Assembly: GCA_003135555.1 (NCBI GenBank)
Contig: PLCF01000047.1
Coordinates: forward strand, 1-63,386
Direction: 5' to 3'
DNA: 63,386 nucleotides
DNA from: Vulcanimicrobiota bacterium
GTDB taxonomy: Bacteria; Vulcanimicrobiota; Vulcanimicrobiia; Vulcanimicrobiales; Vulcanimicrobiaceae
How positions within the stretch are numbered: position 1 is the stretch's first letter; each line of letters begins with the position of its first letter. A model generated the notes under the pieces. That model had not been told where the DNA came from and ran no database searches. It saw nothing but the letters and a program-made list of their open reading frames with translations. This document shows positions 1 to 63,386 of the stretch, in pieces. The position numbers were made by a program, and so were the translations under genes.

Positions 1-104
1 GCGCATGATATCACCTCAAGACGAAGCGCAGAGTCGTTCGTCCCGCTTTTCGGCTGAGGAGCCCGGAGGGCCAGGCGCCGACTCCGGCGGGTTCGTCGCT
101 ACTG

Positions 105-153
105 CCTTCGACGGAGCTCAGGGGGACAAGGAGGGCGACATCTGGAGGGTGAC
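105..153 (+). repeat. REP-like hairpin element (degenerate copy plus AGGGTGAC half-copies)
   Basis: CCTTCGACGGAGCTCAGGGGGACA at 105-128 matches the window consensus GTGGCTCACCCTTCGACGGGGCTCAGGGTGACA; partial copies follow. Confidence 0.8.
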
Positions 154-471
154 GGGGCTACGTCGCGGCTTACTGTCCGGGGTGTGATAGGAGACGATGT
201 CGACCCACGTCATCTGGGGGATGTTGTCGACGCCGGCTTTCTGAATCGCAGGCCCCAGCCGGTCCGACATGAACTGGCCTTGTGCTGCGCGAGATTCCCA
301 GACTTCCATCACGACGAGGCCACCGTCCGCGGTCGTTCCGGCCGCGTGACTGAGGAGCCCGGAGGGCCAGTTGCCGGTTCCGCGCTTCATGTCGATGCCC
401 AGCAGCCTGGTGACCCTGTCGTAGTTATCGCGACGCGCCTTCGCGAATTGAAACACAAGCCCGACAGCCAT
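118..471 (-). CDS. Small hypothetical protein, paralog 1 of 3 (possible ABM-like dimeric alpha/beta barrel)
   Basis: MAVGLVFQF...LLSHAAG...VVMEVWES; GGAGG SD before ATG 471; aligns with the two neighbouring ORFs; stop lies in the repeat. Confidence 0.8.
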   Translation of the reverse strand: MAVGLVFQFAKARRDNYDRVTRLLGIDMKRGTGNWPSGLLSHAAGTTADGGLVVMEVWESRAAQGQFMSDRLGPAIQKAGVDNIPQMTWVDIVSYHTPDSKPRRSPVTLQMSPSLSP

Positions 472-574
472 TGCGATCCTCCAGCAGAAGCGCACCCGCA
501 GAGGCCCGGCAAGCATCTTGTTCCCACGGAACCGCTTTCCGCTACCTGCGGCTTGGGACGCCGGGAGCGATCGT

Positions 575-617
575 TCACCCTTCGACGGGGCTCAGGGTGA
601 CATTACGTCAGGGTGAC
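575..617 (+). repeat. REP-like hairpin element plus half-copy
   Basis: TCACCCTTCGACGGGGCTCAGGGTGACA 575-602, then TCAGGGTGAC 608-617. Confidence 0.9.
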
Positions 618-916
618 GTGGGGGTTGTGTGGTAGGAGGCGATTTCGATTCGGGTTAGTTGGGGGATGGCGTCGATGGCGGCTTTTTGGAGGGCGGCTCC
701 GAGGCGGTCGTGGATGAAGTGATCGAGCGCTGCTTCTGACTCCCAGACGTCCATGACGACGAGGGTGCCGTCGGCGGTGTGTCCGGCGGTGTGGCTGAGG
801 AGTCCGGGGGGCCAGTTGCCCTTGCTGCGCTTCGGGTCGATGCCCAGCAGCTCCATGACCTCGTCATAGCTCTCGCGAGGCGCGTTTTCGAATTTGAGCA
901 GAAGCCCGACCGGCAT
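608..916 (-). CDS. Small hypothetical protein, paralog 2 of 3
   Basis: MPVGLLLKF...LLSHTAG...VVMDVWES; GGAGGGG SD. Confidence 0.85.
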   Translation of the reverse strand: MPVGLLLKFENAPRESYDEVMELLGIDPKRSKGNWPPGLLSHTAGHTADGTLVVMDVWESEAALDHFIHDRLGAALQKAAIDAIPQLTRIEIASYHTTPTSP

Positions 917-1024
917 AACAACCCCTCCACACCAGGAGCACGCGCCGGAGAACCCGCCGCGCCTTGCTGCTTACATGGAACGGATGATCCGTGCGTGCGG
1001 ATTAACCTGGGGAAGAGTCCGCGT

Positions 1025-1324
1025 TTAGCCGCCGGGCGTGTAGTACGAGGCGACGTCGAACCAGGTCATTTGGGGGACGGCGGTGAGGCCGGCTTGCTGG
1101 ATCGCGGCGCCGAGTTGGCCCGCCATGAACTTGCCCTGCGCTTCGCGGGACTCCCAGACTTCCATCACGACGAGGCTGCCGTCGGCGCTGGTTCCGGCGG
1201 CGTGGCTCTGGAGCCCGGCGGGCCAGCCGGTTCCGGCGGCCTGGTCGATCCCCAGGAGCTTGTTCACCTTGTAGTAGTCGTCGATCGACGTGTTCGTGAA
1301 TTGGAGTACGAGTCCGACAGCCAT
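1025..1324 (-). CDS. Small hypothetical protein, paralog 3 of 3
   Basis: MAVGLVLQF...LQSHAAG...VVMEVWES; GGAGG SD 6 nt before ATG 1324. Confidence 0.85.
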   Translation of the reverse strand: MAVGLVLQFTNTSIDDYYKVNKLLGIDQAAGTGWPAGLQSHAAGTSADGSLVVMEVWESREAQGKFMAGQLGAAIQQAGLTAVPQMTWFDVASYYTPGG

Positions 1325-1399
1325 GGGCATCCTCCACGCGAGTGTTTGCTTGGACTAGCGGGTTTGTCGCTGCGGCGGATTGGGCCTGGGCGCGCGATG

Positions 1400-1451
1400 G
1401 TGGCTCACCCTTCGACGGGGCTCACGCGCACGTGACTCCGTCAGGGTGACA
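1400..1451 (+). repeat. REP-like element, long (nested hairpin) variant
   Basis: GTGGCTCACCCTTCGACGGGGCTCACGCGCACGTGACTCCGTCAGGGTGACA, identical to the copy at 11043. Confidence 0.9.
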
Positions 1452-1499
1452 ATGAAGGGCGATGCAGCCGGGTGAGGACGTTTTGTGTTGTAGTGGTGT

Positions 1500-2054
1500 A
1501 TGGCGTTGGCGGTTGGTTTTTCGTTGTTTGAGACGGCGGTTGGGGTTTGTGGGATCGCTTGGGGTGAGGGCGGGATTGTTGGGGCGCAGTTGCCGGACGG
1601 GGATGAGCGCGCGACTCGGGCTCGTATGCGGCGGCGGTTTCCGGGCGCGGCGGAGGCGGTGGCGCCGGATGAGGTTCAGGTTGCGATTGATTCGATCGTG
1701 GCGCTGATGCGTGGGGAGGCGCGCGATCTCTGCGAGATCGTGCTCGATATGGATGGGGTGCAGCCGTTCAACCGGCGCGTCTATGAGATTGCGCGTACGA
1801 TTCCGCCGGGTTCCACGCTTTCGTACGGTGATGTTGCGAAGCGGTTGGGGGAGCCCCGTGCGGCGCGCGAAGTCGGGCAGGCGCTGGGGAATAATCCGTT
1901 TCCGCCGATCGTGCCGTGTCATCGGGTGCTTGCCGGCGACGGGACGATGCATGGGTTCTCTGCACCGGGTGGTGTTGCTACGAAGTTGCGGCTGTTGACG
2001 ATCGAGGGTTGGCGTTCTGACGAGCCGACGTTGTTTGACGTCACGACGGGTTGA
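1500..2054 (+). CDS. ogt: Methylated-DNA--protein-cysteine methyltransferase
   Basis: Active-site PCHRV motif; SYGDVA...AAREVGQALGNNP. Confidence 0.95.
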   Translation: MALAVGFSLFETAVGVCGIAWGEGGIVGAQLPDGDERATRARMRRRFPGAAEAVAPDEVQVAIDSIVALMRGEARDLCEIVLDMDGVQPFNRRVYEIARTIPPGSTLSYGDVAKRLGEPRAAREVGQALGNNPFPPIVPCHRVLAGDGTMHGFSAPGGVATKLRLLTIEGWRSDEPTLFDVTTG

Positions 2055-2056
2055 TC

Positions 2057-2136
2057 GTGGCTCATCCTTCGACGGGGCTCAGGATGACATGGGGGTGGGG
2101 CTCAGGGTGACAGTGGGGTCGGGGTTCAAGGGGACA
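2057..2136 (+). repeat. REP-like element (CATCCT/AGGATG variant) plus two half-copies
   Basis: GTGGCTCATCCTTCGACGGGGCTCAGGATGACA, then GGGGCTCAGGGTGACA and GGGGTTCAAGGGGACA. Confidence 0.9.
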
Positions 2137-5100
2137 TTGTGTACGGGTTCGTTGCGCGGCGTTAGGGCTACGTAGACTATTGGGACGAGGACGAGGGTGA
2201 GGAGTAGGGAGCTGGCTAGGCCGCCGATTACTACGGTTCCGAGGGAGCGTTCGGCTTGGGCGCCGGGGTCGAGGGCGAGTGCGAGCGGGAGCATGCCGGC
2301 GACCATTGCGGCGGTCGTCATGATGATCGGGCGGAAGCGTTCGCGTGCGGCTTCGTGGATTGCGGCGAAGCGGTCGAGGCCGGCGGCGCGGCGGCGGTTT
2401 GCGAAGTCGACGAGCAGGATCCCGTTCTTGGTGACGAGGCCGATCAGCAGCACGGAGCCGATGAGCGAGAAGAGGTTGAGCGTCTGGCCGGTGAGCGCGA
2501 GCGAGCCCAGCGCACCGACCACCGCGACCGGGACCGCGAACATGATGATGAAGGGCGTGCGGTAGCTGTTGTAGAGCGCGACCATCAGCAGGTAGACCAG
2601 CACGATCGAGAGCAGCAGCGCGACGGTCATCCCGCGCACGGTGGCGTCGACCTGTTGCTCGTTGCCGCCGGCCGCCGCCGCAACCGTGACGCTCGACGGG
2701 AGCTGTAGCGCCGCTAGACGGTGCGCGAAATCGCGCTGGACGTTCGAGAGCGTCGCGCCGGGCGCGAGGTCGGCGCCGGCGTAGACTACGCTCTGGCGGT
2801 TGATGCGCACGATCATCGGCGGCGCCGGTGACGCGACGAGGTGCGCGATGTCGCCGACGCGCACGATCGAACCGTTGGCGGCGCGAATCGGGATCGCTTC
2901 GATCGCGCCCAGCGACGTCTGCGCGGTCTGCGGATAGGTCACCAAGACGTTCTTGAGCCCGTCTTGGCCGGTGAACTGGGTCGCCAGATCGCCGGCGAAC
3001 GCGGCGCGGATCGCGGTCGACGCGGTGCCGATGCTCGCGTCGAGCGCACGCGCCCGCTCGCGGTTGAATTCCACGGCGACCTGCGGTGCGTCGGCCACCC
3101 CCGAGGTCGTGACATCGATCGCGCCGGGCGTCGCGGCGAGCGCGGCGGCGACTTTGGCGGCGTAGGGTTCGGGGTGACCGTCGACGCTGGAGATCACCTC
3201 GTCGATCGGCTGCGCGTTGCCGCCCGCGATGTCGGTCGCCGGCACCGCGACCACCTTCGCGCCGCGCGGCACGACGCGCTGCGCCTGCGCTTGCAGCTGC
3301 GCGACCCAGTACGCGGTCGAATGCCCGCGCCCGTCTTTGAGGTACACGTCGATCTGCCCGATCGCGGGGTTGTTGATGTAGCCGGAGAGCTGGCCCAGAT
3401 ACGCGCCGGCCGTCGACGACTCCGAGCGCAGGTCGTCGATCCCGTCGACGATCCCTTCGATCGCGAGGATGCCGCGGCGCGTCGTCTCGAGCGGCGTGCC
3501 GCTCGGGTACGTGACGGTCAAGTACAGCTCGCCGCGGTCGACGGGCGGGATGTACTCGAAGCCGACCAGTCCGAGCGGGATCAGCGCCAGCGCCAGCACC
3601 AGCGAGAGCGCGGAGACCACGGCGACCGTGCGGTCGTGTTCGAGCCCCCAGGTCAATAGCCGCGTCACGTACGTTTCGCGTAGCGCCTCGAAGCGCGCGG
3701 TAAACGCGTCGATGATCTTCCAGGGCCGCCAGCGCGAGAGCAGCGCCCAGCGGCCGGCCAGCGCCGGCGTCACCGTGAACGAGACGAACAGCGAGGTCAG
3801 CGTCGCGACGGTCACGACCAGCCCGAACTCGCGCATGAACAGCCCGACCGAGCCCGGCAAGAACGAGATCGGCAGGAACACGACCACGTCGACGAGCGTG
3901 ATGACGATCGCCGCGACCCCGATCTCGCTGCGCCCGGTGATCGCCGCGGTCTTGGGCTCCTCGCCGCCCTCGAAATGACGCTCGACGTTCTCGAGTACGA
4001 CGATCGAGTCGTCGACGAGGATCCCGATGATCAGCGTCATCGCCAAGAGCGACACCGTGTCGAGGGTGAAGTGGGCCAGCTTCATCGCGCCCAGCGTCAC
4101 CAGCAGCGAGGCCGGGATCGCGATCATCACCACGAGCGCGTTGCGCCACGAGCGCAAGAACAGCAGCATCACGATCCCGGTGAAGACGATCGCCTCGACG
4201 AGCGTCCGCACGACGCCGGTGAGCTGCTGCTCGGTGTAGGTCGACTGGACGTTGAGCACGCCGAACTGCACGTCGGGATAGGTGCGGCGCAAGGCCGGGA
4301 GCGCGGCGAGCACGTTGCGCGACGTGTCGACTTCGCTGGTCCCGGCCGATTTCTGGATGTCGAGCGTGACGCACGGCTCGCCGTTGGAGTACGCGTAGAC
4401 CCGCTGCGTCTCGAAGGTGTCGCGGACGTTCGCGACGTCGCCGATCCGCAGCAGCCGCGGCTGGGTCGTCCAGGGGTTGGTCGTCGCGGCCGGCGCGGCG
4501 CCGCTGCTGAGCAGCAGGCCGGCGACGGTCGCGACGTTTTGGATGTCGCCGCGCACGTCGAGGTTGGTTTCGCGGTTGGGCGAGTAGAGGATCCCGCCCG
4601 GCGAGCGCACGTTGTTGGCGGTGATGGTGCTGATGACGTCGGTCAGGGTAAACCCCGACGCGGTGAGCCGGCGCGGGTCGACGTTGACCTGGATCGACGG
4701 CGTCACCGTCCCGTTCTCCTGAACGAACGACACCCCCGAGACCTGATCGAGCTGCGGCACGATCTTGTTGATCGTGAGCGACGAGAGGTCGCCCACCGAG
4801 AGCGCGCGCGAGCGCAGCACCAGCGACACGACCACGGCTTGGCTGGGATTGTAGATCGCGATCTGCGGCGTCGTGACGTCGTTGGGCAGCGACCGCTGGG
4901 CGTTCTGCACCCGGCCCTGCACCTGCACGAGGTCGTTGTTCTGGTTCGACGTCAGCGCGAAGACCGCCACGATCGAGGCTTGGCCGGGCTGGATCGACGT
5001 CTCGAGGTGGTCGAGGTCGGGCGATCCGGAGAGCTGATCCTCGAGCGGCCGCACGATCGCATCGCGCATCTCGGTGGTCGACGCGCCGGGGTAGCTGACC

Positions 5101-5243
5101 AGCACTTGGATCGACGGCACGTCGGCGTTGGGGAACTGCTGCTGCACCAGCGTCGAGCCGGCGATGGCTCCCGCCAGCAGCACCAGCGCGAGGAAGACCG
5201 TCACGAGTGTCGGCCGCTCGACGAACAACCGCGTGAGCGACAT
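2079..5243 (-). CDS. RND efflux permease (AcrB/MdtBC family), second subunit
   Basis: True start MSLTRLFVERP at 5243 (TGATG overlap with upstream gene); GILVDDSIVVLEN, KNGILLVDFA, RFRPIIMTT motifs. Confidence 0.93.
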   Translation of the reverse strand: MSLTRLFVERPTLVTVFLALVLLAGAIAGSTLVQQQFPNADVPSIQVLVSYPGASTTEMRDAIVRPLEDQLSGSPDLDHLETSIQPGQASIVAVFALTSNQNNDLVQVQGRVQNAQRSLPNDVTTPQIAIYNPSQAVVVSLVLRSRALSVGDLSSLTINKIVPQLDQVSGVSFVQENGTVTPSIQVNVDPRRLTASGFTLTDVISTITANNVRSPGGILYSPNRETNLDVRGDIQNVATVAGLLLSSGAAPAATTNPWTTQPRLLRIGDVANVRDTFETQRVYAYSNGEPCVTLDIQKSAGTSEVDTSRNVLAALPALRRTYPDVQFGVLNVQSTYTEQQLTGVVRTLVEAIVFTGIVMLLFLRSWRNALVVMIAIPASLLVTLGAMKLAHFTLDTVSLLAMTLIIGILVDDSIVVLENVERHFEGGEEPKTAAITGRSEIGVAAIVITLVDVVVFLPISFLPGSVGLFMREFGLVVTVATLTSLFVSFTVTPALAGRWALLSRWRPWKIIDAFTARFEALRETYVTRLLTWGLEHDRTVAVVSALSLVLALALIPLGLVGFEYIPPVDRGELYLTVTYPSGTPLETTRRGILAIEGIVDGIDDLRSESSTAGAYLGQLSGYINNPAIGQIDVYLKDGRGHSTAYWVAQLQAQAQRVVPRGAKVVAVPATDIAGGNAQPIDEVISSVDGHPEPYAAKVAAALAATPGAIDVTTSGVADAPQVAVEFNRERARALDASIGTASTAIRAAFAGDLATQFTGQDGLKNVLVTYPQTAQTSLGAIEAIPIRAANGSIVRVGDIAHLVASPAPPMIVRINRQSVVYAGADLAPGATLSNVQRDFAHRLAALQLPSSVTVAAAAGGNEQQVDATVRGMTVALLLSIVLVYLLMVALYNSYRTPFIIMFAVPVAVVGALGSLALTGQTLNLFSLIGSVLLIGLVTKNGILLVDFANRRRAAGLDRFAAIHEAARERFRPIIMTTAAMVAGMLPLALALDPGAQAERSLGTVVIGGLASSLLLTLVLVPIVYVALTPRNEPVHNVPLNPDPTVTLSPTPMSS

Positions 5244-8200
5244 CAGCGCGACTCGATCGGGACGGGCGCAGCGGCGCCGTCGGCGGCGAGCGCAGGCTCT
5301 GCGGGCTTCTTCGGCGGGCCCGGCGCGATCCACAGGTACATGATCGGGATGACGACGAGCGTGAGCAGCAGCGAGCTGGTCAGCCCGCCGATCACCACGG
5401 TGCCCAGCGACCGCTTCGCGGCCGACCCCGGATCGAGCGCCAGCGCCAGCGGCGTCATCCCGGCGATCATCGCGGTGGTCGTCATGACGATCGGCCGGAA
5501 GCGCTCGCGCGCCGATTGCTGGATCGCGCTGAGCTTGTCCAACCCGGCCTCGACCTTGAGGATCGCGAAGTCGACCAGCAGGATCCCGTTCTTGCTGACC
5601 AGGCCGACGAGCATGATGACGCCGATGAGCGAGAACAAATTGAGCGTCTGGCCGGTCAGCGCCAGCGCCCCGAACGCCCCGATCGCCGCGACCGGGATCG
5701 CGAACATGATGACCAGCGGCGCACGGTAGGCGTTGTAGAGCGCGACCATCAGCAGATAGACCAGGAAGAACGACAGGATGAGCGCCGTCCCCAACCCGTT
5801 CACGGTCTGCGCGATATTCTGCTGGTTGCCCCCGGCCGCCGCGCCGACGACCACCGTGTTGGGCAGCTTGAGCCCCTTGATGCGTTCCATGAAGTCGCGT
5901 TGGACGTTGGTCTGCGCGACGCCGGGCTGCACGTTCGCGCCGATGTGGATGACCGTCTGGCGGTTGACCCGCGTGATGAGCGCCTGCGCGGGCGCGTTCT
6001 GTAGTACGGCGATGTCGCCCAGGTGGACGATCGTGCCCCGGCGCGTGCGCAGCGCGATCGCGCGCAGTGCGGCGAGGCTGGTCTGGTCGGCCCGCGGATA
6101 GAGGACCTGGACGTACTTGACCCCGTTGTTCGTGTCGAACTGCGTCGCGAGCGTCCCGCCGAAGGCCGCGCGCACAGCTTGTGAGGCCGTGCCGATGTCG
6201 ACGTTGAGCGCGCGGGCGCGGTCGCGGTCGAATTGGATGTCGATCTGCGGCGAGTACTGCAGCGCCGAGCTGTTGACGTTGGCGGTGCCGGGCGTGTCCT
6301 CGAGCGCTTGCAGTATCGCGGGGCCGTAGGCGTCGGGCTCGCCGCGGGTCGAGGTGACCGTCACGTCGATCGGCTGCGCGTTTCCGCCGCGCACGCCGGT
6401 GGCGGGGACGGCGACGACCCGCGCGTCGGGGACGAGCTTGTGCCCCAGCCCAGTCATCATGCGCGCGATCTCGATCGTCGAGTGCTTGCGGTCCGGGTTG
6501 AGGAAGACGCGCAGTTGCCCCGTCGAGCCCAGCGCGATGCCGCCGCCGAAGCCGGCCTGGCTCGTCCCCGAGGTCGAGGTGATGCGCTGGACGTCGGGCA
6601 GCTCGAGGAACCGGCCCGAGACCGTTCGGATCGCCGCATCGGTGGTCGTGAGCGGCGTCCCGGTCGGGAACTGCACCGTCGCGAAAATCTCGCCGCGGTC
6701 GACCGCCGGGATGAACTCGAAGCCGATGTAGCCCAGCGGGATCAATGCGATCGCGCCGATCGTGAGCAAGCCCGCTGCGACGAGCACGATCACCCGATGG
6801 CGCAGCGCTGCGGCCAGTATCCGTTCGGCGTAGAACGTGCGCAGCCACGCGAAGCCGCGGCTGAAGGCGTCGATGAAGCGCGGCGTACGCCAGCGCGAGA
6901 GCAGCGACCAGTTGCCGGCCAGCGCCGGGGTGATGGTGAACGATACGGCTAGCGAGGTCAGCGTCGCGATCACGACGACCACGCCGAACTCGCTCAAGAA
7001 CCGGCCGGTCTGCCCGGGCAAGAACGCGATCGGCAAGAACACGACCACGTCGACGAGCGTGATGACCATGGCGGCAGCCCCGATCTCGCTGCGTCCCAGG
7101 ATCGCCGCGGTGCGTGGGGCCTCACCGTCTTCGAAGTGGCGTCCGACGTTCTCGAGCACCACGATCGAGTCGTCGACGAGGATCCCGATGATCAGCGTCA
7201 TCGCCAGCAGCGAGACGGTATCGATCGTGTAGTTGAACAGCTTCATGACGAAGAACGTGACGAACAGCGAGGTCGGGATCGCGATCATCACCACGAGCGC
7301 GTTGCGCCACGAGCGCAAGAAGAAGAGCATCGCGATGCCGGTGGTGACGATCCCCAAGATCAGCGTCTGCAGAACGCCCCACAGCTGCTGCTCGGTGAAG
7401 TCGGCCTGGACGTTGAGCACCCGGAAGGCGACGTCGGGGAATTGCGCTTCGATCGCCGGCAGCGCGGCGAGCACGTTGCGCGACGCCGTCACCTCGCTCG
7501 CGCCGCTGGCCTTTTGCACGTTGAGCGTGATCGCCGGGCGCGCGTCGACGTACGAGGCGACGCGCTTGGGCTCGAACGAGTCGGTCACCGCCGCGACGTT
7601 GCCGACGGTCGGCAGCCGCGCGGCGCTCGAGAACGGGTTGGTCGCCGTGCCGCCGGCCCCCGAGACCGTGGCCCCCGACAGCGCCAGCGCCTGATTGGTC
7701 GTGCCGTTGGTGCCGGTGTACTTCTGGGTTACGGTGCCCGACGGCGAGGTCACGCCGCGCAGCACCGAGGTCGAGCCGGAGATCAGCAGCCCTGCGACGG
7801 ACGCCGGGGTTTGCACGTCGCCGCGCACGTCGATCGAGGTCTCGCGGTTCCCCAGATACGCGATCCCGCCCGGCGCGCGCACGTTGTTGGACTGGATCGC
7901 GCTGACGACGTCGTTGGCGGTGAAACCGAATGCCGCCAGCGCGTTGGGATCGATCGTGACCTCGAGCGCCGGCGTCACCGTCCCGCTCGCGCCGACGTTG
8001 GAGATCCCGCCGGCTTGTTCGAGCGCCGGGATGATCTTGTCGGTGACGATCGCCGAGAGCCCGGCGCTGCTGAGCGTGTTCGAGGTGAGCGACAGCGTGA
8101 CGACCGTCGCCTGGGCCGGATCGAAGGTGCGAATCGACGGCGCCGGCAGGTCGGCCGGCAACGCTGCCCGGGCCGTCTGCACGCGGTCTTGCACCTGCAC

Positions 8201-8515
8201 GAGATCGGTGGTCTGATCGGAGTCCAGGCTGAAGGTCGCGGAGATATTGGCTTGGTTCTGCTGGATCGAGGTGTTGATGTGGTCGAGGTTGGGCGCGCCG
8301 GCGATCGCGTCTTCGATCGGCCGTACCACCGCGTCGCGCAACTCCGAGGGCGGCGCGCCGGGATAGCCGACGCTCACGTTGATGGTCGGGAAATCGATGT
8401 TGGGGAAATTCTGCTGAACCAGCGTCGAGAGCGAGAAGATGCCGATCAGCGTCACCAGCGCGATCGCCACGAACACCAGCGGAGGCCGGTTGACGAAGAG
8501 CTGCGTCAGGCGCAT
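5243..8515 (-). CDS. RND efflux permease (AcrB/MdtBC family), first subunit
   Basis: GILVDDSIVVLEN, KNGILLVDFA, RFRPIVMTT; TGATG coupling on both sides. Confidence 0.95.
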   Translation of the reverse strand: MRLTQLFVNRPPLVFVAIALVTLIGIFSLSTLVQQNFPNIDFPTINVSVGYPGAPPSELRDAVVRPIEDAIAGAPNLDHINTSIQQNQANISATFSLDSDQTTDLVQVQDRVQTARAALPADLPAPSIRTFDPAQATVVTLSLTSNTLSSAGLSAIVTDKIIPALEQAGGISNVGASGTVTPALEVTIDPNALAAFGFTANDVVSAIQSNNVRAPGGIAYLGNRETSIDVRGDVQTPASVAGLLISGSTSVLRGVTSPSGTVTQKYTGTNGTTNQALALSGATVSGAGGTATNPFSSAARLPTVGNVAAVTDSFEPKRVASYVDARPAITLNVQKASGASEVTASRNVLAALPAIEAQFPDVAFRVLNVQADFTEQQLWGVLQTLILGIVTTGIAMLFFLRSWRNALVVMIAIPTSLFVTFFVMKLFNYTIDTVSLLAMTLIIGILVDDSIVVLENVGRHFEDGEAPRTAAILGRSEIGAAAMVITLVDVVVFLPIAFLPGQTGRFLSEFGVVVVIATLTSLAVSFTITPALAGNWSLLSRWRTPRFIDAFSRGFAWLRTFYAERILAAALRHRVIVLVAAGLLTIGAIALIPLGYIGFEFIPAVDRGEIFATVQFPTGTPLTTTDAAIRTVSGRFLELPDVQRITSTSGTSQAGFGGGIALGSTGQLRVFLNPDRKHSTIEIARMMTGLGHKLVPDARVVAVPATGVRGGNAQPIDVTVTSTRGEPDAYGPAILQALEDTPGTANVNSSALQYSPQIDIQFDRDRARALNVDIGTASQAVRAAFGGTLATQFDTNNGVKYVQVLYPRADQTSLAALRAIALRTRRGTIVHLGDIAVLQNAPAQALITRVNRQTVIHIGANVQPGVAQTNVQRDFMERIKGLKLPNTVVVGAAAGGNQQNIAQTVNGLGTALILSFFLVYLLMVALYNAYRAPLVIMFAIPVAAIGAFGALALTGQTLNLFSLIGVIMLVGLVSKNGILLVDFAILKVEAGLDKLSAIQQSARERFRPIVMTTTAMIAGMTPLALALDPGSAAKRSLGTVVIGGLTSSLLLTLVVIPIMYLWIAPGPPKKPAEPALAADGAAAPVPIESR

Positions 8516-9834
8516 CAGTTCTGGGCGATCGATTGTCCGTCGCTGATGCCGAGCTGCCCGTTGGAGATGACGACCTGGCCGGCCCGCAGGCCGCTGACGA
8601 TCGAGGTCGTCCCGTCCGAGGCGAGCTCGCGCACGTGCGCGGTCTTGGCGACGACGTCGACGAGCTGGTCGTCGGCGAGCATCACGGTCGTGTGCGTCTC
8701 GTCCAGAAACGCGGCGGTCGGGATGCCGATGCCGCTCACCGCCGGCAGCGTCGCGATCGCCGTGACCGGCAGCCCCGATTGCAGCTTCCCGTCCGCGTTG
8801 GCGACGAGCACCTTCACGGTGAAGTTGGTCGAACCGGGCGTCACCTGACCGAGCACCGCGACGACCGAACCGCTATACGTGCGCGTGCCGCGGCCCGAGA
8901 CGGTGAGCGTCACCGGCGCGCCGACCGGGATCGCGAAGGTGTCCGAGCTCGAGGCGTTGAGCTCGGCGTAGACGTGGTCGAGCTGCTGCACCGTGAAGAT
9001 CGTGCGTCCCGCCGGATACTCCCCGGGGTTGAGGTTGCGGTTGACGACCACGCCGGCGACCGGCGAACGGATCGTCGCCTTCGCGATCTGGGTCTGCAAC
9101 TGGCGCACCTGCGCGCGGGCCTGCCCGATCGTCGCGTGCGCCGCGTTGGCCTCGGCGAGCACCGACTGCACGTTGGCGGCTTGCAGGCCGACGTTCTGCG
9201 TCCCGTTGACCTGCGCGTTGGTGCGCGCCGACTCCAGGTTGGCCTGCGCGGTGCGGACCGCCGAGCGGTCGTTGGCGACTTGCGTCGCCTGCTGGTCGTA
9301 CTGGCTCTGCGCGACGTACCCGCTGGCGAGCAGCTCGCGGTCGCGCGTGAGGTTGGCCTGGTCGTTGGCCAGCGTCTGCTGCGCCTGGGCGAGCGCCGCG
9401 CTCGCGGCGCGCACCTGATCGTTGCCCTGGCCGATGGTGAGCCGCTGGGTGTAGCGCGACTGGGTGACCTTGGCGTCGGCCGAGGCGGCGCTGCGGATGT
9501 CGGTCTCGACGGTCGCTTCGGCTTGGGCGAGCTGCGCGCGCAGGTCGGCGGTGTCGAGCTGCGCGATCACCTCGCCCGCGGCGACGCGGTCGCCTTCATT
9601 CACTCGCACCGAATCGGCGGCCTCGACGAGCTGGCTGGTGATCGCGACGTTCTGCAGCGGCGCGATGACGCCCGAGATCGACGACGACGCGTGCACGGTG
9701 GTCGCCCGCGCCGCCGTGGTCGGCACCGGGTTGGGTGAGGATGCGGAGCGTGCGCGACCGCCGCCGCCGCGGGGACCGCATCCCGCGACGGCTAGTGCGA
9801 CGACGACGAACGCCAGCGTCGCCGTGCGGCTCAC
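8515..9834 (-). CDS. RND periplasmic adaptor (membrane fusion protein), lipoprotein
   Basis: Lipobox VAGC; lipoyl-like motifs VRVNEGDRVAAGEVIAQLD and IRSPVAGVV; long helical hairpin. Confidence 0.93.
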   Translation of the reverse strand: MSRTATLAFVVVALAVAGCGPRGGGGRARSASSPNPVPTTAARATTVHASSSISGVIAPLQNVAITSQLVEAADSVRVNEGDRVAAGEVIAQLDTADLRAQLAQAEATVETDIRSAASADAKVTQSRYTQRLTIGQGNDQVRAASAALAQAQQTLANDQANLTRDRELLASGYVAQSQYDQQATQVANDRSAVRTAQANLESARTNAQVNGTQNVGLQAANVQSVLAEANAAHATIGQARAQVRQLQTQIAKATIRSPVAGVVVNRNLNPGEYPAGRTIFTVQQLDHVYAELNASSSDTFAIPVGAPVTLTVSGRGTRTYSGSVVAVLGQVTPGSTNFTVKVLVANADGKLQSGLPVTAIATLPAVSGIGIPTAAFLDETHTTVMLADDQLVDVVAKTAHVRELASDGTTSIVSGLRAGQVVISNGQLGISDGQSIAQN

Positions 9835-9838
9835 GCGA

Positions 9839-10231
9839 TCAGCGCTGCCCGGACCGGTTGCGCATCGCCGCCCGCTTGGCGTCGAAGTCGGCGCGCTGCG
9901 CCGGCGTCAACACGCCGCGGATCTTGTCCATGAAGGCGTTGAAGCGGGCCCGGCGCGTCTCGGGATCGGGCGAGGGTTGGCCCTTGTACTGGGCGCGCAT
10001 CTGCGTGCGCAATTTGCGGATCTCCGCCTTCTGCCCGTCGCTCAGCGGCGGGCGCAGACCCGCCAGCATCTTCGCGAAGCGCTGGCGACCGGAGCTGCCG
10101 GTCGTGCCTTGCGCGGCGGCGGCGGGTGTCCAGCCGAGTGCGGTGTTGGTGACCGCGGCGCCGCTCCACAGCAGCGCGGCGGCGGCAAGGGCGGTTAGGG
10201 CGGCGAGAGAGCGTCGAAGGAATGATTGCAT
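9839..10231 (-). CDS. Spy/CpxP-family periplasmic protein
   Basis: Signal peptide; LSDGQK and LTPAQR (LTxxQ-type) motifs; helical and basic. Confidence 0.75.
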   Translation of the reverse strand: MQSFLRRSLAALTALAAAALLWSGAAVTNTALGWTPAAAAQGTTGSSGRQRFAKMLAGLRPPLSDGQKAEIRKLRTQMRAQYKGQPSPDPETRRARFNAFMDKIRGVLTPAQRADFDAKRAAMRNRSGQR

Positions 10232-10468
10232 GGAGGGGCTCCGTGATTGGGGTCGAGGGGCGAAAAAAGGATACCGGCCGGAAAACTCCCCTCCAGTATC
10301 CGGAGGTTCCCTGAGAACCCCTCGGGACGCCGCTACATCAGCGGCCCTCGTCCTCCCTTGCGGCGGGCGCGGGCGGCGGGCGACACCGCCCGGTTACCGG
10401 GGCGTGGCACGCTCGGCGTGATTTCGTCGCTGTGACGCGGTCGTGCCCTGAGCCGAGAGGAACCCTCA

Positions 10469-11032
10469 ATGCCGTCAGACCTGCGCGAGCCCACGGGGCA
10501 GCGGTTCGAACGTCGCGCCGCCGGAAGCGGCGAAGCGCGCCTCCTCGAGGTCGTGCTGGCGCGTACCGCGCCCGACTTCTACATCATCGACCGCCAGCTC
10601 AACGTACACTTGCGGCGCTGGGACGGGAACGTCTCGACCGATGAGCGTCAGCTGCCGCAGGACATCGCCGCGGCCGTGAAACGCGTCTTCGAGACCGAGC
10701 ACGGTGAATCGTCGGTCGCCGCGGTGCGGCGCGACCTCGCGGTGCGCGTGCAGCGCTTGTACGGAGGTCCGGAGCCGCGCTTCGGGCTGTTCATCGAACC
10801 GTACCGGGCGCGCGACTTCGTCCAAGCCGCCGTGAAGCGCTACGACTTGACCTCGCGCGAAGGCGTCGTGCTCGACCTCGTACTGCGCGGCACGCCGACC
10901 AGCGAGATCGCGGCGCGCCTGCACATCGTCGAGACGACGGTGCACCAGCACGTCAAGAACCTGGGCGCCAAAGTCGGCGTCACCAAACGCAACGCCATCG
11001 TCGCCACCGTCCTAGGCCTGCTCGCCGCGTAG
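10469..11032 (+). CDS. LuxR-family HTH regulator with N-terminal PAS-like region
   Basis: LTSRE...VLRGTPTSEIAARLHIVETTVHQHVKNL; GAGGA SD. Confidence 0.9.
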   Translation: MPSDLREPTGQRFERRAAGSGEARLLEVVLARTAPDFYIIDRQLNVHLRRWDGNVSTDERQLPQDIAAAVKRVFETEHGESSVAAVRRDLAVRVQRLYGGPEPRFGLFIEPYRARDFVQAAVKRYDLTSREGVVLDLVLRGTPTSEIAARLHIVETTVHQHVKNLGAKVGVTKRNAIVATVLGLLAA

Positions 11033-11042
11033 ACGCCGGATG

Positions 11043-11114
11043 GTGGCTCACCCTTCGACGGGGCTCACGCGCACGTGACTCCGTCAGGGTGACATTTGAG
11101 GGGCTCGGCGTGAC
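11043..11114 (+). repeat. REP-like element, long variant, plus half-copy
   Basis: Identical to 1400-1451; followed by GGGGCTCGGCGTGAC. Confidence 0.9.
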
Positions 11115-11191
11115 GGTGAAAAGTACCTAGTTCTAGGAATGGTGGCTCACCGACGCCCGATGTAGTATGGGTGAGCGGCATGGAAGTCCCG

Positions 11192-11229
11192 AGCGCACTC
11201 TCCCACGGACGGGAGGGTGCGCTTTAGTC
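11192..11229 (+). terminator. Strong hairpin, probable terminator
   Basis: AGCGCACTCTCCC-ACGGAC-GGGAGGGTGCGCT followed by a short T-rich tract. Confidence 0.55.
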
Positions 11230-11255
11230 ATTGTGGTTGGCGCGGATTGCTGTTT

Positions 11256-11324
11256 TGTCATGCTGAGCGCCGTCGAAGCATGGGCCACGATGGTGGCTCA
11301 CCCTTCGACAGGCTCAGGGTGACA
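11256..11324. repeat. Inverted dimer of REP-like elements
   Basis: Inverted copy TGTCATGCTGAGCGCCGTCGAAGCATGGGCCAC plus direct copy GTGGCTCACCCTTCGACAGGCTCAGGGTGACA. Confidence 0.9.
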
Positions 11325-11507
11325 TTGTGGTTGGCGCGGGTTCCTTAAGCGACCTAAGCTTTTCGCGATACGAGAAAGAATCGCCGCTCGGAGATGCGCC
11401 ATCGCTTGGAGCTTCCCCGGATCTTCGAGCCCGAGATCCGCGAACGAGTTCGAGCCGGTCTCCCAGCCTTCGTCGACGAGCTTCAGGTATTTCTTATTCA
11501 CATTCAT
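11298..11507 (-). pseudogene. Truncated XRE/HigA-type antitoxin fragment
   Basis: GSNSFADLGL...L..MAHLRAAI resembles the SGNVFADLG N-terminus of HTH_37-type antitoxins; no HTH follows and the tail CHPEPVEG is repeat-derived. Confidence 0.6.
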
Positions 11508-11511
11508 GCTT

Positions 11512-13506
11512 TCAGCGTAAGGTGCGGTCGAACCAGGTTACTATTCGGCGGGCGACGTCTTGTTGGTCGGCGGGTTTGTAGAACAGGTGCCCTTCGCCCG
11601 GGTAGATCACCAGCTGGGTCGGCACGCCGAGGTCGCGCAGCGCGTGCCAGTACTCGTAGGATTGCGTCACCGGGACTTCGGCGTCGCGGTCGCCGGCGAC
11701 CATAAGCATCGGCGTCTTGACCTGCTTGATGTAGTTGATCGGCGAACTCTTCGCGTACACGCTGGGATCGTCGTATACGGAGGCGCCGAAGTACGGGATC
11801 ATCCACGTGTCGATCTCGTTGGTGCCGTAGTAACTCACCCAATCCGATAGCCCCGCGCCGCTGACCGCGGACTTGAAGCGGTTGGTCTGGGTGACCGCCC
11901 ACATCGTCATGTAGCCGCCGTAGCTCCAGCCGAAGATCCCCACGCGTTTGGGATCGACCGGGATCGTCTGGTTCACGGCGTCCAATCCCAGCAAGATGTC
12001 GCGCAGGTCGCCGTAGCCGAAATCCTTGACGTTGGCGCGCGCGAACGCCTCGCCTTGACCGTAGCTGCCGCGCGGGTTAGGCTCGAACACGATGTACCCG
12101 CGCGCCGCAAGCGAAGCCTCGAAGGCGAACGGACCGCTCGGATAAAACGCGTAGTGCGCGTACGCCGGGCCGCCGTGCACGTAGGTGATGATCGGATACT
12201 TCACGCCGGGCTTGCGGTCGGGTGGAAAGATCAACCAGCCCTGCACCGGATTGCCTTCGCTCGTCCAGGTCACGCTGCGTGCGAGCCCCGTCAAACGCCG
12301 AACGTGCGCGTTGACGGAGGTGACGTTGTGCATCGCGCCCAGCGAGCCGATCGCGATCTCGGGCGGCGCGGTGATCGACTGCCGGATCGTCGCCGCGATT
12401 TTGCCGTCGCGTGACAGGGAGACGCCAATGTCGCCTGGGGCGAGTCCGGCCAAGCCGTTGGCGTAGATCGTCTCCTGCCCGCTCCAGAGCTGTTTGTGCG
12501 TCAGCGCGTCGGGGTCGAGCGCATCGATCGTCATGCGGTCGCCGGCCAGCTCGGTGGTGAGGAGTTGCTTGGTCGCCGGGTTCCAAGCGATCGTCGTCAC
12601 CGTCGCTTTGAGCTCCGGCGTGATGTTGGTCGCGCCGCCGCCGCTCGCCGGCGCGACGAACACGTCGCCGCCGGTGATCGACTCGTCGCTCATGATCCCG
12701 CCGATGTATGCGATGCGCTTGCCGTCGCCCAACCAGCGCGGCGAAGCGATCTGCAGCTCGGGCTTGTGGATGCTGCGTGCCGCACCGCTCGCCGCGTCGA
12801 GCGTATAGAGCTGCGCGATCCACCAGTTGGCGTCGCCGTTACCGTGCGCCGCGGTGGCGGCGAAGCGCGTGCCGTCGGGCGACCAGTCGAACTCGTAGAC
12901 GTTGAGGTCGCCCGGCCCCAGCAGCCGCAGCGGGCCGCCGCCGGCCGGGATCAGCGCCAGGCGCTGCTCGTAGATCGTGCTGCCGACGACCCCGGCGTCG
13001 GGAGTCAACGGGTTGAGCGGGCTGGGCGTCTTGGGGGCGCCCGGCGAGTAGAGGAAGGCGATCCGCGTCCCGTCGGGTGACCAGCGCGGCGTCGAGAGCG
13101 GACCCTTGGCGCGGGTGAGGACGCGCGCCGGTCCGGCCGCCACGTCGATCACGGCGATCTGGCTTTGCCCTTTCACGTCGGTGGCGACGAAGGCGATGCT
13201 GCGGCCGTCAGGCGACCAGGCGACGTCGCTCTCCTCGCAGCGCCGCGCCGGACACGCAGTGATCGTGCGCGGGCCGGCCGGCCGCGCGACCTCGGCCAGC
13301 CGGATCGAGCTGTGGTCGGCGACGATCTCGACCGTGACGAAGCGGCGGCCGTCGGGGGCGAGCGCGACCTGCGCGAACTGGTGCACGCCATTGAGCGCCG
13401 CGGCGATCTCCGGGAACGGGATCGGGTCGGCCTCCGCGGCGAGCGGCAACACCAGCGCGGCGCACGCGAGCGCGACCGGCGGACCCAAGCGCCAGGTTTT
13501 CTGCAT
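11512..13506 (-). CDS. Secreted S9-family (prolyl oligopeptidase/acylaminoacyl peptidase-like) serine peptidase
   Basis: Signal peptide; WSPDG propeller repeats; HGGP, GWSYGG, GDRDAEV, YPGEGH catalytic motifs; alternative start 13527. Confidence 0.93.
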   Translation of the reverse strand: MQKTWRLGPPVALACAALVLPLAAEADPIPFPEIAAALNGVHQFAQVALAPDGRRFVTVEIVADHSSIRLAEVARPAGPRTITACPARRCEESDVAWSPDGRSIAFVATDVKGQSQIAVIDVAAGPARVLTRAKGPLSTPRWSPDGTRIAFLYSPGAPKTPSPLNPLTPDAGVVGSTIYEQRLALIPAGGGPLRLLGPGDLNVYEFDWSPDGTRFAATAAHGNGDANWWIAQLYTLDAASGAARSIHKPELQIASPRWLGDGKRIAYIGGIMSDESITGGDVFVAPASGGGATNITPELKATVTTIAWNPATKQLLTTELAGDRMTIDALDPDALTHKQLWSGQETIYANGLAGLAPGDIGVSLSRDGKIAATIRQSITAPPEIAIGSLGAMHNVTSVNAHVRRLTGLARSVTWTSEGNPVQGWLIFPPDRKPGVKYPIITYVHGGPAYAHYAFYPSGPFAFEASLAARGYIVFEPNPRGSYGQGEAFARANVKDFGYGDLRDILLGLDAVNQTIPVDPKRVGIFGWSYGGYMTMWAVTQTNRFKSAVSGAGLSDWVSYYGTNEIDTWMIPYFGASVYDDPSVYAKSSPINYIKQVKTPMLMVAGDRDAEVPVTQSYEYWHALRDLGVPTQLVIYPGEGHLFYKPADQQDVARRIVTWFDRTLR

Positions 13507-13560
13507 GTGTCGCGTTACCGCGCGCATGCCGCCCCGGCCTTGCCGTCGTAATCCTCGCGC

Positions 13561-14955
13561 ATGCGCACGCAGGATGGCCTCGGGATCTCGCTGACCCGGC
13601 GGCTTGCCGACTACGTGACCGGTCTGGAGTTCGCCGCGCTGGCGCCGCAGACGGTCGAGCACGCGCAACAGGCCGTGCTCGACCTCGTCGGGTTGGCGCT
13701 GCGGGCGGGCCGCGACAGCGCGACCGCGGCGGCGGTTCAGCAGGCCGTGCGCGCGCTCGATGGCGGCGGCGCCGGCACGGCGATCGGCTACGCCGACGGC
13801 TACAGCCCGCAGTACGCCGCGCTGCTCAACGGCTGCAACTTCCACGCGCTCGACTTCGACGACACGCACGAACGCGCGTCGCTCCATCCCGGCGCGCCGG
13901 TCGTCGCGGCTGCGCTCGCCGTCGCCGAGCAGGAGCACGTCAACGGGCGTGACTTCATCACCGCGATCGTGGCGGGGTACGACGCCGCGGTACGGGTCGG
14001 CCTCGCCGCGCTGCCGGGCGCGCACTACGCACGCGGCTTCCATCCGACCGCGACCGCCGGCGTGTTCGGCGCGACCGCCGCGATCGCGCGGCTGACGCGG
14101 TCGTCGCCCGAGCAGCTCACCAGCGCGTTCGGCATCGCCCTGAGCGAGGCGGCGGGGTCGCTGCAGTTCAGCGTCGACGGCGCGCAGACCAAACCGCTGC
14201 AGGTCGGCTTCGCCGCGCACGACGCGATCCTGGCGCACCGCTTCGCTGCCGCCGGCGTGCGCGGTCCCGACGCCGCGTTCGAAGGGCGCAGCGGGTTTCT
14301 CCACGCGTACTCCGACGGCGCCGACCCGGCCGAGCTGCTCGACCGCTGGGACGGCGTGCACGAGATCGACCGCACCGCGTTCAAACCCTACCCGTGCTGC
14401 CGCTATATGCACGCCGCGATCGACACCATCGTCGAGATCGTCGGCGAGCGCGGGATCGCACCCGCCGCGATCGAGCGCATCCGCGTCGCGCTGCCCGCCG
14501 CGGGGATGCGTTTGTGCGCCTATCCCGAGGAGCAGAAGCGCCGCGTGCAAGGCATCGTCGACGCGCAGTTCAGCATGTACTACGCAGCGGCAGCAGCGGC
14601 GTTATGGGGCGGCGTGCGCTGGGACGACTACGCGCGCCGCGATGCGCCGCAGATCGTGGCGCTGATCGAGCGCATCACCGTCACCGAGGATCCCGAGGTC
14701 GAGGCGCTGTTCCCGCGCATGGCCGCGCGCGTCGAGATCGACGCCGGCGACGTGCACGAGCGGCGGCTGACGCCGAGCCCGCGCGGCGAGCCCGATCGTC
14801 CGCTCGGCTGGGACGAGCTGATCGCGAAGTTCCACGACCTCACCGCGCCGGTGCTGCCCGAACCGCACCGCAACCGCATCGTCTGGGCGATCCGCTACCT
14901 CTCCGAACTCCCCGACCTCGCCACCCTCATGCCGCTGCTGCACACGACGGAATGA
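13561..14955 (+). CDS. MmgE/PrpD family protein
   Basis: HALDFDDTH, LHPG, GFHPT, FKPYPCCRYMH, AQFS motifs. Confidence 0.93.
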   Translation: MRTQDGLGISLTRRLADYVTGLEFAALAPQTVEHAQQAVLDLVGLALRAGRDSATAAAVQQAVRALDGGGAGTAIGYADGYSPQYAALLNGCNFHALDFDDTHERASLHPGAPVVAAALAVAEQEHVNGRDFITAIVAGYDAAVRVGLAALPGAHYARGFHPTATAGVFGATAAIARLTRSSPEQLTSAFGIALSEAAGSLQFSVDGAQTKPLQVGFAAHDAILAHRFAAAGVRGPDAAFEGRSGFLHAYSDGADPAELLDRWDGVHEIDRTAFKPYPCCRYMHAAIDTIVEIVGERGIAPAAIERIRVALPAAGMRLCAYPEEQKRRVQGIVDAQFSMYYAAAAAALWGGVRWDDYARRDAPQIVALIERITVTEDPEVEALFPRMAARVEIDAGDVHERRLTPSPRGEPDRPLGWDELIAKFHDLTAPVLPEPHRNRIVWAIRYLSELPDLATLMPLLHTTE

Positions 14956-14964
14956 GCTACGATC

Positions 14965-15018
14965 GTGGCGCACCCTTCGACGGGGCTCACGCGAAGCGTG
15001 ATGCCGTCAGGGGGCGAC
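14965..15018 (+). repeat. REP-like element, long variant with inner TCACGC-GAA-GCGTGA hairpin
   Basis: GTGGCGCACCCTTCGACGGGGCTCACGCGAAGCGTGATGCCGTCAGGGGGCGAC. Confidence 0.85.
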
Positions 15019-15090
15019 TAGCAGAAACCTCAGCTTCTTGGTAGTCAGCGGAGCCGTAGACCCTCGTCCTCTTTTCGCCTAAATAGGTGC

Positions 15091-15119
15091 TTGACAGAAT
15101 AGTCAGTTTATGGAATAAT
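15091..15119 (+). promoter_or_regulatory. Sigma70-type promoter of the TA operon
   Basis: TTGACA-17 bp-AATAAT with extended TGn, 5-8 nt before GTG starts. Confidence 0.75.
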
Positions 15120-15124
15120 CGGGC

Positions 15125-15484
15125 GTGGTGTGGGAAGTCGAAGGCACGCGGGAATTCGAGGAATGGTACGCGTCGCTCGAAGCGGATGATCAGGACGCAA
15201 TCAATGAGTCGATCGAACGCCTCGAAGAGTCTGGGCCTGTCCTGGGTCGCCCGCACGCCGATCGCGTTCATCAGTCCAGATATCCCAATATGAAAGAACT
15301 ACGGACGCAATCTAAGGGTGAACCGCTCAGGACCTTTTTCGCATTCGATCCGCGCCGCACCGCCATTCTGTTGATCGGCGGGGACAAGGCTGGTGACGAC
15401 CGTTTCTACGAGCGGCTCGTACCGCAGGCCGATCGCCTTTACACCATCTATCTTGAAGAGCTGAAATCCGAGGGCTTGGTCTAG
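15125..15484 (+). CDS. RelE/HigB-like (Gp49/DUF891) toxin
   Basis: GPVLGRPHAD...NMKELR...RTFFAFDPRRTAILLIGGDK; alternative start 15128. Confidence 0.92.
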   Translation: MVWEVEGTREFEEWYASLEADDQDAINESIERLEESGPVLGRPHADRVHQSRYPNMKELRTQSKGEPLRTFFAFDPRRTAILLIGGDKAGDDRFYERLVPQADRLYTIYLEELKSEGLV

Positions 15485-15822
15485 TGCCGAACGCAAAAAA
15501 GTGGAGTGAAATTCGCGCCACTCGGTCGAAGCCCGGCGTCGTCGATCGCGCACATGAGCGGCGGCACAAGCGCGCCGCCCTGCTTGGGGACCTGCGTCGC
15601 GCGCACCAACTCACGCAAGAGACGCTCGCCGAGACCCTCGGGATGTCTCAATCCGAGGTTTCCAAAGTCGAGCGCCGGACAGACCTCTATGTAAGCACGC
15701 TACGCCGTTATATCGAGGCGATGGGCGGGGAATTGCAGATCTTCGCGCGGTTCCCAAACGGAGAAGTTGAGATCATCCAAATCGTGCCTGATGCGATTGA
15801 GCACGAAGCCGCACGCGCTTGA
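15484..15822 (+). CDS. XRE-family HTH antitoxin
   Basis: LTQETLAETLGMSQSEVSKVERRTDLYVSTLRRYIEAMGG; TAGTG overlap with toxin. Confidence 0.92.
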   Translation: MPNAKKWSEIRATRSKPGVVDRAHERRHKRAALLGDLRRAHQLTQETLAETLGMSQSEVSKVERRTDLYVSTLRRYIEAMGGELQIFARFPNGEVEIIQIVPDAIEHEAARA

Positions 15823-17377
15823 GCCACGATCGTGGCTCACCCTTCGACGAGCTCAGGGTGACATTGGAATGAACCACGATCGTGGCGCACCCTTCGACGG
15901 GGCTCGGGGTGACATTATGTTTGTGGTGAGCGGTGAAGGAGCGTAGGGCGGTGCGGAACGGGGCGAGGCGCGGGTCCGGGAGATAGCGCAGTTTCGACTT
16001 GCTCGTCATCTCGTGATCGAGGATCGCCAGACCGCGGGTGCGTTCGCCTAGCGCGAGCAGCGCGAACGCGGTGTCGGCGTCGCGCGGATGCAGCCGCAGC
16101 GCTTCGCGCAGCGCTACTCGCGCGGCATCGCGGCGGCCGGCGCGCGCGTACGCTTCGGCGAGCAGCGCCGGTACGCCGTCGGCGTCCGGGCCCGTGCGGC
16201 GTAGCCGTTCGAAGACGGTGATCGCGCGCGGAACGTCGCCGGTGAGCTCGTAGGCAAGTCCGAGCGTTCGCAGCGCGCCGGCGCGGTGCGGATCCAGATC
16301 GAGCGCGCGGCGCGCGTACACGATCGCGTCGGTGTAGTGTCCGCGGAAGTATGAGGCTTCGGCGAGCCAGCCGCCCGACGCCGCCGATACGGGTTCGAGC
16401 GCGACCGCGGTGCGCAGCTCGCGCGTCGCGTCGGCGAGCCGGCCGCGTTCCAGCAGCGTCGTGCCGTACCAATGGTGCGCAACGGCGTAGTTGGGATCGA
16501 GCTGGATCGCGCGGCGGAACTCCGCTTCGCCCGCCGCCGTATCGTGGCTCGCGTTGTTGAGGAGCATGCCGCGCGACGTGTGCGCGGCGGCCGAGTCCCG
16601 GTCGAGCGCGAGGGCCGCTGCGATCTCTTTGCGCGCGACCGCGAAGAACTGTGCCTGATGCACGTGCACGTGCGGCAACTCGTAGTCGGCGCGCATCAGC
16701 GCGGCGTCGGCGAGCCCGGCGTGCCCGAGCGGGCTGCGCGGGTCGCTCGCAACGACGGCCGCGAAGAGGCTCGCGCTCGTGGCCAGACCGGTGGGCGTGC
16801 GGAGGTTCCAGTAGTAGCGGCCTAGGCGATACAGCTCGGCACCGCGCACGCTCAACGGCGCCGCGTGCGGAACCGCCCGCGCGGCCGGGACGCCGCCGAG
16901 AAAGAGCAACGCAAGCGCGAGCGTGACAAAGAGGAAGCGGTTACCGCGGGCGGCGGCCGGCGGCGTGAACCGATCCATTCGCACCGGTAGCGGCGCGCGC
17001 GCAGGTTCGGCGAGTTGAACGACGCCGGCCGTGAAGCGATAGCCGCGGCGCGGGACCGTCGCGATCGCACCGCCGGCACCGCGCTCGCTCAGCACCTTGC
17101 GCAGCACGTAGACGCTCTGCGCGACGTTGCTCTCGTTCACGTCTTCGCCGGCCCACACGCGGTCGAGGATCTCGGCCTTGGTCACCACCTCGCCGGCGCG
17201 CTCGATCAGCGCCGCCAGCGTCTCGACGACGCGCGGTCCGAGCGCGAGCGGTTCGCCCCCGGCACTGAGGATGTTCGTGCGCGTGTCGAGGACGAACGGC
17301 CCGAATGCGTACCGTTTGAGAACTTCTTGAAGATTTGATCGCCCCGTCTCTGCGACGATCCCCTCGATGCGAGCCAC
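15773..17377 (-). CDS. OmpR/CadC-type winged-helix + TM + TPR regulator
   Basis: YAFGPFVLD...VTKAEILDRVW...IATVPRRGYRF; hydrophobic segment; TPRs (AIQLDPNYAVAHHWYG); start uncertain; C-terminus reads through repeats. Confidence 0.85.
   Translation of the reverse strand: MARIEGIVAETGRSNLQEVLKRYAFGPFVLDTRTNILSAGGEPLALGPRVVETLAALIERAGEVVTKAEILDRVWAGEDVNESNVAQSVYVLRKVLSERGAGGAIATVPRRGYRFTAGVVQLAEPARAPLPVRMDRFTPPAAARGNRFLFVTLALALLFLGGVPAARAVPHAAPLSVRGAELYRLGRYYWNLRTPTGLATSASLFAAVVASDPRSPLGHAGLADAALMRADYELPHVHVHQAQFFAVARKEIAAALALDRDSAAAHTSRGMLLNNASHDTAAGEAEFRRAIQLDPNYAVAHHWYGTTLLERGRLADATRELRTAVALEPVSAASGGWLAEASYFRGHYTDAIVYARRALDLDPHRAGALRTLGLAYELTGDVPRAITVFERLRRTGPDADGVPALLAEAYARAGRRDAARVALREALRLHPRDADTAFALLALGERTRGLAILDHEMTSKSKLRYLPDPRLAPFRTALRSFTAHHKHNVTPSPVEGCATIVVHSNVTLSSSKGEPRSWLKRVRLRAQSHQARFG
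15820..15914 (+). repeat. Two tandem REP-like elements, each preceded by a CCACGATCGTGG palindrome
   Basis: TGAGCCACGATCGTGGCTCACCCTTCGACGAGCTCAGGGTGACA and CCACGATCGTGGCGCACCCTTCGACGGGGCTCGGGGTGACA. Confidence 0.9.
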
Positions 17378-19592
17378 GCCTGTCCTCTTCGCCGCGCTGC
17401 TGGCAGTCTGCTGCGCCGCGCCGGCCGGTGCGGCCACGACCGCCGCCGACGCCATCCCAGTCGCGCGCGCGGCGCAGCCGCTCCCGCTCGATCCGGCGCT
17501 CGCCGATCCGGGCTGGCAAGCGGGCAAGATCGCCGTCTCGCCCAGTTTTGTCGACCTGACGACCCGCCGCGCCGCGCCGGTCGGGACGACCGCATACTTG
17601 CTCTACGACGACCGCGCGATCTACGTCGCCTTCCACGCCGCGCAGCCCGGGATCGCGATCGCGGCCAGCCAGACGACCAACGGCGTCGGCTTCGGGATCG
17701 ACGACTTCGTCGGGATCGGCATCGACCCGGGCGGCAGCGGGTCGCAAGTCTACTATTTCGAGACGACGCCGCGCGGCACGCGCTACCAGCAGGCCAGCGA
17801 GAACGCGCGCTACGCGCCGGCCTGGAGCGCGGCGGCGCGCATCGCGGGCGACGGCTGGGACGCGGTGCTCGTCATCCCGCTCGACGCGCTGCGCCTCCAT
17901 GCCGGCCAACAGCACTGGCGCATCAACCTGGTGCGCGGCCTCGCGGCGACCGGCGAGCACCTGACCTGGGCATTCGACGGGATCATGCAGGACGGCCCGA
18001 TCGGGATCGGCTGGCCAAACTACACCGACGTGCGCTTCTGGCCGTCCTTGCGCCCGTTCGCGCTGGCAAAAGTCGGTGGTGCTGCGCATACGCCGCGCGC
18101 CGACATCTTTGCGCTGGGCAGCGTCGGGCGCGATCGCGCGCAGTTCGAGCAAGCCGATCAGTCGTTTCGCACCGAGCGCACGCGCACGCTGGGGATCGAC
18201 CTCGCGGTGCCGCTGACCGACACGATCACGTTCGTCGGGACGCTGGCGCCGGATTTTTCGAACGTCGAGATCGACCAGCAGACGATCGCGCCGCAAGAGT
18301 TCCGCCGGGCCCTGGTAGAGTACCGTCCGTTCTTCGCGCAAGGGGCCGCGTTCTTGAACCCCAACCCGACGGCGGTCGGCGGTTTCGTCACGCCGCCCAA
18401 CCTGATCTTCTACTCGCCCAGCATCGGTCCGTTCGACCGCGGCTTGAAGATCGAAGGGACGCACGGCAACGACAGCTTCGGCGTGCTCAGCGCGCGCGGC
18501 TACGACCTCACCCGGGGCAGCGCGTTCGACGACGTCGCGTACGGGTTCACGCACGCGTTGCCGGACCGCACGTTCCTGTACTGGATCGACGGGGTGCTCG
18601 CGCACCACGGCGGCATCGGCAGCGACGAGACCTCGGAGTTCGGGTTCAAGGGCCGCAGTCTCAAGACCGGCTTCGTCTACTCTGCCGGAACGTCGATCGA
18701 GCAGGGGACCGCGCGCGGCGGCGTCGAGCACAGCACCAACGGTTACGTCGACGTGCACAAGCCGAACTACGAAGTAAACCTCGCCTACACGGACGTGAGC
18801 CCGCACTACGACCCGCTCGACGGCTTCACCACCAACTCCGATATCCGGGGCCCGCAGTTGTCGATCTCGTTCCTCGGCAACGGGACGCGCGTGAAGAACT
18901 GGAATCTCTTCATGTTCGCCGACCGCTTCACCGACCGCTCGGGCGCGGTGCATCAAGCCGACACATCGCTCGGGCTCAACGTGACGTTCAAGAACGGCTT
19001 GAGCATCAACGGCTTCGGCCCCGGGACCAGCGTGCTGCGCAGCTACGACGTTCCGGCGGGGCCGAACTGCGGCGGCGCGATCGTCTTTCGCAGCGCGTTC
19101 ACCGGCGCGCCGTGCTATCTCAACGGCCGCACCGACCGGTTCAACTTCTTCAACGCCGGCTTCGGGTATCGCGACGGCACGCCGGCGCCGGTCGACTGGA
19201 GCTACGCGTTCGGACCGTTCGGCGGGGTGATGCTGCACCAGTTCACCACGACGACCTCGCGGCCGCTGGGCGGACGCTTCGCGCTCACGCTCGAGTACGA
19301 CGGCACCTGGGAGCGCGCGTTCGGTACCGGGATGCTGGACTCGCAGTTCCTGCGCCGCGTCGGGATCGGCGCGTCGCTGGGGCGCGACTCGAACCTCTCG
19401 CTCTCGTTGCGCTCGATCAACGGCAACGGCGGCTTCGCGGTGCCGGGAACGAACCTCGCGGCGACGTTCCACCGCCATTGGGCCAACGGCAACGAGCTCT
19501 ACCTCGACTTCGGCACCCCCGCCGCCACCGCGACCCTCAACCGCTTCATCACCAAGTACGTCTTCCACGTCGGCCCACTCCCCGGCACGTGA
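17367..19592 (+). CDS. Secreted CBM9-like + DUF5916-like (outer-membrane) protein
   Basis: Signal peptide; TTAYLLYDDRAIYVAF (CBM9/DOMON-like); PDFSNVEID...EYRPFF motif; beta-rich C-terminal half. Confidence 0.7.
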   Translation: MRATPVLFAALLAVCCAAPAGAATTAADAIPVARAAQPLPLDPALADPGWQAGKIAVSPSFVDLTTRRAAPVGTTAYLLYDDRAIYVAFHAAQPGIAIAASQTTNGVGFGIDDFVGIGIDPGGSGSQVYYFETTPRGTRYQQASENARYAPAWSAAARIAGDGWDAVLVIPLDALRLHAGQQHWRINLVRGLAATGEHLTWAFDGIMQDGPIGIGWPNYTDVRFWPSLRPFALAKVGGAAHTPRADIFALGSVGRDRAQFEQADQSFRTERTRTLGIDLAVPLTDTITFVGTLAPDFSNVEIDQQTIAPQEFRRALVEYRPFFAQGAAFLNPNPTAVGGFVTPPNLIFYSPSIGPFDRGLKIEGTHGNDSFGVLSARGYDLTRGSAFDDVAYGFTHALPDRTFLYWIDGVLAHHGGIGSDETSEFGFKGRSLKTGFVYSAGTSIEQGTARGGVEHSTNGYVDVHKPNYEVNLAYTDVSPHYDPLDGFTTNSDIRGPQLSISFLGNGTRVKNWNLFMFADRFTDRSGAVHQADTSLGLNVTFKNGLSINGFGPGTSVLRSYDVPAGPNCGGAIVFRSAFTGAPCYLNGRTDRFNFFNAGFGYRDGTPAPVDWSYAFGPFGGVMLHQFTTTTSRPLGGRFALTLEYDGTWERAFGTGMLDSQFLRRVGIGASLGRDSNLSLSLRSINGNGGFAVPGTNLAATFHRHWANGNELYLDFGTPAATATLNRFITKYVFHVGPLPGT

Positions 19593-19629
19593 GCTCTCGG
19601 GCGCGCTCGGCCACCACGACGACCTTCAA

Positions 19630-21009
19630 CTAGCGAACGAGCAGCGCGGCGGAGGCCGGCGCGAGGACGGCCGGTATCCCCGGGCTCCAGGTGAGTGCGC
19701 CGCCGCTGATGACGTCGCCGCCGGTCAGTACCAGGGAGCGGTGGTAGCGTTGCGCGAGCTGCGGCATTGCGACGACGTTCAGCCTCGGGTTGACGATCGC
19801 CGCGCACTCGCCGATCAGCGCACGGTTCTGATAGCAGCCCGCGAACTCCCGAGCGAACGCCCCGGTCTCGGTCTGCAACGCGGTGACGTGCGAGACCGCG
19901 GTGCGGGTCGGAAAGCGCGGCACGAGCGAGTACTCCGGCATGAGCGAGGTTTGCGAGGGGATCGCGTCGGTTGGCGCGGCCACCGACCACTGCGGATCGT
20001 ACGTCAGCCACCACGAGGCCAGTGCGTACAGCCGGTTTTCGGCGGTCGGCGTTCCGGTCATGAAGCAGATTCCCCACCGCTTCATGCGCGCGTTCTCCAG
20101 CAGCGCGTCCTGTTGGCCGCTCCAGCCGCCTTCATCCTTGAGCGTCTTGAGGCCGGAATCGGCGCGCAGGCATCCTTCGTGCACGTTGCCACGCACGAAC
20201 GGCGGGCGCAGGAACGCGCCGCCGTACGGAACCTGCTCGGTGACCGGATCGCTGCCGTTGAGGATCAGCGGCAGCGCGGATTCACCGAGATACGAGATCC
20301 ACGCGTCGCGGAACGCCTCGTCACTTCGAATCTCGACGCCGGCGGCGTTGAAGTCGTAGAAGTGCGCGCTCGTGGGCGACATGTTGCCCGCGTGCAGCGG
20401 GCCGCCGGAATCGTCGGAGAACAGGAAGTCGATCGCCGGCGCGCGCCGCTTCACCAGGGCCGTAAACTCGCGCCAAGCGCGGTGCGCCGCAGGCGACGCG
20501 GGGTTGAGCGCCTCTTGATAGGCGCGGTCTCCGGGGACGTAGTGCCGGATGCGCGTGCCGTCGGGTCCGTGAAACCACCCGCTCTCGTCCGCGACGAGAC
20601 GCGAGTATTCTGACTTGCAGCGTCCCACCGGCGGCCTGAACGGAGGGTCGCAATACGGAACGTATGCCGGGTCGGTGTACGCGGCGGCGTAACGCCCGCC
20701 CGCCGCCTTGAAGCGCACCGCGAACTCACCGTAGTCGTCGACTTCGACGAAGTCGGCGTAGCGCGCCATGATCTCGGGCGGCACGTGCTCGTTGACCCCG
20801 ACGAGCCCGTAGTAGTACCAGGTCTGAACGTGCGCCGGCACGCGGGCCGCCTCCGCGCGCAGTTGCGCCGGCGACGGCGCCGGGCCCAGCAGGACGTCGG
20901 ACGCCCCGGCGGCGGCGAACCTGGGCGGCCCAAGTGCTTGGACGAAGCCGATCGCGACCGCGCCGAACGCGACGATCGCCGCCAGAATCACCGCTCCCCG
21001 TAGGCTCAC
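19630..21009 (-). CDS. Exported uncharacterised protein, putative glycoside hydrolase-like (paralog A)
   Basis: N-terminal hydrophobic segment from GTG 21009; extensive identity with the C-terminal domain of 25933-27978; FSDDSGG and HEGC acidic motifs; EPS context. Confidence 0.7.
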   Translation of the reverse strand: MSLRGAVILAAIVAFGAVAIGFVQALGPPRFAAAGASDVLLGPAPSPAQLRAEAARVPAHVQTWYYYGLVGVNEHVPPEIMARYADFVEVDDYGEFAVRFKAAGGRYAAAYTDPAYVPYCDPPFRPPVGRCKSEYSRLVADESGWFHGPDGTRIRHYVPGDRAYQEALNPASPAAHRAWREFTALVKRRAPAIDFLFSDDSGGPLHAGNMSPTSAHFYDFNAAGVEIRSDEAFRDAWISYLGESALPLILNGSDPVTEQVPYGGAFLRPPFVRGNVHEGCLRADSGLKTLKDEGGWSGQQDALLENARMKRWGICFMTGTPTAENRLYALASWWLTYDPQWSVAAPTDAIPSQTSLMPEYSLVPRFPTRTAVSHVTALQTETGAFAREFAGCYQNRALIGECAAIVNPRLNVVAMPQLAQRYHRSLVLTGGDVISGGALTWSPGIPAVLAPASAALLVR

Positions 21010-21015
21010 CGCGCG

Positions 21016-21103
21016 CCCTTCGACGGGGCTCAGGGTGACACCGGGGGGGCGAACCGTCGCGGGTTCTCCGGCGTAGACGTAGGCGCGGGGCTCAGGGTGA
21101 GAC
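21016..21103 (+). repeat. REP-like element plus half-copy
   Basis: CCCTTCGACGGGGCTCAGGGTGACA 21016-21040; GGGGCTCAGGGTGAGACA near 21087. Confidence 0.85.
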
Positions 21104-21165
21104 ACGGTTGTGCCGATACCTCAGAGTACCGGCGGCAGCTGCACGCACTCGCGAGGAGGGTCCGC

Positions 21166-21324
21166 ATGCACTTCGGTCTTCAGGCGCGCCCCGCGCGCGT
21201 CGAACTCAAAGCCAAACCCTACCGGCTCAACGGGGCCGAGATGCTCGTGCTGGGTCTGATCGCGTTGGCGGTGGTCGACTGCGGCATCATCGGGTGGCTC
21301 GTCGCCCACGGTTTAGGCGGCTAG
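21166..21324 (+). CDS. Small single-pass membrane protein (52 aa)
   Basis: GAGGAGGG SD before ATG; hydrophobic MLVLGLIALAVVDCGIIGWLVA; hairpin downstream at 21333-21355. Confidence 0.6.
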   Translation: MHFGLQARPARVELKAKPYRLNGAEMLVLGLIALAVVDCGIIGWLVAHGLGG

Positions 21325-21612
21325 AGTCCCGGGACCAGCCGCCGCGCGGCTGGTCTATGGCGAGGCTCCGAGACGACGGCAGATCGGGCCGATCTGAGCG
21401 TAACGGAACGCGATTTTAGAGGCTCGTCCCCCAATTCGGAGGGGTGATGGCAGGGCCTTTGACTCCGGGACCATTGTCGGCCATAGGGCTATCCCCAGGG
21501 CCCAAAGACGGTCGCAGTTCGGGACCTGCGCTTCACTTGGCGGGGGCGCAATTCGGCGACAGTGAGGAAGCGCACTGATGCGCGCTGCCTGCCGCAAGGA
21601 TCGCACCGCAAA

Positions 21613-23037
21613 ATGGCCGTCGCCCTGGAACACGAATTCGCCGCCCTCCCGCATGAGGATGCTCGCCCTGGCGTGCATTCTTTTTCACCTGCCTGGGTGG
21701 CGGCGCTGGTCGTTTCGGACGTCGTGCTGTTCCTGGTCGCGACCTACCTCGCCGGGCTGTTCGTCAAGAACTACTGGATCACGACGCTGCCCATCCGCCA
21801 CGTCGTCGTCCCGGCGCTGCTCACGGTCGGCCTGACGGTCCTGGTCTTCTGGCAGCTCGGCTTGTACCGCCGCTCCTTCGCGATGTCGATGCGCGACGAG
21901 CTCTATCATGCCGTCGCGGCGCTCTCGCTCGCCTCGGCCCCGGTGCTCATCGTCTTCTCGATGTTCCCCGAGATCTCGACCTCGCGGGTGCTCGCGATTT
22001 TCGCCCTGATCTTCGCGATCGCGCTGGTCGGCTCGGCGCGCGCCCTGGCCCACCGGCTGCGCGATGTCCTCACGCTGGCCCGCCCGCGCCGCATCGCCGT
22101 CGTCGGCCATCCGTCGCGCCTGGAATTCGCCGAAGACGCGATGCGCTCGCTGCCCAACGCCCGCGTGTTCCGCCTGGCGGTGCCCAACATCGACGCGGTC
22201 GGCGCGGTCAACGCGGACGCGATCGCGATGCAGCCGTGGTTCCAGCACGCCGCGGCCTGGGGTTGCGACACGCTGGTGTTCACCGAGATCCTCGCCCCGT
22301 CGCTCATGCCGCACGTCTTGGCCGCCGCGCAACGCGTCGGGATGACGATCGCCTTCGCACCGCCGCGCATCCGCGTCCACGCCTACGACCTGCACATGGA
22401 GACGATCGGGAAGCAGGCGCTCATCGTCGCCCGACCGCTGCGTGCCACCGAGCCCAGCGCGCGTCTGGGCAAGCGGCTGTTCGACCTCACCGTCTCGTCG
22501 GTCGCCGCGCTGCTGTTCGCGCCGGTGATGCTGATCATCGCGGTCGCGATCTTGCTCGAGGACGGCCAGCCCGTGCTGTACCGCCAAGAGCGCGTCGGCC
22601 GCGACGGCAAGACCTTCAACATGCTCAAGTTCCGCTCGATGCGCATGGACGCGGAGAAGGACGGCGCGAAGCTGGCCACGCGCAAAGACGAGCGCACGAC
22701 CCGCGTCGGCAAGTTCATCCGCCGCACCTCGCTCGACGAGTTGCCGCAGCTGTTCAACGTGCTCAAGGGTGAGATGTCGGTCGTCGGCCCGCGGCCGGAG
22801 CGCCCGATCTTCGTCAAGCAGTTCGAACAGCAGCATCCGCGCTATGCAGAGCGCCACATCGTGCCGCCGGGGATCACCGGCTGGTCGCAAGTGTACGGCA
22901 AACGTGTGCTGGGCTTCGACGACGTCCCCGACAAGCTGCGCGGCGATCTGTTCTACGTCGAGAACTGGTCGCTGTTCATGGACATCGCGGTATGCCTGAA
23001 GACGGCCGCGGAGGTTCTCTTCCACAAAGCCGCTTAG
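21613..23037 (+). CDS. Undecaprenyl-phosphate glycosylphosphotransferase (WcaJ/WbaP-type priming transferase)
   Basis: N-terminal TMs; KRLFD, KFRSM, SLDELPQLFNVLKGEMSVVGPRPE, PGITGWSQV. Confidence 0.95.
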   Translation: MAVALEHEFAALPHEDARPGVHSFSPAWVAALVVSDVVLFLVATYLAGLFVKNYWITTLPIRHVVVPALLTVGLTVLVFWQLGLYRRSFAMSMRDELYHAVAALSLASAPVLIVFSMFPEISTSRVLAIFALIFAIALVGSARALAHRLRDVLTLARPRRIAVVGHPSRLEFAEDAMRSLPNARVFRLAVPNIDAVGAVNADAIAMQPWFQHAAAWGCDTLVFTEILAPSLMPHVLAAAQRVGMTIAFAPPRIRVHAYDLHMETIGKQALIVARPLRATEPSARLGKRLFDLTVSSVAALLFAPVMLIIAVAILLEDGQPVLYRQERVGRDGKTFNMLKFRSMRMDAEKDGAKLATRKDERTTRVGKFIRRTSLDELPQLFNVLKGEMSVVGPRPERPIFVKQFEQQHPRYAERHIVPPGITGWSQVYGKRVLGFDDVPDKLRGDLFYVENWSLFMDIAVCLKTAAEVLFHKAA

Positions 23038-23039
23038 GC

Positions 23040-24164
23040 GTGCAGCGGACGTTCTATCCGCACGTCGAGGGCCTGCGCGGCGTCGCAGCCCTCTACGTCT
23101 TCTTGTTCCACGTCTGGCAGGCCGGGATCGAGCACCCGGCCACCGCGACCCTCGCGCTGTGGTTCGGCGCGACGTGGTGGCTGTTGCAATACGGACACTT
23201 CGCCGTCGCCGCGTTCATCGTGATCTCGGGATTTTGCCTGGCGTTGCCCGTCGCGGCCGGTAGCACGTTGCCCTTCGACCCGCGCCGATTCTTCGTCCGT
23301 CGCGCGCGCCGCTTGATGCCGGCGTACGTCGCGGTCGTGTTCCTCTCGATCGTACCGTGGTGCGTCACCGCGCTAATGGAAGGGCATCCCGTCAGCCCGC
23401 CGCACATCGCGCTGGCGACCGTGATGCACCTGGCGCTGATCCACAACCTGTTCTACGCCACGACCGAGTACCTGAACGGCCCCTTGTGGACGATCGCGCT
23501 GGAATGCCAGATCTACGTGGCGTTCGCGTTGCTGCTGATCCCGGTGTGGCGGCGCTTCGGTCTGGTCGCGCAGCTCGCGCTGGCCCTGGGCCTGGGGCTG
23601 GTTCCGCATTACGCGCTGCACTCGCTGGACTGGACGTTGCCCTGGCTGCTGGGGCTGTTCGCGCTGGGCGTCGCCGCGGCGTCGCTGGCAGCGCGTGACA
23701 CCCTGCCGCGCGTACCGTTTGGTTGGCTCGCCCTCGCTGCCGCGGCAGTGACCGTCCTGCTGGTCCTCCCGTATCGCGAAGGGATCACGCCCGACGGCGC
23801 GCTGTGGCCGGCCGACTTCGCGGCCGGCACGGCGATCGCGTTGTTCTTCGTCGCCGGCGCGCGCAACGAACGCCTGTTGCCGGTGCGGCTGCTGGCGCTG
23901 CGACCGGTCGTGCTGTTGGGGACGTTCTCGTACAGCCTCTATCTCATCCACGCGCCGCTCGTCGACGTGACCGCGGCCGCGCTGGCGCGCCTGCATGCCG
24001 GCGTCGCGGCGAGCGCGCTCGCCTACGGCGTGTTCGTTCCGCTGGTGCTGGCGCTGGCGTACGTGTTCTATCGGGGCTTCGAACGGCCGTTCATGTCCAA
24101 AGAGTTCCGCCGCGCGATCGCGCTGCAAACCGAGTCGCCGGGCGCCGTCGCCGTCGCGTGCTGA
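23040..24164 (+). CDS. Acyltransferase-3 (OafA-like) membrane O-acyltransferase
   Basis: EGLRGVAALYVFLFH, FIVISGF, RRARRLMP, WTIALE, SYSLYLIH. Confidence 0.92.
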   Translation: MQRTFYPHVEGLRGVAALYVFLFHVWQAGIEHPATATLALWFGATWWLLQYGHFAVAAFIVISGFCLALPVAAGSTLPFDPRRFFVRRARRLMPAYVAVVFLSIVPWCVTALMEGHPVSPPHIALATVMHLALIHNLFYATTEYLNGPLWTIALECQIYVAFALLLIPVWRRFGLVAQLALALGLGLVPHYALHSLDWTLPWLLGLFALGVAAASLAARDTLPRVPFGWLALAAAAVTVLLVLPYREGITPDGALWPADFAAGTAIALFFVAGARNERLLPVRLLALRPVVLLGTFSYSLYLIHAPLVDVTAAALARLHAGVAASALAYGVFVPLVLALAYVFYRGFERPFMSKEFRRAIALQTESPGAVAVAC

Positions 24165-25654
24165 AGGTCGCGATCGCGGTCGTCCCCGGGCTCGCGCCGG
24201 ACTGGCACCGCTGGTGCTTCGAGGCGTTGCGCGCGTCGGCCGGCGTGGAGACGGTCGTCATCGAGGCGGTGCGCGACGCCGATTTCCGCGACGCCGACGT
24301 GATCCTCGATCTTGCGGGCGCCGCGATCGTCGCCGAGCCGCGGTACGGCGTGTGGTCGTTCGCGCCCGCGACGGCGAACGACGTGACGCTCCCGTTCGCG
24401 CGCGAGATCATCGCCGGCGCGCCCACCTTCGAGATCGCGCTGGTACGCCGCATCGCGGGGCGCGTCGAGTGTTTGCGCGCGGGGCGCTTTCCGGTCACCG
24501 CCTGGTATCCGAGCACGCTGCGGCTCGCCTTCGCCGAGGCCGCCCGCTGGCCGGCGACGCTGGCCACCCTCCTCGCCGCCGGCCACGATAGTGGCCCACC
24601 CTTCGACGGCGCTCAGGGTGACAAGGGGGCGGGGCACGATGAGGTTTGTCATGCTGAGCCCCGTCGAAGCATGGGCCACGATCCCTTCGACCAGGTTGGC
24701 GTGATAGTGCAACTCGGGGTGGCGCTGGCGGTGGGGTTGGTGCGGGCGCTGCTGGTCGAGCTGTTCGAGATCGTGGAGTGGAACGTCGGCTTCATCGACG
24801 GCGACGCGCGGCTGCTGCTCGAACCCACGCCGCTCGCGGTTCGCTGGCTGCCGGCCCCGCCGCCCGCGACGCTGATCGCCGACCCGTTCGTCGTCGAGCG
24901 CGACGGGATCACGGTGCTGTTCGTCGAGGCGTTCGAGTATCGCGGCTCGCACGGTGCGATCGACGCGCTGGTGCTGGGTGCCGACGGTGCGGTCGTGCGG
25001 CGCGCGCGCGCGATCGATGCGACGACGCACCTGAGCTATCCGTATCCGGTCGAGATCGACGGTGAGCTCTACTTGCTGCCGGAAAACGCGGCGGGCAACG
25101 AGGTCGCGCTCTACCGCTGCACCGCATTCCCGGACCGCTGGGAACGCGAGAGCGCGATCTTCCCGGCGTTCGACGGCATCGACACGACACTGTTTGCGCA
25201 CGACGGCCGCTGGTGGGCGTTGTGCACCCGCCAGTCGCACGGCGCGAACGTCGCGTTGTTCGCCTTCCACGCGGCCTCGCCGCGCGGGCCGTGGACCGCC
25301 CACGCGCTCAACCCCATCGTGTGCGACGTGTCGTGCGCGCGTCCGGCGGGCCGGCCGTTCGTCGTCGACGGCGTCTGGTATCGCCCGGGCCAGGATTGCT
25401 CGCGCTCCTACGGCGGGGGTCTGGCGATCGCGCGCATCGACGCGCTAACGCCCACCGAGTACCGCGAAACCGTCGTGCGGCGCATCGACGGGAGCGGACT
25501 GGGGCGCTGGAGCGAGGGCCTCCACACCGTGAGCGCCATGCGCGGGGCGCTCGTCGTCGACGGCAAGCGCACGTATCACTCGGCCGCGAAGTTGGCCTGG
25601 GCGCTGCCACGGCTGCTGAAGCGCGCCGCAGGGCCTATTGGCCCATCCGACTAG
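24158..25654 (+). CDS. GINT1-N-like (beta-propeller) polysaccharide-associated protein with in-frame repeat insertion
   Basis: ADPF, HLSYPY, LLPE, NPIV...ARPAG, RPGQDC..YGG, LHT motifs; GTG overlaps the upstream stop. Confidence 0.8.
   Translation: MLKVAIAVVPGLAPDWHRWCFEALRASAGVETVVIEAVRDADFRDADVILDLAGAAIVAEPRYGVWSFAPATANDVTLPFAREIIAGAPTFEIALVRRIAGRVECLRAGRFPVTAWYPSTLRLAFAEAARWPATLATLLAAGHDSGPPFDGAQGDKGAGHDEVCHAEPRRSMGHDPFDQVGVIVQLGVALAVGLVRALLVELFEIVEWNVGFIDGDARLLLEPTPLAVRWLPAPPPATLIADPFVVERDGITVLFVEAFEYRGSHGAIDALVLGADGAVVRRARAIDATTHLSYPYPVEIDGELYLLPENAAGNEVALYRCTAFPDRWERESAIFPAFDGIDTTLFAHDGRWWALCTRQSHGANVALFAFHAASPRGPWTAHALNPIVCDVSCARPAGRPFVVDGVWYRPGQDCSRSYGGGLAIARIDALTPTEYRETVVRRIDGSGLGRWSEGLHTVSAMRGALVVDGKRTYHSAAKLAWALPRLLKRAAGPIGPSD
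24581..24691. repeat. Intragenic inverted dimer of REP-like elements
   Basis: Direct copy 24591-24623, inverted copy 24647-24679, GGCCACGAT direct repeats 93 bp apart. Confidence 0.9.
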
Positions 25655-25932
25655 GCCAACCGGCTCAATCGGCGACGCTCCCGACCGATAACAAGAAGAC
25701 GGAACGAGCCGTCGACACGTTGACGCCCGCTCCGTAAACCGCACGTCTTGGAGACGGCGTGGCCTCGCCATGGGCTGCGCCGGGCCTCCACGACAATCGT
25801 TGCACCGCCGGCCCGGCCGACACAGCCGGGCGGCGGTGCAGCGGGTGATTACCACCGCTCGGGCGGCGGTTCTAGCCCGTTACCACGGGCGCGTAGGATC
25901 GCCGGGTCATGCTGGTCTTCAGGAGTTGTCGC

Positions 25933-27978
25933 ATGGATGCGCTCCGCTCTACGGCGCTACGGATCTCGCTTTGCGCTTCGGTCGCGTTGCTCACCGCCTG
26001 CGGCGGCGGCGGTAGTTCGTCGTCCTCGCTCCCGCCGATGGCCGGATCGCCTGCGCCCGCCACCGTCGCCACGGCACCCCAAGCCGTCGCCTTCAGCATC
26101 GCCATCCCGAGCGCCGCGACGAGCTCGAGTCAGCGGCGCGTCGCGTACATTTCAGCCGGGACCAAGTCCGCATCGATCACCTACGGCGGCGGATCGCAAA
26201 CCGTAAACTGCACCCAGACGTGCAGCACCACCCTGCAAGTGCTGCCGGGTACGCAGACGTTCAGCGTCTCGTTATACGCCGGCGCGAACGCGACCGGCGG
26301 ACTGCTCTCGACCGGCTCGACCGTCGCAACGATCGTCGCCGGTCAGGCCAACACGGTGCAGATCGTGTTCGGCGGCGTCGCCGCCAAGCTCGCGCTCTCG
26401 CTCGGTGCCGCAGCGGTCGTCGCCGGCTCGCCGACGACGGTCCCCGTCTTCGTGCACGCCACCGACGCCGCCGGGTACACCATCGTCGGCGCCGACCCGT
26501 ACCAGCAGCCGATCGTGCTCAAGGACGACGATCCCAGCGGCGCGACGACGCTCTCCACGACCACCGTGACCTCGCCGCAGACGACCGTCACGCTGCAGTA
26601 CAACGGCGCTGCGGCGCTCAAGTCCGCAGTGCTGTCCGCCAGCATTCCTCAGACAGGGATCGCCGCGCCGAGCATCGCGCTCGCCGTCGAAGCGCCGCCG
26701 ACGCCGACGCCCGCGCCGACCGCGACGCCCGCGCCGACGCCGACTCCCGCGCCGCCGTCCGGCAACGTTCCCACCCACGCCGCGACGTGGTACTACTTCG
26801 GGCTCGTCGGCGTCAACGCGTCGGTTCCGGTCACCTACATGGTCGCCCATGCCGACTACGTCGAAGACGACGGTTTCACCGCCGATCACGCCCGGGCGTT
26901 CAAGAGCGCCGGCGGCAAGTACGCCATCGCGTACACCGATCCGGCCTATGTGCCGTACTGCGTCGAACCATTCGTTGCGCCCAGCGGTGCCTGCGCCGGG
27001 CCGATCGGCAACCGCATCAGCGGCGAGGGCGCGTGGTTTCACGGTGCCGACGGTTCGCGCGTGCGCCATTGGGTCGACACCGAGTTCCACTATCAGGAAG
27101 CGCTCAACCCGGCGTCACAAGTCGCGCGCGACGCGTACAAAGCCCTTACCGACGGTACGCTGGCGGCGACGCCCGCGCTCGATTTCTTCTTCGCGGACGA
27201 CTCCGGCGGCGTCTTCATCGGCTCCGACGGCACGCAGCTCTCGGGCTGGTTCTACGGCTTCAACGCACCGGCCGTCGAGATCACGACCAACGCCGCGTTC
27301 ATCACGGCCGAGCAGAAGATGCTCGCCGTCCCGGCGCGCCCGGTAATCGTGAACGGCTACGACCCGAGCACGAAACACCCGTCGTACAACGGCGCCTGGC
27401 TCGATTCGCCCAACGTCGTCGGCGACGTCTACGAAGGCTGCTACGGCGGCGGCAACGGCGTCGACAGCACGCGCTACGGCGTGTGGACCGACAAGACCAA
27501 CGGGCTCCTGATGACGATCGCCCACCGCAGCCGCGCGATCTGCATGATGCTCGCGCCGGCGACGCCGAGCAACCGCATCTACGAGATGGCGTCGTGGTGG
27601 ATGACCTACACCGAACCGTATTCGGTCGCTGCACCGCTCTCCGCGCCGTCCGACGGCTCGACCATCCTGCCCGAATACGATCTCGTGCCGCGCCAGCCGC
27701 GGGCCACCGCGACGTCCGACATCAGCGCGTTGCACGCCGCCGGCGGTGCGTACGTGCGCGAGTTCGCCGCCTGCTACCAGGCCGGCGTTGCGATCGGTCC
27801 GTGCGCGGCGGTCGTCAACCCGAGCGATACGGGGACGGTGGCGATGCCCGTATTGACCGGACACTACACCAGCACGCTCGTCGTGGACGACAAGAGCGCG
27901 TTCGCGGGCGGTAAGGCGACCTGGGGCGGACCGGTTCCGACTCAGCTCGGCGCGCTCAGCGCGGTCGTCCTCCGCTAG
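25933..27978 (+). CDS. Lipoprotein: Ig-like N-terminal region, Pro/Thr linker, putative glycoside hydrolase-like domain (paralog B)
   Basis: AGGAG SD; lipobox LTAC; PTPTPAP linker; domain shared with 19630-21009. Confidence 0.75.
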   Translation: MDALRSTALRISLCASVALLTACGGGGSSSSSLPPMAGSPAPATVATAPQAVAFSIAIPSAATSSSQRRVAYISAGTKSASITYGGGSQTVNCTQTCSTTLQVLPGTQTFSVSLYAGANATGGLLSTGSTVATIVAGQANTVQIVFGGVAAKLALSLGAAAVVAGSPTTVPVFVHATDAAGYTIVGADPYQQPIVLKDDDPSGATTLSTTTVTSPQTTVTLQYNGAAALKSAVLSASIPQTGIAAPSIALAVEAPPTPTPAPTATPAPTPTPAPPSGNVPTHAATWYYFGLVGVNASVPVTYMVAHADYVEDDGFTADHARAFKSAGGKYAIAYTDPAYVPYCVEPFVAPSGACAGPIGNRISGEGAWFHGADGSRVRHWVDTEFHYQEALNPASQVARDAYKALTDGTLAATPALDFFFADDSGGVFIGSDGTQLSGWFYGFNAPAVEITTNAAFITAEQKMLAVPARPVIVNGYDPSTKHPSYNGAWLDSPNVVGDVYEGCYGGGNGVDSTRYGVWTDKTNGLLMTIAHRSRAICMMLAPATPSNRIYEMASWWMTYTEPYSVAAPLSAPSDGSTILPEYDLVPRQPRATATSDISALHAAGGAYVREFAACYQAGVAIGPCAAVVNPSDTGTVAMPVLTGHYTSTLVVDDKSAFAGGKATWGGPVPTQLGALSAVVLR

Positions 27979-29077
27979 CCCACGGCCCGAACGTCCGCCC
28001 GGGGCGGTAGACCAGGTTTGCAACGGCCATTTTGAGCGCGAAGAACTTCGGTCGTGCATACGCGATCGCGGCCGAGCGCAGCCCCGGCGCCGTGAGGCGG
28101 AAGTGGTGCGTGGTGTGCGCCTCCTTGGCATAGCTCGCTTTGAACGGTTCGTCGCCGCGCAGGAAGTCGAAGCGCGCGTAGCCCGCTTCGATCGCCGCGC
28201 GGATCGCGCGTCCGACGATCCCCTTGCCGGGTGAGAACCGCGCGTACTCCTCGTCGAAGCCGATCATGTACAGCCCGAACGACGAATGCCGCGCGTCGAG
28301 AAACGCCGCCGCACCGGCGATCGGCCGGGTGCCGTCCCAATACACGAACAGCCGCAGCAGTCCGGCGGCATAGGCGTTGCGGAAGAGCCCGCCGTAGCGC
28401 CGGCGCGCCGAAGACCGGTTGCCGCCCCAGCGCGCATGGTGGACGCGGACCATCGCTTCGATGTGCTCGTCGAGGTCGGCATCGCCCGGCTCGGAGATGC
28501 GAAAGCCGGGGATCCCGGCGGCGAGGCGCCGCTCGACGCGCACGGTGTTGATCCGCGTCTTCGCGCTGATCCCGTGCGCCGTGAACGCTTCCCACGTCGC
28601 CGGCAGCATCGCGGTCAGGCACAGCGTCGATCCGGTCGACTCGAGGATGTAGCCGCGCGCGACGAGCCGGCGCACGAGCGCTTCGATGCGCGGATCGCGC
28701 ACGTCGTGTGCGTTGAACGCATCCCACCCCTCGGCGGCCAGCGTCTCGGCGAACGCCGCGATCGCGACCTCGTCCCGGCCGCGCAACGCGAGCATCCCGG
28801 TGTAGTCGGCGATCGGGTTGCCGCCCAGGTAGAGCTCGCGGTCGAAGACCGATCCGCCGTAGGCGATCGGCAGGTACGCGACCGCCGTCTCGCCGTCGCG
28901 CAGCGCCAAGATCGACCAGCGGAAGCGCGTCACGGGAAGATACGCGCGCAGCCAGCCCCAGGACGAGAAGACCGTCGCGAAGGCGTCCTGGCGCTCGAGC
29001 TGTTCCCAGCGTTCGCGCTCCCCCTCGAACGCTTCGAGCGTCGAGATCCGCGCGACGTGCATTTGCGGTACCGACAC
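27956..29077 (-). CDS. GNAT acetyltransferase, CelD/BcsL (Acetyltransf_6) type
   Basis: FSSWGW, ADYTGML, FSPGKG...FDFLRGDEPFK. Confidence 0.88.
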   Translation of the reverse strand: MSVPQMHVARISTLEAFEGERERWEQLERQDAFATVFSSWGWLRAYLPVTRFRWSILALRDGETAVAYLPIAYGGSVFDRELYLGGNPIADYTGMLALRGRDEVAIAAFAETLAAEGWDAFNAHDVRDPRIEALVRRLVARGYILESTGSTLCLTAMLPATWEAFTAHGISAKTRINTVRVERRLAAGIPGFRISEPGDADLDEHIEAMVRVHHARWGGNRSSARRRYGGLFRNAYAAGLLRLFVYWDGTRPIAGAAAFLDARHSSFGLYMIGFDEEYARFSPGKGIVGRAIRAAIEAGYARFDFLRGDEPFKASYAKEAHTTHHFRLTAPGLRSAAIAYARPKFFALKMAVANLVYRPGRTFGPWASGGRPR

Positions 29078-29080
29078 GGG

Positions 29081-30181
29081 CTAGACGGTCCGTCCGGGAC
29101 CGTAGACGACGCGCACCGCCGCCGCCTTGAGCGCACGATACGACGGCTGCACGAGGTCGAAGAGCGTCGAACGCAGCACCGGCCGCTCGAGCAAAAAGTG
29201 TCGCGTGATCACGACCTCGGAGGCGTAGGAGGCTTTGTACTCTTCATCGCCGCGCAGGAAATCAAACACGCGATAGCCGCGCTCGATCGCGTCGCGGATC
29301 GCGTAGCCCAGCACGGCCTTGCCCGGGCTGAACTTTGCGTACTCGTCGTCGTAGGCGAGTTGGTAGAGGTTGTACGTTGCACTGACGGGATCGGTGAACG
29401 AAGCGACGCCGGCGATGCCGCGCTCGCCGTCCCAGGCGATGTGCAGGCGCAGACAGTCGCGGTCGTACGCGGCTCGGAAGAGCCGCCCGAAGCGCGCGCG
29501 CGCGCTGCGCAAGTTGCCGCCCCAGCGAGCATGGTTGATCCGCACCATCGCCTCGACGTGCGCATCGACGTCGGCGTCGGTCGGTGAGCTGATCCGGAAA
29601 TCCGGCAGCCCGTCCTGCAGCCGCCGCAAGGCGCGGTCGGTTTTCCCACGCGTCGTGCGGCCCAGCGACTTCTTGTAGTCGTCCCAGCTCGCGGGCAGCG
29701 TCGTACGCAGGCAGCGCGTCTCGCCGGTCTGCGCGAGCGTGCTGCCCTGCCCGCGCAAAACGGCGAGCAGCGGGTCGAGCCGCGGATCGGCGAGGTCGCA
29801 GATCAGCGCGCGATCCCAACCCAGCCTGCGGATCGCCACGCCGAAGGCGCGCACGGCGTCCGCTTCGCGTCCCGCCCGGCACAGCATCCCGCCGTAGTCG
29901 GCGACCGGGTCACCCAGAAACGCGAGCTCGCGCGCCACCGGAAACACGCGGCTGGGGACGCTGCGCACTTGCAGCGGCAGCGCCGCGATCAACTCGTCGC
30001 CCTCGCGCAGCACCGCGATCGTCCAGCCCGGCGCCACGGTCGTGAGGTAGGCGTCGAGCCAGGCCCACGACATGAAAACTTGGCGCACGGGGTCCGCGCG
30101 GTAGAGCCGTTCCCACGCCGCGCGTTCGGTCGCGAATCCGGCCGGGGTGGTGATCGAAGCAGCGCCGCTCATCGAGGTCAC
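29081..30181 (-). CDS. GNAT acetyltransferase, CelD/BcsL type (tandem paralog)
   Basis: FMSWAW, ADYGGML, FSPGKA...FDFLRGDEEYK. Confidence 0.88.
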   Translation of the reverse strand: MTSMSGAASITTPAGFATERAAWERLYRADPVRQVFMSWAWLDAYLTTVAPGWTIAVLREGDELIAALPLQVRSVPSRVFPVARELAFLGDPVADYGGMLCRAGREADAVRAFGVAIRRLGWDRALICDLADPRLDPLLAVLRGQGSTLAQTGETRCLRTTLPASWDDYKKSLGRTTRGKTDRALRRLQDGLPDFRISSPTDADVDAHVEAMVRINHARWGGNLRSARARFGRLFRAAYDRDCLRLHIAWDGERGIAGVASFTDPVSATYNLYQLAYDDEYAKFSPGKAVLGYAIRDAIERGYRVFDFLRGDEEYKASYASEVVITRHFLLERPVLRSTLFDLVQPSYRALKAAAVRVVYGPGRTV

Positions 30182-30182
30182 G

Positions 30183-31220
30183 CTAATCGTACAGCGCCAG
30201 AACGGCCGCCGCCCAGGCGTCGAGGTCGCCCGCCGCGCCGGCGGCGGCGGGCGGCGGGGCGGCGAGCACCGCGCGCAGCGCGGCGCCGAACGCGGCGGCG
30301 TCGCCGCTGGGCGCCAGCGTCACGCCCGGATTGGTGCGCGCCAGCTCGACCGCCCAGGGCAAACCGGCGGCGACGACCGGAACGCCGCACGCCAGGGCCT
30401 CGAGCGCGACGAACGGCATCCCCTCGCCGCGCGAGGGCAGCACCAAGGCGTCGACCGCCCACAGCACCTCGCGCACGTCGTCGAGCAGCGGGACGGCGAC
30501 GACCCGGGCGCGAGCCGCGAGCGGCGCGAGCCCCTCGGGCGGGGTCGCGACCGCGACGACGGTGACATCCGGCGCCTGGGCGAGGGCGGCCCCCAGCACG
30601 TCGGCGCCCTTGATCGCCGGGTCCCGGCCGAAGAACGCGATCGCCGGCGTGGCGCCCAGCTCGAGCCGAGCCCGCGCCGCGGCCCGCGCCGCCGGGGAGG
30701 GCGGATGGAAGCGCTGCCCGTCGACGGCGTTGGGGACCACGGCGAGCTTTGCGGCTGGGACGCCCTGCTGCCGGGCCTCGGCGGCGATCGTCTCGGTGAC
30801 CGCGACGAACCGCGCCACGCGCCGGCCGACCAGACGGAACTTGATCACCCGGCGGGCGGTGAAGCGCAGCGGTGCGCCGCCGGGCTCGAAGGTCGAGTGC
30901 AGGTGCCACAGCACGCGCGCCCGCGTCGGCCACAGCGCCAGCGTGAGGGTGACGAACCAGCCGTCGAAGTGCGCGTGGGCCACGTCGGGACGCAGCGCGC
31001 GCGTCCGCAACGCGGCGGCCCGCGCATCGTAGGGGCGCACCAGGTGCACCGCGGCGCCGAGTGCGCGCAAGTCGTCGTGCCAGGGCAGCGGACCGAGGTC
31101 GGGGAGTACGACGTCGAAGCTGTCGCCGCGCTCGATCGCGCGCCGCGCGACCCGCTCGACGGCCGGGACGAAGCTGCCGCGGTGCCGTCCGTAGTACGCG
31201 GCCGGCCAGACGATCCGCAC
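30183..31220 (-). CDS. Glycosyltransferase family 4
   Basis: VVPNAVD; PSRGEGMPFVALEALACGVPVV (EX7E). Confidence 0.92.
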   Translation of the reverse strand: MRIVWPAAYYGRHRGSFVPAVERVARRAIERGDSFDVVLPDLGPLPWHDDLRALGAAVHLVRPYDARAAALRTRALRPDVAHAHFDGWFVTLTLALWPTRARVLWHLHSTFEPGGAPLRFTARRVIKFRLVGRRVARFVAVTETIAAEARQQGVPAAKLAVVPNAVDGQRFHPPSPAARAAARARLELGATPAIAFFGRDPAIKGADVLGAALAQAPDVTVVAVATPPEGLAPLAARARVVAVPLLDDVREVLWAVDALVLPSRGEGMPFVALEALACGVPVVAAGLPWAVELARTNPGVTLAPSGDAAAFGAALRAVLAAPPPAAAGAAGDLDAWAAAVLALYD

Positions 31221-31333
31221 GATGCAAACGCTTGCCCGCTTAGGCCTGGCTCCAAACGCTCATAGGCGACTTGCGCTCGGCTGTTACAATGCCGGTACTT
31301 GCGGGCAGAGCTGATACGACCATGAGGGACGCC

Positions 31334-32341
31334 ATGCTCACGGTGGAGCACGTCGATAAGTCGTTTCCTGTCGAGCACGGTTTCGGCGCGATGCTGCGCA
31401 CCTTGGCGGGACAACGGATCGCGCGGCGTCAGGTGCTGTTCGACGTCAACCTCGAGGTCGCGCGCGGCGAGCTGTTCGGGCTGCTGGGACCCAACGGCGC
31501 CGGCAAGTCGACCCTGCTCAAGCTGCTCGCCACGCTGACGACGCCGGACCGCGGGCGCATGACGATCGACGGGATCGACGTCGAGCGCGAACCGCTCAAG
31601 GCCAAGCGCCGCATCGGTTTGTGCACCAGCGACGAGCGCAGTTTCTATTTCCGGCTCACCGCGCGGCAGAACATGGAGTTCTTCGGCGCCTTGATGGGCC
31701 TAGGCGGCGCGCATTTGAAAAAGCGCATCGACGAGTGCGTCGAGCTGGTCGACCTGCGCGACATCCTCGACCAGCGCTTCGGCGGCTTCTCGTCGGGGAT
31801 GAAGGTGCGCCTGACGGTGGCGCGCGCGCTGCTGGCCGATCCCGCGATCCTGTTTCTGGACGAGCCGACGCGCGCCGTCGATCCCGTCCATGCCGAAGAC
31901 CTGCGCAGTTTGATTCGCCGCAACCTCGTCGGCGGGGCCGGCAAGACCGTGGTGCTGGCCACCAACCTGCTCGAGGAGGCCTGGGAGATGTGCGACCGCG
32001 TCGCGGTCGTGAACCGCGGCCGCATCGTGGCGCTGGCGCCGCCGCGCGAGCTGGACCGCGAGCTGGGCGCGATCGCGCGCTACCGCGTCCAACTCGACGC
32101 GGTCGATGACGCGCTGCTCGACCGCACCCGGGCCGTGCCGGGCTTTCGCGAGCTGCGCGTCGTGCGCACCGAGCGCGGCGTCGACCTGCACGTCGAGCTG
32201 GACCAATCCGACGGCGGGCTGGGCGCGCTGATGCGCGCCGTCTCCTTGAACGGGACGCCGCTGCGCGACTTTCGCCCGGTCGAGACCGAACCGCTGGGCG
32301 TCTTCAAGAACATCACGCTGCAGGCCGACCATGACAACTAG
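31334..32341 (+). CDS. ABC transporter ATP-binding protein (ABC-2/DrrA-like)
   Basis: Walker A GPNGAGKST, FSSGM signature, FLDEPT; H-loop reads ATN; start could be 31322. Confidence 0.92.
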   Translation: MLTVEHVDKSFPVEHGFGAMLRTLAGQRIARRQVLFDVNLEVARGELFGLLGPNGAGKSTLLKLLATLTTPDRGRMTIDGIDVEREPLKAKRRIGLCTSDERSFYFRLTARQNMEFFGALMGLGGAHLKKRIDECVELVDLRDILDQRFGGFSSGMKVRLTVARALLADPAILFLDEPTRAVDPVHAEDLRSLIRRNLVGGAGKTVVLATNLLEEAWEMCDRVAVVNRGRIVALAPPRELDRELGAIARYRVQLDAVDDALLDRTRAVPGFRELRVVRTERGVDLHVELDQSDGGLGALMRAVSLNGTPLRDFRPVETEPLGVFKNITLQADHDN

Positions 32342-33158
32342 CGTCCCACAGGCATCGGCGTGGTCGCGCGTCGGCGCGATCTTTCGCCGCGACGCGCTCG
32401 TCGCGCTCTCGTATCCGGGCAACTTCACGCTGTCGTGGCTGGCGATCGTCATCGAGGTCGTCATCGCTTGGTACATCTCGAAGCTGATCCCGGCCTCGCC
32501 GAAGTTCAGCCCAAACGGCGTGTCAGTCCCCTACTTTCAGTTCATCGCGATCAACGCCGCGTTCGTGCTCTTCCAGACCGCCGCGCTGAACAGCTTCGCC
32601 GAATCGATTCGCGACGCGCAGCTGACCGGGACGCTGGAGATCGTGCTCTCGACGCCGACGCGGCTCAACACGCTGGTGCTGTCGTCGGCGGTCTGGTCGA
32701 TGACGTACACCTTCCTGCAGACCACCGTCTACCTGTTGATCGCGATGGCGTTCGGACTCGATCTGCACCATGTCGACGTGCTGACGGCGCTGATCTTTCT
32801 GGTGCTGACGGTCGCATCGGTTTCACCGCTGGGCGTGCTCGCCGCCGCGATGGCGATGGTGATCAAGAAGACCGGCCCGGTGGAGTTCCTTTCGAACGCC
32901 AGCGCCAGCGTCTTCGGCGGCGTCTACCTGCCGCTGGCGTCGATGCCGTTGGCGCTGCAGTGGATCGGCTGGCTGCTCCCCATCACGCACGCGCTCAACG
33001 GGTTCCGTGCCGCCGCCGCCGGCGTGCCGATCCGGCAGGTGGCCGGCGATGCGATCTGGCTGCTCGTCGCGTCGGCGATCTTGTTGCCGCTGGCACTGTG
33101 GATCTTCAGCCGCGCCGTCGCCAAAGCCCGCGTCGACGGCACCCTCTCGATGTACTAG
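32331..33158 (+). CDS. ABC-2 type permease
   Basis: About six TMs; GTLEIVLSTP; GGVYLPL...LPITHALNGFR. Confidence 0.9.
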   Translation: MTTSVPQASAWSRVGAIFRRDALVALSYPGNFTLSWLAIVIEVVIAWYISKLIPASPKFSPNGVSVPYFQFIAINAAFVLFQTAALNSFAESIRDAQLTGTLEIVLSTPTRLNTLVLSSAVWSMTYTFLQTTVYLLIAMAFGLDLHHVDVLTALIFLVLTVASVSPLGVLAAAMAMVIKKTGPVEFLSNASASVFGGVYLPLASMPLALQWIGWLLPITHALNGFRAAAAGVPIRQVAGDAIWLLVASAILLPLALWIFSRAVAKARVDGTLSMY

Positions 33159-33163
33159 CTCAT

Positions 33164-33182
33164 TGTCATGCTCAGGGTGACA
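33164..33182. repeat. Collapsed REP-like dimer
   Basis: TGTCATGCTCAGGGTGACA = inverted end fused to direct end; contains the stop of the GT4 gene. Confidence 0.7.
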
Positions 33183-34359
33183 TGATGAGACGCAGCAGGT
33201 GGTCGGTGGTGGCGGTGGTTTCGAAGTCGCGGCGGATGCGGTCGCGGCCGGCGGCGCCGGCGCGTAGGCGGGCGTCGCGGTCGAGGAGGAGCTTTTCGAG
33301 GGCTTGCGCCAACGCGGCCGGATCGCGTTGCGGGACCAGCGCGCCGTGCTCGGGCTCGACGAGCTCGGTGAGGCTGCCGGTGGACGTGACGACGACGGGC
33401 AGGCCGGCGGCCATCGCCTCCATGACGGCAACCGGGATCCCTTCGTGCTGCCCGCCCTGCTCGGTGCTGGGCAACGCGAAGACATCGTAGTCGCCGGCGG
33501 CGAGGCCGGCCACCAGCTGCGGATGCGGCACGTTGCCGAGCATGCGCACGTGCGTGCCGAGCTGCAGCCGCGCGATCGTCGCCGCGACCTCGTCGCGCAG
33601 CTCGCCGTCGCCGGCGAGGTCGCAGGCGAACGCGACGTCGCGCGTCTTGAGCAGCGCCAGCGCTTCGAGCAGGTCGGCGTGGCCTTTCCAGTTTCCCAGC
33701 CGCGCGGCGCACAGGATGCGCGGCATGCCGCGCGCCGGGGGCACCGCCGGCGACTCCGGCAGCGCGACGCCGAGGTGACCGACGATGCAGCGCGCGCGCA
33801 GCGCCGGCGGGAGCTGCTCGCGCAAATGCTCGGCGTTGCGTTGGGAGATCACGCGCACGAAGGTCGCCGCCGCGACCTTGCGCGCGGCTAGGTTGTGCGC
33901 GAAGATGTCGTGCTGGTGCGCGGTCGCGCTGAACGGTATCCCGGTCATGCGCGCCACGATCCAGCCCAGGCTCGCGGGCGTGGTGAACCAGGCCGCGTGC
34001 ACGTGGTCGACGCCCAGGCGCCGCACTTCGTGCGCTACCGCGAGCGCCTTGGGGAAGGTCGCGAGATTGACGGCCCGCGCACGCAGCGAGCTGCCCCCGT
34101 CGAATGCGATCAGGGCTAGCGTGGTCAACGCGCGCAGCGGCGCGCGTGCGGCGGCGCGGGCGGCCAGCGCGGCGACCCGCGCGCTGAACAGGGGTAGGTG
34201 CAGCGCCGCGCCGACGTCGTCGAAGCACGGCGTCGCCGAAGGCGGGCGAACCGGCACGACGACCACCTCGACGCGCCGCGACAGCGAACGCACTTCCTCC
34301 TCGAAGAACTGCTCGGCGTGCGCGAACGGGAACAGCGCGGTGACGTAAGCGAGCTTCAC
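33172..34359 (-). CDS. Glycosyltransferase family 4 (WcaL-like)
   Basis: HVHAAW, FSATAH, HEGIPVAVMEAMAAGLPVV; GTGA overlap with upstream gene. Confidence 0.92.
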   Translation of the reverse strand: MKLAYVTALFPFAHAEQFFEEEVRSLSRRVEVVVVPVRPPSATPCFDDVGAALHLPLFSARVAALAARAAARAPLRALTTLALIAFDGGSSLRARAVNLATFPKALAVAHEVRRLGVDHVHAAWFTTPASLGWIVARMTGIPFSATAHQHDIFAHNLAARKVAAATFVRVISQRNAEHLREQLPPALRARCIVGHLGVALPESPAVPPARGMPRILCAARLGNWKGHADLLEALALLKTRDVAFACDLAGDGELRDEVAATIARLQLGTHVRMLGNVPHPQLVAGLAAGDYDVFALPSTEQGGQHEGIPVAVMEAMAAGLPVVVTSTGSLTELVEPEHGALVPQRDPAALAQALEKLLLDRDARLRAGAAGRDRIRRDFETTATTDHLLRLIMSP

Positions 34360-35459
34360 CGCGGGGTCCGCAACAACGACTCGTAGAGCGCGACGTGGGC
34401 GCGGACCATCGCGGCCGGATCGAAGGTGGTGCGCGCGGTCGCGCTCGCGGCGAGCGCGATCCGAGCCAGCGCGTCGCGATCGCGGTAGGCGCGTAGCAGC
34501 GCTTGCGCGAGCGCTTCGGGGCCGAACCCCGCGGCGACGAACCCGGTCTCGCCGTCGCGCACGAAATCGGTCGCGCCTTCCCACGGCGTCACGACCGGGG
34601 GGAGTCCGGCCAGCATCGCCTCGCCCAGCGCCAGCGGCATCCGCTCGCGCAGCGAGCTCTGAACGTAGACGTCCATCGCTGCGGCGAGCTGCGGCGCGTC
34701 GTCGCGGCGGCCGAGAAAATGCACGCGGTCGTCGAGCCCCAGCGCGCTCGCCTGCGCGCGCAGGGTCGCGGCGAGCGGACCGTCACCGGCGACGACGAGG
34801 TGCGCGTCGTTCGCCCCGGCGTCGCGCACTAGCGCGAGCGCGGCGAGCACGGCGCCTTGATTCTTCTCGGGCGCCAGCCGCCCGACGCAGTACACGGCGA
34901 AGGCGCCGGCCGGAACCGCGAGCTGCGCGCGAACCGCTGCGCGCGACGCGCTCGCCGGCGGCGCGACCACGCCGTTGGGGATCACGACGACCCGCTCGAG
35001 CGGGACGTGCTGCTCGGTTGCGAAGCGCCGCTGCTGCGCGGCGGTGAACACGATGAAGCGCGCGGTGCGCGCGTGCAGTACGCGGTCGGCGAGGGCGCGC
35101 ACCGGACCGCCGGGCTCGTCGCCGTGCGCCGTCAGCACGATGGCGGGGACTCCGGCGAGAACGGCCGCGGCGCGGCCGGCATATTGCCCGGTGTGCAGGT
35201 GCGCGTGCACGACGTCGGGTCGCCGGTCGCGCAGCGCGCGGACTAGCGTCGGAAAGTAGCGCAGATCGCCGCGCCCGCGCCGCCCGAGGTCGACGACCGG
35301 GACGCCGAGCTGCGCGCGTTGGGCCGCGTCGAGTCCCGACGGATAGACCGAGACGATCTCGACGTCGATCCCCGCGGCGGCGAGTCCCGGGCACAGCGTT
35401 CGGATCATCGTCTCGGCGCCGCCCGCGACGAGCGTCTGGACGACGTGGACGATCCGCAC
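34356..35459 (-). CDS. Glycosyltransferase family 4
   Basis: GGAE, DVVHAH, IPNGV, GRLAPEKN, ERMPLALGEAM. Confidence 0.92.
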   Translation of the reverse strand: MRIVHVVQTLVAGGAETMIRTLCPGLAAAGIDVEIVSVYPSGLDAAQRAQLGVPVVDLGRRGRGDLRYFPTLVRALRDRRPDVVHAHLHTGQYAGRAAAVLAGVPAIVLTAHGDEPGGPVRALADRVLHARTARFIVFTAAQQRRFATEQHVPLERVVVIPNGVVAPPASASRAAVRAQLAVPAGAFAVYCVGRLAPEKNQGAVLAALALVRDAGANDAHLVVAGDGPLAATLRAQASALGLDDRVHFLGRRDDAPQLAAAMDVYVQSSLRERMPLALGEAMLAGLPPVVTPWEGATDFVRDGETGFVAAGFGPEALAQALLRAYRDRDALARIALAASATARTTFDPAAMVRAHVALYESLLRTPR

Positions 35460-35531
35460 CAGCGCGCCTTTGGCGGGTTCCGGGCCTATTCCCGCGAGGA
35501 GGCTGCTCGCGAGCCCGCGCACCCAGCGGAT

Positions 35532-36533
35532 GTGGATCCCGACGCCCGCGTGTGTCTCATCATGCCGTTCTTGAACGAAGTGGGGCACTTGCCGGCGGTT
35601 CTGCAGAGCTTGCGGGATCAGACGTTCGCGCCCGAGCGGCTGTTTCTGATCGCGGTCGACAACGGGTCGTCCGACGGCAGCGGGGCGTTGGTCGAGCGCT
35701 GGCTCGATGCCGGTCCGGCGCGCGGCGAACTGCAGCGTGTCGAACCGCCGTCGATTCCGCGCGCGCTCAATGCGGCGATCGCGCGCGTCCCGGCCGGTAG
35801 CTTCGTCATGCGGATCGACGCGCACACGCTCTACGCGCCGGATTACGTGGCGTCGATCATGACGGCGTTCGCGCAGCTCGGCGCGGAGGCGTGGTGCGTC
35901 GGCGGTTCGCCCGAGGCGGTGGCCGCGGCCGGATTCGGCACCCAGCTGCACGCCGCGTTGTTCACCAACCCGATGGGACTGGGGCCGGCGGCGTATCGCA
36001 GCGCCGGCCGGGTCGGCCCGGTGGCCAGCGTCTACCTCGGCGCGTGGCGCCCGGGCGTGCTCGAGCGCGTCGGCGGCTACGACGAGAGCTGGCGCGCGAA
36101 CGAGGACGCCGAGCTGGCCGAGCGCATCCGCGAAGCCGGCGGTGCGGTGGTGCGGGTCGAGGCCCACTCCGAGAAGCTGATCACCCGCGGCGCGCTGGGT
36201 GCGTTGCGGCAGTGGACGCGTTACGGGTACTGGCGCGCGCGCACGATCGTGCGGCATCCGCGCTCGCTGCGCTGGCGGCACCTCGCCCCGCCGGCCGCGG
36301 TCGTCGCCGGGTTGGTGCTCGCCGCGACCCCGCAGCGCTGGCTCTTGGGCGTGTTATTCGTGGGGTTCGCGGTGCTGGCGGTGGCGCTGCGCCGGCGCGA
36401 CGAGCCGCCGGCCGTGACCGCAGCGTCGCTGGTGTACTTTCCGCTCGTCCACGCGGGGTTCGGCGGCGGGATGCTGGTCGGGCTCGTCGCCGCGCTGGCC
36501 GAGTCGGCGGGGGCGATGGTACGGCGGCGATAG
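35532..36533 (+). CDS. Glycosyltransferase family 2 (ExoA-like)
   Basis: IMPFLNE, VDNGSSDGS, RIDAH, GGYDE...NEDAEL, QWTRYGYWR; C-terminal TMs. Confidence 0.9.
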   Translation: MDPDARVCLIMPFLNEVGHLPAVLQSLRDQTFAPERLFLIAVDNGSSDGSGALVERWLDAGPARGELQRVEPPSIPRALNAAIARVPAGSFVMRIDAHTLYAPDYVASIMTAFAQLGAEAWCVGGSPEAVAAAGFGTQLHAALFTNPMGLGPAAYRSAGRVGPVASVYLGAWRPGVLERVGGYDESWRANEDAELAERIREAGGAVVRVEAHSEKLITRGALGALRQWTRYGYWRARTIVRHPRSLRWRHLAPPAAVVAGLVLAATPQRWLLGVLFVGFAVLAVALRRRDEPPAVTAASLVYFPLVHAGFGGGMLVGLVAALAESAGAMVRRR

Positions 36534-36631
36534 GACCTTCGGCCCGGTCTGAATCGGGACTCCGGGCACGTCGCCGCCGCTGGCCAGTCGGGCATCATGA
36601 GCACAAAGCTCGTAAGGAGATGAGTACCACG

Positions 36632-37357
36632 ATGTGGATTACCCGCACGGTCGCCGCCGCGCTCCTGGTCCTCACGACCGGGTTACCGGCGCTGGCCCAG
36701 CCCATCGAGATCGCGACGCTCGGACGCGCGCCTCTCATGGCGGAATCGACCAGCGCTGCAGAGTTGCAGTCCAATTTTCGCAAGAACGAAGGGCTGATGC
36801 GGCGCGCCGGAATGGGCCTGGGGCTCACGCCCGAGCAGTACGAGCAATTCCGCCTAGCGCTCGACGTCGGTAAACCGAACTGGGTGACCGTTCCGCGCCA
36901 TCTGGACGCGATGACCTGGGCCTCGGGCGGCCAAGTCCACGTCCTGCGCGACGTCATCATCCCGGCGAACCTGAAGGGCGTCGAGGTCGACTTGCACTCC
37001 GGCGACAACCTCATCGCGATCTTCCTGCCGGCGAAATGCGGCAATCTGTCGGTGATCCGGCGGAGTGTCCCGCACGTCGCCGCGGTCCGCAACTTCCCGG
37101 TCCCGCACGTCGCCGCGGTGACCGCCGCCCCGCCGGCGCAGCAGCAGACCGTCGCCGTGACCCCGCCGGTCGAGCAGCCGCCGCTCGTCGCCGCGGCCCC
37201 GCCGCCGCCGCTCGTGCCGGCCGCGGTGCACCGTGGGATCGGCCTGTGGCCGCTCGCCGCCGTCCTGCCCTTCCTCGTCCGCGGCAGCAGTACGCCCGGC
37301 GTTCCGCCGCCCGACACCGGCACCATCATCGGACCGCCGCCGCCGAGCTGCCCCTAG
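36632..37357 (+). CDS. Secreted hypothetical protein with conserved Pro-rich C-terminal tail (paralog 1)
   Basis: AAGGAG SD; signal peptide ALA-QP; shares LGRAP, PRHLDAMT, LPAKCGNLS and tail with 37519-38244. Confidence 0.85.
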   Translation: MWITRTVAAALLVLTTGLPALAQPIEIATLGRAPLMAESTSAAELQSNFRKNEGLMRRAGMGLGLTPEQYEQFRLALDVGKPNWVTVPRHLDAMTWASGGQVHVLRDVIIPANLKGVEVDLHSGDNLIAIFLPAKCGNLSVIRRSVPHVAAVRNFPVPHVAAVTAAPPAQQQTVAVTPPVEQPPLVAAAPPPPLVPAAVHRGIGLWPLAAVLPFLVRGSSTPGVPPPDTGTIIGPPPPSCP

Positions 37358-37380
37358 GCCCGATTTCGTCCTGAGTGACC

Positions 37381-37410
37381 GACGCCGGAGCGCCAGCCGC
37401 CCCGGCGTTT
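37381..37410 (+). terminator. Probable intrinsic terminator
   Basis: GACGCCGG...CCGGCGTT stem followed by a short T-rich tract. Confidence 0.5.
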
Positions 37411-37518
37411 GTCGTTCCCATTGGGACCAATGCCTTCGAACACCGGGACCCCCGCCACGTTCGGCGCGGGCCGCGCGTCGGGCATGATCGTGCTAAGCGC
37501 TAAGGAGAGAGCAACACG

Positions 37519-38244
37519 ATGTGGATCAAACGTTCAGCCGGGACGGCGTTACTCGTTCTCGTGACGGCGTTGCCCGCCATGGGACAACCCATCGAGATCG
37601 CGGTGCTCGGACGAGCGCCCGTATGGCATGCGCCGGCGCACTCGCTGGCTGAGGCGCGGCAGCATTTCCGAGACAACGAAGACGCCATGCGGGGCGCGGG
37701 GCGCGCGATCGGGCTGACCGACACCCAGTTCGCCACCTTCAAGGCCGGGCTGATGTCAGCCCAGCCGAGCCAATGGGTGACCCTGCCGCGGCACCTCGAC
37801 GCGATGACGTACGGCAATCCGGCCCATCGCCTCGACGACGTCATCATCCCCAAAGGGGAAAAAGGCGTCGAGATCGACATGCCCGACGGTAACGCGACGC
37901 TCGCCGTGTACCTGCCTGCCAAGTGCGGCAACTTGTCGTTCGTGCGCCGGCGCCTCGCGGCGCTGCCCAACCCGCATCCGCTCGTCGCCGCGGCCCAGAG
38001 CTTCCCCACGCCGCTGGAGATCCCACCGCCCGCCCTGGTGAGCGCGGTGCTCCCGGCGACGAGCCCCATCTGCGTCGGGCCGCCGGGCGTCTGCGGCCCG
38101 ATCATCCCGACCGGCTTCCGCTGCGGGCCGTTCTGCTTCTTGCCGGCGATCGTCCCGTTTCTCGTGCGCGGGAGCAGCACACCCGGGGTACCGCCGCCCG
38201 ACACCGCCACGATCATCGGACCGCCACCGCCGTCCTGTCCCTAA
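37519..38244 (+). CDS. Secreted hypothetical protein with conserved Pro-rich C-terminal tail (paralog 2)
   Basis: AAGGAG SD; signal peptide; same motifs as paralog 1. Confidence 0.85.
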   Translation: MWIKRSAGTALLVLVTALPAMGQPIEIAVLGRAPVWHAPAHSLAEARQHFRDNEDAMRGAGRAIGLTDTQFATFKAGLMSAQPSQWVTLPRHLDAMTYGNPAHRLDDVIIPKGEKGVEIDMPDGNATLAVYLPAKCGNLSFVRRRLAALPNPHPLVAAAQSFPTPLEIPPPALVSAVLPATSPICVGPPGVCGPIIPTGFRCGPFCFLPAIVPFLVRGSSTPGVPPPDTATIIGPPPPSCP

Positions 38245-38270
38245 CCGGCCCCACGGCCGAATAGACCTCG

Positions 38271-38304
38271 AACCGGCGCGCGGAACGCTCCGCGCGCCGG
38301 TTTT
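38271..38304 (+). terminator. Intrinsic terminator
   Basis: AACCGGCGCGCGGA-ACGC-TCCGCGCGCCGGTT then TTCCGTTT. Confidence 0.8.
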
Positions 38305-38535
38305 CCGTTTGGCCTCCTGGGACCATAGTCCCGGGTGAGTCGGGACCCCGGCCTCGTCGCCGCAGGCGCGCCCGCGGGGATCATGAGGACGACTTCGATT
38401 GCGATTCGCTCCGCGCACGGCGGTTATTTCACGGCAGGCAGCCGAGCCCACGCCGAAATGTGGGTAGGATAGGCAGGCCACCCGCAGCGCCGGCGATCGG
38501 AACGACGACACCACGAAAGGATGCGTGAGGTCCGC

Positions 38536-39234
38536 ATGAACCGAGCCACGTTTCTCAGCACCGCCGCCGCCGCGCTCGCCCTGGCCGTTGCCGCCGCCGG
38601 CGTGATGGGCGGGATCGCGCTGGCCGCCGGCGACGGCGCGGTCATCTCGCACGACGCGTTCATGGCCTCGGCACGGGCGCCGTTCCGGCACAAGCAGCTC
38701 TTCACGTCGCCGCGCGCCAACAACGGCGCGATCTTCGCCTACATGCGCAACTCGCTCAACGGCTACCAGTTCGGCTGGAACGAAGGGCCCGGGACGCTGC
38801 ACGTCGCCGGAGTCCTCAACGGCCTGGGCGTCGCACAGGGCGTCGACGACGAGATGTGGTCGCGCTACGGGCTCGCAGCGGTGCTAACGCGCAACGGCGA
38901 CGCGGTCAAGTCGCCCGCGGCCGACCGCCTCAACCCCTGGCTGCACCCGGCGGCCCAGTATCCCCGCGACGACGCCGACCCCAACGGCCCCTTCAACCAG
39001 GACGCCTCGATCGGGACCTTGCTCCGGCGCGGCGCCACCTTTTACGTCTGCAACAATGCCCTGCGGAGCCTGGCGGCCAAGATCGTCGAGGGCGGTGCGG
39101 ACAAGGACGTCGAGTCGGTCCATGCCGACCTGCGCCGGAACCTGATCCCGGGGGCGCTGCTCGTGCCGGCGGGCGTGACGACCGTCGACGCGCTCCAGCA
39201 AGAGCACTTCACGCTCTACGACGCCGGCGTATGA
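38536..39234 (+). CDS. Exported DsrE-like protein
   Basis: Tat-like MNRATFL leader; NSLNGY, GATFYVCNNAL, LVPAGV...LQQ pattern of DsrE-fold proteins. Confidence 0.65.
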   Translation: MNRATFLSTAAAALALAVAAAGVMGGIALAAGDGAVISHDAFMASARAPFRHKQLFTSPRANNGAIFAYMRNSLNGYQFGWNEGPGTLHVAGVLNGLGVAQGVDDEMWSRYGLAAVLTRNGDAVKSPAADRLNPWLHPAAQYPRDDADPNGPFNQDASIGTLLRRGATFYVCNNALRSLAAKIVEGGADKDVESVHADLRRNLIPGALLVPAGVTTVDALQQEHFTLYDAGV

Positions 39235-39628
39235 GCCGGCCCGCGACGACCCCGAGCCAGCCGCCGGCGGCGCCGCACAGCACGTCGACGACGTTCCACG
39301 AGATCCCCTCGCGCGTGCCGTGCCTGAACTGGCCGACCTCGATCGCCGCGGAGTATGCCGCGACCAGCAGCGCCGAGCGCAGCAAGGCATGCGCGCTGGG
39401 GCCAAGCGCCTTGTCGGCCGTGAACCCGACCGCCGCGAAGGCCGCGATGCTGTATGTCTTACGCAGCAGCACGTGGAATAAGAGCGCCGAGGGTGACGTT
39501 AGGTCGTATACCTCGTTGCTCGTCGCCGCCCAGAACAACGCCGCCGCGAGCGCTAGCGCGCTCCCGATCCACCAGACTCTCGCCCTATCGGGTCCCGAGG
39601 AATCCTCATGATCGCTCGCTCGTCTCAT
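39209..39628 (-). CDS. VanZ-like membrane protein
   Basis: LRK.YSIAAF, SAAIEVGQ, DVLCGAAG pattern with ~4 TMs; start uncertain. Confidence 0.6.
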   Translation of the reverse strand: MRRASDHEDSSGPDRARVWWIGSALALAAALFWAATSNEVYDLTSPSALLFHVLLRKTYSIAAFAAVGFTADKALGPSAHALLRSALLVAAYSAAIEVGQFRHGTREGISWNVVDVLCGAAGGWLGVVAGRLIRRRRRA

Positions 39629-40531
39629 CCGGTCCGCGCTCTCGTCGCTCTGTGCGCGTCGCTCCTGCTCGCCGCGGCGCCGATCGCGACGTGGGCGGCC
39701 GACGCGCCGGCGCCGCCGTCGTCGTCGGTGATCCATCCGGGCGACACCCTGGCGATCAACGTCTACGGCGATCCGCCGCTGACCGCGGTGGTCCAGGCCG
39801 ACGGGACGATTCAGCATCCGATCGCGGGCCGCGTGCTCGTCGCGGGGATGAGCTCGGCCGAAGCGCGTGACTCACTCGTCGCAGCGCTCAAGAAGTACGT
39901 GAAGCATCCGGTGGTCGCGCTCTCCGTGCAGCAGCAAGGCCAGATCAGCGTCACCGTCCTGGGCAACGTGAAGGTTTCGGGGAAATATCCGATGCGCAGC
40001 GGCGCGCACCTCAGCGAGGCGATCGCCGCCGCGGGCGGCGTCGGCTCGATGAACGGTGAGTATCCGCAAGTGCGCGTCGCGCAATCCGACGGCAGCTTCG
40101 TCACGGCCAGCCTGCAGAAGTTGCTCCACGACGGCGACTCCGCGCAGAACCTGGCGCTCGACGACAACGCGACGGTGTACGTGCTGGGCGGCGAGACGAT
40201 TCGCGTCCAGGTCCTCGGCGCGGTCGCGCGACCGGGCAACGTCGAGGTCCTCAAAGGCGACCACCTCTCGGCGGCGCTCGCCCGCGCCGGCGTCGACGCA
40301 TCCGTACACTCCGATCTCACCCGCGTCTACTTGACGCGCACCGACCTGGTGACCGGCAACACCGGCCCGTCGTATCAAGTCGACGTGAACAAGGCGCTGC
40401 AACAGGGCGATCAGCGCTTCGACCCGGTCCTGCAGCGCGACGACAAGATCTTCGTCCCCGAGGGACGCCAGATGAACGCGACCTCGATCGGCCTGCTGGG
40501 TATTCTGGGCCGGATCTTGCGGATCTACTAG
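39608..40531 (+). CDS. wza: Polysaccharide export protein (Wza/OPX; Poly_export + SLBB domains)
   Basis: IHPGDTLAINVYG, DGTIQHPIAG, VLGAVARPG, LQRDDKIFVP; amphipathic C-terminal helix. Confidence 0.88.
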   Translation: MIARSSHPVRALVALCASLLLAAAPIATWAADAPAPPSSSVIHPGDTLAINVYGDPPLTAVVQADGTIQHPIAGRVLVAGMSSAEARDSLVAALKKYVKHPVVALSVQQQGQISVTVLGNVKVSGKYPMRSGAHLSEAIAAAGGVGSMNGEYPQVRVAQSDGSFVTASLQKLLHDGDSAQNLALDDNATVYVLGGETIRVQVLGAVARPGNVEVLKGDHLSAALARAGVDASVHSDLTRVYLTRTDLVTGNTGPSYQVDVNKALQQGDQRFDPVLQRDDKIFVPEGRQMNATSIGLLGILGRILRIY

Positions 40532-40543
40532 GAAAGGATTCCG

Positions 40544-42745
40544 ATGTACGAAACTCCGCGGCTCCCCGGAACGGCGGCGCCGCTCGCCGTCCCGGTCGGG
40601 TCGCAGTACCGCAATACCGCCGCGGTCGAGGTCGACCCGGTGAGGATGTGGCATTCGTTCGTCGGCACGCTGTCGCGGCGGCGCTGGCTGTTCGCTTCGG
40701 TGTTCCTCGGCGTGATCGCCGCGATCACGATCAGCACGCTGCTCACGCCCAAGCGCTGGACGACCGAGACCAAGATGCTCGCCGGCAACCCCAGCGGCGT
40801 GGCCTCGAATCCGGGCGCGCAGAGCGCCATTCCGTACCTCAACTCGATCATGCTGGGCGACCCCGCGCGTTCCGCCGAGACGTACACCGAACTGCTCGGC
40901 GAGACGCCGGTCGTGCAGAAAGTCATCGACAACCTCCACCTCGATACGACGGTGCGGGCGCTGCAAGGCGCGGTCAAAGTCAAGCCGATAACCAACACCA
41001 ACATCATCGCAGTCTCGGTCGCGTGGAGCAGCCCCGAGATGTCGGCGCAGATCGCCGACGAGTTCGCCAAGGTCTTCGTGCTGCGCGAAGCCGATCTCGT
41101 TTCAGGCCAGGCCAACGGCGCACTCGCGGTGCTCGCCCAGCGCGTCCCCGAGGCGCGCGACAGTCTCGCTCAGGCCGAGCGCAACCTGTCCGAGTACCAG
41201 ACCAGCCACCACATCGCGGACATCTCGACGCAGACCAGCGCGACGGTGAACAACGCCGTCGCGACCGATGCGAAGATCAACTCCGTCCAACTCGACAAGC
41301 GCCAAGCCGACGCGCAGGTCGCGTCCTTCTCCGCGACGCTGGCCGGGCTGAGCTCGACGACCGGCGGCGGAAGCAGCGTCGCGCAGAACCCGGTGCTGGC
41401 GCAACTCAACACCCAGCTGGCGACGTCCCAGACGCAACTCGCCAACGCACGCCAGCAGTACACCGACTCCCACCCCGCGGTCATCGCGCTCAAGGCGCAG
41501 GTCGCCGACCTCCAGCGCCAGATCGCCCGCACGCCCGCGACGATCGTCGCCCAGGTCAACACGATCGCCAACCCGGTCTACCAACAGGTTTCGCAGCAGC
41601 TCGCCGCGGCCCGGGCGATGAGCCAAAGCGACGCCGATCAGCTCGTCACGCTGGCGCGCCAACGCGCCGCGATCAACCCGCAACTCGCCGCGCTGCCCGG
41701 ACAGATGCAGCGCCTCGCCGAGCTCAAACGCGCGCAAAAGCTCGCCGAAGACCTGTACAACGCGCTGCAGCAGAAATTCAACGACGCGACGATCGCGCGC
41801 ACGACCGGGAGCAGCGACGTGACCATCGTCGAACCCGCGTCGGCGGCGCTGGCGACGAAGTCACCGTCGCTCTTCACGAACCTGGTGATCGCGACGATCG
41901 TCGGGCTGGTGCTCGCGCTGGGGCTGGTGTTCCTGGTCGACTGGTTCGACGGACGCATCCGCGACGAACGCGACGTCGAAGGCGAGCTCGGGTTGCCGGT
42001 GCTCGCGTCGATCCCGCAACTGCCCTCCGGCGACGGCGCCGAAGCGATCCCGGCCAACGTGCGCAACGCCGCGATGGAGTCGTACTTCCAGCTGGTGCTG
42101 GCGATGCGATACAGCTCGGATCGTCCGCTGCGTAGCGTGACGGTTACCAGCCCGCTCAAGGGTGACGGCAAGTCGACGGTGGCGATGAACGTCGCCGGCG
42201 CTTTCGGCGAGATCGCGGTCTCGAGCATCGAGCGCGAGGCCCGGGTGCTCGTCATCGACGCCGACATGCGGCGGCCCTCGCTGCACCGTAAGTTCGAGGT
42301 TCCCAACGAGCTCGGGCTCAGCGACATCCTCATCGGGCGCGCCTCGCTCGCGCAGGCGGTGCAGCGCACCGATCGCCCGGGCGTCGACGTGCTCACCAGC
42401 GGCGCGCACTCGCCCAACCCGATCAAACTCTTGCAGTCGAACCGCTTCGACGCGCTGCTGCGCGAGGCGCGCGAGCGCTACGTGACGGTCATCGTCGACG
42501 CGCCGGCGCTCGTCCCGGTGTTCGACGCCGCGATCGTGGCGTCCAAGACCGACGGCACGGTGATGATCGTCTCGGCCGCGCACACCGACGTGCGTTCGAC
42601 GCGCAAGGCGCTCGCGCGCCTCGAGAGCGTCGGCGTCAACGACCTCATCGGCACGGTCGTCAACCGCTCGACCACCAAGGTCGAGGACTACAGCGACTAC
42701 TTCGCCGCCGGCCCAACCCTGCGCGAACTGCCCAACAGCGCGTAG
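40544..42745 (+). CDS. wzc: Polysaccharide co-polymerase / tyrosine autokinase (Wzc-type)
   Basis: Two TMs flanking coiled coil; Walker A SPLKGDGKS, IDADMRRP, IVDAP; C-terminal YSDY. Confidence 0.93.
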   Translation: MYETPRLPGTAAPLAVPVGSQYRNTAAVEVDPVRMWHSFVGTLSRRRWLFASVFLGVIAAITISTLLTPKRWTTETKMLAGNPSGVASNPGAQSAIPYLNSIMLGDPARSAETYTELLGETPVVQKVIDNLHLDTTVRALQGAVKVKPITNTNIIAVSVAWSSPEMSAQIADEFAKVFVLREADLVSGQANGALAVLAQRVPEARDSLAQAERNLSEYQTSHHIADISTQTSATVNNAVATDAKINSVQLDKRQADAQVASFSATLAGLSSTTGGGSSVAQNPVLAQLNTQLATSQTQLANARQQYTDSHPAVIALKAQVADLQRQIARTPATIVAQVNTIANPVYQQVSQQLAAARAMSQSDADQLVTLARQRAAINPQLAALPGQMQRLAELKRAQKLAEDLYNALQQKFNDATIARTTGSSDVTIVEPASAALATKSPSLFTNLVIATIVGLVLALGLVFLVDWFDGRIRDERDVEGELGLPVLASIPQLPSGDGAEAIPANVRNAAMESYFQLVLAMRYSSDRPLRSVTVTSPLKGDGKSTVAMNVAGAFGEIAVSSIEREARVLVIDADMRRPSLHRKFEVPNELGLSDILIGRASLAQAVQRTDRPGVDVLTSGAHSPNPIKLLQSNRFDALLREARERYVTVIVDAPALVPVFDAAIVASKTDGTVMIVSAAHTDVRSTRKALARLESVGVNDLIGTVVNRSTTKVEDYSDYFAAGPTLRELPNSA

Positions 42746-42770
42746 CTTTGCCGCGAGGGCACCGTCCGAA

Positions 42771-43382
42771 TCACGTTTGACCCTGGAACCCGACGGTTAT
42801 ATTGACGCTAAGCGCGGCCTGTACATACTCGTCGCGCCGTGAACCGTCGTCGAGTCGATTGTCCCGAATGACGATGAAGGCTCTGTTTGCCCGTTCGTAC
42901 AGCGCATAAACCTCGCCTTCATTGTGCGCGTTATGGTAAACGATGCCGTCGACTACGCCGTAGCGAGCCTCATTTTCGTAGAAATAGCGGGACCAGCGCT
43001 GCCCCATTCGATGCGGTCCACTGCAAAGTTTCGTGATGGTTCCCGCTCGCATCGCCCCATCACCCCGCAGATCGAGGAGAATCAGCTCTCGCAAAAGCCT
43101 GAGCTGACAGTGTCGCCGATTGACCGTTAGCCCGAACTTGCGGTCGCCATAGATTTCGACGAGACAGTCCTTGAACGTCTCGCCCGCGTACAGGATGCCA
43201 CGGTCATCTTTCGCTTTCGTGTGGTGATCGAAGCGGCCGTACGGTCCGACGGTGCGAAATCCATTTGCGGTAGCAAAATGCGAATCCGGGTCGTAAATTC
43301 TGTGGATGGCAGTGCCGGCGCTCAAGGTGTAATGGACCGGACGGACGGCGCAGTCCGGCGGTGGTGGCGTCAGCGTAGCCAT
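42771..43382 (-). CDS. RES-domain toxin (NAD+ phosphorylase-like)
   Basis: IHRI, GRFDH, LYAG...LVEI, LLDLRG, DGIVY; lower-GC codon usage. Confidence 0.85.
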   Translation of the reverse strand: MATLTPPPPDCAVRPVHYTLSAGTAIHRIYDPDSHFATANGFRTVGPYGRFDHHTKAKDDRGILYAGETFKDCLVEIYGDRKFGLTVNRRHCQLRLLRELILLDLRGDGAMRAGTITKLCSGPHRMGQRWSRYFYENEARYGVVDGIVYHNAHNEGEVYALYERANRAFIVIRDNRLDDGSRRDEYVQAALSVNITVGFQGQT

Positions 43383-43384
43383 CG

Positions 43385-44095
43385 TTAGCTCACACCGGCG
43401 GCCTCCGCAGCAGCGACGACGTCATCGAGATCACCTGATTCGATCGCCTCAATCGGCGTGCGGTCGTCCAGGGCCGCCATCTTACTTTCAAACCAAACGG
43501 CGAGTTCAAGTGGCGGAAGAACCGACGCGGCGAGGACATCGCGTAGGCCGGGGATGATGCCGTCCGGAGCATCGCCCTTGAATTGCCAGCGCGGGAAGCG
43601 ATAGTCGCGGCCGAGCTTGAGCGCCAGAAGTTCCCTGCGCGCCGCTTTCTGACGGATGCCCTCCGGGCTGAGGGAGAGCTCCCGTGCCGCATCCGGGGTC
43701 GAGAACCCTTCGCTGAGCAAGCGGTTGCGGATCGTAGCGAATCGTTCGTTGAGAATCTCCGCGGGGCTTTGCTCGCTTCGGCGCGGCCTGCGCGGGAGGC
43801 TGACCGCAAAGGTCAAGACTTGTTGCTTGGAGCTTCGCGGCGTTGCGACCACGATGTCCTCGCCAACTCGGTCGCGCGGTACATCGGCTAAAATGACGAC
43901 GTCGCCCTGCCTGCGCTGACGAACCTTCTCGAGGTACTGGTGCACCGTCCGAAGATAACTCAAAGGCAGCTTCCGGATTTCCTCGCGAATCATAGCAAGC
44001 TCCACTTGAGCCGGCGTCGCCTTCTTGGCTGGGCCGCGGCTACGGGGGCGCTTTGCTGGTCCGGACAGAGGCGACGCCGGGGCGCGACGCGGCAT
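43385..44095 (-). CDS. Cognate antitoxin (HTH + MbcA/ParS-like C-terminal domain)
   Basis: STPDAARELSLS, YRFPRWQF, LDDRTPIEAI; directly upstream of RES gene. Confidence 0.8.
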   Translation of the reverse strand: MPRRAPASPLSGPAKRPRSRGPAKKATPAQVELAMIREEIRKLPLSYLRTVHQYLEKVRQRRQGDVVILADVPRDRVGEDIVVATPRSSKQQVLTFAVSLPRRPRRSEQSPAEILNERFATIRNRLLSEGFSTPDAARELSLSPEGIRQKAARRELLALKLGRDYRFPRWQFKGDAPDGIIPGLRDVLAASVLPPLELAVWFESKMAALDDRTPIEAIESGDLDDVVAAAEAAGVS

Positions 44096-44101
44096 GTCGA
44101 G

Positions 44102-44157
44102 ATCATACCACACCTCGGCTCACTTGAACAACTTGACCAACTTCGCCAACTTGAGCC
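44102..44157 (-). promoter_or_regulatory. Promoter and 9-bp tandem repeats of RES TA operon
   Basis: Minus strand TTGTTC-18-TATGAT with extended TG, 6 nt before ATG; ACTTGAACA/ACTTGACCA/ACTTCGCCA/ACTTGAGCC at 44122-44157. Confidence 0.65.
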
Positions 44158-44212
44158 AAGCCGACCAATTGAAGGCCGGCGCAGAGCGCTGGGAAGCAGA
44201 AAGCCGCTCCGG

Positions 44213-45196
44213 TCAGGCGCCGCGCCAGCCGAGGGCTTTGGCGGCGAGTTCGACCCGGTTGCGGGCGCGGGTTTTGAGCATCATGCGCTTGATGTGGTCG
44301 TGCGCGGTCGATTCGGCGATGTCGAGCGCCGTCGCGATCTGTGGGGTCCCGAAGCCTTTGAGGACCAGCGAGAGCACTTCGAGCTCGCGCGAGCTCATCC
44401 CGAACTTCTCGGCCGCATGACGCAGCGGGTTGCGCGAACGGTAGCGCTCGACGAGCACGCCGATCTTGGGGCCGGCCGCGCCGGTGAGCGGCGCCACGCG
44501 CACGACCATGAACGGCAGCGGCACCACCGTGCCGGGCTCCCAGCTGGCGGGATCGTCGGTCCACCCTGCGGTGACGGAGCGGACCGCGCTCTCGACGACG
44601 GGGGGCAGGCCGTCCTCGGCCAGCTCGAGGATGCTTTGGAGCACGTCGTTGGGATCGTCGTCGGGGATCCACCTCGACTCGACTACGTAGTCTCGGGTGA
44701 GCACGAAGTGGGCCGGCGAGGCCCGCTCGGCGGTGCGCTCCTGGGCGCTCTGCTCGCCCTCGAAGGTCGACAGGCGGCGCATCAGCTCGGAGCCGGAGCG
44801 CAGGGTCGCTTCGAGCTGCTGGCGCTCGTCGGCGTTGAAGCTGCGCGGGCGAGCGACGATGGCCAGACCGAAGATGGTGCGGTCGACGCCGTAGACCGCG
44901 ACCAGGCCGCGCATCCCGTCCAAGGCGATCATCGCGTCGGTGACCCGGGGGATGTGGGCCTCGGAGCGGGACTGGAGGAGGCGCTCGGCCTGCAGCCACT
45001 CGGTCTGGCGCGACGGGTTGCCGTGGTCCTCGGCCAGGATCATCTCGCTCTGGATCCCGTTCTGGTCGTAGCGCGACAAGATCACGTAGCTGGCCTTGAC
45101 CAAGGTCCGCAGTTCGCCCACGAAGGCGCCGGTCCGGTCGGCTTCGGGAACGGCCGTGATCACGGCCGCGGCGGGCGAGGTTCGTCGAGTAGACAC
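44213..45196 (-). CDS. LuxR-family HTH regulator with sensory-like N-terminal domains
   Basis: MSSRELEVL...GFGTPQIATALDIAESTAHDHIKRM; start uncertain. Confidence 0.88.
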   Translation of the reverse strand: MSTRRTSPAAAVITAVPEADRTGAFVGELRTLVKASYVILSRYDQNGIQSEMILAEDHGNPSRQTEWLQAERLLQSRSEAHIPRVTDAMIALDGMRGLVAVYGVDRTIFGLAIVARPRSFNADERQQLEATLRSGSELMRRLSTFEGEQSAQERTAERASPAHFVLTRDYVVESRWIPDDDPNDVLQSILELAEDGLPPVVESAVRSVTAGWTDDPASWEPGTVVPLPFMVVRVAPLTGAAGPKIGVLVERYRSRNPLRHAAEKFGMSSRELEVLSLVLKGFGTPQIATALDIAESTAHDHIKRMMLKTRARNRVELAAKALGWRGA

Positions 45197-45360
45197 GATG
45201 CTATACCCTATCCCGTCGGCCCCTGGTCCACACACCCCCCTTCCCTGAAGTCCCACCCCAAGAACCCCCAATCCTGGGGGGTGCATCCGACTCCGTAAAA
45301 GGCGACAGTATAGGCGACCCGGATAGTCGCAACGGCCCACCCCAAAGGACTGAGGACTTC

Positions 45361-46035
45361 ATGCTAGCCGCCACCATCGCCAACGCCGCCACCGCCCCTT
45401 CGGTCGCGAAGCCTGTACGCGTGCTCGTCATCGAGGGCCAGGCGCTCTTCGGGAAAGCCCTCTGCCAGGTGTTGGGCGGCGACCCCGAGATCGAAGTCGT
45501 CGGCGACGCCGACTCCGTCGCGAACGCGCAGCTGCGCCGGACGCGGCCGGACCTCATCATCCTCGACCTCGACGGCCATCACGTCGAGTTCTCCGAGGCG
45601 ATGCGCATGATCCGCGAGTTAGCGCCTCAGGCGAAGGTCTGCGTACTTTCGACCCACGTCCAGCCCGAGGTGATGCAGCGCTGCCTCAGCGCGGGTGCCG
45701 ACGGCTACGTGGTCAAGGACATCCTGCCCGTCGAGTTGATCCGGGCGGTGAAGAGCGTGGCCAGCGGCCACGCCTACGTCGATCCGCGGGTCGCCGGCGG
45801 CGTCCTCAAGCGGCGCTCCAACGGTTTCGGGCGCACCGCCCAGAACGAGCTGTCGGTCCGCGAGACCGAGATCATCCGGCTGATCGCCCGCGGGATGTCC
45901 AACAAGGAGATCAGCGCGAAGCTCCACCTCTCCGAGAAGACGGTCAAGAACCACATCAGCCGGATCTTCGCGAAGCTCAACATCACCGCGCGCACCCAAG
46001 CCGCCGTCCACGCGATCAAAACCGGACTCGCCTGA
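45361..46035 (+). CDS. NarL/FixJ-family response regulator
   Basis: Receiver LIILDLD...GYVVK; HTH LSVRE...GMSNKEISAKLHLSEKTVKNH. Confidence 0.93.
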   Translation: MLAATIANAATAPSVAKPVRVLVIEGQALFGKALCQVLGGDPEIEVVGDADSVANAQLRRTRPDLIILDLDGHHVEFSEAMRMIRELAPQAKVCVLSTHVQPEVMQRCLSAGADGYVVKDILPVELIRAVKSVASGHAYVDPRVAGGVLKRRSNGFGRTAQNELSVRETEIIRLIARGMSNKEISAKLHLSEKTVKNHISRIFAKLNITARTQAAVHAIKTGLA

Positions 46036-46164
46036 TTCGGATCGCTGCGCTCCCGAATCCATCGGCATGACGTCCGCTTCGCTCTGTCAGCCTTCCCGCA
46101 ACATCCGGGCGGCGGCGCTCTTTTAGTCTAACGACCACGAAACGCGTAGGCCGCAAGGCCTCGT

Positions 46165-46575
46165 GTGACGGGACCAACTACGCGGTACCGGACAAACGTG
46201 GACTCGTACGTCGTGGAGCCCCAGGCTCTGTTCGTCCCTTACCTCAGCGATGTTCTAGCGGGGGCGGAGATGCGGGTCGTACGCGTCGCGCCGACCCTCG
46301 ACGTCGACGACATCCTGGCGACGGGTCCCGAAGCGCTCTTCGTCGACACCGACTTCCTGGACGGCGATCCGGCCGACGCGGTGAGCGCGATGCGCGAAGC
46401 CCTGCCGCGAGCCTTCATCTGCGCCTACACCGACGGCGAAGGGGCGCGCGCCGACCGGCTGCGCTTCGCCGGGGCGAACTGCGTGCTCTCCAAGCGCTCG
46501 GGCGTCGGGGAGATCACCGACGCCTTGCGGACCGCGCGAACGCGCGGAGCGTTCACCGACCCGCGCTGCGTCTAG
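46165..46575 (+). CDS. Stand-alone atypical receiver domain protein
   Basis: VVEPQ...LFVDTD...AYT...GANCVLSK pattern. Confidence 0.7.
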   Translation: MTGPTTRYRTNVDSYVVEPQALFVPYLSDVLAGAEMRVVRVAPTLDVDDILATGPEALFVDTDFLDGDPADAVSAMREALPRAFICAYTDGEGARADRLRFAGANCVLSKRSGVGEITDALRTARTRGAFTDPRCV

Positions 46576-46739
46576 CAGGCTGCGGAAAAATCCCACGCGC
46601 CAGTCGCCGCGGGTCTTTTCCGCCGACTCTTCGTCGCTGCGCCAGTCACAATCTACGGCATTGCTCCTTCCTCGCTCCTCGATTCGACGAAAAATCCTCC
46701 GCGGCTTTGTGGCACGGAGATTCTTCCGCAGCCTGCTAG
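46572..46739. mobile_element. 168-bp MITE-like element
   Basis: Terminal inverted repeats CTAGCAGGCTGCGGAAAAATC / GATTCTTCCGCAGCCTGCTAG (20/21); CTAG at both ends; no transposase. Confidence 0.75.
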
Positions 46740-46740
46740 C

Positions 46741-47091
46741 TCAGCGCAGCATCCAGGGCTCGGGCGCGATCCGGCGCCGGCCGCCCACATAGAGGTAGCG
46801 CCCGCTGCGGGTGGTGCGCGGCGGCGCGGTAAGCATCGCGTTGTCGCGCTCGAGCTCGAACACGGTTTCCCCGCCGGCGGTGTAGCGCAGCCGGTGGCCG
46901 TTCCCGTCGAGGACGACGTCGCGCTGCGTCGCCTCGCCGATGTTGAGCTGCATGAGGCGCATCGCCGCGAAGCCGCCGTGCTGCTGCGGCGGGCACAAAA
47001 CCCAGCCATGCAGCGACGAGAGACTGTAGTACGAGCGCAGCACGCCGCAGACCCGGATCTGGCTGCCGGTGGAGACGATCGTAATCGTCAG
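46741..47091 (-). CDS. Hypothetical protein
   Basis: Open frame with host-like codon usage filling the gap; no canonical start near the apparent N-terminus. Confidence 0.4.
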   Translation of the reverse strand: MTITIVSTGSQIRVCGVLRSYYSLSSLHGWVLCPPQQHGGFAAMRLMQLNIGEATQRDVVLDGNGHRLRYTAGGETVFELERDNAMLTAPPRTTRSGRYLYVGGRRRIAPEPWMLR

Positions 47092-47308
47092 AACGCAGGG
47101 CTTCTCGGCGAGCTGTAAGAGCTGCCGGTGAAAGACGCCAAGCCGCAAAGCACACCCCTTCTGTTGCGAGCGGGATCGTCGAAGACTACGGCGGTCGGTA
47201 CCCCGGGGTCCTGGTAGCCACTTCTGACCACCCGCAATCTGTGGAGAACGCCGCCGGCGCCCCTGGCCGGACGGTCGGCTCGGCGCAGATGGCGAAGTGA
47301 TGCTGCAC

Positions 47309-49138
47309 ATGGCTGTCCAGACGGCGGAGTTGCGCGAGGCGCTGGAGCGCTGGTTCGGGTTCCCGACGTTTCGGCCGTCACAAGAGGCGATCGTGCGCGA
47401 CGTGCTGGGCGGCCGCGACGTTTTCGCGCTGTTGCCGACCGGCGGCGGCAAGTCGCTGTGCTACCAATTGCCGGCGCTGCTCACGCCCGGGCTCACGGTC
47501 GTGATCTCGCCCTTGATCGCGCTGATGAAGGATCAAGTCGACGCGCTCGACACGGCCGGCATCGCGGCGACGGCGCTCAACTCGTCGCTGGATCGGCCCG
47601 CGCTGCAGCGGCGCCTGGACCGGCTCGAACGCGGCGAGTACAAGCTGCTCTACGTTGCTCCCGAACGGCTGACGCTACCCGGATTCAGCGACGACCTCGA
47701 GCGCTGGGGCGTCGCGCGCTTCGTCGTCGACGAGGCGCACTGCATCAGCGAGTGGGGACACGACTTTCGGCCCGAGTACCGCCGCATCTCTCCGCTGCGC
47801 GAACGGTTCCCGGAGGTCCCATTCTGCGCGTTCACCGCGACCGCGACGGCGCGCGTCCGCGACGACGTCGTAGCGCAGCTCGGGCTGCGCCGGCCGGCGG
47901 TGCACGTCGCGTCGTTCGACCGCGCCAACCTGGCCTATCGCGTCGTGCACGCACCGCGTACCGTCGACGCGCTGGTGGCGTGGTTGCGCGCGCGACCCGA
48001 CGACGAGGCGGGGATCGTGTATGCGGGGAGCCGGGCGAACTCCGACAAGCTCGCCGACGCGCTGAGCGCTGCCGGGATCCCCGCGCTGGCGTACCATGCC
48101 GGCCTCGACAGCGCGACGCGCGCGAAGCGCCAAGAAGCCTTCATCCGCGACGACGTACGCGTGATGTGCGCGACGATCGCCTTCGGGATGGGGATCGACA
48201 AGTCCGACGTGCGCTTCGTCCTGCACTGGGACGTGCCGCGCAGTCTCGAAGGCTACTATCAAGAGACCGGGCGTGCCGGTCGCGACGGCCTGCCCGCCGA
48301 CTGCACGCTGTTCTTCGCGTACGGGGACATCGCGCGCGTCGAGCGTTTCATCGAAGAAAAACCACCGGGCGAGCAGGCCGCCGCGCGGGCCCAGCTCGAG
48401 CGTGTCAAGCACTACGCCTATTCGAACGGGTGCCGCCGTCGCGAACTGCTGGCGTACTTCGGCGAAACGTACCCGCACGAGCGCTGCGACAACTGTGACA
48501 ACTGCGTGGCGCCGCGGGCCTCGTACGATGCCACGGTCGACGCGCAAAAGCTCCTCTCGTGCATCTACCGCGTGAGCGAGGCCAACGGGTACGGTGCGGG
48601 GATTGCGCATACGATTGACGTGCTCGTCGGCGCGAAGACGGAGAAGATCGAGCGCTGGTACCACGACCGCCTCTCGACCTATGGGATCGGCAGGGAGCGG
48701 GATCGCCGCACCTGGCGCCACCTCGCCGAGGAGTTGTTGCGCCTGGGCCTGATCAGCCAAGACGCGGCCCGCCACAACGTCGTCGCGCTCACCGACGCCG
48801 GTAAGCGGGCGCTGGTTTCCCGGAGTCCGGTAAGCGTGCGGGAGGCCGTGGCGCAGGTTCCCGGGCGGCGCGGCCGCTCGGCGGCGGCACGCCCCGACGA
48901 CGAAGACTACGACCGGGAGCTGTTCGGCGCGCTGCGCGCGCTGCGCCGCGAGATCGCGACCGAGCGCGACGTTCCCCCGTACGTCGTGTTCAGCGACGCG
49001 GTCCTGCGCGCCATGGCGCGCGAGGTCCCGCGGACCCCTACGCAACTGCGTGCGATCAGCGGGGTTGGGGAAAAGAAGCTGGCCGACTTCGGCGCGCGGT
49101 TCTTAGCCGCGATCGAGGAGAGCGCGGTTAAACGATAG
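47309..49138 (+). CDS. recQ: ATP-dependent DNA helicase RecQ
   Basis: PTGGGKSLCYQ, DEAHCISEWGHDFRP, QETGRAGRDG, Zn CRR...CDNCDNC, HRDC (VPPYVVFSD). Confidence 0.97.
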   Translation: MAVQTAELREALERWFGFPTFRPSQEAIVRDVLGGRDVFALLPTGGGKSLCYQLPALLTPGLTVVISPLIALMKDQVDALDTAGIAATALNSSLDRPALQRRLDRLERGEYKLLYVAPERLTLPGFSDDLERWGVARFVVDEAHCISEWGHDFRPEYRRISPLRERFPEVPFCAFTATATARVRDDVVAQLGLRRPAVHVASFDRANLAYRVVHAPRTVDALVAWLRARPDDEAGIVYAGSRANSDKLADALSAAGIPALAYHAGLDSATRAKRQEAFIRDDVRVMCATIAFGMGIDKSDVRFVLHWDVPRSLEGYYQETGRAGRDGLPADCTLFFAYGDIARVERFIEEKPPGEQAAARAQLERVKHYAYSNGCRRRELLAYFGETYPHERCDNCDNCVAPRASYDATVDAQKLLSCIYRVSEANGYGAGIAHTIDVLVGAKTEKIERWYHDRLSTYGIGRERDRRTWRHLAEELLRLGLISQDAARHNVVALTDAGKRALVSRSPVSVREAVAQVPGRRGRSAAARPDDEDYDRELFGALRALRREIATERDVPPYVVFSDAVLRAMAREVPRTPTQLRAISGVGEKKLADFGARFLAAIEESAVKR

Positions 49139-49196
49139 CGACGTGGCCGACGTTCTCAGGAACAGCACAGACCTCAATGGCAGGATTTCGCACGAA

Positions 49197-52100
49197 ATGA
49201 ACAGGGCGCTGGGCCGCTTGGCGGCAGTGGTGCTCGGGCTTTCGTTGCTCGTCGGACCGATCGGTGCGATCGGCCCGGCGAGCGCGCAGAGCTCGAGCGA
49301 CACCGGGATCATCCAAATCACCGTCAAGGACGCGGCGGCGCAGAAAGCGCTGGCCGACGCCCGGGTGTTTCTCGTCGGCCCCACCGTGGCGAGCGCGCTC
49401 ACGACCAAGAGCGGGATCGTGAAGTACACCGACGTCCCCAGCGGCATCTACCGCGTGCGGGTGAACAAGAGCGGCTTCACCGGCGTCACCTCGGCCGCGT
49501 TCGAGGTCCTGGGCAACAAGCAGGTCTCCGTCGACGTCGACCTGGGCGTGCAGAAACCGGCCACCGCGCAGACCAGCACCTCGAACACCGACACCGGCGG
49601 GCTCAAGATCATCGGCTCGGTGCGCGCCCGGGTGACCGTGTCGACGACCGACGTCGACGATTCGAGCGGCGTGCGGCGCATCTCCGACTCGCTCACCGAC
49701 GCACTCTCGTCGATCGGCGGCGTCGACGTGACGCAGGACTCCAACGACCCGAACGCTCCGCAGACGATCTCGTTGCGGGGGCGCGACGAGTCGCAGACCG
49801 CGGTCACGCTCGACGGGATCCCGCTGGGCGCTCCGGGTGCCGCGACGAACCTGCGCTCGATCAACACCGACTTATTCTCCGGCGCGGGCGTGAACTTCGG
49901 CGCGCAGGCCGGTGCGCTGGGCGGTTCGGTCAACTTTCGCACCCTGCAACCTACGCAGACCTGGCAGACGAAGTTCGCCTCGTCGTACGGGACCTTCGAC
50001 AAGTACAACTACCAGATCGGCGAGACCGGCTCGATCGGCAAGCTCGGGATCGCGCTGCTGCACACCAAGCGCGCCGGGAACAGCCCGCTCACCTTCCAAT
50101 CCTATCTGGACCAGAGTGGGTTCGACTACTCGCACGCCGGCGAGAGCGCGAACATCGGCGACTTCCTCAAGTTGCGCTACGGGCTGGGCGACAGCACGAC
50201 CCTGATGTTCACGGCGCTGCAGAACAATCAGGCCACGGCGTCGCTGTGCACGCAGTTTGTCACGCCGCTGCCGTGCGGTATCGGCCCCGACAACGGCAAC
50301 TCGGGCAAGTTCCAATTCATGTACACGACGGTGCAGTCGCTGATCGGCCAGACCGCCGTTTCGCTCACCGGCTACGTCAACGACAACGTCTCGAACACCA
50401 ACGACCTCAACCGCTACGTCCAGCACGTGTGCCACGTCGGCGATCCGCTGGTCCCGGGCTGCACGCCCGGCACCGTGAGCACCATGCTCCAGCCGTACGC
50501 GGCGCAGAACGGCAGCCTGGCGCGCGGTCTCGCGGCCAGCGCGACGCTCACCCGCGACAAGCACACCATCACGCTGTCGGGCTCGACCTACGCCGCGATC
50601 ACGAGCTTCATGCCGCTCGTGGGCGGCAGCGGCTTCGTCCTTCCGTCGACGTTTGCGACCGCGTCGCGTCAGGTGCAGCTGGCCGATCAGTTCAAGGTCA
50701 ACGACAAGCTGACGTTGGGTCCGAACCTTTCGTATGCGGGAACGACCGGCTCGGGCTCGTCGCTGCTGACCGGCTTTAGCGCGGCCTGGCGACCGACGGG
50801 GAACGACACGTACAACGGGTCGATCTCGGTCGGCAGCTCGCAGGCTGCCAACGGCCTGGTGCGCTCGTTCAGCGATCCGTTATCGGCGCGGGTGAACTGC
50901 TTCGCCGACACCGCGCAGGTGAGCGGGCCGGGGGATCAACCGGGCCACCAGTCGGCGCTGAGCTACGATGCGTCCTGGACGCACGCGTTCGCGCACGGCC
51001 AATTCTCCGTGAGCACCTACCGGCAGACGCAGGCGGGCCAGCTCGTCGGTGCGCAGGTCACCGCGAACAGCCTGGGCCTCGATCCGACCAGCCCGTACTA
51101 CCAGCTCGTCACCGGCTACTTCAACAACGTCTGCGGCACCAACGCGGTCCCCAACCTCTACGTCCAGCAGCAGATCGGCGGCACGACGCGGCTCTACCAG
51201 GGCTACACGGCGACCGCGCGGATCGGCTTCGGCCGCAACGTCGTGGTCATTCCGTCCTACTCCACGCAAGTCTCCGAAATCACCGCCGCCAACCCGCGCT
51301 ACACGGGGTTGGACAGCACGCTGATCCTGGGCGAGCAAGTCCCGGGACGGCCGCTGCACACCGGTAACGTCACCATCGACGCGCTGCACCCCTCGAGCGG
51401 GACGGAGTTCTTGCTCAATGCGCGGTACGTCGGTCCGAACAACAACCAGCGGTTGGCGCCGTACACCTTGGTCAATGCCGGCCTGTCGCATGCGTTCGGG
51501 ATCGGCCGCATCACGGTGTTCGCGTCGAACCTGTTCAACACCGAGTCGGGCGACTTCTCGACGCTGTTGTACGCGCAGCCGATCCCGCTCAGCGGCGGCG
51601 GCACGCTGCTGCAAGCTGCGAACCCCAACACGCCGCGCCAGTACACCGTGACGTACTCGTTCAATACCGGTGCGCGGGCGGGTGCGGGCTTCGCGCGCAG
51701 TTCGAACACGCGCGGCGCACAGACCGGCGCGGCCGCGGCCGGCGCGCAGGGGCAGCAGCGCGGCGGACTGGGCTTCGGGCGCCTGCAGTTCATCGCGCCG
51801 CCGCCGGGTGTCGATCCGCTCACCATCGCGGTGACCCGGACCGAATGCACGGCCGACCTCAAGCCCGAGGCGCAGAAAGTGCTCGCACAGCTGGGCGCTG
51901 CCGCGGCGGCGTATGCCGCCGGAGCGACGACGTTGCCGCCGGTCGAAGGGCTGCTCGTCACGCCGCACGGCGATCCCAAGGCGACGTGGTACTTCGGACT
52001 CGGTCCGAACATCCCGGACAGCGTTCTGCGCGCCATGCAGCAACGCGCTACCGGCCAGAACGGTGCGCCGCGCGCGCCGGGGCCGCGCGCCCCGGGCGGC

Positions 52101-52499
52101 GACCCCGGCGGTTTCCAGGACCGCGTGATCGCGTCGTCTCCCAATACCGACGCCCAGCCGCGGCCGCAGTTCAGCCCGCCGCCCGAGCTCATCGCCGCGC
52201 TGGGGCCGCTGCGCGCGGTCTCGGCCTGCGCGTACGGCACGGTCCTGACGACCAACGAAGCTCGTGCGAAGGGCTACGACGTGCAGGCCGGCGTCCAGAT
52301 CGCGCCATCCGCGTCGCCGTCGCCGGCGGCGGCCGCGGTCGCGAGCCCCGCGCCGGCACCCTCGGGTAGTCCGGGTCCCGACGGACGCGGCGGCAACCGG
52401 CGGGGTTTTGGCAACGCGTTGTACTATGCACCGAACTTGGGCCTCTTCGTGGTCCGTCCGCCGGACCTCGGAACGGGCGGCGGGAGTGTGAAACAGTGA
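49197..52499 (+). CDS. TonB-dependent receptor with carboxypeptidase-regulatory-like N-domain and long C-terminal extension
   Basis: Signal peptide; VPSGIYRVRVNKSGF; plug ISLRG...VTLDGIP, GGSVNFRT; barrel end NLFN...PRQYTVTYSF. Confidence 0.85.
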   Translation: MNRALGRLAAVVLGLSLLVGPIGAIGPASAQSSSDTGIIQITVKDAAAQKALADARVFLVGPTVASALTTKSGIVKYTDVPSGIYRVRVNKSGFTGVTSAAFEVLGNKQVSVDVDLGVQKPATAQTSTSNTDTGGLKIIGSVRARVTVSTTDVDDSSGVRRISDSLTDALSSIGGVDVTQDSNDPNAPQTISLRGRDESQTAVTLDGIPLGAPGAATNLRSINTDLFSGAGVNFGAQAGALGGSVNFRTLQPTQTWQTKFASSYGTFDKYNYQIGETGSIGKLGIALLHTKRAGNSPLTFQSYLDQSGFDYSHAGESANIGDFLKLRYGLGDSTTLMFTALQNNQATASLCTQFVTPLPCGIGPDNGNSGKFQFMYTTVQSLIGQTAVSLTGYVNDNVSNTNDLNRYVQHVCHVGDPLVPGCTPGTVSTMLQPYAAQNGSLARGLAASATLTRDKHTITLSGSTYAAITSFMPLVGGSGFVLPSTFATASRQVQLADQFKVNDKLTLGPNLSYAGTTGSGSSLLTGFSAAWRPTGNDTYNGSISVGSSQAANGLVRSFSDPLSARVNCFADTAQVSGPGDQPGHQSALSYDASWTHAFAHGQFSVSTYRQTQAGQLVGAQVTANSLGLDPTSPYYQLVTGYFNNVCGTNAVPNLYVQQQIGGTTRLYQGYTATARIGFGRNVVVIPSYSTQVSEITAANPRYTGLDSTLILGEQVPGRPLHTGNVTIDALHPSSGTEFLLNARYVGPNNNQRLAPYTLVNAGLSHAFGIGRITVFASNLFNTESGDFSTLLYAQPIPLSGGGTLLQAANPNTPRQYTVTYSFNTGARAGAGFARSSNTRGAQTGAAAAGAQGQQRGGLGFGRLQFIAPPPGVDPLTIAVTRTECTADLKPEAQKVLAQLGAAAAAYAAGATTLPPVEGLLVTPHGDPKATWYFGLGPNIPDSVLRAMQQRATGQNGAPRAPGPRAPGGDPGGFQDRVIASSPNTDAQPRPQFSPPPELIAALGPLRAVSACAYGTVLTTNEARAKGYDVQAGVQIAPSASPSPAAAAVASPAPAPSGSPGPDGRGGNRRGFGNALYYAPNLGLFVVRPPDLGTGGGSVKQ

Positions 52500-53179
52500 T
52501 GGCAACTGCGCCGCGAGTGGTCGTGATCGACGACGAACGTCATCTGCGCGAACTGCTCGAATTGGGGCTCGCCGAAGACGGGTTCGAGGTGCGCTCCGCG
52601 CCCGACGGGCGGGCAGGGATGCAGCTCGTGCGCGAGTGGCGTCCCGACGCGATCGTCCTCGACGTCATGCTTCCGTTCGTCGACGGCCTCGAGCTGTTGC
52701 CGATGCTGCGGCGCGTGACCGAAGCCCCGATCCTCATGCTCAGCGCGAAAGCCGACACCGACGACCGCATCACCGGGCTGCGGCGCGGCGCCGACGATTA
52801 CATCTCCAAGCCCTTCGACATGTCGGAGCTCGTCGCGCGGCTGTACTCGGCGCTGCGGCGGCCGCGGCTCGAGCAGCCTTCGATCGTGGCCTACGCCGAT
52901 CTGTCGATCGATCTGGACCGCCGCGATGTGAAGCGCGGCGATCAGCGCATCGAACTGTCGGCCCGCGAGTACGCGTTGCTGCTGACCTTCGTGCGCAATC
53001 CCGAGCGTGTGTTCACGCGCGATCAGCTGCTCGATCTCGTCTGGGGGACCGACCGCGACGTCGGGCCCGGCGCGGTCGAGACCTACGTGTCGTACTTGCG
53101 CGCGAAGATCGACGCCGGCTTCGAACCCAAGCTGATCCGCACGATCCGCGGCGCGGGTTACGCGTTGCGCACCCATTAA
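52499..53179 (+). CDS. OmpR/PhoB-family response regulator (MprA-like)
   Basis: IDDE, LDVMLP, GADDYISKPF, IRTIRGAGY; TGATG coupled to the receptor gene. Confidence 0.95.
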   Translation: MATAPRVVVIDDERHLRELLELGLAEDGFEVRSAPDGRAGMQLVREWRPDAIVLDVMLPFVDGLELLPMLRRVTEAPILMLSAKADTDDRITGLRRGADDYISKPFDMSELVARLYSALRRPRLEQPSIVAYADLSIDLDRRDVKRGDQRIELSAREYALLLTFVRNPERVFTRDQLLDLVWGTDRDVGPGAVETYVSYLRAKIDAGFEPKLIRTIRGAGYALRTH

Positions 53180-53189
53180 GTAAACGTCG

Positions 53190-54734
53190 ATGTTCACCAG
53201 CTTCGCACGGCGCCTGACGGGCTGGTACGTCGTCGCCGCGACGGTCCTGGTGGTGGCGTTAGCCCTGGTCGCCGCGCTCATCGCGCTCGTCTCGTACGTG
53301 CACGTCATTCAGGACAGCATCGACGCCGACGCGCGCGAGGCGGCGGCGTTCTCGATCCGTTCCGCGCAGCGCGGCGACCGCTTCGTGACCGCCGCCATCG
53401 ACCTCGAGAAGCGGCTGGCGCGGCCGGGGATTCGCATGGTCGCGAGCGGTCCGTACCCGCGCACTGCGCCCGACGCGCCCCGCCCGTTCGAACCGCGCCC
53501 GACCACGGCGCCGCTGCTGATTCGCCCCGCACCCGAGACGCGCGTGGGCCTCAACCCGCCGGTGAAAGCCGGCAGCCCGGTACGCCGCGGCCCCCCGCTT
53601 CCCGAATACGTCATCGTCAACGGGGCGCGCGTCTTCGGTGACCCGCGCGAGATTCGCAGCCAGGGCAGCCGGATCGGGTTCGCGCTGGGTACCGCGTTGG
53701 GCGCGCGGTTGCAGCGCGTCGACCTCGTCGACGGCGACCTGCGCATCTCCCCCGACCCCAATGCGACGCTGAACTTCGCGCTGTGGCTGCTCGCCGGCGT
53801 CCTGTTCGTCGGTGCGGTCGCCGGTGTGTTGGCGTGGTTCTTGGGTCGCTACATCACCTCGCAGGTGCTGCGGCCGCTCATCGACGTGACGCACAACCTG
53901 CGGCGCTTCGCGACGCGCGACTTCACGCCGCAGCCGATCGCCGTCGCCGGTAAGAGCGAGTTCGACGCGATCGCGGTCGCCTACAACGCCGCGGCGGCGC
54001 AAGTCTCCTCGGCCTTTGCGGAACGCCAGCAGGCCGAGTCCCAGATGCGCCAATTCGTGGCCGACGCCGGGCACGAGCTGCGCACGCCGCTGACGATCGT
54101 GCTCGGCTACATCGAGCTGTTGCGCCGTAAGGCGGCCGAAGGAGATGAGCGCTCGCGCCGGATCTTCTCCGCGATCTCGATCGAAGGCGCGCGGATGCGG
54201 ACGCTGATCGACAACTTGGTCTTACTGGCGCGCATGGAAGGCGACGACGTGCGGCCGCCCGAGCCGTTCCCGTTGTGCCCGTTGCTCGAGGAGATCGTGG
54301 AGGCCCGACGGCTGCTGCACCCGGGCTTGCAGATCGCGCTGGGCTGTGCCGTCGATGCAACCGTCATCGGGAACGAGACCGAGATCCACGAAGCGATCGC
54401 CAACGTCATCGACAACGCGATCAAGTACGCGCCGGGCAAACCGATTCGCGTGGCGACCAAGGCCTTCGACGGCGGTGTCGAGGTGTCGATCGCGGATCAG
54501 GGGCCGGGGATCGCACCGGGAGAACGCGACGCCATCTTCGACCGCTTCTATCGCGGCGTGCAGCGCGGCGAGGTGGAAGGCTCGGGGCTGGGGCTGGCCA
54601 TCGCGAAGCGCGCCGTCGAGCGCGCCGGCGGAACGCTCGTGCTGGTCGCGACCTCGAGCGCCGGAACCACGTTCGCGCTGCGCTTGCGCGCCGACCAAGT
54701 GAGCAGCCGGGAAGCGCGCCCGCTCTCGGCTTGA
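53190..54734 (+). CDS. Sensor histidine kinase (HAMP-HisKA-HATPase)
   Basis: Two TMs; DAGHELRTPL, NAIKY, DQGPGI, GSGLGLAI. Confidence 0.95.
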   Translation: MFTSFARRLTGWYVVAATVLVVALALVAALIALVSYVHVIQDSIDADAREAAAFSIRSAQRGDRFVTAAIDLEKRLARPGIRMVASGPYPRTAPDAPRPFEPRPTTAPLLIRPAPETRVGLNPPVKAGSPVRRGPPLPEYVIVNGARVFGDPREIRSQGSRIGFALGTALGARLQRVDLVDGDLRISPDPNATLNFALWLLAGVLFVGAVAGVLAWFLGRYITSQVLRPLIDVTHNLRRFATRDFTPQPIAVAGKSEFDAIAVAYNAAAAQVSSAFAERQQAESQMRQFVADAGHELRTPLTIVLGYIELLRRKAAEGDERSRRIFSAISIEGARMRTLIDNLVLLARMEGDDVRPPEPFPLCPLLEEIVEARRLLHPGLQIALGCAVDATVIGNETEIHEAIANVIDNAIKYAPGKPIRVATKAFDGGVEVSIADQGPGIAPGERDAIFDRFYRGVQRGEVEGSGLGLAIAKRAVERAGGTLVLVATSSAGTTFALRLRADQVSSREARPLSA

Positions 54735-54873
54735 GATCAGCTCGGCTCGCCGGCGAGCGCGCCGGCGCGCCGCGGTCCCGAGCAGTGAAAAATTCTCGGC
54801 GGGACGCAAAGGAAGGTAGGGAGCAACCTCTAAGCTAAGAGGAGCAAGCGTCACGGCTCAGGGGTGTGTACTG

Positions 54874-55491
54874 ATGAGTCTCACGAGTCTCGGTCAGGCG
54901 GCGGCCCGCAAAGGCGCTGCCCAGCGCCAGCAAGTCCAAGGATTTTCTCCGTTGCCCGCAGTGCCGCCGCCGCCGGCCCCGCGAGCCGTTGGAATCCTCG
55001 CAGCGATCGCGCCGCTTCCCCCCGTGCCCCCGCCACCGCCAGGGGTCCCGCCGGTGACGCCGGCATCCGCGACGACGAGCGGATCTTCGACGGCCTCGTT
55101 AGGCGACCAACTCCTCGCTTACATCCCCTCCGAGGTGCTGGCCATCTATGTTGCGTCGATGGGAGTCCTCACCGGTACTGTTGCGGGCACGAACAGCGCC
55201 GCTGATTTGAACGATGCAATCTGGGTCTTCTGGATTTGCGTTTGCCTCGCACCCCTCTGGGTGCTCGCTTCATACATTCTCAGCGGCAGCACGCTTGATC
55301 CAAAGCGCTTTCCGTATTGGTCCATGACGGCTTCCGTCATTGCGTTTGTCATTTGGGCGATTGCACTCGGTAATCCGTGGCTGCGCCAGAACCTTGGCGT
55401 CACGGACCATGTCGGCGCTCTACTCGTCATCTTTTCGTCGCCGGTCCTTGCAATGACGAGCCGAGTCGTATCGCGGTTGACTGGTACATAG
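54874..55491 (+). CDS. Hypothetical 4-TM membrane protein with Pro-rich N-terminus
   Basis: YIPSEVLAIY followed by hydrophobic segments; lower-GC codon usage. Confidence 0.75.
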   Translation: MSLTSLGQAAARKGAAQRQQVQGFSPLPAVPPPPAPRAVGILAAIAPLPPVPPPPPGVPPVTPASATTSGSSTASLGDQLLAYIPSEVLAIYVASMGVLTGTVAGTNSAADLNDAIWVFWICVCLAPLWVLASYILSGSTLDPKRFPYWSMTASVIAFVIWAIALGNPWLRQNLGVTDHVGALLVIFSSPVLAMTSRVVSRLTGT

Positions 55492-55502
55492 GAGTAGGTG
55501 TG

Positions 55503-56630
55503 ATGGTTGCAATGCGGTACCGAGGGTTACTTGCGGCTGCCCTGATTCTTGCGCTGTTGCCTGGCTGCAAGCAAGCGACGTACACTCAGGAAGTAAAGGC
55601 CTTCGGCAGCAGTGTAGACACTGCCGCAGTCTCGATCGGTGCGATATACTCGAATCTCAACGACGAAGAAGTGAGCCTCTACGTAGAGCAGTTGTTGGTG
55701 GACCCGACACAGTCGGTCGGGCTCCGTGCGTTCTGCGTGAACCGGACGACGAATCCACCAACCGTTGAGGCCGGCGACACCGTTCTCGGTAAGCCGCGGT
55801 TCGATCCACGCGCCATCGCCGCTCGGGTCTCACTCTTGGGTACACTACGAAGTTACGGCGACGCGCTTATCGCGCTGTCGACGAATACATCGCCCGATGA
55901 CGTAAAGAAGAGTCTCTCCGACCTATCGACGTCGTTTACGAAGACCGCCGCTGACATCGGAAATACCAAGGATCCCGCGATAGCTCGCTATGCGGGACCG
56001 CTCGCGACGATCTTCGGCACCGGAGCGAGCATCTATTTGCAGCGCCGACGCAGCGCCGAGCTCGACCGAATCATCAAGCAAGCGGCTCCGATCGTTACGG
56101 ACATCCTCACCTTCATCAAGACGGATTCAAGCGCTGCTCAGGGCATCGCAAGCACGACGCTGCAGGCTGAGTCCGCAGGATGGCAGCAGATCTATCAGCG
56201 CATTCTGTACGCGGAGCTCCACGGACGCGCTCCTATGTCGCTTCGTGCCGAGCTCCCCGACTGCGCGGGAAAGTCCGGCCCCTTTCAGGGTCCCCCTCCC
56301 CCGCCCGGGTCAGTATCCAAACCGCCGGCGGTGCGGGTCGTCAAGCTCAGTGCAAATCGAGACGCCGCATTCTTTACTTTGCGGCAAGCGGTGCTTGCGC
56401 ACATCGTCGATGCCAACAAGGCTCAACGATCCTTCGATACCGCTGCGCCCGGCAAGACGATCGATAGTCTCTCGAAGGCCCATCGAGCCCTCGTTGATTT
56501 CGCATCGAAACCAGACGACCAACTTACAATTGCAAACTTGAAGTCAGCCGTCGACTTGTTCAAGGCCGACGCCGAAACGCTCTACGGCGCGCTCCAAGAC
56601 CTGCGGAAGCCGCCGCAGAAGGGAAAATAG
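55503..56630 (+). CDS. Hypothetical alpha-helical lipoprotein
   Basis: GGAG/AGGTG SD; lipobox LPGC; alternative start 55512. Confidence 0.75.
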   Translation: MVAMRYRGLLAAALILALLPGCKQATYTQEVKAFGSSVDTAAVSIGAIYSNLNDEEVSLYVEQLLVDPTQSVGLRAFCVNRTTNPPTVEAGDTVLGKPRFDPRAIAARVSLLGTLRSYGDALIALSTNTSPDDVKKSLSDLSTSFTKTAADIGNTKDPAIARYAGPLATIFGTGASIYLQRRRSAELDRIIKQAAPIVTDILTFIKTDSSAAQGIASTTLQAESAGWQQIYQRILYAELHGRAPMSLRAELPDCAGKSGPFQGPPPPPGSVSKPPAVRVVKLSANRDAAFFTLRQAVLAHIVDANKAQRSFDTAAPGKTIDSLSKAHRALVDFASKPDDQLTIANLKSAVDLFKADAETLYGALQDLRKPPQKGK

Positions 56631-56633
56631 ACA

Positions 56634-56954
56634 ATGGCTGCAGTGGATACAACCGCGTTGGCGGCGATCGTTTCGACGTGTTTTTCGTGGTCGCAGGATG
56701 CGACGCTTCCCAGTGACCAACGCTGGACGTACTACAATCTCGGCCTTCACCTGCGCGCCGAGCTCGTCGATGCATATACGGCGACGTTCCCCGACACGGA
56801 TACCCGAATTGCCGCGCTAAACACGCAACTCGGCGGTATCAATACCGACCTCGCTGCCGAGCAGGCCATCGAGAGTAGCTACGCGCAAAACGTGAACAAG
56901 ATAACGTCGGCCTTGAATATCCTGGATCAACTCTTCATGATGGTTCCGAAGTAG
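56634..56954 (+). CDS. Hypothetical helical protein (106 aa)
   Basis: Starts 3 nt after the upstream stop; AAGGGA SD. Confidence 0.7.
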   Translation: MAAVDTTALAAIVSTCFSWSQDATLPSDQRWTYYNLGLHLRAELVDAYTATFPDTDTRIAALNTQLGGINTDLAAEQAIESSYAQNVNKITSALNILDQLFMMVPK

Positions 56955-57468
56955 CGCGTCGAAAGGCCGTCGTGACCATCTCGCGCATTCGGGGGTGGTC
57001 GCGGTCTTGGGTTTTCATCCAGTCTTCGAGGTCGGGGACTGGGGCGCCGGTGCGGAAGAGCCAGTAGTACGTGCTGAGGTCGCCGACGAAGGCGAAGCGC
57101 GTTTTGGTGTCGCGGCGGATGGCGGCGTAGTCCGGGAACGAGGCTTGATACGCGGCGATGGAGCCGTGCTCGCGTTCGAGCTCGATGAGGGTTCGGGCAT
57201 TGCGGATCGTGCCCTCGATCTTGGACTTGGAGTGGACGATGCCGCCGACGTTCATGAGCCGGTCGATCTCGATGTCACCGTACGCCGCCACCTTCGCGAC
57301 GTCGAAGCCCTCGAACGCGACCACGTAGTCGTCCCAGCGCGCGTGGATGAACGCCCACGACATGCCGGCCTGCATCACCGCGCGCGTGATGATCGCCAGG
57401 TGATCGCTTAGGGTCGGGTTCTCGACGACGCGCGGAATCTGGTCCGGTGGGGTCGGACTCTTGGGGAT
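56935..57468 (-). CDS. DNA-3-methyladenine glycosylase I (Tag)-like protein
   Basis: QAGMSW...AFEGFDVAKVA...IVHSKSKIEGTIRNA...FAFVG; start uncertain. Confidence 0.75.
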   Translation of the reverse strand: MPKSPTPPDQIPRVVENPTLSDHLAIITRAVMQAGMSWAFIHARWDDYVVAFEGFDVAKVAAYGDIEIDRLMNVGGIVHSKSKIEGTIRNARTLIELEREHGSIAAYQASFPDYAAIRRDTKTRFAFVGDLSTYYWLFRTGAPVPDLEDWMKTQDRDHPRMREMVTTAFRRATSEPS

Positions 57469-57511
57469 CCGGACCGGCGGCGCTGTCTTCGCCCCAGCCT
57501 TGTTCGCGGTG

Positions 57512-58075
57512 CTAGAAGTTCTGCTTGACGGTCCACTCGCTTTGGGGATGGCTTTTCTCCAATTCGTGCCAGCCGTGCAGGAGGTCACTGGCGTTGTGGG
57601 TGGAGCGGTACGCGCTCACGCCCACGTAGTACTGTGCCTCGGCCGCGATGTGCGCGGTTGGAAAACGGCGCAGCACTTCCTCATAGAGCGCCTTGGCCGC
57701 GTCCCATTCTTTTCGCCGCAGGCGGGCGTGCGCGACCGCGGCGATGAGTTGCGCGGCGAACTCGAACGGCGGCAGATAGCCGTTCCAGCGGTACAACTCG
57801 GTCCCGTCGACGTCGAGGATACGCAGGTCGGGCGTCCAGACGTGGCGGTAGCCGTCCAGCAGCGGCTGGTTCGTCGCGACGGTGTTGTCGAGTTGGAAGG
57901 GCACGGTGAGGCGGTCGACCGCTTCACGCACCGGGGCTTCGGGATACGTCACGGTATCCAGCGCTTTGCAGCCGCCTCAACCGGGGTTGAAGACGTCCAT
58001 CAGCACGAGCCGCTCGCCGTCGCGCGCCGTTTTGAGCGCCTCGTCGAGCGACCCGAGCCACGCGATCTCGCTCAT
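57512..58075 (-). CDS. Thioredoxin-fold + TPR selenoprotein (UGA at codon 33, U-G-G-C)
   Basis: GGAG SD; MSEIAWLGSLDEALKTARDGERLVLMDVFNPG-(TGA)-GGCKALDTVTYP continues in frame into ORF 57512-57952; cis-Pro motif WTP; TPR-like C-terminus. Confidence 0.88.
57942..57959 (-). promoter_or_regulatory. Candidate bacterial SECIS hairpin
   Basis: GGAUAC-CGUGAC-GUAUCC stem-loop; apical loop 23 nt 3' of the UGA, G at loop position 2. Confidence 0.65.
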
Positions 58076-58129
58076 GCGGTTCTCCGTCGTAGCAGGGGTA
58101 GGGATTCATGGTACCCCATCCTTGGCCTC

Positions 58130-59647
58130 GTGACGAAGACCTGGGTCCTCGTTGCTGCGGTCTTGGGGTCGGCGATGACCTTCATCGACGGCAGCGCGGT
58201 GAACGTCGCCCTGCCGGTGATCCAGCGCGAGCTCGGCGCGGACGCGGCGCAGATGCAGTGGGTCATCGAAGGCTACGCGCTGTTCTTGTCGGCGCTCATC
58301 CTGCTGGGCGGCTCGCTGGGCGATCTCTACGGGCGCAAGCGGCTGTTCGTCATCGGGATCGTGATTTTTGCCGCCGCGTCGATGGGGTGCGTGGCCGCGC
58401 CCAACGTCGGCGTCTTGATCGCCGCCCGCTGCCTGCAAGGGATCGGCGCCGCCTGCGCGATGCCCGAGTCGCTGGCGCTGATCAGCGCAACCTTCTCCGG
58501 TGAACAGCGCGGGCGCGCGATCGGAACGTGGTCGGGGTTCGCATCGATCACCGGAGCCGCCGGTCCGGTGCTGGGCGGCTGGCTCGCACAGCACGGCTCG
58601 TGGCGCTGGGTCTTCCTCATCAACATCCCGATCGCGATCGTGGTCCTGGCGATCTCGTGGCGCGGCTATCCGGAGAGCCGCGACGAGGACATGCCGCATC
58701 GGCTCGACGTGCCCGGCGCATTGTTCGCGACGCTGGGGCTGGGCGCGTTCACGTTCGGTTTGATCCAATCGCAGGGCGGGCGGCCGGGCGTTCTGGGCTG
58801 GGCGGCTCTCTGCGCGGGCGTGCTGTCGCTGGGCGCGTTCGTCGTCGTCGAACGGCGCTCAACCGCGCCGATGATGCCGCTCGACCTCTTCCGTTCGCGC
58901 GTTTTCTCGGCCGCCAATCTGTACACGCTTTTCTTGTACGCGGCGCTCGGCGGCAGCCTGTACTTCTTGCCGTATCTGCTCATCGACGTGCAACACTACA
59001 CCCCCACCGCGGCCGGCGCGTCGATGCTGCCGTTCGTTATCCTGATGTTCGCGCTGTCGCGCTGGTCCGGCGGTCTGACCGCTCGCATCGGGGCGCGCAT
59101 CCCGCTGGTCGCCGGCGCGCTCGTGGCGGCGGCCGGATTCGCCGCCTTCGCGTTGCCCGGGTTGGGAGGCTCGTATTGGACCACCTATTTCCCGGCGGCG
59201 CTGTTGCTCGGCATCGGGGGAACGCTGTTCGTGGCGCCGCTCACGACGACGGTCTTCGACGCGGTCGACACCGAGAAGAGCGGCGTCGCGTCAGGGGTCA
59301 ACAACGCCGTCGCGCGCACGGCGGGATTGCTCGCGGTCGCCGGATTGGGCATCGTGCTGGCCGGTGTCTTCAACGTGGGCTTCGACAAGCGCATCGCGCG
59401 GCATCATCTCAGCCCGCAGACCGCACGGATCGCACACGACGAACGCGCGCGCTTGTACGCCGGAACCGTCCCGAGCGACGTCCCCGAGGCCGACCGCGCG
59501 GCGGTCGGTGAGGCGGTGCGCGAAGGGTATCTGGCCGGGTTCCGGGGCGTGATGGCCGCGTCGGTCGGCGTCTGCCTGCTGGCCGCGCTCATCGCCTTGG
59601 TGGCGATTCCGGGCCGTCAGCCGCGGCGCGATTCCCGATCGGCGTAA
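58130..59647 (+). CDS. MFS transporter, DHA2 (EmrB/QacA) type
   Basis: DGSAVNVALP, GSLGDLYGRKR, GPVLGG, WRWVFLINIP; ~14 TMs. Confidence 0.93.
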   Translation: MTKTWVLVAAVLGSAMTFIDGSAVNVALPVIQRELGADAAQMQWVIEGYALFLSALILLGGSLGDLYGRKRLFVIGIVIFAAASMGCVAAPNVGVLIAARCLQGIGAACAMPESLALISATFSGEQRGRAIGTWSGFASITGAAGPVLGGWLAQHGSWRWVFLINIPIAIVVLAISWRGYPESRDEDMPHRLDVPGALFATLGLGAFTFGLIQSQGGRPGVLGWAALCAGVLSLGAFVVVERRSTAPMMPLDLFRSRVFSAANLYTLFLYAALGGSLYFLPYLLIDVQHYTPTAAGASMLPFVILMFALSRWSGGLTARIGARIPLVAGALVAAAGFAAFALPGLGGSYWTTYFPAALLLGIGGTLFVAPLTTTVFDAVDTEKSGVASGVNNAVARTAGLLAVAGLGIVLAGVFNVGFDKRIARHHLSPQTARIAHDERARLYAGTVPSDVPEADRAAVGEAVREGYLAGFRGVMAASVGVCLLAALIALVAIPGRQPRRDSRSA

Positions 59648-60771
59648 AGGTCGGAGTCGGCCGCAATGAGCGCGTCGGCGAAGTCGATCTCGCCGCCGAA
59701 TGCGGCCACGCCCCACGTGATCCGCACCGGCATCCCGACGTCCTCGGCGAGCACGGCCAGATCGCCGTCGATCGCGACCAACCGCAGGCGTACGACCGCG
59801 GCGTCGACGCCGCTCCAAATCCCCGCGAACTCGTCACCGCCGATGCGGTACACGATCCCGGCCGGGCCGCAGCGCTCGCGCAGACAGCGCGAAACGCTGG
59901 CCAACGCCATGTCGCCCGCCGCATGCCCCATGCGGTCGTTGATCGTTTTGAGCTCGTCGAGGTCGATCATCGCCACGCAGCCGCTGTCCGGCGTGTTCTC
60001 GAGCCGCTCCAGGAATGCGGCGCGGTTGGGGATTCCGCACAGCGCGTCGGTGTACGCGGCGTCGTGCAGCGCACGCTGTGCATGCGCGAGCGCGTCGTTG
60101 CGGCGTTCGAGCTCGACGTGCGCGCGGTCGGTGGCATGCACGACCAATGCCACGCCTAGCGCGATGTCGAGCACTACGGTGATGTAGCTCTCAAGTCCGA
60201 GATACGTCGCCGGGAAGCGGACCCCGGCGAGGGTGAGCAGCGGGACGTGCAAGTAGTCCAGGGCCAGCAAGAACAGCGCGACGGTCAGCAGCCGCGTTCC
60301 GAGCCCGCGCACCTGGGCGCGCAGCAGCTCGGCGACGGCGCAGGCCAGCAGCGCCGCTAGGCATGCGGAGTGGACGCGGTAGGCATCGAGAAACTCGGCG
60401 TCGAGCGATGCCGCGCCGGTGGCGCAGACGGCGAGCGCGACCGCGACGAGCACGGTCGTCGGCACCGGACGGACACCGCGGCGCCGGCGGATTGCGGCGA
60501 TGAACGCCACCGCGCCGAGGTCTTCGAGCGCGGCATAGGCCATGGTCGCGCCGGGCAATCCCGGGAGCAATCCGGCTTCACGCACCAGCGCCGAAACCGA
60601 CAGGACCGCGATCGCGCAGGCGTACAGCGCGAGCCCCACTGTCCAGCCGTCGAGCGGCTTGCGCCCCAGCGAGACGCGCACGAGCACGGCCAGCACCGTC
60701 AGCAGCGTCAAGACGCCCAACTGAAGGAACATTGAAAGGTAGCCGACGAGGTGCTCGCCCAGCGGAGCCAT
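59617..60771 (-). CDS. Membrane-bound diguanylate cyclase
   Basis: ~7 TMs; TDALCGIPNR, DLDELKTINDRMGHAAGD, RIGGDEF. Confidence 0.92.
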   Translation of the reverse strand: MAPLGEHLVGYLSMFLQLGVLTLLTVLAVLVRVSLGRKPLDGWTVGLALYACAIAVLSVSALVREAGLLPGLPGATMAYAALEDLGAVAFIAAIRRRRGVRPVPTTVLVAVALAVCATGAASLDAEFLDAYRVHSACLAALLACAVAELLRAQVRGLGTRLLTVALFLLALDYLHVPLLTLAGVRFPATYLGLESYITVVLDIALGVALVVHATDRAHVELERRNDALAHAQRALHDAAYTDALCGIPNRAAFLERLENTPDSGCVAMIDLDELKTINDRMGHAAGDMALASVSRCLRERCGPAGIVYRIGGDEFAGIWSGVDAAVVRLRLVAIDGDLAVLAEDVGMPVRITWGVAAFGGEIDFADALIAADSDLYADRESRRG

Positions 60772-60804
60772 TTTGCTTAACTATCGGACGGAAGGGGCAG
60801 CGCC

Positions 60805-61536
60805 ATCACTCAATCGGCAGGCCGGCTGGCGGGGCGAGTCGCGATCGTAACCGGGGCCGCGAGCGGTCTCGGGCGCGCGACGGTGTATCGTTTTGCTCAC
60901 GAAGGCGCGCTCGTGGCGGCGCTGGACGTGCGCGAGCCCCCCGCGCCCGACGGCGGCCTAGCCCTGGCCTGCGACGTCGCCGATCAACCCGCCGTCGAGC
61001 GCGCGGTCGCCGCGATCAAGGAGCGTCTCGGACGCATCGACGTCCTGGCCCATTTCGCCGGGATCACCGGCGACGCCATGGCGACCAAGATGACGTTGGA
61101 GCAATGGGACGCGGTCATCCGCGTGAACCTGACCGGGACGTTCATCGTCGCGCAGGTCGTCGCGCGCGAGATGGCCGACGGAGGCGCGATCGTCCTGACG
61201 TCGTCGCTGTCGTATCTGGGGAACGTCGGCCAGGCGAACTACGCGGCTTCCAAAGGCGGCGTGGTCTCGCTGACGCGCACGCTCGCCCTCGAGCTGGCCA
61301 AGCGCGGGATCCGGGTGAACGCGCTCGCACCGGGTTTCATCGAAACGCCGATGACCGACGCGGTGCCCGACCACGTGCGCGACAAAGTCGTCGGGGCGAT
61401 CCCGCTGGGTCGCGTCGGCCGGCCCGAGGAGATCGCGAACGTCACGCTGTTCTTCGCGTGCGACGACTCGAGCTACGTGACCGGCCAGACGCTCTTCATC
61501 GACGGCGGACGTTCGGTCGGACGCGGCTTGGCGTGA
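60805..61536 (+). CDS. SDR oxidoreductase, FabG-like
   Basis: In-frame TGAASGLG upstream of the ORF-track start; YAASK; PGFIETPMT; proposed ATC start at 60805. Confidence 0.88.
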   Translation: MTQSAGRLAGRVAIVTGAASGLGRATVYRFAHEGALVAALDVREPPAPDGGLALACDVADQPAVERAVAAIKERLGRIDVLAHFAGITGDAMATKMTLEQWDAVIRVNLTGTFIVAQVVAREMADGGAIVLTSSLSYLGNVGQANYAASKGGVVSLTRTLALELAKRGIRVNALAPGFIETPMTDAVPDHVRDKVVGAIPLGRVGRPEEIANVTLFFACDDSSYVTGQTLFIDGGRSVGRGLA

Positions 61537-62384
61537 TCGCGGCGCCCTGTAACCTGCCTGACCGTCCGCCGGCGGTCGTTCGCGCGGCGGTCCCGGCAAT
61601 GCCGCCGACGGCCGAAGTGCAGGGGATCTACGGCGTCGTTCGGGTGCGCGTCGCCCTCGATACGACGGGTGCGGTCACCGACGTGGTCGTCGCGCAGAGC
61701 CCGTCTCAGGTGCTGATAAAGGCGTCGGTCCGCGCCGCGCGCGAGACCACCTACCGTCCGGCGCGGCAGCGCTGCAAGAACGTCGCGTCGACCTACGAGT
61801 TCCGTGTGCTCTACGATCCCAACGGTCCGCGCGCGTCGCCGCCGCCGGCCCCTTCCCCGACACCGTCATCCACGCCGGCGCCCATGCCGGATCTTGCCCG
61901 GCCGTGGCGGCTGGTGTGGTCGACCGACGTTTCGTACAGCTCGGTCGATTTGACGCTCGGTTCGTCGGGGTCATTCCAGCGCGTCCACGACACCTTTCCG
62001 CTCTCACATCGGAAGGAGTGCAGAGGCCGGTTGTCCGCGGCCGCGCTGAAACGCGTCGTTGCGTCGCTCGGCGCGGCGCATCCGGAGCGTTGGCACGGGT
62101 CGTTCCCGCTGACGGCAGACCCGATGCCGACACCGACGCCGGACCCGCGGGCGACCCTGGATCCCGAGGTCGACGTTGTCGCAGTGGTCTCCGCCGGCGG
62201 ATCCCGGATCCAAATCATGGATGCCGCTCAAGGCACCATCACGCTGCAAGCAAGCGGCATTACCTATTCGTTAGGCTACGAATACGGCGAGAGCGAGCGC
62301 ATCCACGAGACGCTGCCCCCCGAGGTGGGCGGCCTTACGCGAGCGCTCCTCACCGCAATGGCCGCCTGTCCGACCGAACGCTAA
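61533..62384 (+). CDS. TonB C-terminal-domain protein with Pro-rich linker and extra C-terminal domain
   Basis: GIYGVVRVRVALDTTGAVTDVVVAQSPS..L..ASVRAARETTYRPA; GTGA overlap with SDR stop. Confidence 0.7.
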   Translation: MIAAPCNLPDRPPAVVRAAVPAMPPTAEVQGIYGVVRVRVALDTTGAVTDVVVAQSPSQVLIKASVRAARETTYRPARQRCKNVASTYEFRVLYDPNGPRASPPPAPSPTPSSTPAPMPDLARPWRLVWSTDVSYSSVDLTLGSSGSFQRVHDTFPLSHRKECRGRLSAAALKRVVASLGAAHPERWHGSFPLTADPMPTPTPDPRATLDPEVDVVAVVSAGGSRIQIMDAAQGTITLQASGITYSLGYEYGESERIHETLPPEVGGLTRALLTAMAACPTER

Positions 62385-62431
62385 GCGAGCAGGCGTCCCT
62401 TCCGTTACCGCCACCTCGAGGGCACGACCGT

Positions 62432-62478
62432 TCACCCTTCGACGGGGAACACGCGCACGTGACCACGTCAGGGTGACA
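62432..62478 (+). repeat. REP-like element, long variant (degenerate)
   Basis: TCACCCTTCGACGGGGAACACGCGCACGTGACCACGTCAGGGTGACA. Confidence 0.85.
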
Positions 62479-62487
62479 TTAGGCCGT

Positions 62488-62516
62488 TTGACCGGCTGTG
62501 GGGGTTCTGGTATGCT
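62488..62516 (+). promoter_or_regulatory. Sigma70-type promoter of the str operon
   Basis: TTGACC-17 bp-TATGCT with extended TG. Confidence 0.75.
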
Positions 62517-62577
62517 TCGGAGGTTCCGGCCGGACCGCCGTGGTTCGGCCGCTTTCGTGTGCGTTCCGGAGTACTGA

Positions 62578-63021
62578 GTGCCGACGATCTCCCAGCTGGT
62601 CCGTAAGGGCCGCGAGAAACAGCAGAAAAAGGTCAAGACCCCCGCTTTCCGCGTCGTTTCGACCGGGCCCAAGCCGGGTCACCCCGATCTGCCCAACCGT
62701 ACCTTCGAGGTCGCGGGGAACCCGCAGCGTCGCGGCGTGTGCACTCAGGTCAAGACGATCACCCCGAAAAAGCCGAACTCGGCGCTGCGTAAGGTTGCCC
62801 GTGTACGCCTCACCAACGGTGAGGAAGTCACGGCCTACATCCCCGGGATCGGGCACAATCTGCAGGAGCACTCGGTCGTCCTCATCCGCGGCGGCCGCGT
62901 CAAGGATCTCCCCGGGGTGCGCTATCACATCATCCGCGGCACGCTCGACACTTCGGGCGCCGCGAACCGCAAGCAAGGCCGCTCGAAGTACGGCGCCAAG
63001 CGCGGCGCCAAGAAGAAGTAA
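62578..63021 (+). CDS. rpsL: 30S ribosomal protein S12
   Basis: [40 protein letters not shown]. Confidence 0.99.
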
Positions 63022-63035
63022 GGAAGCGCGTAGTC

Positions 63036-63386
63036 ATGCCGCGTAAGGGCCCCGTCCCCAAACGACCGATTCTGCCCGATCCGAAATTCGGCTCGAAAGT
63101 ACTCGCACGCTTCATCAACAAGGTGATGCTGCGCGGAAAGAAGTCGGTCGCCGAGCTCATCACCTACGATGCGCTCGAGCTGGTCGCGACCAAGACCGGG
63201 CGCGATCCGATGGACGTTTTCACGCAGGCGCTCGGCAACGCGATGCCGCTAGTCGAGGTTCGTCCCCGGCGCGTCGGCGGTGCGACCTATCAGGTCCCCA
63301 TGGAGGTCCGTCCGGACCGCCGTCAAGCGATGGCGATGCGCTGGCTGATCAGCTATGCGCGCGCGCGCCCCGGCAAGTCGATGACC
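63036..63386 (+). CDS. rpsG: 30S ribosomal protein S7 (runs off the window)
   Basis: [18 protein letters not shown]...[15 protein letters not shown]; follows rpsL. Confidence 0.98.

Follow-up and report, generated by a model that had tools for sequence, protein, structure and literature searches.

A predicted UGA-encoded selenocysteine in a thioredoxin-fold and TPR-like protein of Eremiobacterota

Eremiobacterota, a phylum found in peat and soil, are poorly known, and most of them are uncultured. In the window (the whole stretch of 63,386 nucleotides analyzed here), a reading frame on the minus strand runs into a TGA codon and continues beyond it, which raises the question of whether this codon ends a gene or is translated as selenocysteine (Sec). 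The original prediction had proposed a hidden selenoprotein of 187 amino acids, opened by an ATG at 58075 behind a GGAG motif, and every element of that layout was recovered on the minus strand (Table 1). A run of 32 sense codons leads to TGA 57979–57977, which is followed by GGC GGC TGC and then by an open frame up to TAG 57514–57512. Within 15 same-genus orthologues the ATG lies at the identical aligned position in all 15, and most of the 24 full-length orthologues compared (the genome of the window and 23 relatives, the 15 same-genus genes among them) have a GGAG-like motif ahead of the ATG. The conserved UGA, the homologues with Cys, a hairpin that covaries, the Sec machinery of the genome and the modelled fold, all described below, make it very probable that this is an intact 187-codon selenoprotein gene, in which UGA 33 is read as a predicted Sec at a thioredoxin-like active site.

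Table 1. Features of the predicted selenoprotein gene, with positions in the window.
Feature	Position	Strand	Details
Shine-Dalgarno GGAG	58082..58085	-	spacer of 6 nt to the ATG; direct reading
ATG start of the 187-codon gene	58073..58075	-	direct reading and translation
Whole predicted selenoprotein CDS	57512..58075	-	187 residues, U33, TAG 57514–57512; translated with TGA as U
Predicted Sec codon UGA, residue 33	57977..57979	-	opens the U-G-G-C redox motif
Putative resolving Cys36 codon TGC	57968..57970	-	TGC in 24/24 orthologues
Candidate SECIS core hairpin	57942..57959	-	GGAUAC (57959–57954), loop CGUGAC (57953–57948), GUAUCC (57947–57942)
Optional lower stem	57935..57973	-	GGCU 57973–57970 with AGCC 57938–57935; not conserved family-wide
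Thioredoxin-fold domain, about residues 1–108	57752..58075	-	DsbD-gamma/Thioredoxin_7-like
C-terminal TPR-like helical domain, about residues 103–184	57524..57769	-	model and structure matches
GTG false start of the 146-aa stump	57950..57952	-	Val42, inside the SECIS loop

The conservation of the TGA codon was analyzed in the 24 full-length orthologues, whose alignments span residues 1–187. Each of them contains one TGA, always at the same codon (24/24). The codon was also kept in 80/80 species-level loci, with protein identities as low as 43%, and in 7/7 metagenome loci, so that TGC or TGT, the codons that would have spoken for a nonsense mutation or a sequencing error, were absent from the relatives examined. 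The orthologues are kin and their counts are therefore not independent events. The sharing of the codon by 24/24 orthologues and 80/80 further loci lies far above chance. A divergent subfamily also has TGA in 11/11 loci, followed by a different hairpin that starts 9 nt past the UGA. One locus, L125, was exceptional: its codon 12 is an additional TAG, and its stem contains a mismatch. Independent DNA was available from a contig of run X6, which covers 57953–58072 and shows zero differences.

Homologues with Cys at this site, which the original prediction had suggested looking for, were found in the distant full-length proteins P0100, P0116 and P0122 (43–45% identity). In all three the Cys aligns exactly opposite the TGA, at the first Cys position of a thioredoxin CxxC motif as had been proposed, and C-x-x-C occupies the site in 46/66 full-length representatives. 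The invariant residues of a 39-member family alignment were W6, position 33 (C33), C36 and P82. As a control for the hairpin, DNA of the Cys form was sought in 101 genomes of the family of locus L122 and in a metagenome scan, and TGA forms alone were returned.

The selABCD machinery implied by a Sec reading was found in the same genome. The genes selA and selB lie side by side on contig 38, selD has an in-frame TGA of its own (motif SACAG-U-ASK), and tRNA-Sec(UCA) is the sole tRNA with a UCA anticodon among 56 ARAGORN predictions; both tRNA-Trp genes carry CCA. SelA was present in 55/61 genomes of a sample of the class, and in 33/33 of the high-quality ones.

The 6-bp stem with loop CGUGAC that the original prediction had placed 17 nt downstream of the TGA is there base for base, its apical loop beginning 23 nt past the UGA. 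Across 80 sequences the stem was paired in 474/480 cells (98.8%), against 18–53% in controls with the stem slid along the sequence. Three of its pairs were changed on both sides, and 0/500 shuffles reached the observed values. In one such compensatory case, a change of D to G is accompanied by TAT to TAC and the pairing is kept. The loop CGUGAC was found in 78/80 sequences, the remaining two differing by a T in column 31, the fifth position of the loop, and nucleotide conservation drops abruptly past column 38. Synonymous diversity was 0.085 in codons 36–44 and 0.40 elsewhere; this was the lowest of 97 windows of codons, and 0/100000 random draws were as low. Minor codons are fixed in the stem, with GAT in 23/23 and TAT in 23/24 cases, compared with 62/264 and 52/190 outside the stem of the same genes. 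The peptide over the hairpin, A-L-D-T-V-T-Y-P, is itself conserved, and part of the nucleotide conservation is therefore a protein constraint.

The energy of the region was less distinctive. The core hairpin has −6.0 kcal/mol alone, −6.8 in context and −10.4 with the lower stem, and a 71-nt stretch folds no better than shuffled sequences (z = 0.35, 126/200 shuffles as good), so that it is conservation and covariation, and not energy, that support the hairpin. The bSECIS model provides a comparison. The legend of Fig. 2 in PMC13188914 gives the bSECISearch limits as a loop of 3–9 nt, a stem of 4–16 bp and a spacing of 16–37 nt, and the same source describes a G within the first two loop positions and an energy limit of −7.5 kcal/mol. 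Against the model as described there, the 6-nt loop, the 6-bp stem, the loop G2 followed by U and the distance of 23 nt all fit, whereas the conserved core, at −6.0 to −6.8 kcal/mol, falls short of −7.5, a limit passed only when the non-conserved lower stem is added. The lower GGCU/AGCC pairing was paired at 87.5% among 24 sequences and at 70% among 80, where pair 9–43 was unpaired in 50/80, and it was rejected as a conserved part of the element. Of the hairpin originally proposed, the 6-bp core stood, covarying and of bSECIS geometry, while the lower pairing can form here and in the genus and is not conserved across the family. A search of Rfam over 57400–58200 returned nothing near a gathering score, the four matches being at chance level (E 0.8–2.9), and a promoter and terminator scan over 57300–58400 found none.

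The description of the product as a thioredoxin-fold/TPR protein held up in weak Pfam matches, in a structure model and in structural matches to both domains. The AlphaFold2 model (pLDDT 97, pTM 0.92) places strand 23–29 ahead of helix 34–43, with U33 and C36 at the start of the helix. In Foldseek, 1vrs and 1uc7 matched residues 1–121 with TM(target) 0.72–0.79, and VIA gave Z 13.9 for 3f9u, 13.3 for 2ju5 and 13.3 for 1vrs_D over the thioredoxin domain. The best Pfam match, PF13098 (Thioredoxin_2), scored 26.3 bits, 0.7 short of the gathering cut-off of 27, and a precomputed PF13098 label is attached to many of the orthologues. In thioredoxin-fold oxidoreductases a conserved cis-proline loop faces the active site; in 39 family members P82 was invariant, and W80 and T81 were at least 90% conserved. 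The C-terminal part of the model consists of helices 103–120, 124–137, 144–159, 162–175 and 180–184, for which VIA found the TPR of YbgF (2xev, Z 12.8) and those of BamD, YfgM and Sgt2 (Z 11.8–12.9); profile matches to TPR_6, TPR_14 and ybgF were weak. As modelled, the protein is a DsbD-gamma-like thioredoxin domain joined to a TPR-like domain.

Public annotations routinely shorten this gene. The mechanical list of open reading frames, which misses the full gene as had been noticed in the original prediction, gives just a 146-aa ORF (57512–57952) starting from the GTG in the hairpin loop. Among the matches listed, 116/120 database relatives are 140–150 aa long and cover 70–80% of the query, the aligned short relatives begin at query residue 39 or 42, and the names given to the 146-aa form are 'hypothetical' or 'TPR' protein. 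Both the ORF list and these 116/120 relatives agree with TGA being a true stop, the 146-aa ORF from GTG 57952 being the product and the upstream 32 codons a remnant or leader. Such a product is extremely improbable. Three parts of the fold modelled at pLDDT 97 would be missing from the stump, namely its first strand, its first helix and its active site; the TGA lines up with the catalytic Cys of the homologues; and the GTG, inside the hairpin loop, has no GGAG-like motif ahead of it. Moreover, the upstream codons are kept in frame behind a conserved ATG and Shine-Dalgarno motif, and their substitution pattern indicates that they are under purifying selection, with a dN/dS of 0.26 for codons 2–32 and of 0.15 for codons 46–187 (105 pairs from the 15 same-genus genes).

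Two further alternatives accept that the ribosome passes the UGA, or that the protein contains Sec, and differ in how. The UGA might be decoded otherwise, by near-cognate Trp or Cys read-through or under a reassigned code. Representative P0166 shows W at the site (W-G-G-C), as if a gene caller had used a table with TGA as Trp, and the Sec in the protein is predicted from sequence. However, TGA terminates 7/24 of the orthologous genes themselves, the UCA anticodon is confined to tRNA-Sec while both tRNA-Trp are CCA, the genome has the full Sec machinery with a selD that itself uses Sec, and a covarying hairpin stands at SECIS distance, which leaves this alternative with a very small probability. 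The other possibility is a true selenoprotein whose 6-bp hairpin is not the SECIS, the conservation reflecting the peptide or another RNA role and SelB binding elsewhere. In its favor, the hairpin by itself reaches just −6.0 kcal/mol, the region folds no better than shuffled sequence, and the Cys forms also conserve the peptide over the hairpin. The peptide cannot, however, explain frozen synonymous sites with minor codons; compensatory changes hold the pairing through amino-acid changes; the conservation of nucleotides stops sharply after column 38; and in the divergent subfamily the same place is taken by another hairpin, which starts 9 nt past the UGA. A role other than SECIS is accordingly given a very small probability, and the hairpin is taken here as the candidate SECIS of a Sec-decoding gene.

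Under the preferred reading, a Sec codon with its SECIS just downstream, SelB carrying Sec-tRNA(Sec) would bind the hairpin GGAUAC-CGUGAC-GUAUCC and deliver selenocysteine at codon 33, which would let the ribosome go on to translate the remaining codons. The product would be a soluble, probably cytoplasmic protein of two domains. Its likely chemistry would be that of a thiol-disulfide reductase: the U33 selenolate may attack a substrate disulfide (or sulfenate), the mixed selenenylsulfide may be resolved by Cys36, and the Se-S bond may be recycled by an upstream reductant. The role of the TPR-like domain would be to bind a partner protein. We infer that Sec is actually inserted, that the enzyme works in the direction of reduction, that it resides in the cytoplasm and that its TPR-like domain binds a partner, and for the functional details the chances are about even.

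The protein was also compared with known families. Table 1 of PMC13188914 lists a 'Thiol:disulfide interchange protein' selenoprotein family (PF13098, UxxC), with WP_011366075.1 as the representative, and credits it to Kryukov and Gladyshev 2004; the tables of PMC1794560 list this family for Geobacter and Syntrophus. The thioredoxin fold and the UxxC motif are common to that family and to the present protein, a comparison made by description. Its hosts, as reported in those tables, are Deltaproteobacteria, whereas the present gene belongs to Eremiobacterota. The Atlas cluster nearest to the Cys form P0100 by language-model features is a 194-aa PF13098 family that is commonest in Thermodesulfobacteriota. 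The best structural matches, DsbD gamma, DsbH and Thioredoxin_7, have the redox motif at the same place. These are periplasmic or membrane-linked Cys proteins, in contrast with the present protein, which has a predicted Sec and a TPR-like tail, and whose sequence contains neither a signal peptide nor a membrane part. The profile match to the DsbD C-terminus was weak (31 bits against a cut-off of 330).

The chaperedoxin CnoX/YbbN has the same order of parts, with the thioredoxin fold first and the TPR domain at the C-terminus. Foldseek matched its structures 3qou and 3qdn over 187–198 columns, with rmsd 10–11 and TMq 0.42–0.43. The whole superposition is thus poor and the present protein is about 100 residues shorter, and the profile searches gave no CnoX/YbbN sequence-family match. 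By analogy of domain order, a CnoX-like way of working can be hypothesized. The VPGUxxT thioredoxin-like selenoproteins share a thioredoxin-like fold and P-G-U with the present protein, with weak matches. Membership in that group was rejected, on scores of 18.9 against 275 bits for NF041383 and 14.9 against 350 for NF041382, and on the motif N-P-G-U-G-G-C, which ends in Cys, not Thr. Among the other NCBIfam selenoprotein models (TsoB, Trx7/PDZ and others) the best was TsoB with 20.1 against 805 bits, and none of the NCBIfam cut-offs was reached by this protein or by five Cys-form homologues.

The predicted selenoprotein is of an ordinary bacterial kind, and its family is apparently uncatalogued, the comparison with the PF13098 UxxC family being one of descriptions. 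Its mechanism would not surprise a specialist, since UxxC selenoproteins of the thioredoxin fold with a SECIS right after the UGA are well known. The literature search found no paper tying Eremiobacterota to selenocysteine, and the corrected annotation adds to this phylum a predicted selenoprotein and a usable SECIS example. The gene also offers gene callers a clear test, and its compact, confidently modelled product lends itself to studying why Sec is retained.

A broader and rather doubtful proposal, offered tentatively, is that these genes form an uncatalogued selenoprotein family spanning several phyla. It would consist of short cytoplasmic thioredoxin-TPR proteins, essentially fixed for Sec in Eremiobacterota and neighbours (more than 100 genes examined there, all keeping the TGA), with at least two SECIS designs across two subfamilies and an occasional reversion to Cys, for which an apparent case lies next to loci L122 and L130. 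Its members may be Se-dependent, CnoX-like redox partners or holdases, the TPR selecting the clients. If this is true, a SECIS lying within the codons of A-L-D-T-V-T-Y-P would offer a clean example, from nature, of codons that specify an RNA element and a peptide at once.

Two RNA libraries gave matches to the gene. Library X20 gave a 35-nt piece only, and library X19 one 426-nt contig, 87% alike, that spans 57669–58082 and crosses both the start and the TGA. Since the contig derives from a relative, and since DNA can be present in RNA libraries, it does not show transcription here. Regarding the neighbourhood, neither a conserved neighbour nor a known partner gave a hint of the substrate in the 80 loci, and clustering of all their flank ORFs yielded no widely shared partner. 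A downstream methyladenine-glycosylase gene was found in 21/80 loci and a divergent MFS transporter in 17/80, both essentially within the same genus alone. One flank cluster extended over 58 loci and consisted of an antisense ORF lying over the selenoprotein gene itself.

When the in-frame TGA of the gene at 57512..58075 (minus strand) is translated as selenocysteine (Sec, U), a protein of 187 residues with the motif D-V-F-N-P-G-U-G-G-C-K is obtained, and the gene very probably encodes such a selenoprotein. The Shine-Dalgarno sequence (SD), the ATG, the TGA, the motif and the hairpin were all confirmed, together with the gap in the mechanical ORF list, which has at this locus a 146-aa ORF only (57512-57952, with a GTG start within the hairpin loop); therefore, the description in the original prediction was exact, every element, reading frame included, lying in its place.

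Features of the candidate selenoprotein gene and its product, the neighbouring genes and the Sec machinery (window positions unless a contig of the genome, C, is named)
Feature	Position	Strand	Remarks
Shine-Dalgarno GGAG	58085-58082	-	six bases upstream of ATG; sequence reading
ATG start codon	58075-58073	-	32 sense codons until TGA; sequence reading
In-frame TGA	57979-57977	-	GGC GGC TGC directly 3'; sequence reading
Possible lower stem	GGCU 57973-57970 with AGCC 57938-57935	-	pairing possible in window sequence
Hairpin GGAUAC-CGUGAC-GUAUCC	57959-57942	-	seventeen bases 3' of TGA
Terminator TAG	57514-57512	-	open frame between TGA and TAG
Methyladenine glycosylase-like gene (PF03352)	56935-57459	-	just downstream, same strand; genus-only
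MFS transporter (PF07690)	starts near 58130	+	199.7 bits; genus-only
GGDEF diguanylate cyclase	59617-60771	-	further upstream; genus-only
selA	C38:8263-9357		418.7 bits
selB	directly downstream of selA		278 bits, 306 with neighbours in frame
selD (locus L002)	C98:19906-20829	-	376.7 bits
tRNA-Sec, anticodon UCA	C91:714-807		73.5 bits against RF01852; also called by ARAGORN
DsbD-gamma structures (Foldseek)	residues 1-121		TM(target) 0.72-0.79
3f9u, 2ju5, 1vrs_D (VIA)	residues 1-121		Z 13.3-13.9
YbgF, BamD, YfgM, Sgt2 TPR domains (VIA)	residues 100-187		Z 11.8-12.9
E. coli YbbN (Foldseek)	whole protein		rmsd 10.9

The orthologue search over 60 relatives returned full-length copies in 23 genomes, giving 24 genes with the window copy. 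Each contains exactly one in-frame TGA, at the identical codon of the extracted loci in 24/24 (22/22 without L029 and L037, two loci from unpublished genomes), and a conserved ATG, mostly with a GGAG-like SD, precedes the frames. The redox motif is U-G-G-C in 23 of the 24 and U-G-A-C in one. TGA terminates 7/24 orthologues and is thus also their ordinary stop. A scan with one genome per species gave 113 relatives, and TGA occupied the site in 80/80 of the best 80 of these 113, down to 43% identity. According to their record titles, these loci come from Vulcanimicrobiota / Eremiobacteraeota, Candidatus Elarobacter (at 79-87% identity nearer than any other group) and Baltobacteraceae, with others from MAGs labelled Chloroflexota, Acidimicrobiia, Pyrinomonadaceae, Acidoferrum and Binatia. 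Metagenome loci covering the site also had TGA (7/7). In all three sets the codon was TGA, and not the TGC or TGT that, according to the original prediction, would speak against Sec if carried by close relatives of a genome lacking Sec machinery.

Two single loci were irregular. The orthologue L045 (G044:C2:301275-301833) was matched as two pieces that overlap (residues 2-76 and 66-187), pointing to a frameshift or a misassembly in genome G044. The copy L125:2477-3080, from a MAG labelled Chloroflexota, carries a further TAG in frame, at codon 12, and its SECIS stem contains an A-C mismatch; this copy may be decaying or an assembly error.

That the TGA is a true stop and the 146-aa protein the product is scarcely credible. 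Of the 120 relatives listed from a large protein collection, 116 are 140-150 aa long, covering just 70-80% of the query (the other four being two fragments and the full-length proteins P0100 and P0116). The dN/dS was 0.26 in codons 2-32 vs 0.15 in codons 46-187 (15 same-genus genes, 105 pairs), and therefore the stretch upstream of the TGA is translated. A UGA that is decoded, though as something other than Sec, is a highly improbable reading of a genome in which ARAGORN found no second UCA-anticodon tRNA among 56 tRNAs and a CCA anticodon in both tRNA-Trp genes. As for the Sec machinery that the original prediction expected elsewhere, selA, selB, selD and tRNA-Sec were all located in this genome (98 contigs, 84% complete). 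Among 61 genomes drawn from the genus, the order and the class, 55 had SelA, and among those of high quality 33/33 (a tally taking in the unpublished genomes G048 and G059); Sec is used by the window organism and by its relatives.

The selD gene encodes a selenoprotein too: its frame contains a TGA (motif S-A-C-A-G-U-A-S-K) followed by two hairpins, the second of which, GGCGCAG-GUC-CUGCGCC, has a loop beginning G-U, 33 nt after the UGA. ARAGORN also called a 'tRNA-Pyl' with a CUA anticodon and a peculiar 'tRNA-???' whose anticodon has four bases, a pair listed jointly at C83:49917-49991 (+) and C85:16430-16525 (-); the former sits in a tRNA cluster including Leu, Tyr, Met and Pro and has a mismatched anticodon stem. 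Either an amber suppressor or miscalling may lie behind these calls.

The candidate SECIS element was compared across the same genes. Every cell of the 6-bp stem is paired in the 24 sequences, and 98.8% of 480 cells in 80 sequences (the window copy and the 79 non-identical ones among the 80 loci). In the larger set three stem pairs are altered on both sides, from A-U to G-C in seven sequences, from G-C to A-U in one and, by the tool's counting, from U-A to G-U in one, and one stem pair shows 16 G-U wobbles. Of 500 shuffles, none equalled the real stem in pairing, in two-sided changes or in covariation score, a figure which is not a probability since the hairpin sequences are related; control slid partners paired in 18-53% of cells. 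Hardly any nucleotide varies between the TGA and column 38, beyond which conservation drops. Synonymous diversity was 0.085 in codons 36-44, the lowest of 97 windows, vs 0.40 in the other informative columns, and 0/100000 random draws were equally low. The stem Asp is GAT in 23/23 genes (62/264 elsewhere in the same genes) and the stem Tyr is TAT in 23/24 (elsewhere 52/190), and an Asp to Gly change (GAT to GGT) is accompanied by a silent TAT to TAC in the partner codon. In Pyrinomonadaceae-type genes the hairpin is a variant whose loop has 5 nt (CGUGA) and which contains a bulged base.

It is very unlikely that a genuine Sec codon is served here by a SECIS other than this conserved hairpin. 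Its geometry (6-nt loop with G and U at positions 2-3, 6-bp stem, 23 nt from UGA to loop) is consistent with the model for bacterial SECIS elements that PMC13188914 quotes in its Fig. 2 legend. Speaking against the assignment, the core alone gave only -6.0 to -6.8 kcal/mol vs the model limit of -7.5, which was reached solely when the lower stem was added (-10.4), and the hairpin region folded no better than shuffled sequence. The lower GGCU/AGCC stem of the original prediction can pair in the window sequence but is not conserved; it was excluded from the conserved element because over the 80 sequences it is 70% paired, and 50 of them do not form pair 9-43. In a divergent subfamily of 11 loci (L132-L142; genomes of the family of genome G061, 29-37% identity to P0100) TGA is kept at the same site, in the motif A-P-[A/G]-U-G-[A/G]-C, and a different 8-bp hairpin, typically GCUCGGCU-GGA-AGCCGAGU, begins 9 nt after the UGA. 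A retained TGA with a changed hairpin is expected of a Sec site whose SECIS can be rebuilt freely.

Regarding the protein, Thioredoxin_2 of Pfam was matched at 26.3 bits vs 27, and Thioredoxin_7, DsbH-type and TPR matches were also sub-threshold. In NCBIfam, the DsbD C-terminus, TsoB, VPGUxxT families and YbgF were weakly matched, all far under the cut-offs, and likewise none of five Cys forms reached a cut-off. The AlphaFold2 model (39-sequence alignment; pLDDT 97, pTM 0.92) consists of a beta-alpha thioredoxin fold, in which U33 and C36 sit where helix 34-43 begins, and of five subsequent helices (residues 103-184). W6, C33, C36 and P82 are invariant in this family alignment. We infer a cytoplasmic location, since no hydrophobic stretch occurs at the N-terminus, which belongs to the fold from W6 onward. 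Under the selenoprotein reading, SelB-dependent insertion of Sec would occur at codon 33, steered by the conserved hairpin. The product may be a U-x-x-C thioredoxin-fold reductase whose TPR-like domain would probably bind a protein partner, functional details to which, jointly, an about even chance is given.

UxxC thioredoxin-fold selenoproteins are already known as a kind. Many are listed in Table 1 of a 2026 review (PMC13188914), including a 'thiol:disulfide interchange protein' family with PF13098, which the tables of PMC1794560 place in Geobacter and Syntrophus; the present protein shares the thioredoxin fold and the UxxC motif with this family, to which it may belong. In the literature as far as covered by our search, no description of this protein and no work linking Eremiobacterota to selenocysteine were found. 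The BSepDB text does not mention 'Eremiobacter', 'TPR' or 'thioredoxin', nor was a matching mention found in its supplement (one file, possibly incomplete).

Cys-bearing homologues, also proposed as a check in the original prediction, do exist. The representative library gave 1617 matches at E <= 0.001, and 152 proteins were examined (150 listed, plus P0100 and P0116, which carry Cys at the Sec site as D-P-T-C-x-G-C). Proteins of 175-225 aa accounted for 66 of the 152, 46 of them with C-x-x-C aligned to U-G-G-C. Another 63 have 140-170 aa, and those checked in the match table start at query residue 39-42, as expected for further cut Sec forms. In the full-length relative P0166 the redox motif reads W-G-G-C, as though the gene caller had translated TGA as Trp; this protein is probably another Sec form in disguise. 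In a quick, unfinished tree (144 rows, midpoint root, SH-aLRT support only; without proteins P0123 and P0172 and locus L125), all 80 Sec rows fell within one 84-row clade (support 99) with three Cys rows and one other, and P0100 and P0116 were nested next to L122 and L130, two Sec genes with a Pyrinomonadaceae label. This topology hints at a single Sec origin with a subsequent switch to Cys.

No function is suggested by the neighbourhood, in which the methyladenine glycosylase and MFS genes are common to the genus only. In a 728-aa ORF of the mechanical list (57461-59647, plus strand), the complementary strand of the selenoprotein gene is fused to the true MFS gene; the antisense stretch is a high-G+C artefact, and the 'conserved neighbour' cluster that it formed in 58/80 loci is false. 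Near-identical DNA is present in peat-metagenome runs from several studies. A 426-nt contig of the RNA library X19, 87% alike over 57669-58082, spans the start and the TGA; it is from a relative and no proof of transcription. A contig of run X6 reproduces 57953-58072 with 0 differences, TGA included.
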